Virus record (IMG/VR): IMGVR_UViG_2531839239_000026
DNA: 9,175 bases
From: a virus
Taxonomy: Duplodnaviria > Heunggongvirae > Uroviricota > Caudoviricetes
Reading direction: 5' to 3' (one strand)
The translations under genes were made by a program, and so were the position numbers. Under the pieces are notes generated by a model that made no database searches, was not told the origin of the DNA, and saw only the letters and a list, made by a program, of their open reading frames with translations. This document shows, one piece after another, positions 1 through 9,175 of the stretch (positions are counted from its first letter, which is position 1; every line of letters begins with the position of its first letter).

Positions 1-1236
1 CTATGATAACCGCGCATTCAACATGGCTACCTGTTCGTCGTTCATGTCATCAATCCACATACCGTAAATTTCATACACCATCTGCGCAGTTTCATGCCCC
101 ATTTGGCTGGCTATAAATGCCGGGTTCGCTCCTGCCGTCAACAGCCAGCAGGCAAAAGTATGCCGCGTATGGTACGGATTACGGCGGCGAATACCAGCAC
201 GTTTTACTGCTGCATTCCACCTTGCCCCCAAACTGCTTACCGAGTAATAAGGTTTTTGTTTTCCGTTACACACCCTGGGCATGAAAACAAAATGCAGTTT
301 TTGCTTTTCGGTTCTGCCGTACTCCCGATGATAAAAGGTGATTTCGCTTTTGCGATGATGCCCGGTCAGTTTGTATTGCTCCTTCAGTGCTTCAAGAGCA
401 GGCTGCAGTAGTGTTACCGTCCGGATCCCCGCATTTGTTTTTGGGGGACCGAACATATCCAGTATCGTCAGGTTTCTTCTGACATTCACAACTCCCTTCT
501 CGAAATCCACATCCTCCCACGCCAGAGCAGCCAGTTCCCCGTGACGAAGCCCGGAGTATACGGCAAATTTCCACAAGTTCTGGCTCTGTCCTTTTTCACT
601 TTCCATTAATGCATTGAATTCTGTTTTAGATAACGGGTCAGGCTTTATTCTGTTTCTCTGTAATTTCTTTACTCCTTCAAATGGTTTGGTTGATATAAAT
701 CCCGACTGATACGCAAAACGTAACAACGAACAGAGCAGGGCGATATAGTTATCAACTGTGCGCACGGTTCTTCCTTTTTTGTTGGATCTTGGATTATCCA
801 GGTAAAGCGTTTCTCCATGCAGCAGTTCATTCCGGTAGTTTAAGATATCGCTATAACGAATATGCGATATCGGAGTACTCTCACAAATTATTATCCTGAG
901 TGTTTTTAATTGTGATTTCGTTTTCTTCATTGTGTTTGTTGTTAACTCTGTTTCTTTAATTTTTGTCCAGATATCACAAAGCTCCCCGAACGTTTTTATG
1001 ACCCTCGTTGTCACCATTTTTGCCCCAGTGCTGGACTGGGGAAAACGTCTTAAATACTCAAACTCACCGGAATTGATTTCATGAACTATCAACGCTCTTA
1101 AATTCCCGGCTTTTTTAATGTTACTGTTAGTAACCTCCCAGCCTTTCAATGTTTCCCGACATCGTTTTCCTCGAAACATGAACCAGATGCGAATGTATTT
1201 ACCTCGAATCTCGACACCTGTTGGTAATTTAGACAT
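1..1236 (-). CDS. intR: Tyrosine-family phage integrase (IntR-like), 411 aa
   Basis: Track ORF 1..1236 (-), ATG at 1236..1234, stop TAG at 3..1. C-terminus carries an H-x-x-R motif (HTRHTFA) and a downstream Tyr (VYEIY), typical of tyrosine recombinases. Length matches my recall of Rac IntR. Confidence 0.9.
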   Translation of the reverse strand: MSKLPTGVEIRGKYIRIWFMFRGKRCRETLKGWEVTNSNIKKAGNLRALIVHEINSGEFEYLRRFPQSSTGAKMVTTRVIKTFGELCDIWTKIKETELTTNTMKKTKSQLKTLRIIICESTPISHIRYSDILNYRNELLHGETLYLDNPRSNKKGRTVRTVDNYIALLCSLLRFAYQSGFISTKPFEGVKKLQRNRIKPDPLSKTEFNALMESEKGQSQNLWKFAVYSGLRHGELAALAWEDVDFEKGVVNVRRNLTILDMFGPPKTNAGIRTVTLLQPALEALKEQYKLTGHHRKSEITFYHREYGRTEKQKLHFVFMPRVCNGKQKPYYSVSSLGARWNAAVKRAGIRRRNPYHTRHTFACWLLTAGANPAFIASQMGHETAQMVYEIYGMWIDDMNDEQVAMLNARLS

Positions 1237-1237
1237 A

Positions 1238-1453
1238 TCATGAGTCTTTGATAAACTGATTTATCTTTGGATAGTTATACCAGATAATCCCTCGCTTACT
1301 GTCTGGCTTCCCTAAAGGAGATACTCGTTTGAAGTGGAAGCCTTCCACCCAACAGTTCTGGCGGTATGCTTCAATTTGTCTGGCCCCCAGACCAGTGCGA
1401 AGCATCAGGCCGTATTCAACCATCCACTCTTCATTAAAGATTACTTGTGCCAT
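1238..1453 (-). CDS. xisR: Excisionase-like protein (YdaQ/XisR-like), 71 aa
   Basis: Track ORF 1238..1477 trimmed to the ATG at 1453 ([10 protein letters not shown]...), which is preceded by GAGGTG 7 nt upstream. Stop TGA at 1240..1238 abuts the int ATG, the usual xis-int arrangement. Confidence 0.7.
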
Positions 1454-1552
1454 CGCATCACCTCTGGCAGGCGCCAATGTTAGACTTAAATTGACGCCCG
1501 ATGTTGATTATTAATAATCAGCTATGAAGTTTTAATTTGAATACAATGCAAT

Positions 1553-1741
1553 TCACGAGGACTGAAGTTTCTCGCAATTAAAATTTATCAGTTTTACTTT
1601 CTGCTCTCTGGAAACGCCTGCTTCTTTTTTACCTGAGAGCATTTTTTCGCATTCTGATTTCGTTAGTTTAGATTTTGAATATCTTGTCCAGTTAGTAGGA
1701 GTGCCACCTTCCTTTTCAATAGTGGCGGTAATTTTATACAT
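1553..1741 (-). CDS. ydaC: Small Rac-prophage protein YdaC-like, 62 aa
   Basis: Track ORF 1553..1813 trimmed to the ATG at 1741 (MYKITATIEKEGG...), which has a strong SD (GGAGG, 5-nt spacer). The upstream extension overlaps the ralR frame. Start overlaps the TAA that closes the ralR frame (CATGTATAA). Confidence 0.6.
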   Translation of the reverse strand: MYKITATIEKEGGTPTNWTRYSKSKLTKSECEKMLSGKKEAGVSREQKVKLINFNCEKLQSS

Positions 1742-1928
1742 GAACACCTCCATTATTATTTCCAGTGGTTCGTTTATTTCATCGTTCGAGTGCTTCTTTT
1801 TCACTTCCACCATAACCGGTTCGGGATTCGCATCCGTTACACTTCGCTCGGTAATATCCTGAAATGGCTTTCACCGTTACTGATGGACAACCACAAAATG
1901 GACATGGTTTAACATTGTCATATCTCAT
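1734..1928 (-). pseudogene. ralR: Restriction-alleviation protein / DNase toxin RalR (Lar) frame, interrupted by an in-frame TGA at 1781..1779
   Basis: My own translation of the minus strand from ATG 1928 gives MRYDNVKPCPFCGCPSVTVKAISGYYRAKCNGCESRTGYGGSEKEALER, then TGA, then NKRTTGNNNGGVHV, then TAA at 1736..1734. Reading TGA as Trp gives exactly 64 aa, the RalR length I recall. Cys-x2-Cys ... Cys-x2-Cys zinc-ribbon-like pattern. An in-frame ATG also exists at 1940 (MRKIMRY...). Confidence 0.6.
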
Positions 1929-1983
1929 AATTTTTCTCATAAAAATATTTCAAGTTGGCGGTGCATTACACCGCCAGGCTGAA

Positions 1984-2793
1984 TTATTCCTCTGAATTAT
2001 CGATTACACTGTATTCCCCGGTTAATACAGAGGAATCTGCAGGATCGATTGTCAGTGGTTCCTTTTCATCCATTGATACTGCACGCTGGATCTCAATTGA
2101 TACGGGCAGATATTTGAACAGGCGACGAATAGCCGTTTTCTTTGCCATTTCTTCCCAGTGAGTTACCCACGGCCCGTTATTACCAGCTTTACTCTGGCTG
2201 CGCACCAGCTCAATCTGTTTGCGCGTCATAACTTCAAACTGAGTACCTCCGTCTTTCAGTCTTGCGACAGCATAGACGTGGGTAACAGGGGCATCTTCGT
2301 TTTCTCCTGGGCGGTGTATTAACTTTTCATCAAGGCCAAATTCGAAATTAAACTCGTCACCTTCACGGACAACACGGGCTGACAAGCTGGCGATTTGACC
2401 TGAACGGCGAGCCAGATCAATCATGCCTCGATAGCCAATGATTAGCTGAACGTTTTTTTTACCGCTCTTTTCGTTTTTATTACCAAAAGGCAGTAAATAT
2501 GCATGACCGAGGGCGCTACCGGGCTCAAGTCCGAGCTGTGAACACTGTACGATTGCACTGACAAAACTCATAGTGTCACAGTTTCCTAACGCCGGAACTT
2601 TACGAATTTCTGTGGTGGCGATACGGATCATACGTTCAGCCGTCATATGGCGTGGAAGAGCTGCTGCCAGTTGCTCTTTCATTGATGGCTGGTTAATAAA
2701 ACTAATCACGTCGTTATTTTTAATTGCTGCTGGTGCACGGTTTCCCTGAGTTTTTTGCAGATCGGCTTTTGCGATTGGTGGTTGCTTAGTCAT
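1984..2793 (-). CDS. recT: RecT single-strand annealing protein, 269 aa
   Basis: Track ORF 1984..2850 trimmed to ATG 2793 ([16 protein letters not shown]...), preceded by AAGGA 8 nt upstream. Start overlaps the recE stop by 8 nt. Sequence and length match my recall of RecT. Confidence 0.9.
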
Positions 2794-5386
2794 TTGCATA
2801 TTCCTTAGCCCAGCGGGGCAGTGATAACGTCTTAATAGCTGGCCATTCATCGGTATTGAGGCAGTCAGCCAGGGTTCGCAGATTGCGGTGATATTCCAGC
2901 TGACCTGCCAGTTTTGCTTCTTCGCCCATCATGAAAATTTCAACCGGATAACGTCCGCATTCAATAGTTGTGCTGGCAACCAGAAAAACGAAAGTTGGCT
3001 GCACTCCAAACTGTGCTTCATAACCGTCACTGTAGAATGCATCCTGAACGTGATAGCGGTAGTCGTAATAAGCGGTTTTGAATCGTTGAATATCCGCCGT
3101 AGTTTTCACGTCCATGATCCAGTGAAATTCAGGGATAATTTTGTCCGGACGGCACCGACACAAAATTGCTGTTTCAGGATCTTCCCAGTAAATTGATGAT
3201 TCAGCGTGTCCGGCGCTTTCAACAAGCCATTGCCCCAGCGGCAAAGCCATAACGCTCTGATACATGAGTTCAATTTTCCGGCCTTCTTCGGCAGTGATAA
3301 CCGTTTTTCCTGTGCTTGCGCATTCCCTCAGAAACGCTTTCTCTTCTTCTTTTCCGGAGTTTGTCCGGCGGTTAAATTCAGGTGCTACGATAAAGCGGTT
3401 ACTGAATTCTTCCGGCTCAAGTACCCGGCAGTGGAAAGCGGTTCCTAAATCGAGCGTTTTTGTCTTTGTGGTGTCCACGGGGGCATTTTTACGCCACAAA
3501 TACAGTGCCGGAGTATCAGCAATGTCATCGAGCTGAGACTTACTGACACCGGGACCCGCGTGGTAATTCTCATTCGAAATTCCGTAATAAATACCTGGCT
3601 CTATGTCTTCTACGATTACGGGATCTGCGACTTCGCCAGTTTCATCACTGCAATCGCGATGCGGATCGCTGCCAGCATTCTCATTGTGCGGATGTTCAGC
3701 GCCTTCCATTTCCTCCGGATCATTTTCCTTAGCTTCAACCTGACTCTCTTCATCGAATGTTTCCTGGTATGTTGCGTCGCCCATCACCGCACCACAGTCA
3801 GGGCAGTTATCCCCGCCAGTCTGGCCGCAGGCATTGCAGGCTATTTCCGGTTCCTGTTGCACTACTGGCTCAGGTTGATTCATATCCGGGCTGGTTTTTT
3901 CCGTTTCTGGCTGGTTCTGGTACACACAATCGCGAGTCTGGATCCCCTTTACCCATTTCGGATCGTTCGGGTCGCTAATTCCGTCAACAAATTCACCACG
4001 TGATGCAGCAAGCAATTTATCGGCATCGACAGGATTTTTTGATGGAATGTTTTTCCGGGCTTCATGGAGTTCTGCCCGCAGTTCCTGATATTTCGCATCA
4101 ACAGAATTTACCTGTGACTGAGCATCCAGCGGCTGCGTGTCCTGATGATGTTCAGTTGCGTCCGGTTCCATTGTTTCAGCCTCTCCCTGTTCAACTGCCG
4201 TTGTTCCAGATGGTTGCGGTTTTTCTTCATCATCCTGTTTTCCTTCTTCTGTTACTCGCTGCGGCATCGGGGCAGAGGAGCGACCGCAGGCAATATCCAC
4301 GATTTCCGGATCAGGGTTGGCATGAGCGGTTTCAGTCAGTACTTTGTTCAGATATTCAGTGACGTGCGCGGGGATGACCTCGATCCCAATTGGTGCTTCT
4401 TTTACGGACGCAACCACGATGGCGCGGGAATAATCCAGCCCGCCAGGCATGGTGATGAATTTGTCGCGGAAAACAGAAAAGGGCGGTTTATTTTCAGCGA
4501 TAATTTCCTCAATGCGTTTAGCGTGTGCCGGATGAAGGTTATAGATGTCCAGATCCATTGAACGGGCCAGTACGCCAGTGGCTACGTCGCGCGCCAGTGA
4601 CGTCAGATCGTGTACGAAACCTTCGCCGCGATCGGTGAGGTTTCCGCCGCCAGCATTAGCACCGGAAGCCGTGCGAGTGATGTGTGAAACACGATTACCC
4701 TTCATCCACTCTTTTGTCAGCAGTCCTCGATCGGTGTAGTCAGCGTTCAGGTATGCTTCGAAAAAAGCAGTTATCAGTCCCAGGTTTGAATTACCAGGAT
4801 TAGGGAAAACTTTGTCAGTGTCACGAACCAGTTTGTGGAGTTCGCGAATTTCCAGCGGGTCGAGCAGGCTGGTTTTGTGGGAAACAGCCAGGGCAGTAAC
4901 AGCCGGTAGTTCTTCAGCCCGAGCAATGTGTAATGCCTGGAGTCCGTCGCGTGAAACGTGCGTTACCGGTTTTTCGCTGCCGTGTTGAGCAAGCCAACGA
5001 ATGGGCAGTTCCTGGCCAGAAATTGGGAGTAGCATATTCTCCTCAATCTCAGTCATGTCTTCGCCGTTGACGTTGGTATTGCCTTGATAGTGAGCGTTGT
5101 CTGGTGCTGCTCCCGGTTTTAGTTCCCATGTCATGGAGTCTTTGCTGAGTTGATAGCGTTCACTCCAGGTAAAATCGATCTCACCTTCAGCGGGCAGGTC
5201 ATTAACGACAGGAAAATTCGTGGCAACAGCTTTAAAATAGCTGCTCAGTTTTTTACCTGACTTAACGATCAGGTAGTCCAGAGTGGCACAGGTCGATTCA
5301 AAATCGTTGCTTGCCCACAGGACGACGTCAGGTTCACCGGATGATTTTTTCGCTTTCCGTAACAGGAAGAGTGGTTTTGTGCTCAT
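2786..5386 (-). CDS. recE: RecE exonuclease VIII, 866 aa
   Basis: Track ORF 2786..5386 (-), [14 protein letters not shown]..., full length 866 aa. Has an acidic, low-complexity central region and a C-terminal nuclease region. Overlaps recT. Confidence 0.9.
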
Positions 5387-5457
5387 TGTTTTTTAACCTC
5401 AACTCAGATTAAAATTCGTTTTGTTCAGTGAATGATCTTGCCGGATACACACTGTTC

Positions 5458-5482
5458 ATAGCCTGCGCCATACGCAGGCTAT
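5458..5482. other. Perfect 10-bp-stem hairpin between recE and racC
   Basis: ATAGCCTGCG-CCATA-CGCAGGCTAT: 5458-5467 pairs with 5473-5482, 5-nt loop. Confidence 0.4.
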
Positions 5483-5487
5483 TTCTT

Positions 5488-5763
5488 TCAGATTTCACCT
5501 TTTAATTTCATTGCAATTAGAGTTGCCAGAAATTCGGCTTTTTTTTCTGTGGGCAGATTCTTTCCGATATGCACCAGGCACATTTTTTTGACACCTTCAT
5601 CAAGTGTTTTTACGTTGCCTGATGGACCATCGATATCAACCACAGTGAATGGGGTTTCTTTATTTTCTGTTTTAATTACGTAGCCAATGCGCTTTCCTTC
5701 CAGATTCACCTCGTGAACAATGTCATCGGTAGTTACAACAGTGGCTTCATAATTGGTAATCAT
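5488..5763 (-). CDS. racC: RacC-like protein, 91 aa
   Basis: Track ORF 5488..5811 trimmed to ATG 5763 (MITNYEATVVTTDD...), preceded by AAGGAG with a 6-nt spacer. Confidence 0.75.
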   Translation of the reverse strand: MITNYEATVVTTDDIVHEVNLEGKRIGYVIKTENKETPFTVVDIDGPSGNVKTLDEGVKKMCLVHIGKNLPTEKKAEFLATLIAMKLKGEI

Positions 5764-5837
5764 GTTTTTCTCCTTAATTAAGGTTGAGCGAATACCTGCC
5801 ATTTCTGGCATAAATTCAGTTTCGAATAGTCAATTAA

Positions 5838-6008
5838 TTAAAGTTCATGTGCCATCTGGTCTTTTTCGGCACAAGCTTCACTGCAATATTTTCTCGGTTC
5901 GTCTTTTGATAAAATCCCGTGCATGAAGTGAAGCATTCTTTCAATAGCTTTGCTTTCTTCAACGTCTTTTTTGCAAAGGTGGTAAGCACATTTTATTTTC
6001 TTAGTCAT
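5838..6008 (-). CDS. ydaE: YdaE-like small Cys-rich (metal-binding) protein, 56 aa
   Basis: Not in the ORF track because it is under 60 aa. My translation from ATG 6008: [56 protein letters not shown], stop TAA at 5840..5838. ATG overlaps the kilR TGA (ATGA). Confidence 0.7.
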   Translation of the reverse strand: MTKKIKCAYHLCKKDVEESKAIERMLHFMHGILSKDEPRKYCSEACAEKDQMAHEL

Positions 6009-6229
6009 CACCATGACTCCGCCTTTACAGGTAAACCATCACGACCGAGGAAGACTTTAATCATGCGGTCAGTAATGCATGTTTTTGTGGTCAGGTTACG
6101 AATATATAGTTTTCGCTTTTTAATATTGTTTGCCGAGGCAATATATGTCCGGCCTTCATGAAGAACATAATCGCCAGGAGTCACACACTGACGTGGTATT
6201 TCATCAGTTCCGAAGTGATGTGCAATCAT
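6008..6229 (-). CDS. kilR: KilR-like killing / cell-division inhibitor protein, 73 aa
   Basis: Track ORF 6008..6241 trimmed to ATG 6229 ([14 protein letters not shown]...), preceded by GGAG 8 nt upstream. Confidence 0.8.
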
Positions 6230-6410
6230 AATTATCTCCATTTTTACAAATGAACTTTGTTGATGCGGTGCCTGGTGCCTCCAGGTGACTGCAACCAGTT
6301 AACAATTACAGTCGGCTTTCCCACCCAAACCAATAAGGACTAACATGACTTTTAACTGTGCCACGTGCGCTTAGCCGCATTCACCGCATCACAAAATTCA
6401 CTTTAAAAAG

Positions 6411-6452
6411 GGCGGACATCAGCCGAACTTCAAGAAAAAAACTGATGCCGCC
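6411..6452. other. Long interrupted inverted repeat in the kilR-sieB intergenic region
   Basis: GGCGGACATCAG (6411-6422) and CTGATGCCGCC (6442-6452) form an 11-bp stem with one bulged A around a 19-nt A-rich loop. On the minus strand it is followed by CTTTTTAAA. Confidence 0.3.
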
Positions 6453-6627
6453 AGGACTACACACAGCAATGTCGTTATTTACAACCGGAGGCGCACTCCC
6501 ACCATTTAAATTTAACAGACAAGACCGACTCTTTATGGATATCGGAAATGCGCCTTCGTGTTGTGCCCGGTTTTATTTCACCACCTCCGGGCTTCGGTGG
6601 TCTCGGCTATACCCCTACAGCGAGAGC

Positions 6628-6656
6628 TTGTGTTAACATTTCAATACCCTTACAGT
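6628..6656 (+). promoter_or_regulatory. Candidate sigma70 promoter for sieB
   Basis: TTGTGT (6628-6633), 17-bp spacer, TACAGT (6651-6656), 14 nt upstream of the sieB ATG. Sequence inspection only. Confidence 0.25.
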
Positions 6657-6670
6657 TGAGAGTTATTGAT

Positions 6671-7159
6671 ATGTTGGATGTATTTACTCCATTGTTGAAA
6701 CTTTTTGCTAACGAGCCACTCGAAAGACTTATGTATACGATTATCATTTTTGGTCTCACTCTCTGGCTGATACCGAAAGAGTTTACTGTCGCATTCAATG
6801 CTTATACTGAAATACCTTGGCTCTTTCAGATTATCGTTTTTGCCTTTTCTTTCGTGGTCGCCATTTCCTTCTCAAGATTGCGAGCACATATTCAAAAGCA
6901 TTATTCATTACTACCAGAGCAACGAGTATTGCTTCGTTTATCTGAGAAAGAAATCGCTGTATTTAAAGATTTCCTTAAAACAGGAAATCTTATTATCACT
7001 TCTCCTTGCCGTAACCCGGTTATGAAAAAATTAGAACGGAAGGGCATCATTCAACATCAGAGTGATAGCGCAAACTGTTCTTATTATCTCGTCACCGAAA
7101 AATACTCCCATTTTATGAAGTTATTCTGGAACAGCAGGAGTAGACGTTTTAATCGTTAG
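6671..7159 (+). CDS. sieB: Superinfection exclusion protein SieB-like, 162 aa
   Basis: Track ORF 6548..7159 trimmed to ATG 6671 (MLDVFTPLLKLFANEPLERLMYTIIIFGLTLWLIPKEF...). Two hydrophobic segments suggest a membrane protein. The N-terminal extension in the track is a Pro/Gly-rich intergenic read-in. Confidence 0.8.
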   Translation: MLDVFTPLLKLFANEPLERLMYTIIIFGLTLWLIPKEFTVAFNAYTEIPWLFQIIVFAFSFVVAISFSRLRAHIQKHYSLLPEQRVLLRLSEKEIAVFKDFLKTGNLIITSPCRNPVMKKLERKGIIQHQSDSANCSYYLVTEKYSHFMKLFWNSRSRRFNR

Positions 7160-7311
7160 CTTACTGTGTGCTTCTCCAACCATCGGCGCGCACCAGTTTC
7201 GGTTTTAAATGTTTTGCTTTTGGTATACGTCATGGCAGTGAACGTTCCATCCTGGTTGGGGAACACGCCGCACACCAGGGATTCGTTGTTGCCGAGGTCG
7301 ATTTTTTGCAT
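7156..7311 (-). CDS. ydaF: YdaF-like small protein, 51 aa
   Basis: Not in the ORF track. My translation from ATG 7311: MQKIDLGNNESLVCGVFPNQDGTFTAMTYTKSKTFKTETGARRWLEKHTVS, stop TAA 7158..7156. Its stop overlaps the sieB TAG (7157..7159) on the opposite strand. Confidence 0.65.
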   Translation of the reverse strand: MQKIDLGNNESLVCGVFPNQDGTFTAMTYTKSKTFKTETGARRWLEKHTVS

Positions 7312-7321
7312 TTTGCGAATC

Positions 7322-7456
7322 TCACATCTTGTTGCTACGTATAGCGACTTCTGCCTGCCAGAGATCCCAGTCGTTGCTGCGTAAAGCCTGCACAGCCTGG
7401 TTGTAAGTGATACCGCAACAATCCATCAAATACTGAACTACTTCGTAATGCACCAT
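7322..7456 (-). CDS. ydaG: YdaG-like small protein, 44 aa
   Basis: Not in the ORF track. My translation from ATG 7456: MVHYEVVQYLMDCCGITYNQAVQALRSNDWDLWQAEVAIRSNKM, stop TGA 7324..7322. A GGGGA SD-like element lies upstream. Confidence 0.65.
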   Translation of the reverse strand: MVHYEVVQYLMDCCGITYNQAVQALRSNDWDLWQAEVAIRSNKM

Positions 7457-7632
7457 CTTATCTATCCCCTTAACGCCGGGTGGCGGAACTAACTGCTGCA
7501 CTGCAAAATTTGAATCCCGCCGTCATGTTCATACGCCTCGGGCTGGCTACTTACCCCCTGACCACTGCTTGGTAACTCGAAGTATTGCCCGGCGTTCTGT
7601 GGGGCGGGGTGGGTGGTTGGTGTATGTAATCT

Positions 7633-7672
7633 ACAATAAAAAACTGTTTTTGTGTCAACAGTTTTTAATTGT
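7633..7672. promoter_or_regulatory. OL-like operator dyad with a leftward -35-like TTGACA in its spacer
   Basis: Left arm ACAATAAAAAACTGTT at 7633-7648, right arm AACAGTTTTTAATTGT at 7657-7672 (one mismatch to a perfect inverted repeat). Spacer TTTGTGTC reads TTGACA on the minus strand (7658..7653). The 16-mer left arm is identical to 8668-8683. Confidence 0.45.
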
Positions 7673-7682
7673 TGTTTTGGGC

Positions 7683-7705
7683 AAAAAAATCCCTCGAAAG
7701 AGGGA
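7683..7705 (-). terminator. Candidate intrinsic terminator downstream of parE
   Basis: Minus-strand RNA folds as UCCCUC-UUUC-GAGGGA (6-bp stem, 7690-7695 with 7700-7705) followed by seven U (plus-strand A-run 7683-7689). It starts 18 nt after the parE stop. Confidence 0.4.
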
Positions 7706-7723
7706 GTATGAAAATTGTTCAAC

Positions 7724-8011
7724 TCAGATAGAGAAGGGAAATTGTCGCCGAGAATGTGTCACGCTTACAATCTCAATGCTTGAAGCAGCTACTCTGTACA
7801 GGATTATGTAGTTAGGGTGGGTCACGATCTCTCTCAATCCAGAAACCCGTTCGCTTGGTGGATATAAGTACGGATGCTCAGATAGAGGTAATACCGATGT
7901 TTCAATGCGTATTTTTAGTCTACGTGCTGCCGGTGGGTTCTCCTTGGCGATGTAAGTTATGATCTGGCGCAAATCATCGCGAGCAGACGGTAGCCATAAA
8001 ATGGGTAACAT
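7724..8011 (-). CDS. parE: ParE/RelE-superfamily toxin (ParE-like), 95 aa
   Basis: Track ORF 7724..8011 (-). The C-terminal region ...LREIVTHPNYIILYRVAASSIEIVSVTHSRRQFP resembles the ParE/RelE fold signature. Start ATG overlaps the upstream gene's stop (TAATG), indicating translational coupling in toxin-after-antitoxin order. Confidence 0.75.
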   Translation of the reverse strand: MLPILWLPSARDDLRQIITYIAKENPPAARRLKIRIETSVLPLSEHPYLYPPSERVSGLREIVTHPNYIILYRVAASSIEIVSVTHSRRQFPFSI

Positions 8012-8202
8012 TACTCGCTCTTGTTAGTTACAGCAATTTGAGCAATAAGATTTTCCATTTCAGCCATTACCTCGTCATGTGGAATTGCGGGGCGAGTGTC
8101 TGCAAGGCTTGACGTTACTTTAGTGCGCAACCATTCGTTGTAACTGTTTTCTTGTTCGGTAGTTTCGAATTCTGAAACTATCGGAGAAAGGGCTGTACCC
8201 AT
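8011..8202 (-). CDS. paaA: Small antitoxin, PaaA-like partner of ParE, 63 aa
   Basis: Track ORF 8011..8202 (-), MGTALSPIVSEFETTEQENSYNEWLRTKV..., preceded by a strong SD (GAGGAG, 7-nt spacer). Small and acidic, immediately upstream of and coupled to the ParE-like gene. Resembles the PaaA2 antitoxin of the three-component paaR2-paaA2-parE2 system from my recall. Confidence 0.6.
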   Translation of the reverse strand: MGTALSPIVSEFETTEQENSYNEWLRTKVTSSLADTRPAIPHDEVMAEMENLIAQIAVTNKSE

Positions 8203-8229
8203 GGCATAACTCCTCTTCTTGTACTGTGG

Positions 8230-8631
8230 TCACGCCCGGCGGCTTTTTTGTGCCGCCAGCCACCTAGCAATGGTTTCTTCCATTGATTTTTTCTTGTCTT
8301 TGATTTCTTGAAGCATTTTTTCTTGGTCTTCCTCAGGAAACGCACTAAAAGCTTGGAGCAGTTCGCGTTGGCGAGGACCAATTTTCATCGTGTCAGGGGT
8401 GAAAATTTGCTCACACTCTTCAGGAGGCAATAAAAACCAATGCAATGGATGCCCTGAAACCTCAACCAGTTTATCCAAACTTGAGGCTTTAGGTGTAGCC
8501 TTACCGCTGACCCATTGTTGAACAGTTTGTTGTGTCACACCAATTCTACGGGCAAGCTCAGCCTGGCTCCATCCAGTTTCCTGAAGAAGCTTGCTGATTC
8601 TGTACATAGATACTTCTAGGGCGCTCATCAT
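8230..8631 (-). CDS. cI-like / PaaR-like HTH (XRE-family) repressor, 133 aa
   Basis: Track ORF 8230..8631 (-). HTH region ...SQAELARRIGVTQQTVQQWVSGKATPK... No LexA/S24-type peptidase C-terminal domain is apparent. Divergent from the Cro-like gene across the dyad-containing intergenic region. No SD precedes the ATG. Confidence 0.75.
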   Translation of the reverse strand: MMSALEVSMYRISKLLQETGWSQAELARRIGVTQQTVQQWVSGKATPKASSLDKLVEVSGHPLHWFLLPPEECEQIFTPDTMKIGPRQRELLQAFSAFPEEDQEKMLQEIKDKKKSMEETIARWLAAQKSRRA

Positions 8632-8667
8632 TATTCAATTTTACAGGTAAATACTGTTAAAAGCATC

Positions 8668-8706
8668 ACAATAAAAAACTGTTGATTGCATACAGTTTTT
8701 TATTGT
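8668..8706. promoter_or_regulatory. OR-like operator dyad between the divergent repressor and cro-like genes
   Basis: Perfect 15-bp inverted repeat: ACAATAAAAAACTGT at 8668-8682 and ACAGTTTTTTATTGT at 8692-8706, separated by TGATTGCAT. The spacer carries rightward -35-like TTGATT/TTGCAT hexamers. The left arm is the same 16-mer as 7633-7648. Confidence 0.5.
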
Positions 8707-8739
8707 AGGCTTTGCTTATAGTTTTTAGAGGAGGGCAAA

Positions 8740-9012
8740 ATGCTAGATAGCACTCGCGAAAAAATTAGGCAGAAATACACTCAGGCTGAAATAGGTCGTT
8801 ATATGGGGGTCGCTCAACAGACTGTTTGGCAATGGTTTAGCTTTGGCGTTCCCCCAAAGCAGGTAATTCCGTTATGCCAACTAATGAAGTGGGAAGTTAC
8901 CCCGCATGAAATCCGCCCAGATATTTATCCTAACCCAACCGACGGTTTACCTGTTGGATGTAAGGTTAACACATCAAATGCGCCGGAGTTGATTCATGAA
9001 AATCAAGCATGA
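8740..9012 (+). CDS. ydaS: Cro-like HTH regulator (YdaS family), 90 aa
   Basis: Track ORF 8740..9012 (+), MLDSTREKIRQKYTQAEIGRYMGVAQQTVWQWF... HTH-like region, GGAGG SD with a 4-nt spacer. Sits in the cro position, divergent from the repressor. Confidence 0.7.
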   Translation: MLDSTREKIRQKYTQAEIGRYMGVAQQTVWQWFSFGVPPKQVIPLCQLMKWEVTPHEIRPDIYPNPTDGLPVGCKVNTSNAPELIHENQA

Positions 9013-9175
9013 ACACATCCGCATGGCGATGAATGCCTGGGCGCATCCGGACGGCGAAAAAGTACCGGCTGCGAAAATTACCAAAGCGTATTTCGAGCTG
9101 GGAATGACGTTCCCGGAACTGTATGACGACAGCCATCCGGAAGCCATGGCTCGCAATACTCAGAAAATTTTCCGT
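8996..9175 (+). CDS. ydaT: YdaT-like protein, N-terminal 60 codons (runs off the window end)
   Basis: ATG at 8996 preceded by GGAG with a 7-nt spacer. Translation MKIKHEHIRMAMNAWAHPDGEKVPAAKITKAYFELGMTFPELYDDSHPEAMARNTQKIFR stays open to the window end. Overlaps the ydaS 3' end by 17 nt. Confidence 0.65.
   Translation, partial: MKIKHEHIRMAMNAWAHPDGEKVPAAKITKAYFELGMTFPELYDDSHPEAMARNTQKIFR

Follow-up and report, generated by a model that had tools for sequence, protein, structure and literature searches.

The closest described relative of this locus is the RalR/RalA toxin-antitoxin pair of the K-12 Rac prophage, in which pairing of the antitoxin RNA RalA with the ralR mRNA has been proven by mutation and the antitoxin activity of RalA is Hfq-dependent (Guo et al., 2014; PMC4041452). 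In the same work, residue 52 of RalR was essential for DNase activity, ydaC was concluded to make no protein, and the RalA terminator was a structure prediction only (PMC4041452). The accumulation of RalA has been described as "very low level", and 61 of 3,376 RNA-seq sets contained the RNA; the supplement of the RNA-seq compendium covers the co-transcription of minus-strand genes only.

A second group of studies concerns YdaT, the CII analogue of these prophages. The YdaT operator of CP-933P is TTGATT-N6-AATCAA (PMC9986795), the K-12 Rac box is ATGATT-N6-AATCAA, and either protein binds either box (PMC11879457). The sites treated in the YdaT papers cited here are a ydaT-proximal box at the ydaS/ydaT junction and, in Rac, the racR-ydaS operators. 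One YdaT paper describes a single strong YdaT site in CP-933P, and the paper on Rac YdaT reports no genome-wide site search. It is a point left open that the YdaT tetramer has two DNA-binding faces while one strong site is known (PMC9986795). In phage lambda, the promoters PI (int) and PaQ (antisense to Q) are activator-dependent, and the PaQ antisense RNA is made during the establishment of lysogeny. Consensus-like sigma-70 sites that remain unused are also familiar from AT-rich, horizontally acquired DNA as spurious promoters silenced by H-NS.

The DNA analysed here (the window, 9,175 nt) comes from a Rac-type prophage and represents its left arm, with intR, xisR, ydaC/ralA, ralR, recT and recE (Table 1). 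Unlike the K-12 Rac prophage, it has a CP-933P-type immunity region at its right end, and not racR. The first 60 amino acids of the encoded YdaT are 97% identical to CP-933P YdaT (PDB 8BT1). The window is thus a mosaic of a Rac-type left arm (1-7700) and a CP-933P-type immunity region (7724-9175, with parE2, paaA2, paaR2, ydaS and ydaT). No single region of any complete E. coli genome in the collection accounts for more than 85% of the window; in O157:H7 and in strain E2863 the left arm is 100% identical to the window and the immunity region is different. Window positions equal K-12 (NC_000913.3) positions minus 1,411,999. Over 1430-1960, the window and K-12 MG1655 represent the same locus, with 98% identity and no indels, and every base of 1488-1554 is the same, so the K-12 experiments are directly applicable to the region of the hexamer pair discussed below.

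Table 1. Features of the window, in order of position.
Feature	Position	Strand	Basis or remark
intR	1-1236	-	ORF map and annotated matches
xisR, excisionase gene	1238-1453	-	ORF map; Pfam DUF1233
xisR starts	1468 and 1474	-	K-12 1413467 and 1413473, dRNA-seq (PMC7967276)
Nearest -10-like hexamer to the xisR starts, TAACAT	1482-1477	-	Weight-matrix scan
TTGACG, proposed -35	1491-1496	+	Confined to the xisR-type module; no sign of promoter function
Candidate second YdaT site, TTGATT-ATTAAT-AATCAG	1504-1521		11/12 match; 10-base core TGATT-N6-AATCA exact
AATAAT, proposed -10	1513-1518	+	Straddles the spacer and the right half-site of the palindrome at 1504-1521
TACAAT, most likely the RalA -10 element	1542-1547	+	Ends 7 nt before 1554
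ydaC/rcbA ORF (DUF1187), opposite RalA	1553-1741	-	ORF map; Pfam
RalA 5' end	1554 (dRNA-seq), 1557 (primer extension, secreted RNA)	+	K-12 1413553, 1413556
RalA, type I antitoxin RNA of RalR, antisense to ydaC	1557-1735	+	Rfam RF02694; K-12 ralA b4714
16-nt RalA segment pairing with the ralR mRNA	1619-1634	+	Target is the minus-strand RNA over 1791-1806
Predicted RalA terminator	1703-1735	+	GCCAC/GUGGC stem, 14-nt loop, then GGUAAUUUU
ralR toxin gene, 49-aa allele	1779-1928	-	Stop at codon 50; ORF map, K-12 alignment
recT and recE	Right of ralR		ORF map and annotated matches
ParE toxin (parE2)	7724-8011		Right end
PaaA2 (paaA2)	8011-8202		Right end
PaaR2-like HTH protein	8230-8631		Right end
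YdaS	8740-9012		Right end
Authentic YdaT-box, TTGATTCATGAAAATCAA	8989-9006	+	Includes the ydaT ATG (8996); besides 1504-1521, the window has no further copy of the motif
YdaT, first 60 codons only	From 8996		Right end

RalA is present at full length, matching the Rfam family over model positions 1-179 of 179 with 225.1 bits against a gathering score of 170 (E = 1.6e-54). As in K-12, it adjoins ralR on the strand opposite ydaC and has the same 16-nt pairing segment. A direct repeat (1619-1632 and 1791-1804) underlies this segment; 14 of the 16 positions of 1619-1634 and 1791-1806 are identical, one of the two differences allows a G-U pair, and the same holds in K-12. Through this segment RalA pairs with the ralR mRNA, whose translation is thereby blocked. 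The preliminary description proposed an antisense transcript from about 1525 through ydaC toward ralR and offered RalA or a similar antisense regulator as a candidate. This guess was right in kind, and RalA falls within the suspected interval (Rfam; K-12 b4714). A plus-strand RNA opposite ydaC that acts on ralR does exist and is the already known RalA antitoxin of the Rac prophage, but it starts at 1554-1557 and not near 1525. RalA would give a signal with a northern probe over 1525-1800 whichever promoter acts.

The preliminary description saw no clear plus-strand terminator, and a terminator scan likewise calls no canonical one within ydaC. The fold of the predicted RalA terminator has a weak 5-bp stem and a 14-nt loop (1703-1726), with UUUU at 1732-1735, and the Term-seq tables list no RalA 3' end for this region (PMC7815308). 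The fold of the whole RNA has an uninformative z-score of -0.08 and was dropped as support for structure.

The window differs from the K-12 locus in its two minus-strand reading frames. The ralR gene encodes 49 aa instead of 64, with W50 changed to a stop (codon 1779-1781) by G-to-A differences from K-12. This allele occurs in nine of about 126 related loci and also in O157:H7 and O111 strains. The stop precedes residue 52, so the 49-aa RalR is probably inactive, while RalA is intact. In ydaC, A1555 (T in K-12) creates a stop codon seven codons earlier than in K-12; the position lies between the mapped RalA 5' ends 1554 and 1557, and related loci have A in 88 cases and T in 38. The ydaC frame has all its bases in common with RalA, which is read from the opposite strand. 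The frame matches Pfam DUF1187 over its full length (E = 8e-39) and is kept open in related loci.

The promoter that the preliminary description proposed for the antisense transcript consists of TTGACG, a 16-bp spacer and AATAAT. All three are present on the plus strand as stated, and 99 bp indeed separate the xisR start codon (1453) from the ydaC stop codon (1553). Several properties favor a working sigma-70 promoter. With 10 of 12 consensus matches and a spacer within 16-18 bp, the pair is the top site in 1100-2300 and ranks fourth of 18,278 window positions by a simple weight-matrix score, the highest in the region. When the 99-bp gap alone is shuffled, no more than 4.9% of the shuffles hold at least one site of at least 10/12. 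However, such matches are at chance level across the window, with one site of at least 10/12 on the two strands together against 2.16 ± 1.40 in dinucleotide shuffles. The pair is therefore promoter-like on paper but statistically unexceptional, with no window-wide enrichment.

The mapped 5' ends of RalA do not agree with this promoter, for which a start near 1525 is predicted; the K-12 maps give 1554 and 1557 only. The K-12 dRNA-seq data (Thomason data tabulated in PMC7967276) list a single ralA start, called primary, at 1413553 (window 1554), in a table that gives several starts for other small RNAs where these are present. In this secondary compilation, which draws on a limited set of growth conditions, no primary 5' end occurs at about 1523-1527, 5-9 nt past the proposed -10 element. 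Cappable-seq does not contribute to the start evidence, the supplements of PMC4782308 having no rows for the region. By primer extension the RalA 5' end lies at 1557, 62 nt before the 16-nt repeat (Guo et al., 2014; PMC4041452), and a secreted RNA fragment begins GAGGACTGAAGT, likewise at 1557 (K-12 1413556).

The primer-extension RNA came from a prophage-less strain carrying pCA24N-ralR-ralA (PMC4041452), and the insert of this plasmid ends at the K-12 ydaC stop codon, window 1532. The plasmid thus lacked the hexamer pair, but RalA with its 5' end at 1557 was made and RalR was neutralised. The plasmid kept 25 bp of native DNA upstream of RalA, with the hexamer TACAAT inside. No other -10 score in the region exceeds that of TACAAT, although its weight-matrix rank is 259 versus rank 4 for the hexamer pair. 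No recognisable -35 element accompanies it (CAGCTA stands at 1519-1524), the base at the 1554 start is C, and the primer-extension end is 3 nt off. We infer that TACAAT is most likely the -10 element of RalA. The scarcity of RalA fits a weak promoter.

Related loci were retrieved from viral and genome collections by an exact 28-nt RalA pattern, which yielded about 125 loci (126 in the counts). The pattern was found in no sequences outside the E. coli/Shigella type, and no distant relative of YdaC turned up in the phage collection. In 91 loci the xisR module is present with an invariant TTGACG. The other 35 (about 28%) have a different integrase/excisionase module and CTGGCG in place of TTGACG, but RalA is kept; homology of this class to the window starts at 1503/1504, that is, at the palindrome described below. 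Thirty of these 35 loci encode the full-length 64-aa RalR, and 34 have TATAAT at 1542-1547. A toxin needing its antitoxin RNA is thus kept without TTGACG. Over all 126 loci, T1542, A1543, A1545 and T1547 do not vary, whereas 36 loci have T at 1544 and so read TATAAT; the third position is the least important one in a -10 element. The invariance of TTGACG in the xisR class would favor a sigma-70 promoter, but 10 of the 50 positions around it are variable, so six invariant positions are to be expected in about 26% of cases.

Taken together, RalA is probably transcribed from a weak, -10-only promoter with TACAAT as its -10 element and a start at 1554-1557, and not from the hexamer pair, which is an unused look-alike; we assign this reading a probability of about 0.75. 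Most likely, AT-rich intergenic DNA happens to resemble the consensus here, and we infer that the pair is silent under all conditions. It resembles the spurious sites silenced by H-NS in that it scores high and has no mapped start, and the mapped promoters nearby score poorly; compared with those sites, what is recorded here is only that the RalA DNA lies in a protein-occupied domain under some conditions. As a promoter for RalA, the hexamer pair rediscovers a known RNA with the wrong promoter and adds no new knowledge, whereas the comparison points to a -10-only promoter (TACAAT or TATAAT) where the native promoter had never been defined. The 5' end in the original study comes from a plasmid with 25 bp of native upstream DNA, and the 3' end is predicted.

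The xisR promoter diverges from that of RalA and likewise has no -35 element. Expression of xisR is induced by RpoS (PMC4632033). Papers on sigma-factor SELEX and sigma-S ChIP have no entry for the xisR-ydaC gap, and a literature search by coordinates and promoter names returned nothing relevant to it. A minus-strand combination of TTAAAA, 17 bp and AATAAT (start at about 1500) was considered as the xisR promoter and ruled out by the mapped xisR starts. Face-to-face interference between this minus-strand site and the hexamer pair was dropped on the same grounds.

Between the two promoters, 1505-1520 is a perfect 16-bp palindrome, and the 18 bp around it resemble a YdaT operator (Table 1). In the window, the exact core occurs twice against 0.01 expected, and the 12-base motif with at most one mismatch also occurs twice, against 0.09 expected; in both cases the copies are this site and the authentic box. 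Over about 1.1 Mb of YdaT-bearing loci, which are close relatives and not independent, hits with at most one mismatch are again the authentic box and 1504-1521 only. The half-sites and the 6-bp spacing agree with those of the described boxes (PMC9986795, PMC8630535, PMC11879457), and the same prophage encodes YdaT. In related loci the authentic box at the ydaT start often ends in AATCAG, and the half-sites of the candidate are identical to this commonest natural variant, TTGATT-N6-AATCAG. Polymorphism in the candidate falls in the spacer (A/T at 1510 is common; 1513 is T in two loci and C in one), but conservation weighs little among loci that are all closely related. Unlike the ydaT-proximal box, the candidate lies 7.5 kb from ydaT in the xisR/ralA gap and has an all-A/T spacer. 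It is unreported as a YdaT site in PMC9986795, PMC8630535, PMC11879457 and PMC11014345. Sites for Fur, FNR and IHF were also considered in the palindrome and rejected for wrong spacing or match to the consensus sequences.

With its center at 1512.5, the candidate box precedes the RalA start by 41.5 bp and the two xisR starts by 38.5 and 44.5 bp. In the known K-12 target, in contrast, YdaT acts from about 190 bp away (PMC11879457). The box is flanked by two promoters that both lack a -35 element, so YdaT bound there could switch on RalA, xisR-intR, or both. The YdaT tetramer might also loop 1504-1521 to the operator 7.5 kb away. The arrangement is reminiscent of lambda, in which PI and PaQ share the lack of a good -35 element with the xisR and RalA promoters. 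It differs in layout, with one site between two divergent promoters here, and in the operator, as lambda CII binds direct repeats TTGC-N6-TTGC across the -35 and YdaT binds an inverted repeat. We tentatively propose that 1504-1521 works as a second operator for YdaT, at odds that fall somewhat short of even. On RacR depletion, ydaC/ralA reads rose more than 70-fold in a TruSeq v2 library. This kit does not preserve strand information, and the rise could therefore come from leftward read-through.

The strongest competitor of the operator proposal is that 1491-1521 has no regulatory role, the hexamer pair and the palindrome being accidents of AT-rich sequence or, at most, an UP-like element of the RalA promoter; this reading is about as likely as the operator. 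UP elements lie upstream of promoters and are contacted by alpha-CTD. The DNA around the hexamer pair is 63% A+T, an AT tract occupies positions -50 to -36 relative to the RalA start, in the UP-element zone, and the conservation of the palindrome among such closely related loci cannot discriminate. The YdaT match was moreover spotted after the palindrome had been seen and is thus post hoc. On the other hand, the fit to the UP-element consensus is poor, as judged by eye from the sequence, and accident explains less readily why an exact core so rarely expected by chance is found here and at the known operator only, or why the larger set of YdaT-bearing loci gives no hits beyond these two sites.

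An improbable alternative is that the palindrome is a YdaT operator for the leftward xisR-intR promoter only, an analogue of lambda PI that plays no part in expressing RalA. YdaT is the functional analogue of lambda CII, by which int transcription is activated; the box lies at the distances given above from the xisR starts, and their promoter has no -35 element. The box stands 51-57 bp upstream of the xis start codon in both module classes, and xisR and intR rise about 100-fold on RacR depletion with ydaS/ydaT expressed. However, YdaT overproduction left Rac excision unchanged whereas YdaS did change it, which argues against strong activation of xisR-intR by YdaT. Where the two module classes recombined, the box belongs to the ralA side and not to the xis side, and a transcript from 1468/1474 would encode both Xis and Int, unlike that from lambda PI. 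Least probable is that the hexamer pair functions as a sigma-70 promoter. It would then be the true promoter of RalA, the 1554-1557 end arising by processing, or a conditional second one yielding RalA about 30 nt longer at the 5' end; a promoter masked by the protein-occupied, silent domain that covers the RalA DNA under some conditions is conceivable, but the single mapped start, the same 5' end from the plasmid and the loci without TTGACG all speak against it.

Returning to the proposed operator, a second YdaT site between the divergent promoters is the only part of this locus that might be new. If YdaT binds 1504-1521, this would be the first link from the immunity regulator of Rac/CP-933P to the integration/excision genes or to a toxin-antitoxin RNA. 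RalA and/or xisR-intR would then be switched on at the commitment to lysogeny, as counterparts of PaQ and PI, and the analogy with CII would extend beyond a PRE-like promoter. Such a site would also speak to the discrepancy between a two-faced tetramer and one strong site (PMC9986795).

Two exact cores are also found in the Klebsiella phage Kp4882-1, whose YdaT is 58% identical to the K-12 type, against 0.08 expected. One lies at the cII start and the other 7.2 kb away in the nin region. This second core, at 27255-27272 of the phage (L208), reads ATGATT-ATTATA-AATCAG and has an A/T-only spacer like that of 1504-1521; a small ORF and a NinG-like gene flank the 118-bp gap in which it lies. The cII start of phage mEp237 lacks a box of this kind, and the specificity of its CII-like protein thus probably differs; among phages with distant YdaT-like CII proteins, Kp4882-1 alone was informative.

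A third recurrent exact core, CTGATT-CGCGTA-AATCAG, lies outside the window, about 2.4 kb downstream of the ydaT start (for example at 10913-10930 of locus L138). It is located inside coding sequence (LIRVNQ) in about 40 loci, and its variants (CGCGTT, CGTGTA, CGCATT and others) are all in the spacer, with none in the half-sites. Either a third YdaT site, which would match the three promoters of lambda CII, or simple coding constraint may account for this core.

Two inverted repeats were noted near the positions discussed here. An 11-nt repeat joins 1527-1537 and 1576-1586 (AAGTTTTAATT and AATTAAAATTT, 91% complementary); in an RNA from about 1525, the 5' end could base-pair with the first hairpin loop of RalA, but the repeat is probably chance in AT-rich sequence. 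In loci with the other excisionase module (L003 at 1460-1500, and L004), a 9-bp inverted repeat, CCGCCAGTA-N11-TACTGGCGG, occupies the place where the window has TTGACG and may be an operator or a hairpin of that module.

Follow-up and report, generated by a model that had tools for sequence, protein, structure and literature searches.

What does a stop codon in the middle of a toxin gene leave behind: a dead toxin, a shorter one, or one whose dose is set by leaky termination? The ralR (lar) gene of the window, by which we mean the whole 9,175-nt stretch of phage DNA analysed here, raises this question. Translation of 1928..1734 on the minus strand showed that the ralR frame opens at ATG 1928 and runs for 49 codons (MRYDNVKPCPFCGCPSVTVKAISGYYRAKCNGCESRTGYGGSEKEALER) to a premature TGA at 1781..1779. 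Behind this stop, the same frame continues for 14 sense codons (NKRTTGNNNGGVHV) to a TAA at 1736..1734, where the neighbouring gene ydaC begins (ATG at 1741..1739, minus strand, CATGTATAA). The sequence-only reading of this DNA had described the same layout of a RalR-like frame, its stop after 49 residues and a 14-codon remainder reaching the ydaC start, and translation returned every one of its coordinates exactly. The relevant parts of the gene are as follows.

1779..1928, minus strand: truncated ralR (lar) CDS, 49 codons plus TGA (Pfam PF14354, RefSeq WP_001443846.1)
1779..1781, minus strand: premature opal stop at codon 50, where the ancestral codon is TGG (Trp50); followed by A (UGA-A)
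1782..1784, minus strand: codon 49, CGA (Arg) where K-12 has AGA; this A>C change is synonymous and completely linked to the TGA
1734..1778, minus strand: untranslated in-frame ralR remainder, 14 codons (NKRTTGNNNGGVHV) plus TAA, identical to K-12

In gene order, the window follows the left end of the Rac prophage of K-12 (intR at 1-1236, then xisR, ydaC/rcbA, ralR at 1734-1928, recT and recE), and K-12 ralR (b1348, 64 aa) lies at the same coordinates of the collinear locus. In the alignment, residues 1-49 and 51-64 of the window frame were identical to K-12 RalR. Identity on both sides of the stop, over 49 and 14 residues and at the same coordinates, reflects homology and not chance. Codons 49-50 read CGA TGA in the window and AGA TGG in K-12, and decoding the TGA as Trp gives exactly the 64-aa reference RalR, the length that the sequence-only reading had expected. 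Its author had also considered that reference RalR might end at codon 50 as well; K-12 RalR runs to 64 aa, which disposes of that objection.

A sequencing or assembly error in the window had been named earlier as one of three explanations of the stop. Nothing speaks for it beyond the prior that single-base errors occur. A 46-mer designed to seed only on the TGA haplotype was found in 310 of 5,426 complete RefSeq E. coli genomes, with one copy per genome, and the TGG-type 46-mer in 1,518 of them; among ralR carriers in this STEC-rich collection of complete genomes, the TGA share is thus ∼17% and the TGG share ∼83%. The exact CGA-TGA 81-mer was present in 308 genomes and the K-12 (AGA-TGG) 81-mer in 1,110, meaning that 308 of the 310 TGA carriers have an identical 81-mer. 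In a larger protein collection, the exact 49-aa protein was found on at least 1,000 contigs. With the TGA and its linked CGA in 310 independently sequenced and assembled complete genomes, an error is hardly credible, and we rejected it. The TGA allele is a known object that is already in RefSeq as a multispecies protein: exactly the 49-aa CDS is annotated by PGAP as RalR (WP_001443846.1), with no pseudogene flag. It is, in other words, an ordinary catalogued nonsense polymorphism. A literature search on truncated RalR in O157 found, within the library searched, no paper on the codon-50 stop allele (W50*).

To which side of the polymorphism does the ancestor belong? Codon 50 is TGG in K-12, Shigella flexneri, E. 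ruysiae, Citrobacter braakii and a soil proteobacterial MAG, and the RalR proteins of Salmonella and Citrobacter have W at this position. As the outgroups and K-12 all have TGG or W, the TGA is the derived state. The comparison with reference RalR and its homologues thereby bore out the earlier expectation of a Trp codon at this site. Neither recombinant haplotype, CGA-TGG or AGA-TGA, gave an exact 81-mer match in any complete genome, so the changes at codons 49 and 50 are completely linked, a pattern that fits a single origin. Gene conversion from a paralogue was also considered as a source of the two linked changes, and was rejected because the TGA 46-mer occurs once per genome, so that a donor copy was not seen.

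The TGA carriers include O157:H7, O55:H7, O26, O111, O103 and non-STEC isolates, and every TGA locus sampled occupies the canonical Rac site beside ttcA. Window positions 1-7625 matched O157:H7 ATCC 43890 at 99.92%. Common to the TGA carriers is a near-identical block at ∼1499-3558, comprising ydaC, ralR, recT and the 3′ part of recE. As this block was kept even where the intR haplotypes differ (in strain E2865, for example, intR is K-12-like), the distribution points to spread of the TGA haplotype by recombination or prophage exchange in addition to descent. The sampled carriers showed no further lesions except for one P15S variant, and the allele appears too young to be judged by such lesions. 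The first of the explanations offered earlier, a nonsense allele, is supported by these results: the TGA is derived, heritable and widespread.

Could the 49-aa protein nevertheless be a functional shorter isoform, in which activity resides in the zinc ribbon alone and the last 15 residues are not needed? The product does keep the four zinc-ribbon cysteines C9, C12, C30 and C33 (CPFCG ... C-x-x-C) together with the beta-hairpin, and it scores 39.0 bits against PF14354 (Lar_restr_allev), compared with 53.5 for the read-through form and a cut-off of 28.6, which places it in the Lar family by profile despite the stop. The missing pseudogene flag would also agree with a working protein. The family as a whole, however, argues against this idea. 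A search of 1.84 billion representative proteins returned 1,690 Lar-family members at E ≤ 1e-3, nearly all of whose matches extend to RalR residue 52-55. Among 60 diverse single-domain representatives, W50 and N51 were invariant (60/60 each) and R53 was present in 59, a level of conservation equal to that of the four cysteines. None of these 60 ended before position 54, and an independent alignment agreed. The window product thus resembles PF14354 in its CPFCG...C..C zinc ribbon, the short helix that follows and its above-threshold profile score, and differs in lacking the terminal W-N-x-R motif: W50 has become the stop, and N51 and R53 lie 3′ of it, where the motif is still encoded in frame except for codon 50.

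Structure prediction and selection bear on the same question. An AlphaFold model of RalR (mean pLDDT 78.5) shows a beta-hairpin (residues 17-30), one helix (43-54) and a tail that is disordered (55-64). The predicted disorder of the tail would suit a dispensable C-terminus; a stop at codon 50, on the other hand, would cut the only modelled helix in half and delete its invariant end. A sequence search for solved Lar-domain structures gave only spurious CbpD matches, and a Foldseek comparison of the model with the PDB yielded nothing beyond generic zinc ribbons (E > 0.1), with no information on the role of the helix. Between K-12 and a divergent Rac lineage, ralR differs by 11 synonymous changes and one non-synonymous change (dN/dS ∼0.02); full-length RalR is thus, as a rule, under strong purifying selection across the whole 64-aa frame. 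RalR toxicity is abolished when a non-synonymous change alters the residues that a 16-nt repeat just 5′ of the stop encodes (Guo et al. 2014, PMC4041452). Set against the motif, the helix, the selection on the full frame and the sensitivity of the adjacent residues, a functional short isoform is unlikely.

We therefore read W50* as a natural opal nonsense allele of the Rac type I toxin gene ralR and as an ordinary loss of function, with a probability of about 0.85. The loss or strong reduction of RalR function is the most likely consequence of the stop, and one that we infer from the invariance of the motif, the cut helix in the model, the adjacent toxicity-abolishing change (PMC4041452) and the dN/dS of ∼0.02. 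According to this reading, a G>A transition would have turned TGG into TGA once, on a haplotype with the synonymous AGA>CGA change 5 nt upstream, and the haplotype block would then have spread through O157:H7, O55:H7, O26, O111, O103 and other E. coli lineages by descent and recombination. Termination at codon 50 would be the normal outcome, and the 49-residue zinc ribbon released there has neither the second half of its only alpha-helix nor the W-N-x-R motif, and in this form RalR activity would be lost or nearly lost. The locus would be left with an intact antitoxin, RalA, and a disabled toxin. Rare near-cognate decoding of the UGA by tRNA-Trp would still yield traces of wild-type RalR, as expected from the generic leakiness of any TGG>TGA mutation. 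As a counterpoint to loss of function, the four zinc ligands and the above-threshold Pfam score would leave room for a residual or altered activity. Similarly, a common allele with no further decay is what a young allele would be expected to show, and could also fit one that is tolerated or maintained.

In bacteria and eukaryotes alike, no stop codon is leakier than UGA, and the A1 protein of phage Q-beta is a read-through product. The third explanation offered earlier was that ralR is a toxin gene dosed by read-through. In its stronger form, this would mean that selection keeps the TGA since it lowers full-length RalR to the percent level through tRNA-Trp read-through of UGA-A, possibly in a condition-dependent manner, given that temperature and cAMP influence read-through. 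The proposal is physically plausible. In E. coli, UGA followed by A is reported to be particularly prone to misreading by tRNA-Trp (PMC5289835), and read-through has been described for an mCherry-TGA-YFP reporter and for the native nudL stop, with UGA read-through in the K-12 reporter amounting to ∼2% at 37 °C and ∼4% at 25 °C and varying among cells (PMC10570021). K-12 rates are, however, inflated by the A246T variant of its RF2, which wild-type E. coli does not have (PMC11903333). Insertion of Trp at codon 50 would restore the wild-type protein. We infer a level of read-through at which some full-length RalR is probably made from the UGA-A allele, as would be generic to a TGG>TGA change.

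It is the step from leakiness to selection that the locus does not bear out. The +4 A is present at the TGA, but it opens the invariant Asn51 codon and was thus inherited, not acquired, and RNA folding of 1700-1800 (minus strand) gave no significant structure that could stimulate read-through (z = −0.88). In 308 of the 310 carriers, the 14 codons behind the stop are preserved, and the allele is frequent, as a selected leaky stop would predict; these carriers represent one haplotype with near-zero diversity, however, which makes the downstream conservation uninformative, and the same bases are also constrained by the Shine–Dalgarno sequence and start codon of ydaC. Programmed read-through is marked by a stop and an extension that are conserved across diverged homologues. 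Here, the TGA is confined to a single haplotype, and all outgroups as well as ∼83% of carriers have TGG. The ralR stop thus shares with background tRNA-Trp read-through of UGA (PMC10570021) the opal codon, the +4 A context and an in-frame extension downstream, and differs from such systems in being a recent derived mutation inside a conserved domain rather than a conserved stop followed by a conserved extension. Of the earlier proposal, the physical plausibility of a UGA-A read-through stands, whereas the unconserved stop, the TGG outgroups and the missing stimulatory structure speak against a dosing role. We regard retention of the TGA by selection for a lowered dose as quite improbable. Read-through as a selected function of codon 50 is very doubtful, and the same holds for a selected dosage valve in which temperature- and cAMP-dependent read-through, in a cell-variable minority of events, would supply the authentic RalR DNase. 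If such a valve existed, STEC lineages would keep a strongly attenuated, stochastically expressed toxin and not a dead one; functional low-level read-through would make ralR a natural example of a leaky stop that sets the dose of a toxin, and nothing that we found points there.

Recoding of the UGA as selenocysteine, or a reassigned genetic code, would also turn the stop into a sense codon. Neither has a point in its favour. The region downstream (1700-1800, minus strand, z = −0.88) contains no SECIS-like hairpin, the host, E. coli, uses the standard code, and the residue ancestral to the stop is Trp and neither Cys nor Sec. The probability of either is negligible.

If ralR lost its function through W50*, what became of its antitoxin? 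RalA and the sites through which it pairs with the toxin mRNA are as follows.

1557..1735, plus strand: RalA antitoxin sRNA, full length, antisense to ydaC (Rfam RF02694, 225.1 bits)
1619..1634, plus strand: the 16-nt pairing element of RalA itself, identical to K-12
1791..1806, minus strand: 16-nt RalA-pairing repeat in the ralR mRNA, AAGTGAAAAAGAAGCA, intact and identical to K-12

The RalA match covers model positions 1-179 of 179, above the RF02694 gathering score of 170, and the RalA sequence is identical to that of K-12. Its transcript start lies 62 nt upstream of its repeat, matching Guo et al. (PMC4041452), and the repeat in ralR ends 9 nt upstream of the TGA stop. The hallmark of RalR/RalA, an adjacent convergent sRNA with 16-nt complementarity to the ralR coding region, is thus retained. 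By these comparisons, RalA and its target site are intact, and the toxin reading frame is the only broken part. Compared with the K-12 RalR/RalA type I toxin-antitoxin system (Guo et al. 2014, PMC4041452), the module shares the locus and synteny (recE-recT-ralR-ydaC-xisR-intR at ttcA), an identical RalA sRNA, identical 16-nt pairing elements and RalR residues 1-49 and 51-64. It differs in codon 50, which is TGA and not TGG, in one linked synonymous change, and in its main product, which has 49 aa as opposed to 64 and no WNxR motif. In O157:H7, O26, O111, O103 and other lineages, the RalR/RalA module is thus probably an orphan antitoxin beside a disabled toxin, and conclusions drawn from K-12 RalR (DNase toxicity, fosfomycin tolerance) should not be assumed for W50* strains. 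The RefSeq name treats the 49-aa product as an intact toxin and so overstates a protein from which the invariant motif is missing. Beyond annotation, the W50* allele matters little.

Downstream of the stop, the ralR remainder (1734..1778, minus strand) contains not only the codons for N51 and R53 of the WNxR motif, but also the Shine–Dalgarno sequence and start codon of ydaC.

1553..1741, minus strand: ydaC/rcbA (DUF1187), 62 aa (PF06688, E = 8e-39, whole model covered; RefSeq annotation)

In full-length ralR alleles, the ydaC start overlaps the old ralR stop, and early termination could uncouple the two genes. Since ydaC has its own GGAGG at 1751..1747 (minus strand), 5 nt ahead of the ATG, and folding predicted no significant structure in this region, loss of translational coupling is possible but its effect would probably be small, and silencing of ydaC is unlikely. 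Between K-12 and a divergent Rac lineage, ydaC has seven synonymous differences and one non-synonymous difference (dN/dS 0.03). Based on this ratio and the strong DUF1187 match, ydaC behaves as a protein-coding gene, at odds with a statement in Guo et al. (PMC4041452). The ydaC/rcbA stop is itself polymorphic: window positions 1553-1555 (minus strand) read TGA, as in E. ruysiae and locus L015, giving the 62-aa YdaC that fills the whole DUF1187 model, whereas K-12 (locus L002) and S. flexneri have AGA at this position and a 69-aa product. The C-terminal extension of K-12 RcbA accordingly looks derived.

Other natural variants were seen in the W-N-x-R motif of RalR, in the related proteins P0038, P0036 and P0002 and the loci L017-L022. 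The N51D allele was found on 339 contigs and in 23 of 5,426 complete genomes, in a divergent background. R53Q was found on 360 contigs, with 0 exact matches in complete RefSeq genomes when searched with a guessed DNA query, and W50S occurred in Logan assemblies only. In this incomplete sample of alleles, N51D, R53Q and W50S may represent recurrent disabling of the RalR toxin. A post-hoc hypergeometric probability of ∼8e-4 for the clustering of natural variants in WNxR comes from the same incomplete and biased sample, and we do not rely on it. O157:H7 strain F6294 (NZ_CP038372.1) has two ralR copies ∼46 kb apart, at record positions 2835700 and 2881556; of these copies, W50* TGA is the allele of one and N51D that of the other. 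Furthermore, two proteins, P0012 (67 aa) and P0015 (96 aa), are in-frame fusions of RalR and YdaC. In P0012, RalR ...SEKEA runs into YdaC GVSREQ..., as would fit a deletion between the two 16-nt RalA-pairing repeats; the junction in P0015 is at another short EKE repeat.

At the other end of the gene, an in-frame upstream ATG at 1940 (1929-1940, minus strand) would add MRKI to RalR, and the database RalR entries P0001, P0009 and P0037 start at ATG 1940 or have longer N-terminal extensions. No obvious Shine–Dalgarno sequence precedes either ATG 1928 or ATG 1940. The T-run immediately 5′ of ralR has one T fewer than its K-12 counterpart. The gap between the end of recT and the beginning of ralR also contains a GC-rich hairpin (GGCGGTG-TAAT-GCACCGCC), just downstream of recT at ∼1946-1975 (minus strand). 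This hairpin was not called by a terminator scan, and may be an attenuator or terminator that affects ralR transcription.

In our collection, no complete genome contained the whole window, and the best record covered 85% of it, owing to a right end (7626-9175) that carries a different immunity module and not the O157:H7 Rac immunity region. The genes of this segment are the following.

7724-8011, minus strand: ParE toxin
8011-8202, minus strand: PaaA2-type antitoxin
8230-8631, minus strand: HTH regulator
8740-9012, plus strand: YdaS-like gene

The segment matches other O157:H7 prophage sites at 99.2%.

Follow-up and report, generated by a model that had tools for sequence, protein, structure and literature searches.

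A draft contig of an O157:H7-like Escherichia coli joins the left arm of prophage Sp10 to the immunity region of prophage Sp4 within a short shared segment

How did the left arm of a Rac-family prophage come to stand beside an immunity region of another kind? The DNA analysed here (9,175 nt, hereafter the window) forms the final part of the 19.8-kb draft contig AOED01000115.1 (GCA_000335295.2) from an O157:H7-like strain, and the contig ends 2 nt later. The original prediction held that a Rac-like left arm adjoins an immunity module different from that of K-12, and nucleotide alignment to K-12 Rac bears this out: identity is 98.86% over positions 1-7617, the predicted drop follows, and no nucleotide similarity was detected beyond 7617. 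To the right of that point, the repressor, cro and ydaT products are only 33-44% identical to RacR, YdaS and YdaT, in alignments of 36-53 aa. The best coverage of the window by a single reference prophage is 85%, in two pieces, so that no one prophage matches it uniformly from end to end. The left part of the window contains the following features.

1..7464: left arm of a Rac-family prophage, Sp10/CP-933R, near-identical to Sakai Sp10 and EDL933 CP-933R; its genes are intR, xisR, rcbA-like, ralR/RalA, recT, recE, racC, ydaE, kilR, sieB, ydaF and ydaG
7322..7456, minus strand: ydaG, 44 aa, the final left-arm-specific gene ahead of the shared linker S, equal to K-12 ydaG in length and position
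7465..7613: conserved linker S of about 150 nt, which many lambdoid prophages have in common, with the left dyad close by on its right
7519..7553: interval of the crossover, delimited by informative sites, in which Sp10 and Sp4 agree at all 35 nt

In the source contig intR adjoins ttcA, the Rac site, as in K-12 Rac and Sp10, and the 4,215 nt of host DNA flanking the prophage contain no mismatch to Sakai or EDL933. The gene lengths that the original prediction gave for K-12 each agree with its annotation (in aa: intR 411, xisR 71, ralR 64, recT 269, recE 866, racC 91, ydaE 56, kilR 73, sieB 162, ydaF 51, ydaG 44 and RacR 158). The window thus has the ttcA site and the intR-to-ydaG left arm of K-12 Rac, and lacks its RacR/YdaS/YdaT immunity region. 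Integration at ttcA and the entire left arm are also shared with Sp10/CP-933R and with induced phages such as vB_EcoS-666R9, the window being 99.86% identical to phage 666R9 over positions 1-7634. These relatives differ from the window in what follows the left arm. Sp10, phage 666R9 and 40EC have a repressor of 139 aa and a Cro of 84 aa, and K-12 Rac has RacR (158 aa) and YdaS (98 aa), whereas the window encodes a 133-aa repressor and a 90-aa Cro-like protein whose gene overlaps ydaT, as had been anticipated. The annotated immunity regions of Sp10, 666R9, 40EC and K-12 Rac contain no toxin-antitoxin pair, unlike that of the window.

K-12 had been taken as the relevant comparison, but the two halves of the window match two prophages that reside together in O157:H7, with one base off in all. 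Positions 1-7553 show a single mismatch to Sakai Sp10 and EDL933 CP-933R (4326 G>T), and positions 7519-9174 show zero mismatches to EDL933 CP-933M. Judged from these alignments, the window is a hybrid of two lambdoid prophages co-resident in E. coli O157:H7, spliced in a short segment common to both: left of 7519 it is Sp10/CP-933R at ttcA, and right of 7553 it is the immunity region of Sp4/CP-933M. Sp10 and Sp4 are both present, unrecombined, in EDL933 and in Sakai. In the window, Sp10's own immunity region does not follow its left arm, and the sequence is that of Sp4 from 7554 on. At the differing sites within 7482-7518 the window has the Sp10 state throughout, and at 7554, 7569 and all differing sites further right it has the Sp4 state. 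In bins of 100 nt, identity to K-12 and Sp10 falls from 97-100% to the background of forced alignment at 7600, and identity to Sp4/CP-933M is 100% in each bin from 7600 to the window end. Around the switch, Sp10 and Sp4 are exactly identical over only 35 nt, within 176 aligned nt at 87%, and right of the switch no nucleotide similarity between them was detectable before the replication genes.

The crossover interval lies within S, which was found in K-12 Rac, 40EC, phage 666R9, Sp10, Sp4, TUM1881 and seven further loci, and these loci differ both in their left arms and in their immunity cassettes. Similarity of the window to prophages with the same cassette begins at 7452-7465, Sp4/CP-933M diverging left of 7465, and similarity to Rac-type prophages with other cassettes stops at 7617-7634. 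Among K-12, Sp10, Sp4, TUM1881 and L014, S types and cassette types occur in independent combinations. A Rac-type S is joined to the same cassette as in the window in TUM1881, a complete genome, and in L014, a draft contig, and these two indicate that natural exchanges at S do occur. We infer that S forms the 5' leader of leftward early transcription and spans the stretch from just downstream of the left operator cluster to the ribosome-binding site that serves the first gene of the left arm. A structured RNA or known RNA family in S was set aside for want of support: Rfam in E-value mode gave no match there, and the fold of the leader is no better than that of shuffled sequence (z = -1.24). 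A 20-codon open reading frame that might explain the conservation of S is a minor point only; it occurs as two in-frame alleles, one locus has it truncated, and in another the motif used to search for its start was not found.

To the right of S, the window holds the operator clusters and genes listed here.

7633..7672: predicted left operator cluster (OL), two 15-bp sites, ACAATAAAAAACTGT and ACAGTTTTTAATTGT, 25 nt apart centre to centre
7680..7705, minus strand: hairpin resembling an intrinsic terminator, downstream of parE, with a 6-pair stem at 7705-7690 and a T run in its tail, TTTTTTTGCC
7724..8011, minus strand: ParE-family toxin, 95 aa, the CP-933M copy, ParE1-type (PF05016, ParE2 structure)
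8011..8202, minus strand: PaaA-family antitoxin, 63 aa, its stop overlapping the parE start (PF21217, PaaA2 structure)
8230..8631, minus strand: PaaR-type helix-turn-helix (HTH) repressor, 133 aa, probable CI analogue (Pfam HTH_3, residues 13-58)
8643..8706: predicted right operator cluster (OR), three 15-bp sites at 8643, 8668 and 8692, spaced by 25 and 24 nt
8740..9012, plus strand: YdaS-family protein, 90 aa, probable Cro analogue (PF15943, E 8e-10)
8985..9019: recurrent right-hand module boundary at the cro/ydaT overlap, from the identity changes of other prophages
8996..9175, plus strand: 5' part of ydaT, 60 aa, probable CII analogue, cut by the contig end

The toxin matches Pfam PF05016 (E 2.9e-17, 63.5 bits against a cut-off of 23) and the ParE2 structure 5cw7_B (E 3e-36, 62 of 93 residues identical), and the antitoxin matches PF21217, PaaA2 (E 5.6e-19, 68.3 bits against a cut-off of 27) and the PaaA2 structure 3zbe (E 1.4e-20, 38 of 53 residues identical). 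The gap between paaR and paaA is 27 nt, paaA and parE overlap by 1 nt, and the only terminator-like hairpin follows parE. The structural features of a PaaR-PaaA-ParE module were thus found: a toxin of the ParE fold, a small PaaA-family antitoxin without DNA-binding domain, and a same-strand HTH regulator gene directly upstream, in what we infer from this spacing to be one co-transcribed operon. The original prediction was right that a ParE-type pair is present, but the pair is not a separate insertion, being part of the known paaR-paaA-parE operon (PMC8630535).

The repressor matches Phage_CI_repr above the Pfam threshold, and its best solved relative is the 434 repressor. In partial alignments its identity to the Sp10 repressor and RacR is 27-34% (34% over 53 aa for RacR). 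Among Pfam families it matched those of HTH type only and no Peptidase_S24 domain, in agreement with the statement that the Sp4 repressor is without peptidase domain (PMC2669165). The C-terminal S24 peptidase that serves RecA-stimulated self-cleavage in the lambda/434 type is therefore lacking, and the module would resemble a CI/Cro switch without being a member of the SOS-cleavable CI type. PADLOC, which covers catalogued anti-phage defence, gave generic HTH matches only for the repressor and no match for SieB, the toxin, the antitoxin or cro. On the other strand, the DNA of the cro analogue is identical to the CP-933M copy and its protein is 33% identical to K-12 YdaS over 51 aa. It overlaps ydaT (start at 8996) by 17 nt, and the 60 aa of YdaT that the window encodes agree with Sp4 YdaT at every residue (100%), identity to the K-12 protein being 44% over the first 36 aa. 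In 40EC-type Rac, 99.5% identity to the window is regained from 8985, and in TUM1881, L013 and L014 identity to the window is lost at 9019, suggesting that the right edge of the cassette lies at about 8985-9019 or beyond the window.

By its sequence, the cassette corresponds to the published PaaR2-PaaA2-ParE2 immunity region, of which it is the homologue from CP-933M. We take this homologue to be the one to which Hallez et al. 2010 gave the name paaR1-paaA1-parE1. The window agrees with CP-933M/Sp4 of O157:H7 in the order and lengths of its genes and in the cro/ydaT overlap, but the left context differs: in CP-933M the cassette is preceded by ydfA/ydfB, dicB and a YdfE-type exonuclease in a prophage that adjoins yccA, whereas in the window it is preceded by the Sp10 left arm at ttcA. 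The published region is that of CP-933P (Sp12), which comprises PaaR2-PaaA2-ParE2, YdaS and YdaT (Jurenas et al. 2021, mBio, PMC8630535) and for which a YdaT structure has been described (PMC9986795). As in the window, the HTH repressor, PaaA antitoxin and ParE toxin of CP-933P are encoded on one strand, with ydaS and ydaT divergent. CP-933P also has a second operator cluster with a leftward promoter past the toxin gene, and the architecture of the window matches this, the promoter scan being without match. The window cassette is a paralogue of the CP-933P locus, ParE being 67% and PaaA 72% identical over the aligned part, and it is only for the CP-933P paralogue that ParE toxicity, its neutralisation by PaaA and the addictive nature of the locus are established (PMC8630535). 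The operator sites differ too, the window having 15-bp sites of the form ACAGT-N5-ACTGT and CP-933P 18-bp palindromes with the half-site consensus GTTTAGTAA (PMC8630535), so that immunity specificity is presumably different.

By analogy with CP-933P, the right half of the window would function like the immunity region of lambda, with the repressor in the role of CI, the 90-aa YdaS-type protein in that of Cro and YdaT in that of CII. Binding of the 133-aa PaaR-type repressor to the 15-bp sites, three at OR and two at OL, would shut off both the rightward transcription of cro and ydaT and leftward early transcription. The genes for the repressor, the PaaA antitoxin and the ParE toxin would share one transcript, ended by the hairpin at 7680-7705 just ahead of OL. 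The toxin-antitoxin pair occupies the position of rexAB in lambda and may make the cassette addictive.

The two dyads that the original prediction had noticed both exist and stand far above chance. When up to one mismatch is allowed, ACAGT-N5-ACTGT matches the window 6 times against 0.25 expected, and five of the six matches fall in these two places. The five sites are the predicted OL and OR of the incoming cassette. The OL sites start at 7633 and 7658. The arms of the left dyad (7628-7648 and 7657-7677) are 86% complementary, those of the right dyad (8668-8682 and 8692-8706) are 100% complementary, and 7631-7647 in OL is 100% complementary to 8692-8708 in OR, OL being a near copy of the right operator pair. 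The OR sites, whose spacing resembles that of lambda OR1-OR3, lie in the 108 nt that separate the repressor gene from the divergent cro. Repeated sites in a short gap between divergent repressor and cro, and a second cluster of the same sites left of the repressor operon, are the arrangement of a lambdoid immunity region. A scan for consensus sigma-70 promoters gave no match at OL or OR, so that positions for PL, PR and PRM are unsupported and these promoters were left unplaced.

The dyads had been proposed as the exchange points of an old swap of immunity cassettes in the Rac lineage. Such exchange between lambdoid phages is classical, as for lambda imm434 and imm21 (PMC8630535), and homology to K-12 Rac and phage 666R9 does stop at 7617-7634, beside the left dyad. 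The informative sites nevertheless place the switch left of it, at 7519-7553. CP-933M has the left dyad (7633-7672), which K-12, Sp10 and 40EC lack; the dyad is part of the incoming cassette and lies 20-80 nt right of the crossover. The right dyad (8668-8706) is in mid-cassette, between the repressor and cro, which were swapped together; identity to CP-933M runs unbroken across it to the window end, and the right boundary seen with other prophages is at 8985-9019. The span of 7457-8740 that had been predicted does include the junction, which is narrower (7519-7553, at its widest 7465-7613), and the cassette reaches further, to about 8985-9019. Moreover, the halves are identical or nearly so to two co-resident prophages, with one mismatch in all, so that the join must be very recent or artificial and not an old exchange. 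An old swap at the dyads is contradicted by the alignments and is very improbable.

The module types, their architecture and the principle of mosaicism have already been described. In lambda imm434 and imm21 hybrids, and in the modular theory, repressor, operators and cro are swapped as one block, and crossovers occur in flanking sequence common to both parents, as appears to be the case here. Compared with classical lambdoid hybrids, the common flank is only about 150 nt with an exact block of 35 nt, the block swapped also holds a toxin-antitoxin pair, and the parents are prophages of one chromosome.

The join might not exist in the strain. We lean slightly toward the reading that the assembler jumped from Sp10 to Sp4 via the 35-nt identical block while the draft contig was built. 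The contig stops only 1.66 kb past the switch. In the O157:H7 strain TR01, the segment just before the contig end occurs at four places and the segment just after it at one. A stop this close to the switch and a multi-copy segment at the end are signs of repeat-limited assembly. A junction probe (7150-7950, at least 80% coverage) was found in 0 of 5,426 complete E. coli genomes, among which 308 records had a best match to the left-arm query of at least 99% identity. The junction pattern, which in a control matched the window itself, was absent from GTDB species representatives, IMG/VR and JGI metagenomes, and in the phage records searched the best matches end at 7625. Exact look-up of the RecE protein returned the source contig only, and that of ParE returned other left-arm contexts with no second copy of the window junction.

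An assembler jump is to be weighed against a real and very recent homologous exchange between Sp10 and Sp4 in the 35-nt block, via RecA or the RecET of Sp10, which we consider a serious candidate of somewhat less than even likelihood. The flanks match both resident prophages with one mismatch in all, as expected of a recent in vivo event, the crossover falls within a stretch of perfect identity, and S is a natural exchange site at which S type and cassette type assort independently. A stretch of 35 nt is short for RecA-type exchange, and just 87% identity over 176 aligned nt surrounds it, but RecET-type systems can use homologies of about 35-50 nt. Sp10 is spontaneously inducible and reportedly the only one of the Sakai prophages whose ExoVIII-type (RecET) recombination system is intact, and experiments with Sp5 and Sp15 have shown that Sakai prophages can recombine into chimeric phages (PMC2669165).

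The geometry of the parents bears on such an exchange. Sp10 and Sp4 have opposite orientations in the EDL933 record, whereas Sakai carries both on one strand. With inverted prophages a real exchange would cause a large chromosomal inversion, and with direct ones a patch replacement or a duplication; either outcome would give an Sp10 derivative with Sp4 immunity and the addictive ParE/PaaA pair. However, a single crossover implies an inversion or duplication of about 0.75-0.9 Mb, and a patch replacement requires a second crossover further right, where Sp10 and Sp4 are without detectable similarity until the replication genes. The contig ends ahead of where any second junction could appear. That Sp10 replaced its immunity region, in this strain specifically, by that of the defective Sp4 through 35-nt microhomology, possibly with its own RecET, is less probable than not.

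The assembler broke at a genuine multi-copy repeat yet walked through S, a behaviour that speaks against a mis-join. If its word size or the reads exceeded 44 nt, S was unambiguous and the path through it is real.

If the assembler did jump, which is the reading we prefer, short conserved linkers between prophage modules can yield chimeric contigs in draft O157:H7 genomes, and these have exactly the appearance of biological mosaicism. A real join would document that co-resident O157:H7 prophages recombine at very short homology and would narrow a natural exchange point down to 35 nt; the PaaR-PaaA-ParE cassette would then move as a unit with its operators and cro, fitting the idea that the toxin-antitoxin pair rides with the immunity module and stabilises it. 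A strain-specific swap would in addition have produced a phage with new immunity that also bears an addictive ParE/PaaA pair, a modular exchange caught in the act at a linker sequence, and would bear on a proposal in the literature that a toxin-antitoxin pair safeguards its own immunity cassette during exchanges. As a separate observation, among the lambdoid prophages of O157:H7 other than the Stx phages, Sp10 is the best preserved, and it is transferable.

When the whole window was aligned with 5,426 complete E. coli genomes, the best coverage by any record was at most 85%, so that uniform identity to one prophage was not found. The K-12 Rac prophage aligns at 98.86% identity over 1-7617, with no alignment beyond. 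Binned by 100 nt, the identity to K-12 and Sp10 (CP-933R, the Rac-family prophage at ttcA in O157:H7) stays at 97-100% and then drops to the forced-alignment background at 7600, and all bins between 7600 and the window end are 100% identical to O157:H7 CP-933M (Sp4, a second prophage, beside yccA). The mosaic is real at the sequence level. These alignments bear out the original prediction of a Rac-like left arm joined to a different immunity module, but the module is a known one and its boundaries are not at the two dyads (7633-7672 and 8668-8706) proposed as exchange points. The left-arm products of 411, 71, 64, 269, 866, 91, 56, 73, 162, 51 and 44 aa, taken from the ORF list and the K-12 annotation, agree with all the lengths given in the original prediction, as does RacR with 158 aa. 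The window is a mosaic in which a Rac-family left arm meets a foreign immunity module, and the specific join is possibly artificial. The kinds of element involved, lambdoid modular exchange and the PaaR-PaaA-ParE immunity region, are already known.

Searched alone, the immunity region matches a prophage that lies next to yccA in EDL933, in Sakai and in many further O157:H7 genomes, annotated as Sp4 in the Sakai record. All four genes of the region recur in Sp4 at equal length, with cro overlapping ydaT in the same way, and window 7519-9174 has zero differences from EDL933 CP-933M. The left arm alone (1-7464) is a 100.0% match to the ttcA prophage of the same genomes, Sp10 in the Sakai annotation, and the sole mismatch to Sp10 over 1-7553 is a G>T at 4326 in recE. 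The top complete-genome left-arm matches listed are all equal in score, consistent with each carrying this mismatch. An exact-protein look-up of this RecE variant gave a single draft contig of 19.8 kb, AOED01000115.1 (GCA_000335295.2), whose last 9,175 nt are the window, the contig stopping two bases later (9177). The 4,215 nt of chromosome adjoining the prophage in this contig are identical to Sakai and EDL933, and by this host flank and both prophage matches the source is an O157:H7-like strain. The window joins two prophages that normally reside apart in such a genome.

The ORF list gives the following genes in the immunity region, shown with a hairpin:

7705-7680: terminator-like hairpin, after parE
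7724-8011, minus strand: 95-aa gene, downstream of the 133-aa gene on the same strand
8011-8202, minus strand: 63-aa gene, also downstream of the 133-aa gene on the same strand
8230-8631, minus strand: helix-turn-helix protein, 133 aa
8740-9012: 90-aa gene, divergent from the repressor, overlapping the ydaT start at 8996

The 95-aa product is a ParE toxin (PF05016) that shares 67% identity with ParE2 of structure 5cw7, and the 63-aa product is an antitoxin of the PaaA2 family (PF21217) that shares 72% identity with structure 3zbe over 53 aa. The 133-aa product is a helix-turn-helix repressor without a peptidase domain, its closest solved relative being the 434 repressor, and the divergent 90-aa product belongs to the YdaS family. 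The paralogous paaR2-paaA2-parE2 locus is the immunity region of CP-933P, where PaaR2, YdaS and YdaT are analogues of CI, Cro and CII; this locus is bistable and addictive, and CP-933M holds a homologue of it (Jurenas et al. 2021, PMC8630535). Judged by its sequence, the window carries the CP-933M copy of the PaaR-PaaA-ParE locus. Both predicted dyads are present, each a pair of 15-bp ACAGT-N5-ACTGT sites. Allowing at most one mismatch, the motif occurs six times in the window against 0.25 expected by chance, and five of the six sites lie at 7633 and 7658 (putative left operator cluster, OL) and at 8643, 8668 and 8692 (putative right cluster, OR). By analogy with CP-933P, the repressor would bind the three OR and two OL sites, and paaR, paaA and parE would be co-transcribed up to the hairpin. 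Site spacing in OR and OL is 24-25 nt, like that of lambda, and the toxin-antitoxin pair stands in place of lambda rexAB. A consensus promoter scan gave no match at OL or OR, whose promoters are putative. Three different cassettes occupy this position next to left arms that are otherwise nearly identical: a 158-aa repressor with a 98-aa Cro in K-12, a 139-aa repressor with an 84-aa Cro in Sp10 and the comparison prophage 40EC, and a 133-aa repressor with a 90-aa Cro and the toxin-antitoxin pair in the window. The three repressors are mutually only 27-36% identical, over partial alignments.

The switch was mapped by a six-way alignment and a site-by-site comparison. A segment at about 7465-7613, here called S, is common to all prophages examined. 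The sites distinguishing Sp10 from Sp4 at 7482-7518 are in the Sp10 state in the window, and 7554, 7569 and everything rightward are in the Sp4 state; thus the switch lies within 7519-7553, 35 nt that are identical in Sp10 and Sp4. With its start at 7633, the left dyad belongs to the part derived from Sp4, and it is absent from K-12, Sp10, 40EC and phage 666R9, and the right dyad falls mid-cassette, between repressor and cro. Neither dyad is an exchange point, and a model of exchange at these sites is very improbable. To the right, 40EC, a Rac-type prophage with an Sp10-type repressor, regains 99.5% identity to the window from 8985, and three prophages with the same cassette lose identity at 9019. 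As placed by these other prophages, the right boundary is the cro/ydaT overlap, and the exchange unit comprises OL, terminator, parE, paaA, paaR, OR and cro (about 7614-9000). ydaT is a module of its own, which assorts independently of the repressor and cro genes. In 40EC (L001 9983-10172; window 8985-9175), Sp10-type repressor and Cro are followed by an Sp4-type ydaT, whose first 60 aa are 98% identical; the ydaT of Sp10 is of the K-12 type.

Loci retrieved by the exact ParE protein place the same cassette beside several kinds of left arm, Sp4-type (ydfA, dicB, YdfE-type exonuclease) and recE/kilR-type, and one of these loci has an IS66 insertion. In locus L015, an IS66-family element lies around 3908 (window 7603) in the linker just left of OL, and similarity begins only at 7603. 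Loci with Sp4-type or recE/kilR-type left arms become similar to the window at 7452-7465, and prophages that combine a Rac-type left arm with other cassettes cease to be similar at 7617-7634. A Rac-type S with the same cassette is found in TUM1881 (complete genome) and L014 (draft contig). These combinations and the limits of similarity at S indicate that exchange has occurred in nature, either within S or at its edges. S lies just downstream of OL and reaches as far as the ribosome-binding site of the first gene of the left arm, and from this position we infer that S forms the leader of the leftward early transcript. An Rfam search of S gave no match, and its fold was not significant. In the leader, OL is directly followed by a tract rich in C and poor in G, CACCAACCACCCACCCCGCCCCACAGAAC (7596-7622, minus strand), which could be imagined, purely as speculation, to be a Rho-utilisation site. 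S also contains a 20-codon ORF (7470-7532, minus strand; MNMTAGFKFCSAAVSSATRR) with GAGG three bases upstream of its start; in the Sp4-type allele a 6-nt indel that keeps the frame makes it 22 codons long, and several changes are synonymous. Its coding is doubtful, since it has only 8 codons in L013 and the start-locating motif was not found in 40EC. The crossover interval overlaps the start of this ORF.

A single mismatch separates the window from the two resident prophages taken together, so either the join arose very recently or the assembler made it. A junction-spanning probe reached at least 80% coverage in none of the 5,426 complete genomes, the junction pattern had no match in three other collections, and none of the 308 complete-genome records whose best left-arm match is at least 99% identical has the join. 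We lean towards an assembler mis-join, for which we count the draft contig as source, the exact shared block of just 35 nt inside 176 aligned nt at 87%, the absence of the join from all the complete genomes, and the contig end 1.66 kb past the switch, where a segment with several places in O157:H7 TR01 stops. A single real crossover would imply a 0.75-0.9 Mb rearrangement, and a patch replacement needs a second crossover where Sp10 and Sp4 share no detectable similarity, both also counted for a mis-join. A real join made by recent recombination is nevertheless a serious possibility: the assembler broke at a true repeat yet not at S, S is a proven natural exchange site, and Sp10 and Sp4 are inverted relative to each other in the EDL933 record, so that a single crossover would give an inversion. 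The same reading is favoured by the reports that Sp10 has the only intact ExoVIII-type recombination system among Sakai prophages and is spontaneously inducible, and that chimeric phages arise between Sakai prophages (PMC2669165). The contig stop is informative on the assembler's handling of repeats. It falls at the far end of a cro/5'-ydaT segment that has four places in O157:H7 TR01; the sequence just beyond has one place in TR01.

Elsewhere in the left arm, ralR (1734-1928, minus strand) has TGA for TGG at codon 50, giving a 49-aa truncated toxin (64 aa in K-12), and the EDL933 annotation has the same 49-aa gene. The RalA antisense antitoxin sRNA (1557-1735, plus strand) is intact (Rfam RF02694, 225 bits). 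A DicF-like and an STnc100-like Rfam match (6410-6465 and 6222-6408, both minus strand) are sub-threshold, with 39 and 35.5 bits where the gathering scores are 48 and 47, respectively; the former falls where the K-12 Rac annotation has the sRNA kilS. Finally, the sieB frame (6548-7159, plus strand), when read from an upstream ATG, stays open for 203 codons, this long form (612 nt) being annotated in Sakai and phage 666R9 and the 162-aa form in K-12 and by PGAP.

Follow-up and report, generated by a model that had tools for sequence, protein, structure and literature searches.

The window analyzed here is the whole stretch of DNA under study, 9,175 nucleotides of the IMG/VR virus record IMGVR_UViG_2531839239_000026 (Caudoviricetes). 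Three consecutive minus-strand ORFs encode, in operon order, an HTH_3 regulator, a PaaA2 antitoxin and a ParE toxin (Pfam), and a YdaS/Cro-like gene is read divergently from them. The genes and the regulatory box of this region are as follows.

7724..8011, minus strand: ParE-family toxin gene (Pfam ParE_toxin, E = 2.9e-17)
8011..8202, minus strand: PaaA2-family antitoxin gene (Pfam PaaA2, E = 5.6e-19)
8230..8631, minus strand: gene for a CI-like repressor of 133 amino acids (Pfam HTH_3)
8740..9012, plus strand: YdaS/Cro-like gene (Pfam YdaS_toxin), whose recognition helix starts with QQ (AQQTVWQ)
8989..9006: box for the CII-like YdaT, TTGATT-CATGAA-AATCAA, which includes the start codon of ydaT (8996)

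The box at 8989-9006 matches the YdaT site TTGATT-N6-AATCAA described in two reports (PMC9986795; PMC11879457).

The preliminary description of this DNA had reported a 16-mer, ACAATAAAAAACTGTT, as the left arm of two dyads of ~40 bp that bracket the operon. Both copies were found (7633-7648 and 8668-8683), and the description proved exact in all of its coordinates. Their inverted partners lie at 7658-7672, with one mismatch, and at 8692-8706, with none. As described, the right copy sits in the 108-bp region between the divergent genes for the repressor (8230-8631, minus) and the YdaS/Cro-like protein (8740-9012, plus), and the left copy lies beyond the operon terminator, 10 bp past the T-run (stem 7690-7705, minus). 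The spacers likewise carry hexamers of opposite polarity: TTGACA at 7658-7653 (minus strand) and TTGATT at 8682-8687 (plus strand). The TTGATT in the right-hand gap was also considered as a YdaT box and was ruled out, since no AATCAA follows 6 nt on and the hexamer becomes TTGATC in relatives.

Inverted copies included, the 15-mer ACAATAAAAAACTGT occurs four times in the window (7633-47, 7658-72, 8668-82 and 8692-8706). Allowing up to three mismatches, five matches were found against 0.73 expected, a number reached in 0/200 dinucleotide shuffles. The sites share the form ACA(A/G)T-N5-A(C/T)TGT, a 15-bp pseudo-palindrome with an A/T-rich N5, and each dyad of ~40 bp consists of two separate 15-bp operators with centres 24-25 bp apart. 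Adjacent pairs of ACA-N9-TGT at a spacing of 23-25 bp number three, against 0.004 expected (three reached in 0/2000 shuffles). Three such sites fall inside the 108-bp divergent region between the repressor (8631) and the YdaS/Cro-like gene (8740), one of which (8643-57) had been overlooked in the preliminary description. The candidate operators, predicted from sequence, are listed below.

7633..7647: OL1, ACAATAAAAAACTGT; within the -35/-10 spacer of predicted promoter PL
7658..7672: OL2, ACAGTTTTTAATTGT on the plus strand; abuts the PL -35
8643..8657: OR3, ACAGGTAAATACTGT on the plus strand; weaker, with one half-site degenerate; within the spacer of predicted promoter PRM
8668..8682: OR2, ACAATAAAAAACTGT; predicted PR -35 on one side, weak PRM -35 region on the other
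8692..8706: OR1, ACAGTTTTTTATTGT; within the PR spacer

Predicted promoter elements interlock with these sites. A -35 sits between two operators, and the last T of the promoter-proximal operator is also the first base of the -10.

7628..7633, minus strand: predicted PL -10, TAGATT, whose first T doubles as the final base of OL1
7653..7658, minus strand: predicted PL -35, TTGACA, in the gap between OL2 and OL1
8682..8687, plus strand: predicted PR -35, TTGATT
8706..8711, plus strand: predicted PR -10, TAGGCT, with an 18-nt spacer
8638..8643, minus strand: predicted PRM -10, TAAAAT, with 6 nt between it and the start of the repressor ATG (A at 8631)
7683..7705, minus strand: intrinsic terminator that ends the repressor-antitoxin-toxin operon, with its stem at 7705-7690 and its T-run at 7689-7683
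7441..7620, minus strand: leader of the predicted PL transcript, conserved and continuing into a small ORF resembling ydaG

A scan for strict sigma-70 consensus promoters, which required spacers of 16-18 nt and at least four of six matches in each hexamer, detected none of PR, PL and PRM. The three were missed because their spacers are 18-19 nt and their -10 hexamers are weak, and the promoter calls therefore rest on conservation across loci and on the precedents of 434 and CP-933P. The PL spacer is 19 nt in the window vs 18 nt in the majority haplotype of relatives, and because the longer spacer belongs to a minority haplotype, the predicted PL may be weak here. Upstream of the repressor, the arrangement -10-N6-ATG occurs with no Shine-Dalgarno sequence, as in CP-933P by sequence comparison; since the -10 is only 6 nt from the ATG, a leaderless repressor mRNA is predicted, starting at 8631 (minus). 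For PL and PR, transcription is predicted to start near 7621 (minus) and near 8718 (plus).

The repressor combines a 434-like HTH head (residues about 4-67) with a PaaR2-like helical tail (about 86-132). In a search of PDB sequences, the head of the phage 434 repressor came out as its nearest solved relative (E = 3e-5); the recognition helix QQTVQQ of the window protein aligns with QQSIEQ of 434, placing Q34, Q35 and Q39 opposite 434 Q28, Q29 and Q33. In 434, Gln28, Gln29 and Gln33 reportedly read ACAA (Anderson, Ptashne and Harrison 1987; Aggarwal et al. 1988); a literature search on the 434 contact residues gave nothing usable. Against PaaR2, BLASTP returned 42% identity over 98 amino acids (E = 2e-20), with the similarity greatest over the final 45 residues, while the N-terminal recognition region could not be aligned. 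An AlphaFold model of the repressor shows an XRE-type fold with a C-terminal helical hairpin. Foldseek against the PDB recovered the head as a generic XRE fold, with 434 ranked only 9th, and found no match for the tail. No PaaR2 chain was among the matches to the repressor in the sequence search of solved structures, and Pfam gave no match in the 133 residues to Peptidase_S24, the RecA-cleavable, self-cleaving C-domain.

Homologous loci were gathered by exact-protein look-ups; a genome scan with a back-translated repressor pattern was too generic and returned just distant HTH proteins from unrelated phyla. The layout of three sites plus two sites at a spacing of 23-25 bp recurs in Salmonella, Pluralibacter, Morganella, Klebsiella and one metagenomic locus, whose repressors are 61-80% identical to that of the window. 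The operator/-35 junction TGT/TGACx and the operator/-10 junction TGT/AGxxT recur with it. Across all six loci, the TGTAG/TGTAA junction at the PL -10 is kept (6/6; invariant in 36/37 close relatives), as are TTGACx at the PL -35 (invariant among relatives), TTGAC/TTGAT at the PR -35 (the bases after TTGAT being hypervariable in relatives) and TAnnnT after the operator's TGT at the PR -10 (6/6). OR3 is an exact ACA-N9-TGT at the same position in 5/6 loci, the Morganella L090 copy being degenerate (ACAGTTTTTATCGGT). What is invariant in the operators is specifically the ACA...TGT ends, and the central bases swap freely between A and T from locus to locus.

Among 42 close relatives, 4/75 operator columns are variable vs 63/134 other intergenic columns (p = 5e-11), in a sample of closely related sequences where OR2 was ascertained by the search pattern; with OR2 set aside the operator count is 4/60 (p = 1e-8). 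OR3 contributes 1/15 and OR1 0/15. The preliminary description had proposed the 16-mer as something to look for in related immunity regions. In IMG/VR, 41 of 112 matches have a partner site and a repressor homologue and 71 have neither. Within the set bearing ACAATAAAAAACTGTT, 40 of the 41 contigs with a repressor homologue have one three-site and one two-site cluster ~1 kb apart. Of 5,426 complete E. coli genomes, 509 contain at least 80% of the immunity region (window 7400-9012). A second O157:H7 prophage has the region as well. This is probably the CP-933M homologue, which has been mentioned but never dissected; a literature search for PaaR1/CP-933M operators returned nothing usable.

Loci with a different HTH head have different repeats at both OR and OL (CP-933P L092, L002 and L087). 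Compared with these, identity collapses in just two islands, 7615-7740 and 8365-8890, and the parE and paaA genes and the repressor tail between the islands are homologous. Homology to the K-12-Rac type stops at about 7617-7625. The kind of operator changes together with the repressor head, residue 39 (aligned with 434 Q33) included. [quoted passage not shown] The leader at 7441..7620 is 80-96% identical across loci with unrelated operators and is the point where homology between different immunity types resumes; an invariant stretch of ~105 nt from PL is found in at least seven of these types. Rfam at E <= 1 gave no match at the dyads or in the PL leader, sequence similarity between the leader and HK022 putL was not found, and no second copy of the leader occurs downstream of PR. 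Speculatively, the ~105-nt leader might be an undescribed cis-acting RNA at the position of HK022 putL. The slot between repressor and OL holds different genes or none in other homologous loci. The cargo between the operators, PaaA2 and ParE here, is thus not obligatorily a toxin-antitoxin pair, and the slot is a general cargo site with the ParE toxin-antitoxin pair as one of several passengers.

Taken together, the two dyads are very probably OR (OR1 and OR2, with a weaker OR3) and OL (OL1 and OL2), the two sets of immunity-switch operators in a lambdoid prophage of the Rac type. The central claim of the preliminary description, that OL/OR-type elements bracket the operon with an outward early promoter in each, is upheld by conservation, by co-variation with the DNA-binding domain and by experiments in CP-933P (PMC8630535). 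Each 15-bp operator probably binds a single dimer of the CI-like repressor (8230-8631), and the same sites are probably also bound by the YdaS/Cro-like protein.

The same description assigned one repressor dimer to each ~40-bp dyad. In this reading the dyad is a single unit, occupied by one dimer or a symmetric oligomer through long A-tract arms, with bending essential, and the window itself lends it some colour: one arm matches the reverse complement of the other at 15/15 and 14/15 positions, and at 14/15 in the Morganella OL. Elsewhere, however, this complementarity falls to 9-12 of 15, no better than direct identity, and the large dyad symmetry is lost in homologous loci. Each 15-mer has its own ACA...TGT symmetry, an isolated third site exists at OR, and the 39-bp span is about twice the coverage of an XRE/434-type dimer (14 bp in 434). 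We therefore consider the single unit unlikely and regard each dyad as two independent 15-bp operators, the "unusually long arms" being simply whole operators. The A6/T6 tracts, taken earlier as a sign of intrinsic bending, are not conserved; only the A/T-richness of the central, probably uncontacted bases is, and A-tract bending is therefore not a defining feature. It is exceedingly improbable that the dyads act instead as RNA hairpins or bidirectional terminators insulating the toxin-antitoxin operon. Single-strand folds of -12 to -17 kcal/mol (z = -3 to -5) and the position of the left dyad next to the operon terminator would suit such a role, but the predicted PR, PL and PRM starts lie outside the dyads, which would hence be transcribed by read-through only. 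In addition, the stems are nearly pure A-U whereas a genuine G+C-rich terminator lies upstream at 7683-7705, and the large hairpin is not kept, the Salmonella OL forming two small ones.

A perfect 17-nt inverted repeat (7631-7647 / 8692-8708) flanks the operon, and mosaic boundaries lie beside the left dyad, as might be expected of a mobile repressor-antitoxin-toxin cassette with the repeats as its terminal inverted repeats or as recombination sites. Yet the bases that extend the repeat to 17 nt (CTACA/TGTAG) are the -10 junction common to PL and PR, neither a target-site duplication nor a transposase was found, and the differing region forms two islands rather than one repeat-bounded cassette. 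With a third site at OR and the same layout around other cargo, a mobile cassette is very unlikely. We give equally little credence to operators serving mainly YdaS/Cro or a host nucleoid protein (H-NS, Fis or IHF) in place of the CI-like repressor. The YdaS recognition helix carries QQ in all ACA-type loci in the alignment, the sites are A/T-rich, and both CP-933P proteins footprint the same region. Against this, the invariant part is the ACA...TGT ends and not the A/T-rich centre, and operator type follows the repressor head, residue 39 included. For YdaS, moreover, sharing of sites between repressor and Cro is the norm and already belongs to the OR/OL interpretation, so that it offers no true alternative.

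If the sites are OR and OL operators, PR (rightward, ydaS-ydaT) and PL (leftward, ydaG-ydaF-kilR-recET) would each have one operator in the spacer and a second abutting the -35, and two neighbouring dimers would therefore shut each early promoter. OR2 also borders the weak -35 of PRM, predicted to be leaderless, and could activate from there, and OR3 in the PRM spacer would allow autorepression at high repressor levels. OL is 1 kb distant and, as in lambda and 434, comes immediately after the operon terminator. Because the repressor tail is shared with PaaR2, which is octameric, looping between OL and OR is plausible; octamerisation is known only for PaaR2. A wider model is offered tentatively. 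The repressor may be a chimera of a 434-type head and a PaaR-type oligomerisation tail, unrelated to the C-domain of lambda or 434 CI, that bridges OL and OR in a loop of ~1 kb around a variable cargo slot, occupied here by the PaaA-ParE addiction module. New immunity types would arise by coordinated replacement of two islands (OL, and the head-OR-head segment) around a conserved core of tail and toxin-antitoxin genes.

The known picture of lambdoid switches is unchanged by these findings, and the layout is not surprising. The five defined candidate operators provide a ready design for EMSA and reporter tests, and the homologous loci supply natural pairs of head and operator for dissecting the specificity of 434-like helices (Gln39 vs Arg or Lys, ACAGT vs ACAAG half-sites).

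The closest comparison is with prophage CP-933P of O157:H7, for which OR, a PL/OL beyond parE2, repression of three reporter promoters and leaderless translation have been reported (PMC8630535). The promoters of that immunity region are named PRM933P, PR933P and PL933P. There, the PL933P promoter is repressed about 100-fold by PaaR2 and YdaS, the PRM start was mapped by 5'RACE with the same -10-N6-ATG geometry as in the window, and weak PRM activation was only inferred, from leaky expression (PMC8630535). CP-933P and the window share the paaR2-paaA2-parE2-like order divergent from ydaS-ydaT, a homologous repressor tail, the same YdaT box, and a distal operator/promoter set that has the parE terminator on one side and the same conserved leader on the other, the left dyad being the positional equivalent of the PL933P reporter fragment. 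In contrast, the DNA-binding heads and all operators are unrelated (GTTTAGT-type repeats vs ACA-N9-TGT), and heteroimmunity between the two is therefore expected. The CP-933P consensus GTTTAGTAA does not occur in the window, and no ACA-N9-TGT sites occur in the CP-933P locus. For CP-933P, the proposal is of four 18-bp repeats or, alternatively, three operators at OR, together with three OL operators (Jurenas et al. 2021, PMC8630535), whereas the window has three OR and two OL sites. Unlike CP-933P, the window prophage has a Rac-like left arm (intR, recET, sieB).

Phage 434 shares with the window the operator ends ACA(A/G)...TTGT, the A/T-rich centre and gaps of 9 nt between sites. In 434 pL, as in PL here, the last T of OL2 is the first base of the -35 and the -10 starts where OL1 ends; in 434 pRM (annotated 434 record), as in PRM, OR2 lies directly against the -35 and the spacer is occupied by OR3. 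The operators differ in length (14 bp, ACAA-N6-TTGT, in 434 vs 15 bp), 434 has three OL sites vs two, and PR of the window is displaced by one site relative to 434. The 434 CI has a RecA-cleavable S24 domain where the window repressor has its PaaR-type tail, the 434 pRM mRNA has a leader and a ribosome-binding site whereas that of the window is predicted to be leaderless, and the cargo is hex in 434 vs a toxin-antitoxin pair.

Lambda resembles the window in its three OR sites with centre spacing of 24-25 bp, its leaderless repressor gene (predicted in the window), an OL just past the repressor-operon terminator and a variable cargo slot before OL (rexAB in lambda). The distance between OL and OR is about 2.4 kb in lambda vs about 1.0 kb in the window, and repressor family and operator sequence differ. 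No N or nut sites were seen here. Octamers of lambda CI loop OL to OR, whereas looping in the window prophage is plausible. Rac of E. coli K-12 (racR-ydaS-ydaT) shares the left prophage backbone, the leader up to about 7620, ydaT and the YdaT box, and differs in its repressor, RacR, in its operators and in having no toxin-antitoxin cargo. Set against these systems, the evidence solidly supports real lambda/434-type OL/OR operators in the window, which represent an unstudied specificity variant of a layout demonstrated experimentally in the sister prophage CP-933P.

The window, which carries intR, recT, recE, sieB and DUF1391/ydaF, spans the left arm and the immunity region of a lambdoid prophage of the Rac type. 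Three genes lie in a row on the minus strand and are closed by a terminator, and two genes diverge from them:

8230-8631, minus strand: HTH_3 protein of 133 aa (the repressor)
8011-8202, minus strand: PaaA2-family antitoxin
7724-8011, minus strand: ParE toxin
7705-7683, minus strand: intrinsic terminator after the ParE toxin gene
8740-9012, divergent from the minus-strand operon: YdaS/Cro-like gene
from 8996, divergent from the minus-strand operon: ydaT

From 7465 onwards the window is 99% identical to an E. coli O157:H7 prophage adjoining yccA. PMC8630535 mentions a CP-933M homologue of paaR2-paaA2-parE2, and that is probably what this match represents. Of 5,426 complete E. coli genomes, 509 contain at least 80% of 7400-9012.

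The 16-mer ACAATAAAAAACTGTT is present at 7633-7648 and 8668-8683, with inverted partners at 7658-7672 (one mismatch) and 8692-8706 (perfect); when the sequence was re-examined, the coordinates and context reported for these repeats in the preliminary description proved exact. That description treated each dyad of about 40 bp as the unit. The sequence argues for a 15-bp operator, two per dyad: every arm is its own pseudo-palindrome, ACAAT-AAAAA-ACTGT, and a scan for ACA-N9-TGT recovered the four arms (OL1, 7633-7647; OL2, 7658-7672; OR2, 8668-8682; OR1, 8692-8706) and a fifth site, ACAGGTAAATACTGT, at 8643-8657 (OR3). Start-to-start spacings are 25 and 24 bp on the right and 25 bp on the left. 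The 15-mer has five matches with up to three mismatches against 0.73 expected (0 of 200 shuffles reached five), and three adjacent site pairs lie at 23-25 bp against 0.004 expected (0 of 2000 dinucleotide shuffles reached three). A lone ACA-N9-TGT site, ACAAAGTTCATTTGT, at 6246-6260, inside a 28-nt inverted repeat (6243-6270 / 6382-6409) and just upstream of the kilR-like ORF (6008-6241), could be chance or a stray operator.

Loci encoding repressor homologues from Salmonella (80% identity), Pluralibacter (69%), Morganella and Klebsiella (68%) and one further locus (61%) were compared with the window. In all of them the repressor/ydaS intergenic region holds three sites, at unchanged offsets, and two ACA-N9-TGT sites 23-25 bp apart lie past the repressor operon; in Morganella (L090), only two of the right-hand sites match exactly and OR3 is degenerate (ACAGTTTTTATCGGT). 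The half-sites read ACAGT or ACAAT, and ACAAG in Klebsiella; the five to seven bases in the centre are rich in A/T and not conserved between loci. The junctions are conserved. The upstream site ends in TGT and runs into TGAC(A/C/T), so that the -35 element starts at its last T, and the downstream site runs from TGT into AG/AA..T, so that the -10 element starts likewise; the spacer is 18 nt across loci and 19 nt for the leftward promoter (PL) of the window. By the same junction rule the third right-hand site yields CCTGTAAAAT, 6 nt and then the repressor ATG, a geometry that predicts a leaderless repressor mRNA. As read from sequence, five operators overlap three conserved promoter-like elements, namely PL, the rightward PR (ydaS-ydaT) and the repressor promoter PRM.

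The 16-mer occurs in 112 IMG/VR contigs. In 41 of them a partner site lies 22-26 bp away and the encoded repressor shows at least 91% identity; the remaining 71 lack both and are chance matches of an A/T-rich word. The 16-mer is therefore not a generic intergenic repeat, the case that the preliminary description named as counting against its reading. Exactly one three-site and one two-site cluster are found in 40 of the 41, separated by 1009-1037 bp; with a degraded toxin-antitoxin pair the distance is 683 bp. Among distinct haplotypes, 4/75 operator columns vary versus 63/134 in the rest of the intergenic sequence (Fisher p = 5e-11). Since OR2 is fixed by the search pattern, columns were recounted without it (4/60; p = 1e-8), and the pattern points to purifying selection on the operators. 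The most variable bases of the region are those of the OR1-OR2 gap after TTGAT. In the window the OL gap (7648-7657) is 10 nt (TTTTTGTGTC A) with one extra T, versus 9 nt in the majority of relatives, which accounts for the longer PL spacer, and position 6 of OL1 is A rather than T. The OL form of the window is a minority haplotype, and it may weaken PL.

A leader of 105-160 nt (7460-7620, minus strand) begins right at the predicted PL start and is 75-96% identical over at least seven immunity/operator types and four genera, represented by E. coli, Salmonella, Pluralibacter and Morganella as well as an Actinobacillus phage. Two hairpins with five compensatory pairs were predicted by RNAalifold, with TAAGTAGCCAGCC(C/T)GAGGC as an invariant core; the leader had no match in Rfam. 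Phage Tritos has operator repeats resembling those of HK022 and carries the leader at the position of HK022 putL, with no sequence similarity between leader and putL. Other RNA matches are a full-length RalA antitoxin sRNA (1557-1735, plus strand, 225 bits) and, upstream of the kilR-like ORF, DicF (6410-6465, minus strand, 39 bits, below the gathering score of 48) and STnc100 (6222-6408, minus strand, 35.5 bits, below the gathering score of 47).

The paaR2 locus of the O157:H7 prophage CP-933P (L092, located using the published primer sequence) and loci L002 and L087 share parE, paaA and the repressor C-terminus with the window and differ in the N-terminal HTH. Each has its own repeat common to OR and OL: GTTTAGT-type in CP-933P, AATAGCAnTGCTATT in L002 and CACTTTTAAAGT in L087. 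In a sliding comparison of the window with these loci, identity drops to background in two islands only and is 0.7-1.0 between and outside them:

7615-7740: PL -10, OL and terminator
8365-8890: repressor head, OR and YdaS head

OL thus changes together with the reading heads across about 600 bp of conserved DNA, which we consider the strongest sequence-only evidence for OL as an operator of this repressor. The same repressor tail (window 8230-8400; L092 2501-2872; L002 3254-3754) and toxin-antitoxin pair occur with at least three unrelated HTH heads: that of the window, that of PaaR2 and, in L002, a longer one of CI-like type. This indicates head swapping by recombination within the repressor gene.

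The head is homologous to the phage 434 repressor and the tail to PaaR2. By sequence, the 434 N-domain was the best solved relative (E = 3e-5), and over the C-terminal 98 residues identity to PaaR2 is 42% (E = 2e-20). Repressor QQTVQQ aligns with 434 QQSIEQ, so that Gln34, Gln35 and Gln39 correspond to 434 Gln28, Gln29 and Gln33, the three glutamines by which the 434 repressor reads the ACAA half-site of its operators. Across the family Gln34 and Gln35 do not vary; position 39 is Gln with ACA(G/A)T or ACAAG half-sites, Arg where positions 4-5 are degenerate and Lys with a different operator. The YdaS recognition helix starts with QQ in all ACA-type loci and in L087, which has different operators, and not in CP-933P or L002. 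In the AlphaFold model (pLDDT 83), a disordered linker joins a five-helix head (4-67) to a helical hairpin (86-132); Foldseek returned a generic XRE fold only, and no S24 peptidase domain was found in the repressor.

A single binding unit of 40 bp would suit the window, where the large symmetry is 15/15 and 14/15, but is unlikely given 9-12/15 in the other loci, no better than direct identity. RNA hairpins or terminators are also improbable, as the Salmonella left element is predicted to fold into two small hairpins instead of one. Together, the symmetry loss and this fold mark the 40-bp dyad as a by-product specific to this lineage, arising from two inverted copies of an operator whose centre is asymmetric. 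It is also unlikely that the repeats are transposon ends, or that the sites serve Cro alone or nucleoid proteins. Site statistics, conservation and co-variation with the DNA-binding heads sustain the OL/OR-like assignment made in the preliminary description, and we interpret the dyads as lambda/434-type OL and OR operators.

Under this lambda/434-type reading, repressor dimers on OR1+OR2 and OL1+OL2 would block PR and PL, the OR2-bound dimer would help the weak PRM, predicted to be leaderless, and OR3 would confer negative autoregulation. YdaS would be a competitor for these sites, OL and OR, 1035 bp apart, may be bridged by oligomers, and induction could not proceed by RecA cleavage.

According to its annotated record, phage 434 has ACAA/ACAG-N6-TTGT operators with 9-nt gaps; at its pL the last T of OL2 is the first base of the -35 and the -10 starts at the end of OL1, and at pRM OR2 adjoins the -35 and OR3 occupies the spacer, the same geometry as in the window, although 434 sites are 14 bp and those of the window 15 bp. 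The stretch from the repressor gene to OL is a variable cargo slot analogous to lambda rexAB (window 7724-8202, compared with L083 2903-3480, L085 2903-4080, L090 2897-3005 and L138 7964-8170). E. coli has PaaA-ParE here, Salmonella an unrelated ORF of 112-120 aa and Klebsiella two other ORFs; the Morganella slot is empty, and some viral contigs contain a degraded toxin-antitoxin pair. In CP-933P, the intergenic region is footprinted by PaaR2 and YdaS, which both repress PR933P, PRM933P and PL933P reporters; basal PRM933P signal was ~4-fold higher, attributed to leaky PaaR2 expression and taken to reflect activation at low PaaR2; the paaR2 gene is leaderless, its product forms octamers in solution, and PL933P, beyond parE2, has three operators and is ~100-fold repressed (Jurenas et al., PMC8630535). 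The published PL933P fragment falls in the interval from the parE2 stop to the conserved leader, the exact positional equivalent of the window's left dyad, and PRM reads GATAAT-6 nt-ATG in CP-933P versus TAAAAT-6 nt-ATG in the window. A perfect YdaT box (TTGATT-CATGAA-AATCAA, 8989-9006), whose spacer contains the start codon of ydaT, has the same sequence as the CP-933P site published for the CII-like YdaT and implies a PRE-like leftward promoter inside the ydaS end. The same architecture has already been published for this sister system. New here are the definition of the operators of this widespread immunity type and its 434-like specificity, the co-variation in two islands, and the resolution of one dyad into two operators.

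Follow-up and report, generated by a model that had tools for sequence, protein, structure and literature searches.

The paaR1-paaA1-parE1 operon as the probable leftward half of a Rac-type lambdoid immunity cassette

The region at positions 7724-8631 of the analysed sequence (the 9,175 nucleotides of the viral record IMGVR_UViG_2531839239_000026, hereafter the window) very probably holds the paaR1-paaA1-parE1 operon, which would form the leftward half of a Rac-type lambdoid immunity cassette and serve as an addiction module. This is the known operon of Escherichia coli O157:H7 (Hallez 2010), real but ordinary and already described. The literature already covers the operon, the structures of its close type-2 relatives (toxin and antitoxin) and the cI-rexAB placement, and the locus itself has little discovery value. 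The additions made here are an operator motif, a probable leaderless start, a YdaT site, a cassette swap and the linkage of the genes across 80 viral contigs. The features are collected in Table 1.

Table 1. Features of the immunity region within the window
Feature	Position	Strand	Basis or remarks
Exchangeable immunity cassette (OL, terminator, parE, paaA, paaR, OR, cro)	7626..8984		blastn of the window against other prophages
PL-like promoter, leftward	TTGACA (-35) 7658..7653, 19-nt spacer, TAGATT 7633..7628	-	read by eye
OL, two 15-bp operators	7633-7647, 7658-7672		motif ACARTN5AYTGT
Terminator-like hairpin, 6-bp stem and 4-nt loop, then T7	7705..7683	-	TCCCTC-TTTC-GAGGGA
parE1, 95-aa toxin	7724..8011	-	ParE/RelE fold (predicted)
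paaA1, 63-aa antitoxin	8011..8202	-	PaaA2 family, without DNA-binding domain
paaR1, 133-aa immunity repressor	8230..8631	-	HTH_3 and DicA-type C-terminal oligomerisation domain
PRM-like promoter	-10 TAAAAT 8643..8638, then 6 nt, paaR1 ATG	-	read by eye
OR, three 15-bp operators	8643-8657 (one mismatch), 8668-8682, 8692-8706		starts 25 and 24 bp apart
PR-like promoter	TTGATT 8682-8687, 18 nt, TAGGCT 8706-8711	+	read by eye
Cro analogue (YdaS family), 90 aa, divergent from paaR1	8740..9012	+	Pfam YdaS_toxin 8e-10
YdaT operator TTGATT-N6-AATCAA, exact	8989..9006		overlaps ydaT start; 0.09 chance matches expected
ydaT 5' part (CII analogue), runs past the window end	8996..9175	+	translation MKIKHEHIRMAMNAWAHPDGEK...

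Gene layout and protein identities

The earlier note had described three packed minus-strand genes for an HTH repressor, an antitoxin-like protein and a ParE/RelE-like toxin, and the list of open reading frames agrees exactly in both position and length. The HTH regulator gene lies directly upstream of paaA1-parE1 on the same strand, as in PaaR-PaaA-ParE systems. The paaR1 stop and the paaA1 start are separated by 27 nt, including a GAGGAG located 5 nt upstream of the paaA1 ATG, and the spacing between paaA1 and parE1 is -1 nt. At 8009-8013 the plus-strand letters are CATTA, hence the expected TAATG on the minus strand, and base 8011 thus belongs to both the antitoxin stop and the toxin start. 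Through this TAATG, parE1 is predicted to be translationally coupled to paaA1. No minus-strand terminator was found between the three genes, and one terminator-like site lies 3' of parE1; together with the tight spacing, this is compatible with transcription of the present copy as a single operon. Co-transcription was demonstrated for the paralogue paaR2-paaA2-parE2 only (PMC8630535). A further open reading frame (7489..7722, 77 aa, TTG start) was rejected as a gene, as it extends across OL and the terminator and lacks annotation in all related records.

Profile searches gave all three proteins the family that had been proposed for them. ParE1 matches Pfam ParE_toxin (PF05016) over its full length, far beyond chance (2.9e-17), and is 67% identical over 92 residues to EcParE2 (PDB 5cw7_B, 3e-36), an identity at which the EcParE2 crystal structure settles the fold predicted for ParE1. 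The sole Pfam match of PaaA1 is PaaA2 (PF21217, 5.6e-19), next to NCBIfam TA_RelB_antitoxin (1.6e-26) and the PaaA2 structure 3zbe in the PDB (1.4e-20). PaaR1 matches Pfam HTH_3 in its N-terminal part (2.3e-12) and Phage_CI_repr (7.4e-05), the N-terminal domain of 434 repressor in the PDB (3e-05), and the NCBIfam DicA subfamily over residues 11-130 (8.4e-14, under that family's cut-off). The Pfam profile search gave no Peptidase_S24 match in PaaR1. Because its C-terminal domain is of the DicA type and not an S24 autopeptidase, RecA-dependent cleavage is not expected; PaaR1 works like CI but falls outside the CI/LexA family. No PaaR2-like chain was found among the PDB sequences, and the PaaR1 C-terminal domain is thus not linkable to a solved structure.

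Identity with the O157:H7 locus

The likeness to the paaR-paaA-parE architecture of O157:H7, which the earlier note had pointed out, goes beyond resemblance. PaaR1, PaaA1, ParE1 and the Cro-like protein are 100% identical to ECs_1069, ECs_1068, ECs_1067 and ECs_1070 of the O157:H7 prophage Sp4 (CP-933M type). At the nucleotide level, 505 complete E. coli genomes, most of them O157:H7, show 99.8% identity with the window at 7506-9174. The O157:H7 paaR1 locus (CP-933M in EDL933, Sp4 in Sakai) shows 99.1-99.8% nucleotide identity over 7465-9174, with the same operators, terminator and ydaT junction, and only the host element differs: Sp4 next to yccA there, Rac next to ttcA here. In RefSeq, the three proteins bear only the names "helix-turn-helix domain-containing protein", "RelB family antitoxin" and "RelE/ParE family toxin", so the assignment is a useful gain in annotation.

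For the identical O157:H7 proteins, ParE toxicity, neutralisation by the cognate antitoxin and Clp-dependent antitoxin degradation were reported (Hallez 2010, as relayed in PMC4803016), and toxicity, specific neutralisation and Clp degradation were likewise reported for PaaA2-ParE2. PaaA1 and PaaA2 each neutralise their own toxin only (PMC4803016). Degradation of the antitoxin by ClpXP and ClpAP as well as post-segregational killing were also published for the O157:H7 systems.

Operators, promoters and terminator

The left operator proposed in the earlier note is borne out by a repeat: ACAATAAAAAACTGT and ACAGTTTTTAATTGT, found at 7633-7672, recur as a pair at 8668-8706, between the repressor and cro genes. 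With 6 matches in the window, the motif ACARTN5AYTGT exceeds the 1.2 expected by chance, and at least 6 were found in 0 of 200 shuffles. Among the viral contigs with a PaaR1-type repressor, 36 out of 36 carry operator pairs, perfectly conserved, at both OR and OL.

The OR operators overlap the PRM-like and PR-like promoters. A consensus promoter scan reported none of the PRM-, PR- and PL-like promoters, and its single match, fewer than in shuffles, was on the plus strand inside parE1; the scan accepted spacers of 16-18 nt, and the PL-like candidate has 19 nt. These promoters are therefore by-eye readings, weak matches backed by analogy with the mapped paralogue. In the paralogue, a leaderless paaR2 start was mapped by 5' RACE (PMC8630535). 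The paaR1 PRM has the same geometry of a -10 box, 6 nt and ATG as leaderless paaR2 (GATAAT-TACCAC-ATG), and by this analogy the paaR1 start is probably leaderless too.

The hairpin and U-tract placed by the earlier note just before the left operator are indeed there, 19 nt past the parE1 stop. The folding energy is -9.9 kcal/mol (z = -1.3 against shuffles), and this short hairpin thus has the shape of a terminator while being statistically unremarkable alone. Hairpin and T-run presumably mark the end of the operon, as a t_imm analogue.

The cro and ydaT side of the immunity region

Several features of a lambdoid switch are present around paaR1: the repressor and cro genes diverge from a stretch with multiple operators common to both, these operators come back at a distant OL where a PL-like promoter was read by eye, and a gene for a CII-type activator, with a site of its own, lies downstream of cro. 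The RecA-stimulated self-cleaving S24 domain on the repressor is absent. The Cro role of the YdaS-family protein is assigned by analogy with the paralogue (PMC8630535). The ydaT translation matches YdaT of phage Evi and of O157. The YdaT operator motif is taken from PMC9986795, and a YdaT-activated PRE was described in PMC8630535; the site at 8989-9006 would presumably be PRE-like, driving leftward transcription through cro into paaR-paaA-parE.

Comparison with related immunity regions

A close relative is paaR2-paaA2-parE2 (CP-933P/Sp12; also in phage Evi, LR597642), with the same gene order and the same position in the immunity region; a homologue of this paaR2 system sits on CP-933M (PMC8630535). 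Its ydaT shows 98% nucleotide identity with the present one, its ParE and PaaA are 67% and 62% identical, and the repressors share 64% identity in their last 47 residues. In contrast, no relation exists between the N-terminal DNA-binding domains of the repressors, between the operators (GTTTAGTAA-type repeats in the type-2 system) or between the cro genes, which makes the type-1 and type-2 systems heteroimmune. The C-terminal third of PaaA2 differs from that of PaaA1, which fits the reported absence of cross-neutralisation, and two OL sites are found here versus three reported for the paralogue. In the paralogue, Jurenas et al. 2021 (PMC8630535) recognised the analogues of CI (PaaR2), Cro (YdaS) and CII (YdaT), along with PL and OL. 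PaaR2 is also without an S24-type self-cleaving domain (PMC8630535). There, the toxin-antitoxin pair occupies the cI-rexAB slot, acts as an addiction module and stabilises a plasmid by post-segregational killing, toxin activity being undetected in both transcriptional states (PMC8630535). The earlier note was thus right in placing the pair in this slot.

Lambda cI-rexA-rexB has the same layout as found here: downstream of the repressor gene, accessory genes share its PRM/PRE transcript in the interval from OR to OL, a terminator precedes OL, and the repressor has multiple operators at OR as well as at OL. The cargo differs (RexAB in lambda, a ParE toxin-antitoxin pair here), and so does the repressor, which has an S24 autopeptidase in lambda and a DicA-type C-terminal domain in PaaR1. 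DicA of Qin and the Rac-type repressors have the same build as PaaR1, a small HTH and a helical C-terminal domain; the position between ydaG/ydaF and ydaS/ydaT is shared as well, and the repressor of the Rac prophage of strain 40EC (139 aa) aligns with PaaR1 over its full length at 28% identity. Unlike paaR1, these repressor genes are without a downstream toxin-antitoxin pair.

Exchange of the cassette in a Rac backbone

The backbone is a K-12-type Rac near ttcA, with intR, xisR, ralR, recT, recE, kilR, sieB, ydaF and ydaG. The cassette is flanked by a left linker (7465-7625) and by ydaT (8985 onward), both common to other prophages. Sequence comparison indicates that the whole cassette, from OL to cro, was swapped into this Rac backbone. 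Among 5,426 complete E. coli genomes, the top match of the whole window covers 85%, and no locus covering at least 80% of 7200-7900, i.e. the junction between the Rac left part and the cassette, was found. In GTDB species-representative genomes, the junction of a Rac-specific left anchor with a cassette anchor gave 0 matches.

Linkage across viral contigs

An HTH regulator gene lies directly upstream of paaA-parE, on the same strand, in 80 out of 80 viral contigs with a related ParE. Throughout these 80 contigs, paaA and parE stay linked to the C-terminal domain of the repressor, and it is the DNA-binding domain that changes; in every related locus covered, the operators and cro change along with it, and at least 4 heteroimmune N-terminal types occur. 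By eye, one of these types resembles the N-terminus of lambda CI. A tblastn search of ParE against 50,697 phage records gave phage Evi as sole match, with a type-2 system whose parE is unannotated.

Such linkage might reflect a functional coupling of PaaR with PaaA-ParE beyond adjacency, or a selfish ratchet of toxin-bearing cassettes; we consider this reading unlikely. In the case of coupling, PaaA-ParE could bind to the C-terminal domain of PaaR and in this way inform the lysis-lysogeny switch about the toxin:antitoxin state. The PaaA-ParE complex, without a DNA-binding domain, was reported as a co-repressor; a ternary complex is not reported in published work. In the case of a ratchet, toxin-bearing immunity cassettes could displace toxin-free ones in inter-prophage recombination, and such a displacement seems to have occurred in the present Rac element.

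Proposed function and alternative explanations

In the addiction-module reading that we prefer, PaaR1 would be the CI equivalent, binding the 15-bp operators at OR (three) and OL (two) and thereby silencing transcription of the cro(ydaS)-ydaT operon to the right and of the early operon to the left. The paaR1 mRNA would begin at or beside the ATG, from the PRM-like promoter, and continue through paaA1 and parE1 to the hairpin and T-run before OL. A YdaT-activated PRE-like promoter at the ydaT start would probably feed the same transcript. PaaA1 would be a labile antitoxin without DNA-binding domain, wrapped around ParE1; the paralogue ParE2 is nucleoid-associated and induces SOS. Since the pair would be made only from lysogenic promoters, loss or replacement of the cassette or prophage would leave a stable toxin and no antitoxin, hence the addiction that we infer for the type-1 system. 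The gene identities, operators, cassette boundaries and linkage come from the present analysis; toxicity, specific neutralisation, ClpXP/ClpAP degradation, post-segregational killing and the CI, Cro and CII roles are carried over from published work on O157:H7. The functional evidence concerns O157:H7 proteins only, mostly the type-2 paralogue, whose repressor has an unrelated DNA-binding domain.

The earlier note had offered addiction or abortive-infection defence as the role of the pair; of the two, only the former has experimental backing, from the paralogue. As rexAB-like anti-phage cargo, the pair would respond to an infecting phage that disturbs the synthesis or stability of PaaA, the freed ParE then aborting infection. 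Position and control by a lysogenic promoter are the same as for rexAB, the window also carries the exclusion or killing genes sieB, kilR and ralR, and type II toxin-antitoxin systems are increasingly tied to defence in part of the literature. Against this, PADLOC models gave no match for PaaA or ParE and only generic HTH matches for the repressor, a literature search found no report of anti-phage defence by PaaA-ParE, neither protein shows sequence relation to RexA or RexB, and for this family post-segregational killing alone has been demonstrated as a phenotype. Defence by PaaA-ParE thus finds no support, and we regard it as quite improbable.

Another explanation, which we judge very improbable, is a self-contained tripartite module in which PaaR and PaaA form a "split antitoxin" and PaaR regulates its own operon only, not prophage immunity. 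This was the original view of the system in 2010, as far as PMC4803016 relays it, and PaaR is indeed small and without a RecA-cleavable domain. However, the paralogue PaaR2 mainly represses ydaS-ydaT and PL (PMC8630535). Moreover, the same operators are found again at OL, at a distance of 1 kb and overlapping a PL-like promoter; the operon is flanked by genes for a divergent Cro analogue and for a CII analogue with its operator; and exchange takes the cassette as one block, reaching from OL to cro. Finally, that the locus is a mere remnant, without present function, of a cryptic prophage in decay is extremely improbable: the Rac-type prophage of E. coli K-12 is cryptic and paralogue toxin activity was undetected at steady state, but all reading frames are intact with 100% identical copies in hundreds of genomes, the exact ParE1 protein is indexed in 13,226 blocks of a public assembly collection, the operators are perfectly conserved at both sites of all 36 PaaR1-type loci, and the O157 systems are reportedly expressed in their natural host.

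Implications

With the paaR1-paaA1-parE1 operon read as part of an immunity cassette, the window is a natural example of a toxin-bearing immunity cassette moving between prophage backbones via conserved flanking linkers. This movement bears on the published proposal that the toxin-antitoxin pair may police recombination in the immunity region.

Identity of the operon

The 7506-9174 segment of the window is 99.8% identical to a prophage of E. coli O157:H7; at 99% identity or more, it has matches in 505 complete genomes. In strain TR01, the matching prophage adjoins yccA and encodes PaaR, PaaA, ParE and Cro-like proteins that do not differ from the window's own (100% identity each), which bears out the paaR-paaA-parE architecture that an earlier note had pointed to in O157:H7. 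The Sakai annotation places the locus in prophage Sp4, which we take to be CP-933M, as ECs_1067 ("plasmid stabilization system protein"), ECs_1068, ECs_1069 ("phage repressor protein"), ECs_1070 and ECs_1071. The crystallised system is type 2 (paaR2-paaA2-parE2), located on CP-933P, with a homologue on CP-933M (PMC8630535). With 67% identity to type 2 and full identity to the other O157:H7 copy, the system of the window is paaR1-paaA1-parE1 (type 1).

The six-frame ORF list gives three co-directional minus-strand genes with exactly the coordinates previously claimed (Table). At 8009-8013 the coding strand has TAATG (CATTA on the plus strand), in which the stop codon of the antitoxin and the start codon of the toxin overlap by one base, again as claimed. 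Between the repressor stop codon and the paaA1 ATG there are 27 nt, with GAGGAG 5 nt ahead of the ATG, and no minus-strand terminator was found between the three genes. The operon was also said to end at a hairpin and U-tract ahead of the left operator (OL), and both elements are found in that order. At -9.9 kcal/mol and z = -1.3 against shuffles, this short hairpin owes its reading as a terminator to shape and position, not to statistics.

Coordinates of the features found in the window
Feature	Position	Strand	Remark
paaR1 repressor ORF, 133 aa	8230..8631	-	six-frame ORF list
paaA1 antitoxin ORF, 63 aa	8011..8202	-	six-frame ORF list
parE1 toxin ORF, 95 aa	7724..8011	-	six-frame ORF list
Terminator-like hairpin TCCCTC-TTTC-GAGGGA, then seven T	7705..7683	-	19 nt past toxin stop
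Predicted OR operators ACARTN5AYTGT	8643 (one mismatch), 8668, 8692		between paaR and cro; motif search
Predicted OL operators ACARTN5AYTGT	7633, 7658		just past terminator; motif search
Candidate PR-like promoter TTGATT, 18 nt, TAGGCT			operator within spacer; by eye
Candidate PL-like promoter TTGACA, 19 nt, TAGATT			operator within spacer; by eye
Predicted YdaT operator, exact TTGATT-N6-AATCAA, TTGATTCATGAAAATCAA	8989-9006		over ydaT start codon and last cro codons
RalA sRNA, full-length (Rfam RF02694)	1557-1735	+	225 bits, above gathering score; antisense and adjacent to the next ORF
ralR/lar-type ORF	1779-1940	-	
DicF, sub-threshold Rfam match	6410-6465	-	39 bits, gathering score 48; upstream of kilR, leftward early operon
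STnc100, sub-threshold Rfam match	6222-6408	-	35.5 bits, gathering score 47; upstream of kilR, leftward early operon
SieB (superinfection exclusion B) ORF, listed 203 aa	6548-7159	+	
ORF, 59 aa	7322-7501	-	weak UBA-like Pfam match, 7e-05

Profile searches agreed with the proposed identity of all three proteins. ParE1 matches Pfam ParE_toxin from end to end (2.9e-17) and, at 67% identity, the crystal structure of E. coli O157 ParE2 (5cw7_B; 3e-36). PaaA1 matches Pfam PaaA2 (5.6e-19), the PaaA2 structure 3zbe of the PDB (1.4e-20) and, in NCBIfam, the RelB-type antitoxin equivalog (1.6e-26). The identity between PaaA1 and PaaA2 is high up to residue 45 and falls sharply beyond; at the sequence level, this divergence fits the finding that PaaA1 does not neutralise ParE2, nor PaaA2 ParE1 (PMC4803016). 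PaaR1 carries an N-terminal HTH_3 domain (2.3e-12) and a weak Phage_CI_repr match in Pfam, and in the PDB its N-terminus resembles the N-terminal domain of the 434 repressor. Its whole-length alignment to the DicA subfamily model (8.4e-14) is under the family cut-off, and the Pfam profile search found no S24 peptidase domain in PaaR1.

Outside the operon, RalA and the ralR/lar-type ORF constitute a second toxin-antitoxin system of the window, of type I. The Pfam match and RefSeq homologue annotation of SieB begin about 40-60 codons inside the listed ORF; this ORF shares 4 nt with the end of the DUF1391/ydaF gene, which runs in the opposite direction. Among the genes downstream of the PL-like promoter, the 59-aa ORF comes first; its C-terminal 44 residues match a "phage protein" annotated in strain 40EC, presumably ydaG of Rac.

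Operators and promoters

The motif ACARTN5AYTGT, a 15-bp imperfect palindrome, has 6 matches in the window against 1.2 expected, a number reached in none of 200 shuffles; the one at 745 presumably arose by chance. Neighbouring operator starts are spaced by 24-25 bp, and the two perfect sites between paaR1 and cro (OR) are nearly identical to the OL pair. Of the OR sites, the leftmost one adjoins the putative paaR1 -10 (an OR3-like position) and the middle one the weak -35 region (an OR2-like position). Read by eye, the paaR1 strand shows TAAAAT-TGAATA-ATG, and the type-2 locus GATAAT-TACCAC-ATG. Because this geometry is like that of type 2, whose transcription start is the A of the paaR2 ATG by 5' RACE (PMC8630535), we infer that the paaR1 mRNA is leaderless; no Shine-Dalgarno sequence was found upstream of paaR1. 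A consensus promoter scan reported none of the PRM-, PR- and PL-like promoters. The YdaT operator motif is taken from PMC9986795; ydaT starts at 8996, with its first 17 nt inside the end of cro.

Cassette exchange in a Rac prophage

The window is 98.8% (1-7625) and 99.5% (8985-9174) identical to the Rac-type prophage adjoining ttcA in strain 40EC, whose genes include intR, xisR, rcbA, ralR, recT, recE, racC, ydaE, kilR, sieB and ydaF. This prophage has another repressor (139 aa) and another cro (84 aa), without the toxin-antitoxin pair. The O157 Sp4-type prophage matches 7465-9174 with an otherwise different left arm. The segment 7626-8984, which extends from OL as far as the end of cro, is therefore immunity-type-specific: the window combines a K-12-type Rac backbone with an Sp4-type paaR1 cassette. 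This swap is a classical modular exchange of lambdoid phages.

The cassette is flanked by a 160-bp linker (7465-7625) and by ydaT, and both flanks (7465-7625 and 8985-9174) are common to Rac, Sp4, a yebY-site prophage (L006, L015) and Escherichia phage Evi. From their sequences, these linkers look like homology arms for exchange of the immunity cassette. The prophages that have both in common are otherwise different. Situated immediately downstream of the PL-like promoter, the left linker includes the start of the ydaG-like ORF of 59 aa. The junction of the Rac ydaF/ydaG arm with the type-1 cassette (near 7465-7626) was found in none of 5,426 complete E. coli genomes, where the best whole-window coverage was 85%, nor in the GTDB species representatives.

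Linkage to the toxin-antitoxin pair

Among 50,697 phage genomes, relatives of the ParE1 toxin were found only in phage Evi. This phage has a complete paaR2-paaA2-parE2 operon, in which parE2 is unannotated (L013 4001-4276, i.e. LR597642.1 24917-25192).

We then surveyed 80 IMG/VR contigs encoding a ParE 84-100% identical to that of the window; paaA and a repressor ORF lie directly upstream of parE in all 80. The C-terminal ~47 residues of the repressor, linked to paaA-parE, are 64-100% identical to those of PaaR1 across these loci, whereas at least three classes of N-terminal domain can be told apart: PaaR1-type (36 loci), 56% identical to PaaR1's (5 loci), and 166-aa repressors with a different HTH_3 N-terminus (39 loci), lambda-CI-like by eye and joined to the PaaR C-terminal domain. 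PaaR2 represents a fourth class, its N-terminal domain being unrelated to that of PaaR1 while 30 of the last 47 residues are identical. The operators differ from class to class. The ACARTN5AYTGT operators occur only in PaaR1-type loci, with pairs at OR and OL in 36 out of 36. The conserved block therefore consists of the repressor C-terminal domain, paaA and parE, the DNA-binding domain, operators and cro being exchanged. The simplest explanation is that these elements lie physically side by side and that recombination breakpoints fall in the linker between the repressor domains. The C-terminal domain might also be functionally coupled to paaA-parE; published work found no ternary complex (PMC4803016).

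Function of the operon

According to Jurenas et al. 2021 (PMC8630535), the type-2 operon is part of a lambdoid prophage's immunity region. PaaR2, encoded by a leaderless mRNA, is the CI analogue and competes with YdaS, the Cro analogue, for repeats between the divergent operons; both repress a PL-like promoter with OL operators past the toxin gene, an arrangement explicitly likened by the authors to cI-rexA-rexB. YdaT is the CII analogue, and the PRE-like promoter that it activates is located between ydaS and ydaT. Through post-segregational killing the locus stabilises an otherwise unstable plasmid, yet no toxin activity was seen in either steady transcriptional state, and the authors proposed that the toxin-antitoxin pair guards the immunity region against recombination (PMC8630535). 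Both the system and the "cI-rexAB slot" reading put forward in the earlier note, which the present analysis supports, are thus already in the literature. Small additions to it are the operators of type 1, the swap of the cassette into Rac and the linked block of repressor C-terminal domain and toxin-antitoxin pair.

The abortive-infection-type defence also suggested there has only positional logic on its side: a PADLOC search for anti-phage defence gave no match for PaaA or ParE, and no literature on such a role of the pair was found. A stand-alone tripartite toxin-antitoxin module is contradicted by the OL operators and the cro/CII context, and an inert relic by perfect conservation over very many assemblies. 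We consider it very probable, for identity and architecture, that PaaR1 serves this prophage as its CI-type repressor, with paaA and parE carried on its PRM and PRE transcripts; the biological role, addiction, is less certain. From a PRE-like promoter at the YdaT site, transcription would run leftward, crossing cro in antisense before it reaches paaR-paaA-parE, and loss or replacement of the cassette would be made lethal by the PaaA-ParE pair.

Follow-up and report, generated by a model that had tools for sequence, protein, structure and literature searches.

The region upstream of the repressor gene in a 9,175-nucleotide stretch of DNA from a virus of the Caudoviricetes (IMG/VR record IMGVR_UViG_2531839239_000026; hereafter the window) is best explained as the PRM-type maintenance promoter of a lambdoid prophage immunity region, making a leaderless repressor mRNA. 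We assign this reading a probability of about 0.88. Transcription starts mapped on identical DNA show that RNA polymerase uses the hexamer TAAAAT as its -10 element and starts on the A of the repressor ATG at position 8631. Because transcription starts on this A, the mRNA begins with AUG and has neither a 5′ untranslated region (UTR) nor a Shine-Dalgarno (SD) sequence. Coordinates of the features are collected in Table 1.

Window positions 7519–9174 match prophage CP-933M of E. coli O157:H7 strain EDL933 base for base (100% identity), and a position in the EDL933 record equals the window position plus 1247063. The transcription start sites (TSS) used here come from EDL933, where the module lies in CP-933M. 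The window has another host and another left arm, whereas all cis elements from PL through ydaT are identical. Cappable-seq, which selects triphosphorylated primary 5′ ends, assigns to EDL933_RS06140 (CDS 1255293..1255694) a main TSS at 1255694(-) in 8/8 conditions (PMC10469882, Tables S5 and S7). Since the two sequences are identical over this range, the start maps to window position 8631, which is the A of the annotated ATG, and the 5′ UTR is 0 nt long. Mean read scores tabulated for this start are 598, 565, 653, 509, 508, 387, 361 and 441, with a threshold of 1.5; dnaK and talB have lower scores there. The tabulated TSS of ydaS, 1255781(+), corresponds to the A at window position 8718 and was called in 6/8 conditions. 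As far as these tables go, the 8631 start is shown to be constitutive and strong in a lysogen with identical DNA, the divergent ydaS promoter being nearly silent. The preliminary description of this DNA had proposed a leaderless transcript from the letters alone and had named a start mapped far upstream, behind a conventional leader, as the contrary outcome; the published main TSS is found on the A of the ATG instead.

Table 1. Features of the repressor immunity region in window coordinates
Feature	Position	Strand	Remarks
PL-like promoter	7621..7672	-	TSS 7621 = 1254684(-); -10 TAGATT 7633..7628; -35 TTGACA 7658..7653
Operator at PL	7633-7647		ACAR-N7-YTGT motif
Operator at PL	7658-7672		ACAR-N7-YTGT motif
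Intrinsic-terminator-like hairpin and T run	7690..7705	-	just past parE
parE toxin gene	7724..8011	-	95 aa; PF05016 E=2.9e-17; 67% identity to ParE2; start overlaps paaA stop
paaA antitoxin gene	8011..8202	-	63 aa; PF21217 PaaA2 E=5.6e-19; own SD AGGAG
Repressor gene, CP-933M-type 'paaR1'	8230..8631	-	133 aa; N-terminal XRE/Cro-CI type HTH, HTH_3 E=2.3e-12
Start codon ATG	8629..8631	-	A (8631) also +1 (Cappable-seq); ATGATG = 8631..8626
Gap TGAATA	8632..8637	-	6 nt from -10 to +1; length conserved, sequence not
-10 hexamer TAAAAT	8638..8643	-	positions -12..-7 of the PRM-like promoter; 5/6 match to TATAAT
Operator-like element ACAGGTAAATACTGT	8643-8657		centre -19, OR3-like; overlaps PRM-like -10 and spacer
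Weak -35 ATGCTT	8661..8666	-	17-bp spacer; 2/6 matches to TTGACA
Operator-like element ACAATAAAAAACTGT	8668-8682		centre -44, OR2-like; one base upstream of PRM -35
PR-like promoter of ydaS-like gene	8682..8718	+	-35 TTGATT 8682-8687; 18-bp spacer; -10 TAGGCT 8706-8711; TSS 8718
Operator-like element ACAGTTTTTTATTGT	8692-8706		centre -68, OR1-like; within PR spacer
ydaS-like (Cro-analogue) gene	8740..9012	+	divergent from repressor; PF15943 E=8e-10; strong SD
Perfect YdaT box TTGATT-N6-AATCAA	8989..9006		ydaS/ydaT junction; one perfect site, 0.09 expected

The layout which that description had read on the minus strand at 8643..8626, namely TAAAAT followed by TGAATA and ATGATG, is correct in every sequence statement. 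Its judgement of ATGCTT as a poor -35 also holds, as this hexamer agrees with TTGACA at only 2/6 positions and lies one base from the edge of an inverted repeat at 8668. Such an arrangement is rare in the window. Among the 324 ATG triplets on both strands, TAnnnT stands 6 nt upstream of five, and TAnAAT stands exactly 6 nt upstream of a single one (1/324), which is the repressor ATG. A generic sigma-70 scan of the intergenic region reported no promoter, but its 9-of-12 threshold shuts out promoters with a weak -35 and its silence is therefore not evidence against the TAAAAT site. The TG ahead of TAAAAT was considered as an extended -10 element and rejected; it occupies -14/-13, one base off the canonical -15/-14, and is better explained as the end of an operator (YTGT), a like overlap being present at PR and PL.

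The promoter core was compared in 15 loci, consisting of the window and 14 homologues of 42–80% protein identity, with upstream regions taken from the contigs encoding these homologues. TAnAAT is present before the first in-frame ATG in 15/15 loci, at a distance of 6 nt in 11, 7 nt in three and 8 nt in one, and the repressor start codon is ATG in all 15. In the seven closest loci the -10 hexamer varies at only 1/6 positions. The gap between -10 and ATG is free in sequence, with variation at 6/6 positions. Conservation of the -35 in the homologues is restricted to the G and A at positions 3 and 4 of TTGACA. A family-alignment scan of genome contigs yielded only three loci, and the Citrobacter locus L003, whose upstream context differs, was excluded.

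Initiation of translation at the 5′ end is indicated by several features of the repressor gene. Pairing of the stretch from -20 to -1 with the 3′ end of 16S rRNA amounts to +0.4 kcal/mol at the repressor ATG, in agreement with the missing SD of the preliminary description, as compared to -12.5 kcal/mol for the divergent ydaS-like gene and -8.6 kcal/mol for paaA. Over the 15 loci the repressor genes average -1.05 kcal/mol in this pairing, and their divergent ydaS-like neighbours -7.3 kcal/mol. Folding of the initial 50 nt of the mRNA does not exceed that of shuffled sequences (z = +1.0). A 5′-terminal AUG of leaderless mRNAs is recognised directly by ribosomes (as cited in PMC8630535). Residues 1–8 of the repressor are conserved as protein, and in codons 3–8 two of six first positions, one of six second positions and all six third positions vary. 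Judged by this codon pattern, the first repressor codons are very probably translated, which places the predicted N-terminus at the 5′-terminal AUG.

Transcription from 8631 could also be combined with translation from the ATG of Met9 (8607..8605), giving a 125-aa protein behind a 24-nt leader that contains a weak SD-like element, AGAAG, 5 nt ahead of that ATG. Database lengths for the repressor family do disagree (125, 127, 132, 133 and 135 aa), the 125-aa version being found in some entries (P0023, P0045), and the Pfam match of the HTH starts only at residue ~11–13. Nevertheless, the groups with ~60–65% identity have Thr or Ala instead of Met9, the conservation of residues 3–8 with its codon-position pattern is that of a protein, and in two loci (L007 and L010) an in-frame ATG upstream of the called start is the one that stands 6 nt past the -10. 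We therefore consider initiation at Met9 very improbable, and the rule of a -10 hexamer, 6 nt and ATG should fix the true start codon for the repressor family.

It might further be argued that the functional mRNA is leadered and originates from a promoter farther upstream (the TSS at 8955 or the hexamer TACAAT at 8707..8702), the 5′ end at 8631 being a processing product or an unproductive start. The tables of PMC10469882 contain an antisense TSS at 1256018(-), equal to window 8955(-), in 8/8 conditions and a second minus-strand TSS at window 8818 in one condition. Moreover, 42.5 bp separate the 8955(-) start from the centre of the perfect YdaT box (as defined in PMC9986795) upstream of it, an arrangement analogous to lambda PRE, so that box and start together may form a PRE-like second route to repressor transcription, and a repressor transcript with a long leader could come in addition from the 8955(-) start. 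TACAAT resembles a -10 well; as a real -10 it was rejected, since PMC10469882 reports no TSS 7 nt downstream of it. A leadered transcript would have no SD ahead of the ATG, the start at 8631 is called the main TSS of the gene with very high scores in all conditions by a method that selects primary ends (PMC10469882, same tables), the -10 is conserved at the right distance in 15 loci, and the paralogue paaR2 is proven leaderless (PMC8630535). That the leadered form is the functional one thus appears highly unlikely.

The maintenance promoter faces PR across three operator-like elements, of which the proximal one covers the PRM core and the distal ones cover PR. ACAGGTAAATACTGT and ACAGTTTTTTATTGT end on the T with which TAAAAT and the PR -10, respectively, begin, and the end of ACAATAAAAAACTGT takes in the initial T of the PR -35. 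Their motif, ACAR-N7-YTGT, has 8 matches as compared to 0.77 expected, clustered at OR and OL. The elements at 8668-8682 and 8692-8706 form a perfect 15-nt inverted repeat, which the preliminary description had taken for an operator dyad. The inverted repeat is indeed present, but its halves are more plausibly regarded as two distinct 15-bp operators, each an inverted copy of the other, than as a single dyad. The third operator (8643-8657), which overlaps the -10, was absent from that description. The -19 element keeps its position in 12/15 loci, elements centred on -19, -44 and -68 are met again in other loci, and the spacing from the -44 operator to the -10 is ungapped in most homologues. 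From this anatomy and conservation we infer that the three 15-bp sites would be bound by the repressor in an OR1/OR2/OR3-like layout. The two distal operators, overlapping the ydaS promoter, would then shut it off, and the proximal one, lying over the repressor's own -10 and spacer, would limit the repressor promoter at high repressor level. Tabulated scores of 0–22 for PR versus 361–653 for PRM in the lysogen (PMC10469882) are consistent with a repressor that binds these putative operators and represses PR.

Comparison with real lambda DNA supports the likeness to lambda pRM that had been pointed out earlier, both in the -10, gap and ATG and in the geometry of the three operators. Lambda has TAGATT, 6 nt and ATG where the window has TAAAAT, 6 nt and ATG; in both, the transcript starts at the A of the start codon, an SD is absent and the -35 is weak. 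In both, three operators separate the divergent PRM and PR, and the one nearest the repressor gene extends over the first bases of the PRM -10. Lambda OR3, OR2 and OR1 are centred on -19, -42 and -66 and the corresponding sites of the window on -19, -44 and -68, which places the OR2-like site 2 bp farther from the start. Further differences are the length of the operators (15 bp versus 17 bp in lambda), the repressor, which is a 133-aa XRE-type protein without the LexA/S24 self-cleavage domain, and YdaS and YdaT, which are the analogues of Cro and CII but bear no sequence relationship to these lambda proteins. The genes that follow the repressor in the same operon are rexAB in lambda and of the paaA-parE type here (compared in PMC9986795).

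If the analogy with lambda and PaaR2 extends this far, occupation of the -44 site by the repressor might also stimulate the weak -35 promoter. However, a lambda-like sigma contact is not guaranteed, because the OR2-like centre is at -44 and not -42. The promoter may instead be leaderless without being activated by the repressor, owing its strength to a -10 close to consensus and to UP-like, A/T-rich DNA farther upstream. The repressor would then act by repression only, at PR through the distal sites and at its own promoter through the -19 site. A -10 with five of six consensus bases and the displaced OR2-like centre agree with this, as does the T-rich stretch from -37 to -51, ACAGTTTTTTATTGT; A/T-rich DNA upstream of the -35 could provide promoter strength without any activator. 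The scores of 361–653, above those of dnaK and talB (PMC10469882, tabulated values), point in the same direction. For PaaR2, ~4-fold activation at low level and repression at high level were reported, but full induction repressed both promoters up to 45-fold and the 4-fold 'activation' was inferred from leaky expression only (PMC8630535). On the other side stand the -35 with 2/6 matches, the distance between the -44 operator and the -10, whose ungapped conservation in most homologues is expected if spacing matters, and the activation from the equivalent site by lambda repressor and, reportedly, PaaR2. A promoter independent of activation is a possibility that we take seriously, although we would not expect it to be correct.

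The repressor, which is the same protein as WP_000986592.1, heads a probable three-component paaR-paaA-parE toxin-antitoxin operon, and the CP-933M copy has been called a homologue of the PaaR-PaaA-ParE system in the literature. Both a PaaA-family antitoxin without DNA-binding domain and, after it, a ParE toxin are present; PaaA aligns with PaaA2 (PDB 3zbe) over 53 residues with E=1.4e-20. The gap between repressor and paaA is 27 bp, internal starts among those tabulated are weak only, with a score of 1–8 (PMC10469882), and the hairpin after parE is the probable end of the operon. All three fit the co-transcription of repressor and toxin-antitoxin genes that had been proposed in the preliminary description. 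Going by this anatomy and its conservation, paaA and parE would be carried on the repressor transcript, each with its own ribosome-binding arrangement and with a terminator behind them, so that the toxin-antitoxin pair would be expressed in the lysogenic state. Two locus-tag candidates for the module were discarded, Z1327 being DicF and ECs1070 occurring only in a microarray list.

The closest described system is paaR2-paaA2-parE2 of the cryptic prophage CP-933P with its promoter PRM933P, which shares with the window the operon architecture and the place in the immunity region opposite ydaS-ydaT. Leaderless expression of paaR2 was established by 5′ RACE, N-terminal sequencing and mass spectrometry (Jurenas et al. 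2021, PMC8630535). The CP-933P promoter region, rebuilt from overlapping primers (Table S3, PMC8630535) and recovered from genomes, has GATAAT, TACCAC and ATG where the window has TAAAAT, TGAATA and ATG, so the promoter geometry is identical. The C-terminal domain of the window repressor is 42% identical to PaaR2 over 98 residues (E=2e-20), whereas the alignment does not reach its first ~36 residues, and the sequence homologues of the window repressor did not include PaaR2. By these alignments it is a domain-level homologue of PaaR2 with a putatively different DNA specificity. CP-933P has four 18-bp palindromes of the GTTTAGTAA type in a 97-bp spacer as compared to three ACAR-N7-YTGT sites in a 108-bp spacer in the window, and its YdaS is unrelated to that of the window. 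Because the operators, YdaS and the N-terminal region of the repressor all differ, the two prophages are presumably heteroimmune. The left arm of the window resembles the Rac prophage of E. coli K-12 (intR, recET, sieB, and ralR with RalA), and the RacR-YdaS-YdaT region of Rac likewise has the repressor divergent from ydaS-ydaT.

These results extend a design proven for lambda cI and PaaR2 to a second, heteroimmune and widespread repressor lineage. They also define, for a class of prophages frequent in enterohaemorrhagic E. coli, the operator motif and how PRM, PR and PL are arranged, with expression of a ParE toxin module apparently tied to the lysogenic state. They open no new question, as phenomenon and mechanism are textbook knowledge in lambda and have been in print since 2021 for the paralogue (PMC8630535). 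One speculative consequence concerns the polycistronic mRNA, in which a leaderless repressor cistron would be joined to SD-led paaA and parE cistrons that are seemingly translationally coupled. Shifts between leaderless and canonical initiation might then alter the ratio of repressor to antitoxin to toxin with transcription unchanged, an idea we consider unlikely to be correct. If true, the ratio would respond to initiation-factor levels, growth phase, cold and aminoglycosides such as kasugamycin, and would feed the bistable switch reported for the paralogous locus. Toxin-antitoxin cargo lies behind the repressor in only some loci of the family; a leaderless design kept across PaaR-type repressors whatever the cargo would be consistent with selection on a translational property.

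Sequenced phages in the collection include no close relative, all matches being below 60% identity and mostly confined to one domain. Among 5426 complete E. coli genomes, 506 carry at least 80% of the immunity segment 7700-9175, and the design is also present in relatives from Salmonella, Klebsiella, Raoultella, Morganella, Pluralibacter, Rahnella and Arsenophonus.

Inspection of the plus-strand sequence at 8620-8669, ggcgctcatcattattcaattttacaggtaaatactgttaaaagcatcac, allows the order TAAAAT, TGAATA and ATGATG, as put forward in the preliminary description, to be read directly on the minus strand. The two accompanying claims, that a purine-rich Shine-Dalgarno (SD) sequence is absent and that a poor -35 lies beside the edge of a dyad at 8668, are borne out as well. 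The region from -20 to -1 of the repressor gene pairs with the 3' end of 16S rRNA at +0.4 kcal/mol, as compared with -12.5 kcal/mol for the divergent gene and -8.6 kcal/mol for the next downstream gene by the same measure. The window holds 324 ATGs, counting both strands, and TAnAAT stands exactly 6 nt ahead of just one of them, the repressor start. This promoter was not reported by a generic promoter scan of the window because the threshold of the scan demands a better -35.

Coordinates of promoter, operator and start-codon features in the window
Feature	Coordinates	Strand	Basis or remark
-10 hexamer TAAAAT	8643..8638	minus	sequence
Gap TGAATA	8637..8632	minus	sequence
ATGATG, opening the 133-codon ORF 8631..8230	8631..8626	minus	sequence
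-35 position ATGCTT	8666..8661	minus	17-bp spacer; TTGACA matched at 2/6 positions
Inverted repeat, 15 nt, perfect	8668-8682 / 8692-8706		one base (8667) between repeat and -35 position
PR (ydaS promoter), -35 TTGATT and -10 TAGGCT	8682-8687 and 8706-8711	plus	TSS 8718, 7 nt past TAGGCT
Candidate promoter for the 8749 TSS, TTGCTT, 18 bp, CAAAAT	8712-8717 and 8736-8741	plus
Candidate operators, divergent intergenic region	8643-8657, 8668-8682, 8692-8706		motif
Candidate operators, PL region	7633-7647, 7658-7672		motif
PL (leftward promoter) analogue, -10 TAGATT and -35 TTGACA	TSS 7621; 7633..7628 and 7658..7653	minus	Cappable-seq TSS

Primary 5' ends have been mapped genome-wide by Cappable-seq in E. 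coli O157:H7 strain EDL933 under eight conditions on NZ_CP008957, where the repressor is EDL933_RS06140 (1255293..1255694, minus strand). The gene TSS of EDL933_RS06140 is 1255694 in 8/8 conditions (Table S5) and this position is its main gene TSS in every condition (Table S7), with mean relative read scores of 598, 565, 653, 509, 508, 387, 361 and 441 against a calling threshold of 1.5 (PMC10469882). Scores for comparison, from the part of Table S7 that was covered, are 30-254 for dnaK and 68-150 for talB. Window 7519-9174 is identical to this record (record coordinate = window + 1247063), and therefore the TSS corresponds to 8631, the A of the first ATG, giving a 5' UTR of 0 nt. The leaderless transcript proposed earlier is thus upheld by a published main start on identical DNA. 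The TSS of the ydaS-like gene, 1255781 (+), corresponds to window 8718 and scores 0-22 (PMC10469882); the repressor promoter (PRM) is on and the rightward promoter nearly off in the EDL933 lysogen. Our literature search found no paper on the promoter of the CP-933M-type copy, and the TSS stands uncommented in a supplementary table.

Repressor homologues were collected and their loci fetched, the aligned subset spanning 80% down to 42% identity. A divergent ydaS-like gene is present about 110 bp upstream in all analysed loci except L014 (homologous loci L002 and L004 lay outside this check). Hexamer-anchored alignment reveals TAnAAT ahead of the first in-frame ATG in 15/15 loci (the window and 14 homologues), at a distance of 6 nt in 11 loci, 7 nt in three and 8 nt in one, and in the seven closest loci 6/6 positions vary in the gap versus 1/6 in the hexamer. 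No convincing SD was found in any of the repressor genes (mean pairing -1.05 kcal/mol); the ydaS-like genes of the same loci average -7.3 kcal/mol, with a recognisable SD core in 11/12. Selection maintains the -10-to-ATG geometry.

Residues 1-8, (M)M-x-[AT]-[LIM]-[ED]-[VI]-[ST], are conserved as protein among the homologues. Variable sites in codons 3-8 fall at 6/6 third, 2/6 first and 1/6 second positions, which in these alignments is the signature of translated sequence; by this comparative measure, the first repressor codons are translated. The first 50 nt of the repressor mRNA fold at -5.1 kcal/mol (z = +1.0), no better than shuffled sequence, and this fits an accessible 5'-terminal AUG, through which leaderless mRNAs are bound (as cited in PMC8630535). 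Met9 of the window protein was rejected as a general start because it is Thr or Ala in the groups of ~60-65% identity. The called starts of L007 and L010 are downstream ATGs; the ATG located 6 nt past the hexamer is in the same frame, 2-3 codons further upstream, and serves as the start in some database entries (MKRMTTLEIT). Database start calls conflict across the protein matches P0001-P0069 (125, 127, 132, 133, 135 and 138 aa); a common rule, '-10 plus 6 nt', would make them uniform.

The window contains eight copies of the motif ACAR-N7-YTGT where 0.77 would be expected, and 0/200 shuffles reach eight. Relative to +1 at 8631, the centres of the intergenic copies lie at -19, -44 and -68 and recur in homologous loci, whereas the scattered copies at 4101, 6246 and 6617 are probably due to chance. 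The dyad of the preliminary description is a real repeat, but it is better read as two mutually inverted operator copies than as a single unit. A third candidate operator overlaps the -10 and spacer of the repressor promoter. At PRM -10, PR -35, PR -10, PL -35 and PL -10, the hexamer begins with the T on which an operator ends. An operator end is a better explanation of the conserved TG in front of TAAAAT than an extended -10 would be, since the TG is displaced by one base from the extended -10 register. Both PL candidate operators (7633-7672) overlap the promoter of the mapped 7621 (-) TSS, and one has the same sequence as the 8692-8706 / 8668-8682 copies. In the groups of L007 (1870-2000), L011 (1290-1392) and L002 (2380-2495), operators read ACAC...GTGT instead of ACAG...CTGT, and the recognition helix is QQSVQKW or QQTVQRW in place of QQTVQQW; the sequences suggest that repressor specificity co-varies with the operator half-site.

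Measured alike, lambda (NC_001416) has TAGATT, TAACGT and ATG, with annotated OR3, OR2 and OR1 centres at -19, -42 and -66, in agreement with the lambda-like layout claimed for the window. For paaR2, the paralogue in EDL933 prophage CP-933P, 5' RACE has placed the TSS on the start codon (Jurenas et al. 2021, PMC8630535). The PaaR2 protein begins MQKKE and has the expected mass, and footprints of PaaR2 and YdaS cover both CP-933P promoters. PRM933P activity rises about 4-fold at leaky PaaR2 levels, and both promoters are repressed up to 45-fold once PaaR2 is fully induced; a PRE-like promoter is activated by YdaT (PMC8630535). We rebuilt the paaR2 5' end from the primer table of that study and then fetched the locus, which has GATAAT, TACCAC and ATG, the same 6-nt geometry as in the window. 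The window repressor aligns with PaaR2 in the C-terminal domain only (42% identity over 98 residues), its first ~36 residues remaining unaligned, the two YdaS proteins are unrelated, and the published PaaR2 operators are of the GTTTAGTAA type, from which the window sites differ. The ParE proteins are 67% identical. The window module is a presumably heteroimmune sibling of the CP-933P system and a distinct system.

Transcription of the repressor begins at the A of the ATG, from a promoter that is strong and constitutive in the lysogen and faces a weak divergent promoter. From the anatomy, the repressor would bind the three candidate operators, the distal pair would block PR and the proximal operator would limit PRM at high repressor. 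The paaA and parE genes would be carried on the repressor transcript; this fits the 27-bp gap, the scores of only 1-8 for internal starts and the terminator-like hairpin (7705..7690) downstream of parE. Repressor bound at the -44 site may, purely by analogy, stimulate the weak -35 promoter. Alternatively, the promoter could be intrinsically strong, aided by T-rich upstream DNA and independent of repressor stimulation, which we regard as a real but lesser possibility. The leaderless, lambda-like reading is right overall, given the TSS on the ATG and the matching operator layout. The window repressor is a well-supported further case of a known design, and the mechanism itself is not new. Useful products are a rule for choosing the start codon in a repressor family that is often mis-annotated, an operator motif, and a map of the promoters in a prophage class frequent in EHEC.

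The protein encoded by the repressor ORF belongs to the XRE/Cro-CI helix-turn-helix type (HTH_3, E=2.3e-12). Downstream of this ORF, in the same orientation, come genes for an antitoxin of the PaaA2 family (PF21217, E=5.6e-19), which matches solved structures of PaaA2 at E=1.4e-20, and for a ParE toxin (PF05016). Opposite lies the divergent YdaS-family gene, followed by a ydaT-like fragment without a Pfam match; the corresponding gene on identical DNA carries the annotation 'toxin YdaT family protein'. Repressor residues 2-67 (HTH domain) are 45-55% identical to CI repressors from phage phi467 and from several Stx2a-converting phages (records H92, H99-H103), and the C-terminal domain matches PaaR2 and phage Evi instead, which points, at the level of sequence, to domain shuffling among prophage repressors. 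The repressor is followed by PaaA and ParE in the window, L007 and L011 but by unrelated ORFs in L005, L006, L009, L015 and L016; the promoter and operator design is kept although this cargo swaps. The toxin-antitoxin pair behaves like a moron, in the position held by rexAB in lambda.

Two further starts are recorded in 8/8 conditions. One, at 8749 (+) (EDL933 1255812), lies within codon 4 of the ydaS-like gene and was assigned to ydaT by the authors (PMC10469882); its candidate promoter would transcribe ydaT without intact ydaS. The other, antisense, is at 8955 (-) (EDL933 1256018-). A perfect published YdaT recognition site, TTGATT-N6-AATCAA, is present at the ydaS/ydaT junction (8989-9006), centred 42.5 bp upstream of 8955 (-), and together they look like an analogue of PRE. 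From it, a further repressor transcript would arise, its leader ~324 nt long and lacking an SD ahead of the repressor ATG.

Segment 7700-9175 has 100% identical copies in many EHEC genomes, and its O157:H7 copy adjoins yccA. The literature places a paaR2-paaA2-parE2 homologue in prophage CP-933M, which we identify as this yccA-adjoining copy. The remaining window is a Rac-type prophage left arm with integrase, recT, recE and sieB. A mosaic joint is seen at 7518/7519: the right side through 9174 is 100% identical to EDL933 CP-933M, while the left is a Rac-type arm (intR, recT, recE, sieB) unlike CP-933M, and the top complete-genome matches span 85% of the window only, split in two pieces. An RalA sRNA (Rfam 225 bits; gathering score 170; described as 'RalR antitoxin') is located at 1557-1735 (+), and the antisense ORF 1553-1813 (-) is presumably ralR.

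Follow-up and report, generated by a model that had tools for sequence, protein, structure and literature searches.

Genes and sites of the immunity region

At its right-hand end the window, that is, the whole stretch of 9,175 nt that was analysed, carries a repressor gene followed by a PaaA/ParE module on the minus strand and an overlapping ydaS-ydaT gene pair on the plus strand, with operator-like repeats between and beside them. Gene content, operators, YdaT-box, mosaic structure and homologies were all established on the window itself, and the genes and sites needed below are listed from left to right.

7511-7530, no strand: crossover interval between a Rac-type left arm and an Sp4/CP-933M-type immunity region (four-way alignment, blastn blocks)
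7628-7672, minus strand: OL/PL-like region (repeats, pattern scan, promoter scan)
7633-7647: OL-like operator ACAATAAAAAACTGT
7658-7672: OL-like operator ACAGTTTTTAATTGT
7658-7653 (-35, TTGACA) and 7633-7628 (-10, TAGATT), minus strand: leftward PL candidate, 19-nt spacer (10/12 in the promoter scan)
7690-7705, minus strand: terminator-like stem-loop with T run just downstream of parE (consensus match only)
7724-8011, minus strand: parE toxin gene, 95 aa, ParE2 paralogue (PF05016, E = 2.9e-17)
8011-8202, minus strand: paaA antitoxin gene, 63 aa, PaaA2 paralogue (PF21217 PaaA2, E = 5.6e-19)
8230-8631, minus strand: immunity repressor gene, PaaR-type CI analogue, 133 aa (HTH_3, E = 2.3e-12)
8638-8643, minus strand: candidate PRM -10, TAAAAT, 6 nt ahead of the repressor start codon, ATG at 8631 (read from the sequence)
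8643-8706, no strand: OR-like cluster of three 15-bp sites (repeat analysis and pattern scan)
8643-8657: OR-like operator ACAGGTAAATACTGT
8668-8682: OR-like operator ACAATAAAAAACTGT
8692-8706: OR-like operator ACAGTTTTTTATTGT
8682-8687 (-35, TTGATT) and 8706-8711 (-10, TAGGCT), plus strand: candidate PR, 18-nt spacer (read from the sequence)
8729-8734: AGGAGG, the Shine-Dalgarno sequence of ydaS itself
8740-9012, plus strand: ydaS-like gene, Cro analogue, 90 aa (ORF; PF15943)
8985-8988, plus strand: GGAG, Shine-Dalgarno sequence of ydaT, 7 nt upstream of its ATG
8989-9006, no strand: YdaT-box TTGATT-N6-AATCAA, TTGATTCATGAAAATCAA, an exact match with the ydaT ATG in its spacer
8996-9175, plus strand: 5' part of ydaT, CII analogue, first 60 codons, ATG at 8996, cut by the end of the window

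The preliminary description had drawn much of this outline, and its annotation is borne out: a 90-aa Cro-like ydaS overlaps the start of ydaT by 17 nt, ydaT has a GGAG of its own, and the pair lies directly downstream of an OR-like operator (three sites) and adjoins a ParE module (PF05016, PF21217) and a 133-aa HTH repressor that is not RacR. The overlapping gene pair is thus confirmed as real.

The repressor has an N-terminal HTH, whose recognition helix is GVTQQTVQQW, and its C-terminal region is conserved in PaaR2; overall the two proteins are 37% identical, and the C-terminal ~50 residues are strongly conserved. Its best PDB match is the HTH of the 434 repressor, its match to the DicA subfamily model falls below the cut-off, its homologues include the CI proteins of Gifsy-1/2 and SPN3UB, and its phage homologues are annotated as CI. 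No Peptidase_S24 match to the 133-aa protein was found in the Pfam search. It is in this respect unlike the lambda repressor and like PaaR2, DicA and the Gifsy repressors; since a LexA-like S24 autocleavage domain is lacking, induction, if any, needs another route.

Downstream of the repressor gene, in the same orientation, the PaaA/ParE module is intact. The repressor stop codon is separated from the paaA start by 27 nt, and the paaA stop and parE start overlap by 1 nt. PaaA matches PaaA2 (PDB 3zbe, E = 1.4e-20; 62% identical to PaaA2) and ParE matches ParE2 (PDB 5cw7_B, E = 3e-36; 67% identical to ParE2 of Sakai Sp12). The composition is that of the PaaR-PaaA-ParE systems, with a ParE-fold toxin after an antitoxin of the PaaA2 family that lacks a DNA-binding domain, and a PaaR2-related HTH gene upstream. 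The stem-loop at 7690-7705 probably marks the end of the repressor-paaA-parE operon.

The OR-like sites have the form ACA-N9-TGT over 15 bp, their centres are 25 and 24 bp apart, and the last of them ends 34 nt upstream of the ydaS ATG. The three OR-like and two OL-like sites share one 15-mer, and ACAATAAAAAACTGT itself recurs at the OL-like site 1035 bp from its OR-like copy; two operators, not more, are visible at the OL-like site. The candidate PR scores 7/12 and is absent from the promoter scan output. Its spacer holds the operator at 8692-8706, and its layout parallels that of the PL candidate and of TTGACT-18-TAAACT in prophage CP-933P. Both the PR and the PRM candidates match the sigma-70 consensus poorly. 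The candidate PRM -10 lies so close to the repressor ATG (six nt) that the mRNA is predicted to be leaderless; the PRM geometry of CP-933P is alike (GATAAT-6 nt-ATG), and its PaaR2 mRNA has been shown to be leaderless (PMC8630535).

YdaS, encoded between the divergent repressor gene and ydaT, matches Pfam PF15943 with 38.8 bits (E = 8e-10), above the gathering cut-off of 30 bits; no NCBIfam model matched YdaS or YdaT. Phage homologues of YdaS are annotated as Cro. Because a sequence search of the PDB gave insignificant matches only (the best meaningful one being Xfaso 1 Cro, E = 0.15), a structure model was made. The AF2 model has a mean pLDDT of 77, four main helices (residues 3-48), a short helix at 55-58 and a C-terminal tail (77-90) with pLDDT below 50 that is predicted to be disordered. 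The top Foldseek match is again Xfaso 1 Cro (3bd1, probability 1.0, target-normalised TM 0.66), followed by the CI and Cro proteins of lambda, P22 and N15; owing to the small size of the domain the E-values are weak, none being better than 0.08. The model thus points to an HTH fold of the phage Cro/CI type.

The recognition helix of YdaS, GVAQQTVWQW, has a QQTV-x-QW motif in common with that of the repressor, and the two HTHs are identical at 15 of 28 positions (E = 4e-8). In a sister variant of the locus (L019) the recognition helices and the operators are both changed, the latter having ACAC/ACTC half-sites. The near-identical helices, and the joint change of helix and operator in L019, suggest that YdaS and the repressor would bind the same operators. 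With their QQ-containing recognition helices and ACA...TGT operators, the window proteins and sites are reminiscent of phage 434.

The ydaT frame, MKIKHEHIRMAMNAW..., is open from the ATG to the end of the window, and the 60-aa fragment taken from the window alone had no Pfam match. A locus that is 100% identical over 7600-9175 (L001) holds the full-length gene, whose 141-aa product is annotated as a YdaT family protein and matches PDB 8bt1 and 3c4r with E about 1e-83; relatives of this protein carry PF06254, and the C-terminal part lies beyond the window. In the scan that located the YdaT-box, 0.09 matches with at most one mismatch were expected by chance, and the box is kept in all six loci compared. 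A purine-rich Shine-Dalgarno sequence is found at the same position before ydaT in the five other loci, despite unrelated upstream sequence.

Comparison with lambda, CP-933P and Rac

From the gene content and the arrangement of sites, 7628-9175 is very probably the immunity region of a PaaR-type lambdoid prophage, with ydaS as the cro analogue and ydaT as the cII analogue. Lambda-like features are the divergent repressor and cro genes, the three evenly spaced operators, the second operator set at PL, the accessory genes co-transcribed with the repressor, and, after cro, a gene for a CII-type activator that has its site where cro and cII meet. Sequence homology with Cro or CII of lambda is absent, and the YdaT site is an inverted repeat, not direct TTGC repeats.

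The closest characterised relative is CP-933P (Sp12), which shares with the window the architecture, the gene order, the YdaT-box and an OR together with a distant OL/PL, and whose YdaT is 86% identical to that of the window, the closest found. In CP-933P the roles of CI, Cro and CII are played by PaaR2, YdaS and YdaT, there are analogues of OR, PL and PRE, and control of the PL/OL analogue by PaaR2 and YdaS has been demonstrated experimentally (PMC8630535). YdaT is a POU-like HTH tetramer that binds TTGATT-N6-AATCAA at the ydaS/ydaT junction, and the box in the window is the same as the OM operator that footprinting located in CP-933P (PMC9986795). In Rac, where the box differs at 1 nt and also has the ATG in its spacer, it activates a reverse promoter and raises racR expression (PMC11879457). 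Activation of a PRE-like promoter by YdaT has thus been shown for both CP-933P and Rac (PMC8630535, PMC11879457).

For DNA binding, promoter activities and PRE activation in the window we infer from this published work on CP-933P and Rac, and the switch would then operate as follows. The repressor and the YdaS-like Cro analogue would compete for the three A-tract-centred 15-bp operators between the divergent genes, and the same two proteins would also compete at the two operators of the PL-like promoter 1 kb leftward. The repressor, probably made from a leaderless mRNA, as its geometry and the CP-933P case suggest, would be co-transcribed with paaA-parE, an addiction module in the place of lambda rexAB. 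Rightward transcription from PR would give a bicistronic ydaS-ydaT mRNA. The YdaT tetramer would bind the inverted repeat TTGATT-N6-AATCAA across its own start codon and activate a leftward PRE-like promoter, leading to more repressor synthesis; consensus scans of the minus strand at 8740-9175 gave no candidate for this promoter.

YdaS of CP-933P is 23% identical to that of the window, and no BLASTP match was found between these two proteins. The HTH of PaaR2 also differs from that of the repressor, and the operators are ACAAT-N5-ACTGT in the window versus repeats of the GTTTAGTAA type in CP-933P. Because YdaS, repressor HTH and operators all differ, the two immunity regions are probably heteroimmune.

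The racR-ydaS-ydaT genes of K-12 Rac occupy the same position in a Rac-type prophage, and their YdaS belongs to the same Pfam family. The K-12 YdaT has the start MKIKHEHI in common with the window YdaT, and its YdaT-box, ATGATTCATGAAAATCAA, spans the ATG and is 1 nt off the box of the window. Identities to the window proteins are low: 33% over 51 aa for YdaS (31% semi-global), 32% by BLASTP for YdaT (34% semi-global) and about 25% for RacR and the repressor. In contrast to the window, K-12 Rac has no ParE module, and its ydaS ends 22 nt before ydaT.

What the ydaS-ydaT pair encodes is not a second toxin system but the two regulators, Cro-like and CII-like, of a well-known lambdoid prophage switch. 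A ParE module in a lambdoid immunity region beside ydaS-ydaT, the Cro and CII roles and the YdaT operator are already published. Since the pair belongs to a well-known switch and is identical in E. coli O157:H7, the finding is an ordinary one. An exact copy of the YdaS protein occurs in 12,558 indexed blocks of the collection, with the same neighbours in all eight places shown, so that the arrangement is no product of chance. The exact sequence is common in O157:H7 and other E. coli and carries little weight as a discovery.

The overlap between ydaS and ydaT

The overlap comprises the 17 nt at 8996-9012 and falls on the YdaT-box. Six loci share identical sequence starting at (T/A)TGATTCATGAAAATCAAGCATGA and have unrelated sequence upstream of it, and at least six different Cro-position genes, with mutual identities of at most 40% or none detectable, join the near-identical ydaT 5' end. 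The overlap measures 17 nt in the window and in E2348/69 (which has another repressor and no ParE) and 4 nt in 40EC, L004 and Sp12, and it is replaced by a 22-nt gap in K-12. In the window the shared segment, which starts just ahead of the YdaT-box (8985 onward), supplies the last eight ydaS codons (ELIHENQA).

The sequence conserved between prophages starts at about 8985, directly upstream of the YdaT-box, and Cro-position genes entering it stop at one of two TGA codons, giving an overlap of either 4 nt (ATGA) or 17 nt (...LIHENQA*). Because the shared sequence starts just upstream of the YdaT-box, the length of the overlap is set by the reading frame, and the 17 nt have no special function. 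The YdaS tail that is encoded in the overlap is predicted to be disordered. What is gained is a simple account of the overlap, in which the frame determines its length from the shared sequence just before the YdaT-box.

It is improbable that the overlap serves to couple the translation of ydaT to that of ydaS and so to fix a Cro:CII ratio. The ydaS stop does lie only 14 nt past the ydaT ATG, but ydaT has its own Shine-Dalgarno sequence at optimal spacing in every locus, and the identical ydaT 5' end occurs in relatives with a 4-nt overlap or a 22-nt gap. The 17-nt overlap recurs across this YdaS subfamily (L005, L017, L019), a recurrence to be expected, as the shared sequence has its stop codon at a fixed place. 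The idea that the overlap reflects a TA-like design or obligatory coupling was rejected because its length varies among loci whose ydaT 5' ends are the same.

Toxicity and origin of the ydaS-ydaT pair

The preliminary description had also proposed two independent mechanisms that penalise loss of the repressor or of the element, and here its two halves part ways. Addiction through ParE has support from its paralogue: paaR2-paaA2-parE2 was shown to stabilise plasmids by post-segregational killing (PMC8630535). The toxicity of ydaS-ydaT, on the other hand, had been argued from K-12 Rac, where the toxicity of YdaT is a transcription-factor effect through rcsA (PMC11879457). YdaT of CP-933P was found to be non-toxic (PMC8630535), and it differs from Rac YdaT in that it fails to activate the rcsA promoter of the host (PMC11879457). 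Since this protein is 86% identical to the window YdaT, the K-12 argument transfers poorly to the window pair, and caution is advised in that neither the names "toxin YdaS/YdaT" nor the K-12 toxicity data are transferable to the Sp4/CP-933P lineage.

That the pair is nonetheless a repressor-addiction device, whose derepression on repressor loss would inhibit growth independently of ParE, seems to us quite unlikely. Such a role would agree with observations in K-12, where racR is essential, silencing of racR induces ydaS-ydaT and growth arrest (PMC5700377, PMC5700373), and overexpression of Rac YdaT kills cells (PMC11879457), but the window proteins are about 31-34% identical to those of K-12, and the closer YdaT of CP-933P is, as described above, non-toxic and inactive on the rcsA promoter that mediates the Rac YdaT effects. 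Growth defects did follow prolonged overexpression of CP-933P YdaS and PaaR2 (PMC8630535), this YdaS being, however, only 23% identical to that of the window, and, when SOS is not induced, the majority of cells in CP-933P reporter strains grow with ydaST switched on (PMC8630535). A growth cost on derepression is conceivable by analogy, since the K-12 YdaS and YdaT are toxic when overexpressed (PMC5700377, PMC11879457). Should loss of the repressor carry a penalty, the toxicity could equally well, or better, be ascribed to the intact kilR gene, which lies downstream of the PL-like promoter.

A bona fide type II toxin-antitoxin pair is hardly credible: database names ("YdaS_toxin" in Pfam, "toxin YdaT family" in RefSeq) and a tight operon of overlapping genes would speak for it, but YdaT is a tetramer with a defined operator (PMC9986795), the Jurenas and Wons papers both decide against a TA system, and the same ydaT 5' end is found with six Cro-position genes, one of them encoding a P22_Cro protein beside an S24-peptidase CI. 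The cluster representative closest to PDB 8bt1 (P0093) sits beside such a P22_Cro/S24-CI pair. The two genes thus lack the joint inheritance and evolution of a cognate type II pair, and the joining of ydaT to at least six Cro-position genes favours YdaT as a CII-type regulator over YdaT as half of a co-evolved toxin pair.

Over positions 7600-9175 the window agrees at every nucleotide (100% identity) with an E. coli O157:H7 prophage, Sp4/CP-933M (Sp4 in Sakai, and also in EDL933), which has the same genes with products of the same lengths (ParE 95 aa, PaaA 63 aa, repressor 133 aa, YdaS 90 aa, YdaT 141 aa). CP-933M carries a homologue of paaR2-paaA2-parE2 (PMC8630535), which, as cited in PMC8630535 and PMC4803016, is the paaR1-paaA1-parE1 of Hallez et al. 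2010. The left arm of Sp4 differs: it has an exonuclease, dicB and DUF1482 genes and lies beside yccA, whereas the left arm of the window is that of Rac, with intR, xis, rcbA, ralR, recT, recE, racC, ydaE, kilR and sieB. In the four-way alignment the window follows Rac (40EC, K-12) up to about 7510, where Sp4 is very different, and from 7519 it is identical to Sp4, the Rac copies differing at scattered positions. The crossover thus lies inside a segment of ~105 bp (7511-7616) that is common to both prophage types.

The pair is native to the Sp4/CP-933M immunity region and arrived together with the repressor and ParE. The earlier suggestion that the same pair had been retained from Rac is contradicted both by this crossover map and by the identities of ~31-34% to the K-12 proteins, and it was rejected.

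None of 5,426 complete E. coli genomes covers at least 80% of window positions 7200-7900, that is, the Rac/Sp4 junction is absent from them, and the best whole-window match covers 85%. A two-anchor pattern likewise found no such junction in GTDB representative genomes or JGI metagenomes.

As a tentative idea, which we consider possible though unlikely, the ParE-carrying immunity region could be a selfish exchangeable block that moves as a unit between unrelated lambdoid prophages. Such a block may be bounded by short conserved linkers, on one side the ~105-bp segment to the left of OL and on the other the YdaT-box together with the 5' end of ydaT. If this were true, the addiction module would bias recombination, in that recombinants gaining the region survive and those losing it die, and the window would be a natural product of the process, an Sp4-type PaaR/PaaA/ParE/YdaS region in a Rac-type prophage of which the left crossover alone is visible. 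The Rac/Sp4 hybrid junction is in any case a small example of an immunity-region exchange that carried a TA module along.

Layout and distribution of the immunity region

The ydaS-ydaT region is a lambdoid immunity module that is already known, is widespread and has been characterised in part; the preliminary description had observed the pair correctly. The ydaS gene (8740-9012, +; 90 codons) has its own ribosome site (AGGAGG, 8729-8734), and its 90-aa product was assigned to the YdaS family with 38.8 bits against Pfam PF15943 (cut-off 30). The ydaT ATG lies at 8996 in another frame, with 17 nt common to both genes (8996-9012), and is preceded by its own GGAG (8985-8988; ATG 7 nt further on). 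From this ATG the frame, MKIKHEHIRMAMNAW..., is open up to the window end (60 codons). As also described, a non-Rac repressor and a ParE module adjoin the pair, in the form of three minus-strand genes upstream of ydaS. The OR-like operator, also directly upstream of ydaS, consists of three 15-bp ACA-N9-TGT sites.

Genes (Pfam search) and operator sites (pattern and repeat scan) next to ydaS
7633-7647 and 7658-7672: left (OL-like) sites, 1 kb leftward
7724-8011, minus strand: ParE toxin
8011-8202, minus strand: antitoxin, PaaA2 family
8230-8631, minus strand: helix-turn-helix (HTH) repressor, 133 aa
8643-8657: OR-like site, ACA-N9-TGT, 15 bp
8668-8682: OR-like site, ACA-N9-TGT, 15 bp
8692-8706: OR-like site, ACA-N9-TGT, 15 bp

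The OR-like sites are spaced 25 and 24 bp from centre to centre, and the 15-mer ACAATAAAAAACTGT occurs exactly three times, once inverted. A PL candidate (TTGACA-19-TAGATT) overlaps the left operator pair, the two together spanning 7628-7672, with a terminator-like hairpin between it and parE. A putative PR with the same layout, weak by consensus, is found on the right side (TTGATT-18-TAGGCT). The PRM candidate, TAAAAT on the minus strand, is followed 6 nt on by the repressor ATG, the same geometry as in CP-933P (GATAAT-6 nt-ATG), for which a leaderless PaaR2 was demonstrated (PMC8630535).

The immunity region, counted as present at ≥80% of window 7600-9175, was found in 506 of 5,426 complete E. 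coli genomes, and a ydaT-type gene in 3,054 of them, in up to 7 copies each. In the genome collection, 12,558 blocks are indexed as containing exactly this YdaS protein; in all eight contexts shown it lies between YdaT and a pair formed by PaaA and the PaaR-type repressor, and a ParE gene was called in seven. A ParE module accompanies the related YdaS of locus L019, and related YdaS proteins also occur in Rac-type prophages that lack it (L017). For this immunity type the TA module is thus an optional passenger.

Origin of the region and specificity of its regulators

Many E. coli O157:H7 genomes have a prophage that agrees with window 7600-9175 at 100% identity; in Sakai the match falls within a feature annotated as 'prophage Sp4', and it is present in EDL933 too. 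A homologue of the three-component paaR2-paaA2-parE2 system has been described on CP-933M (Jurenas et al., PMC8630535). Identity to the K-12 Rac proteins is 33% for YdaS (over 51 aa) and 32% for YdaT, and the repressors are barely related. The Sp4 identity together with these low values makes the region Sp4/CP-933M-type, not Rac, and the view that the same pair had been retained from Rac had to be abandoned. Compared with the characterised CP-933P paralogue, taken from Sakai Sp12, YdaT is 86%, ParE 67% and PaaA 62% identical, the repressor 37% with conservation confined to the C-terminal ~50 residues, and YdaS 23% with no BLASTP hit. When the window repressor (8230-8631) is aligned with PaaR2 (L015 3860-4231), the N-terminal DNA-binding half differs throughout and the C-terminal ~50 residues are near-identical (ELLQ.FSAFPE...SME..IARW.AAQK.RRA), a pattern that would fit a common oligomerisation module with swappable DNA-binding domains.

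The window is a mosaic of Rac and Sp4-type prophage. It follows Rac prophages over 1-7625 (98.8% to 40EC; 99.7% to K-12 over 5500-7617) and the Sp4-type locus over 7465-9174. In a four-way alignment the crossover falls at ~7511-7530, within a ~105-bp segment common to both prophage types; only this left crossover is visible in the window, the right-hand one, if any, being past its end. The shared segment (7511-7616), just left of the OL-like operators and with only scattered mismatches between Rac-type and Sp4-type, would make the 5' part of the PL transcript. The junction of Rac arm and Sp4 immunity (window 7200-7900) was spanned by none of the 5,426 complete E. coli genomes, and pattern scans across one genome per GTDB species and across JGI metagenome contigs gave no match.

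The HTH motifs of the repressor and YdaS have 15 of 28 residues in common (E = 4e-8; GVTQQTVQQW and GVAQQTVWQW), a likeness that would be expected for a CI/Cro pair competing for one operator set. In the sister variant L019 both helices differ, as do the operators, with ACAC/ACTC half-sites. The closest solved relative of the repressor is the 434 repressor HTH, its phage homologues are CI proteins of Gifsy-1/2 and SPN3UB, and a Pfam search of the 133-aa protein gave no S24 peptidase domain. Phage homologues of YdaS are annotated Cro. The AlphaFold model of YdaS (25 homologues; mean pLDDT 77) predicts an HTH bundle in which four main helices (3-48) are joined by another, short helix (55-58), and a tail (77-90) that is disordered. 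Among its fold matches the Cro of Xfaso 1, a Xylella prophage, ranks first, and repressor/Cro domains of lambda, P22 and N15 come next, with E-values that are weak, the domain being so small.

Among 25 YdaS relatives (8740-9012, alignment A1), the recognition-helix region varies between immunity types, the C-terminal stretch EVTPHELRPDIYPNPTDGLP is nearly invariant, and most proteins terminate in IHENQA, a tail read from the YdaT-box. L019 (GCA_053454755.1, 1488-3182) is another PaaR-PaaA-ParE / YdaS / YdaT variant, with a YdaS 61% identical to that of the window, a ParE of 96 aa, and operators unlike those of the window (ACTCAAAAAATGAGT, ACACAAAAAACGAGT and ACACGTTTTTTGTGT). It is apparently a separate immunity specificity of unchanged design.

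The YdaT-box and the gene overlap

Positions 8989-9006, TTGATTCATGAAAATCAA, are an exact TTGATT-N6-AATCAA; if up to one mismatch is allowed, 0.09 matches would be expected by chance. The same motif was footprinted in CP-933P as the high-affinity operator of YdaT (PMC9986795). One base separates the box from its Rac counterpart, the 'YdaT-box', which has the ydaT ATG in its spacer and raises racR expression by activating a reverse promoter (PMC11879457).

When six junctions were lined up (window, E2348/69, 40EC Rac, L004, K-12 Rac and Sp12), identity started at (T/A)TGATTCATGAAAATCAAGCATGA and continued downstream, and the upstream sequence was unrelated; despite this, a purine-rich SD is kept at all six. 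Identity among the six Cro-position proteins does not exceed about 40%, several pairs having none detectable, and one of the proteins belongs to the P22_Cro family and adjoins an S24-type CI. The stop position of the Cro-position genes is set only by the frame within the shared sequence.

Ends of the Cro-position genes
40EC, L004, Sp12: ending ...DS*, 4-nt ATGA overlap with ydaT
window, E2348/69, L017, L019: ending ...LIHENQA*, 17-nt overlap with ydaT
K-12 Rac: stop 22 nt upstream of ydaT

Because frame alone sets these stops, and the YdaS tail encoded by the overlap is disordered in the AlphaFold prediction, the overlap is a by-product of a recombination joint situated at a regulatory site.

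The YdaT encoded in L004 (GCA_012703725.1, 3023-4426) shares 99% identity with the CP-933P protein that was crystallised. Its neighbours are a Cro of the P22_Cro family and a CI of 238 aa that includes an S24 peptidase domain, so SOS-inducible immunity regions, too, are served by YdaT-type CII analogues.

Cost of repressor loss

It had been proposed that derepression of ydaS-ydaT is growth-inhibitory, and that ydaST and ParE are two independent mechanisms penalising loss of the repressor or the element. The first proposal holds for K-12 Rac: growth stops when racR silencing releases ydaS-ydaT from repression (PMC5700377, PMC5700373), and cells that overexpress YdaT die, partly via rcsA activation (PMC11879457). 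CP-933P behaves otherwise. Its YdaT, 86% identical to that of the window, showed no toxicity; growth was slowed only by prolonged overexpression of YdaS or PaaR2, and in reporter strains most cells grew with ydaST switched on in the absence of SOS induction (PMC8630535). The rcsA promoter is not acted on by CP-933P YdaT (PMC11879457), and both groups judged that ydaS-ydaT is not a TA system (PMC8630535, PMC11879457). A second toxin mechanism in ydaS-ydaT is at best weakly supported in this lineage. The ParE half of the proposal would, by analogy, stand on firmer ground, since the paralogous paaR2-paaA2-parE2 stabilised a mini-F plasmid with or without ydaST (PMC8630535).

The PL/OL-like site (7628-7672) has an intact kilR downstream of it (6008-6241, -; NF008465, 161 bits), which encodes an FtsZ inhibitor. 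Derepression of kilR should also follow repressor loss, making it another candidate source of cost if such loss is harmful, and probably a stronger one than ydaS-ydaT.

The type I toxin gene ralR (1734-1928, -) carries a nonsense change, W50*, at 1779 (T in the window, C in 40EC Rac), which shortens RalR from 64 to 49 aa, and the antitoxin sRNA RalA (1557-1735, +; Rfam RF02694, 225 bits) is intact. One toxin module of the prophage therefore seems to be decaying.
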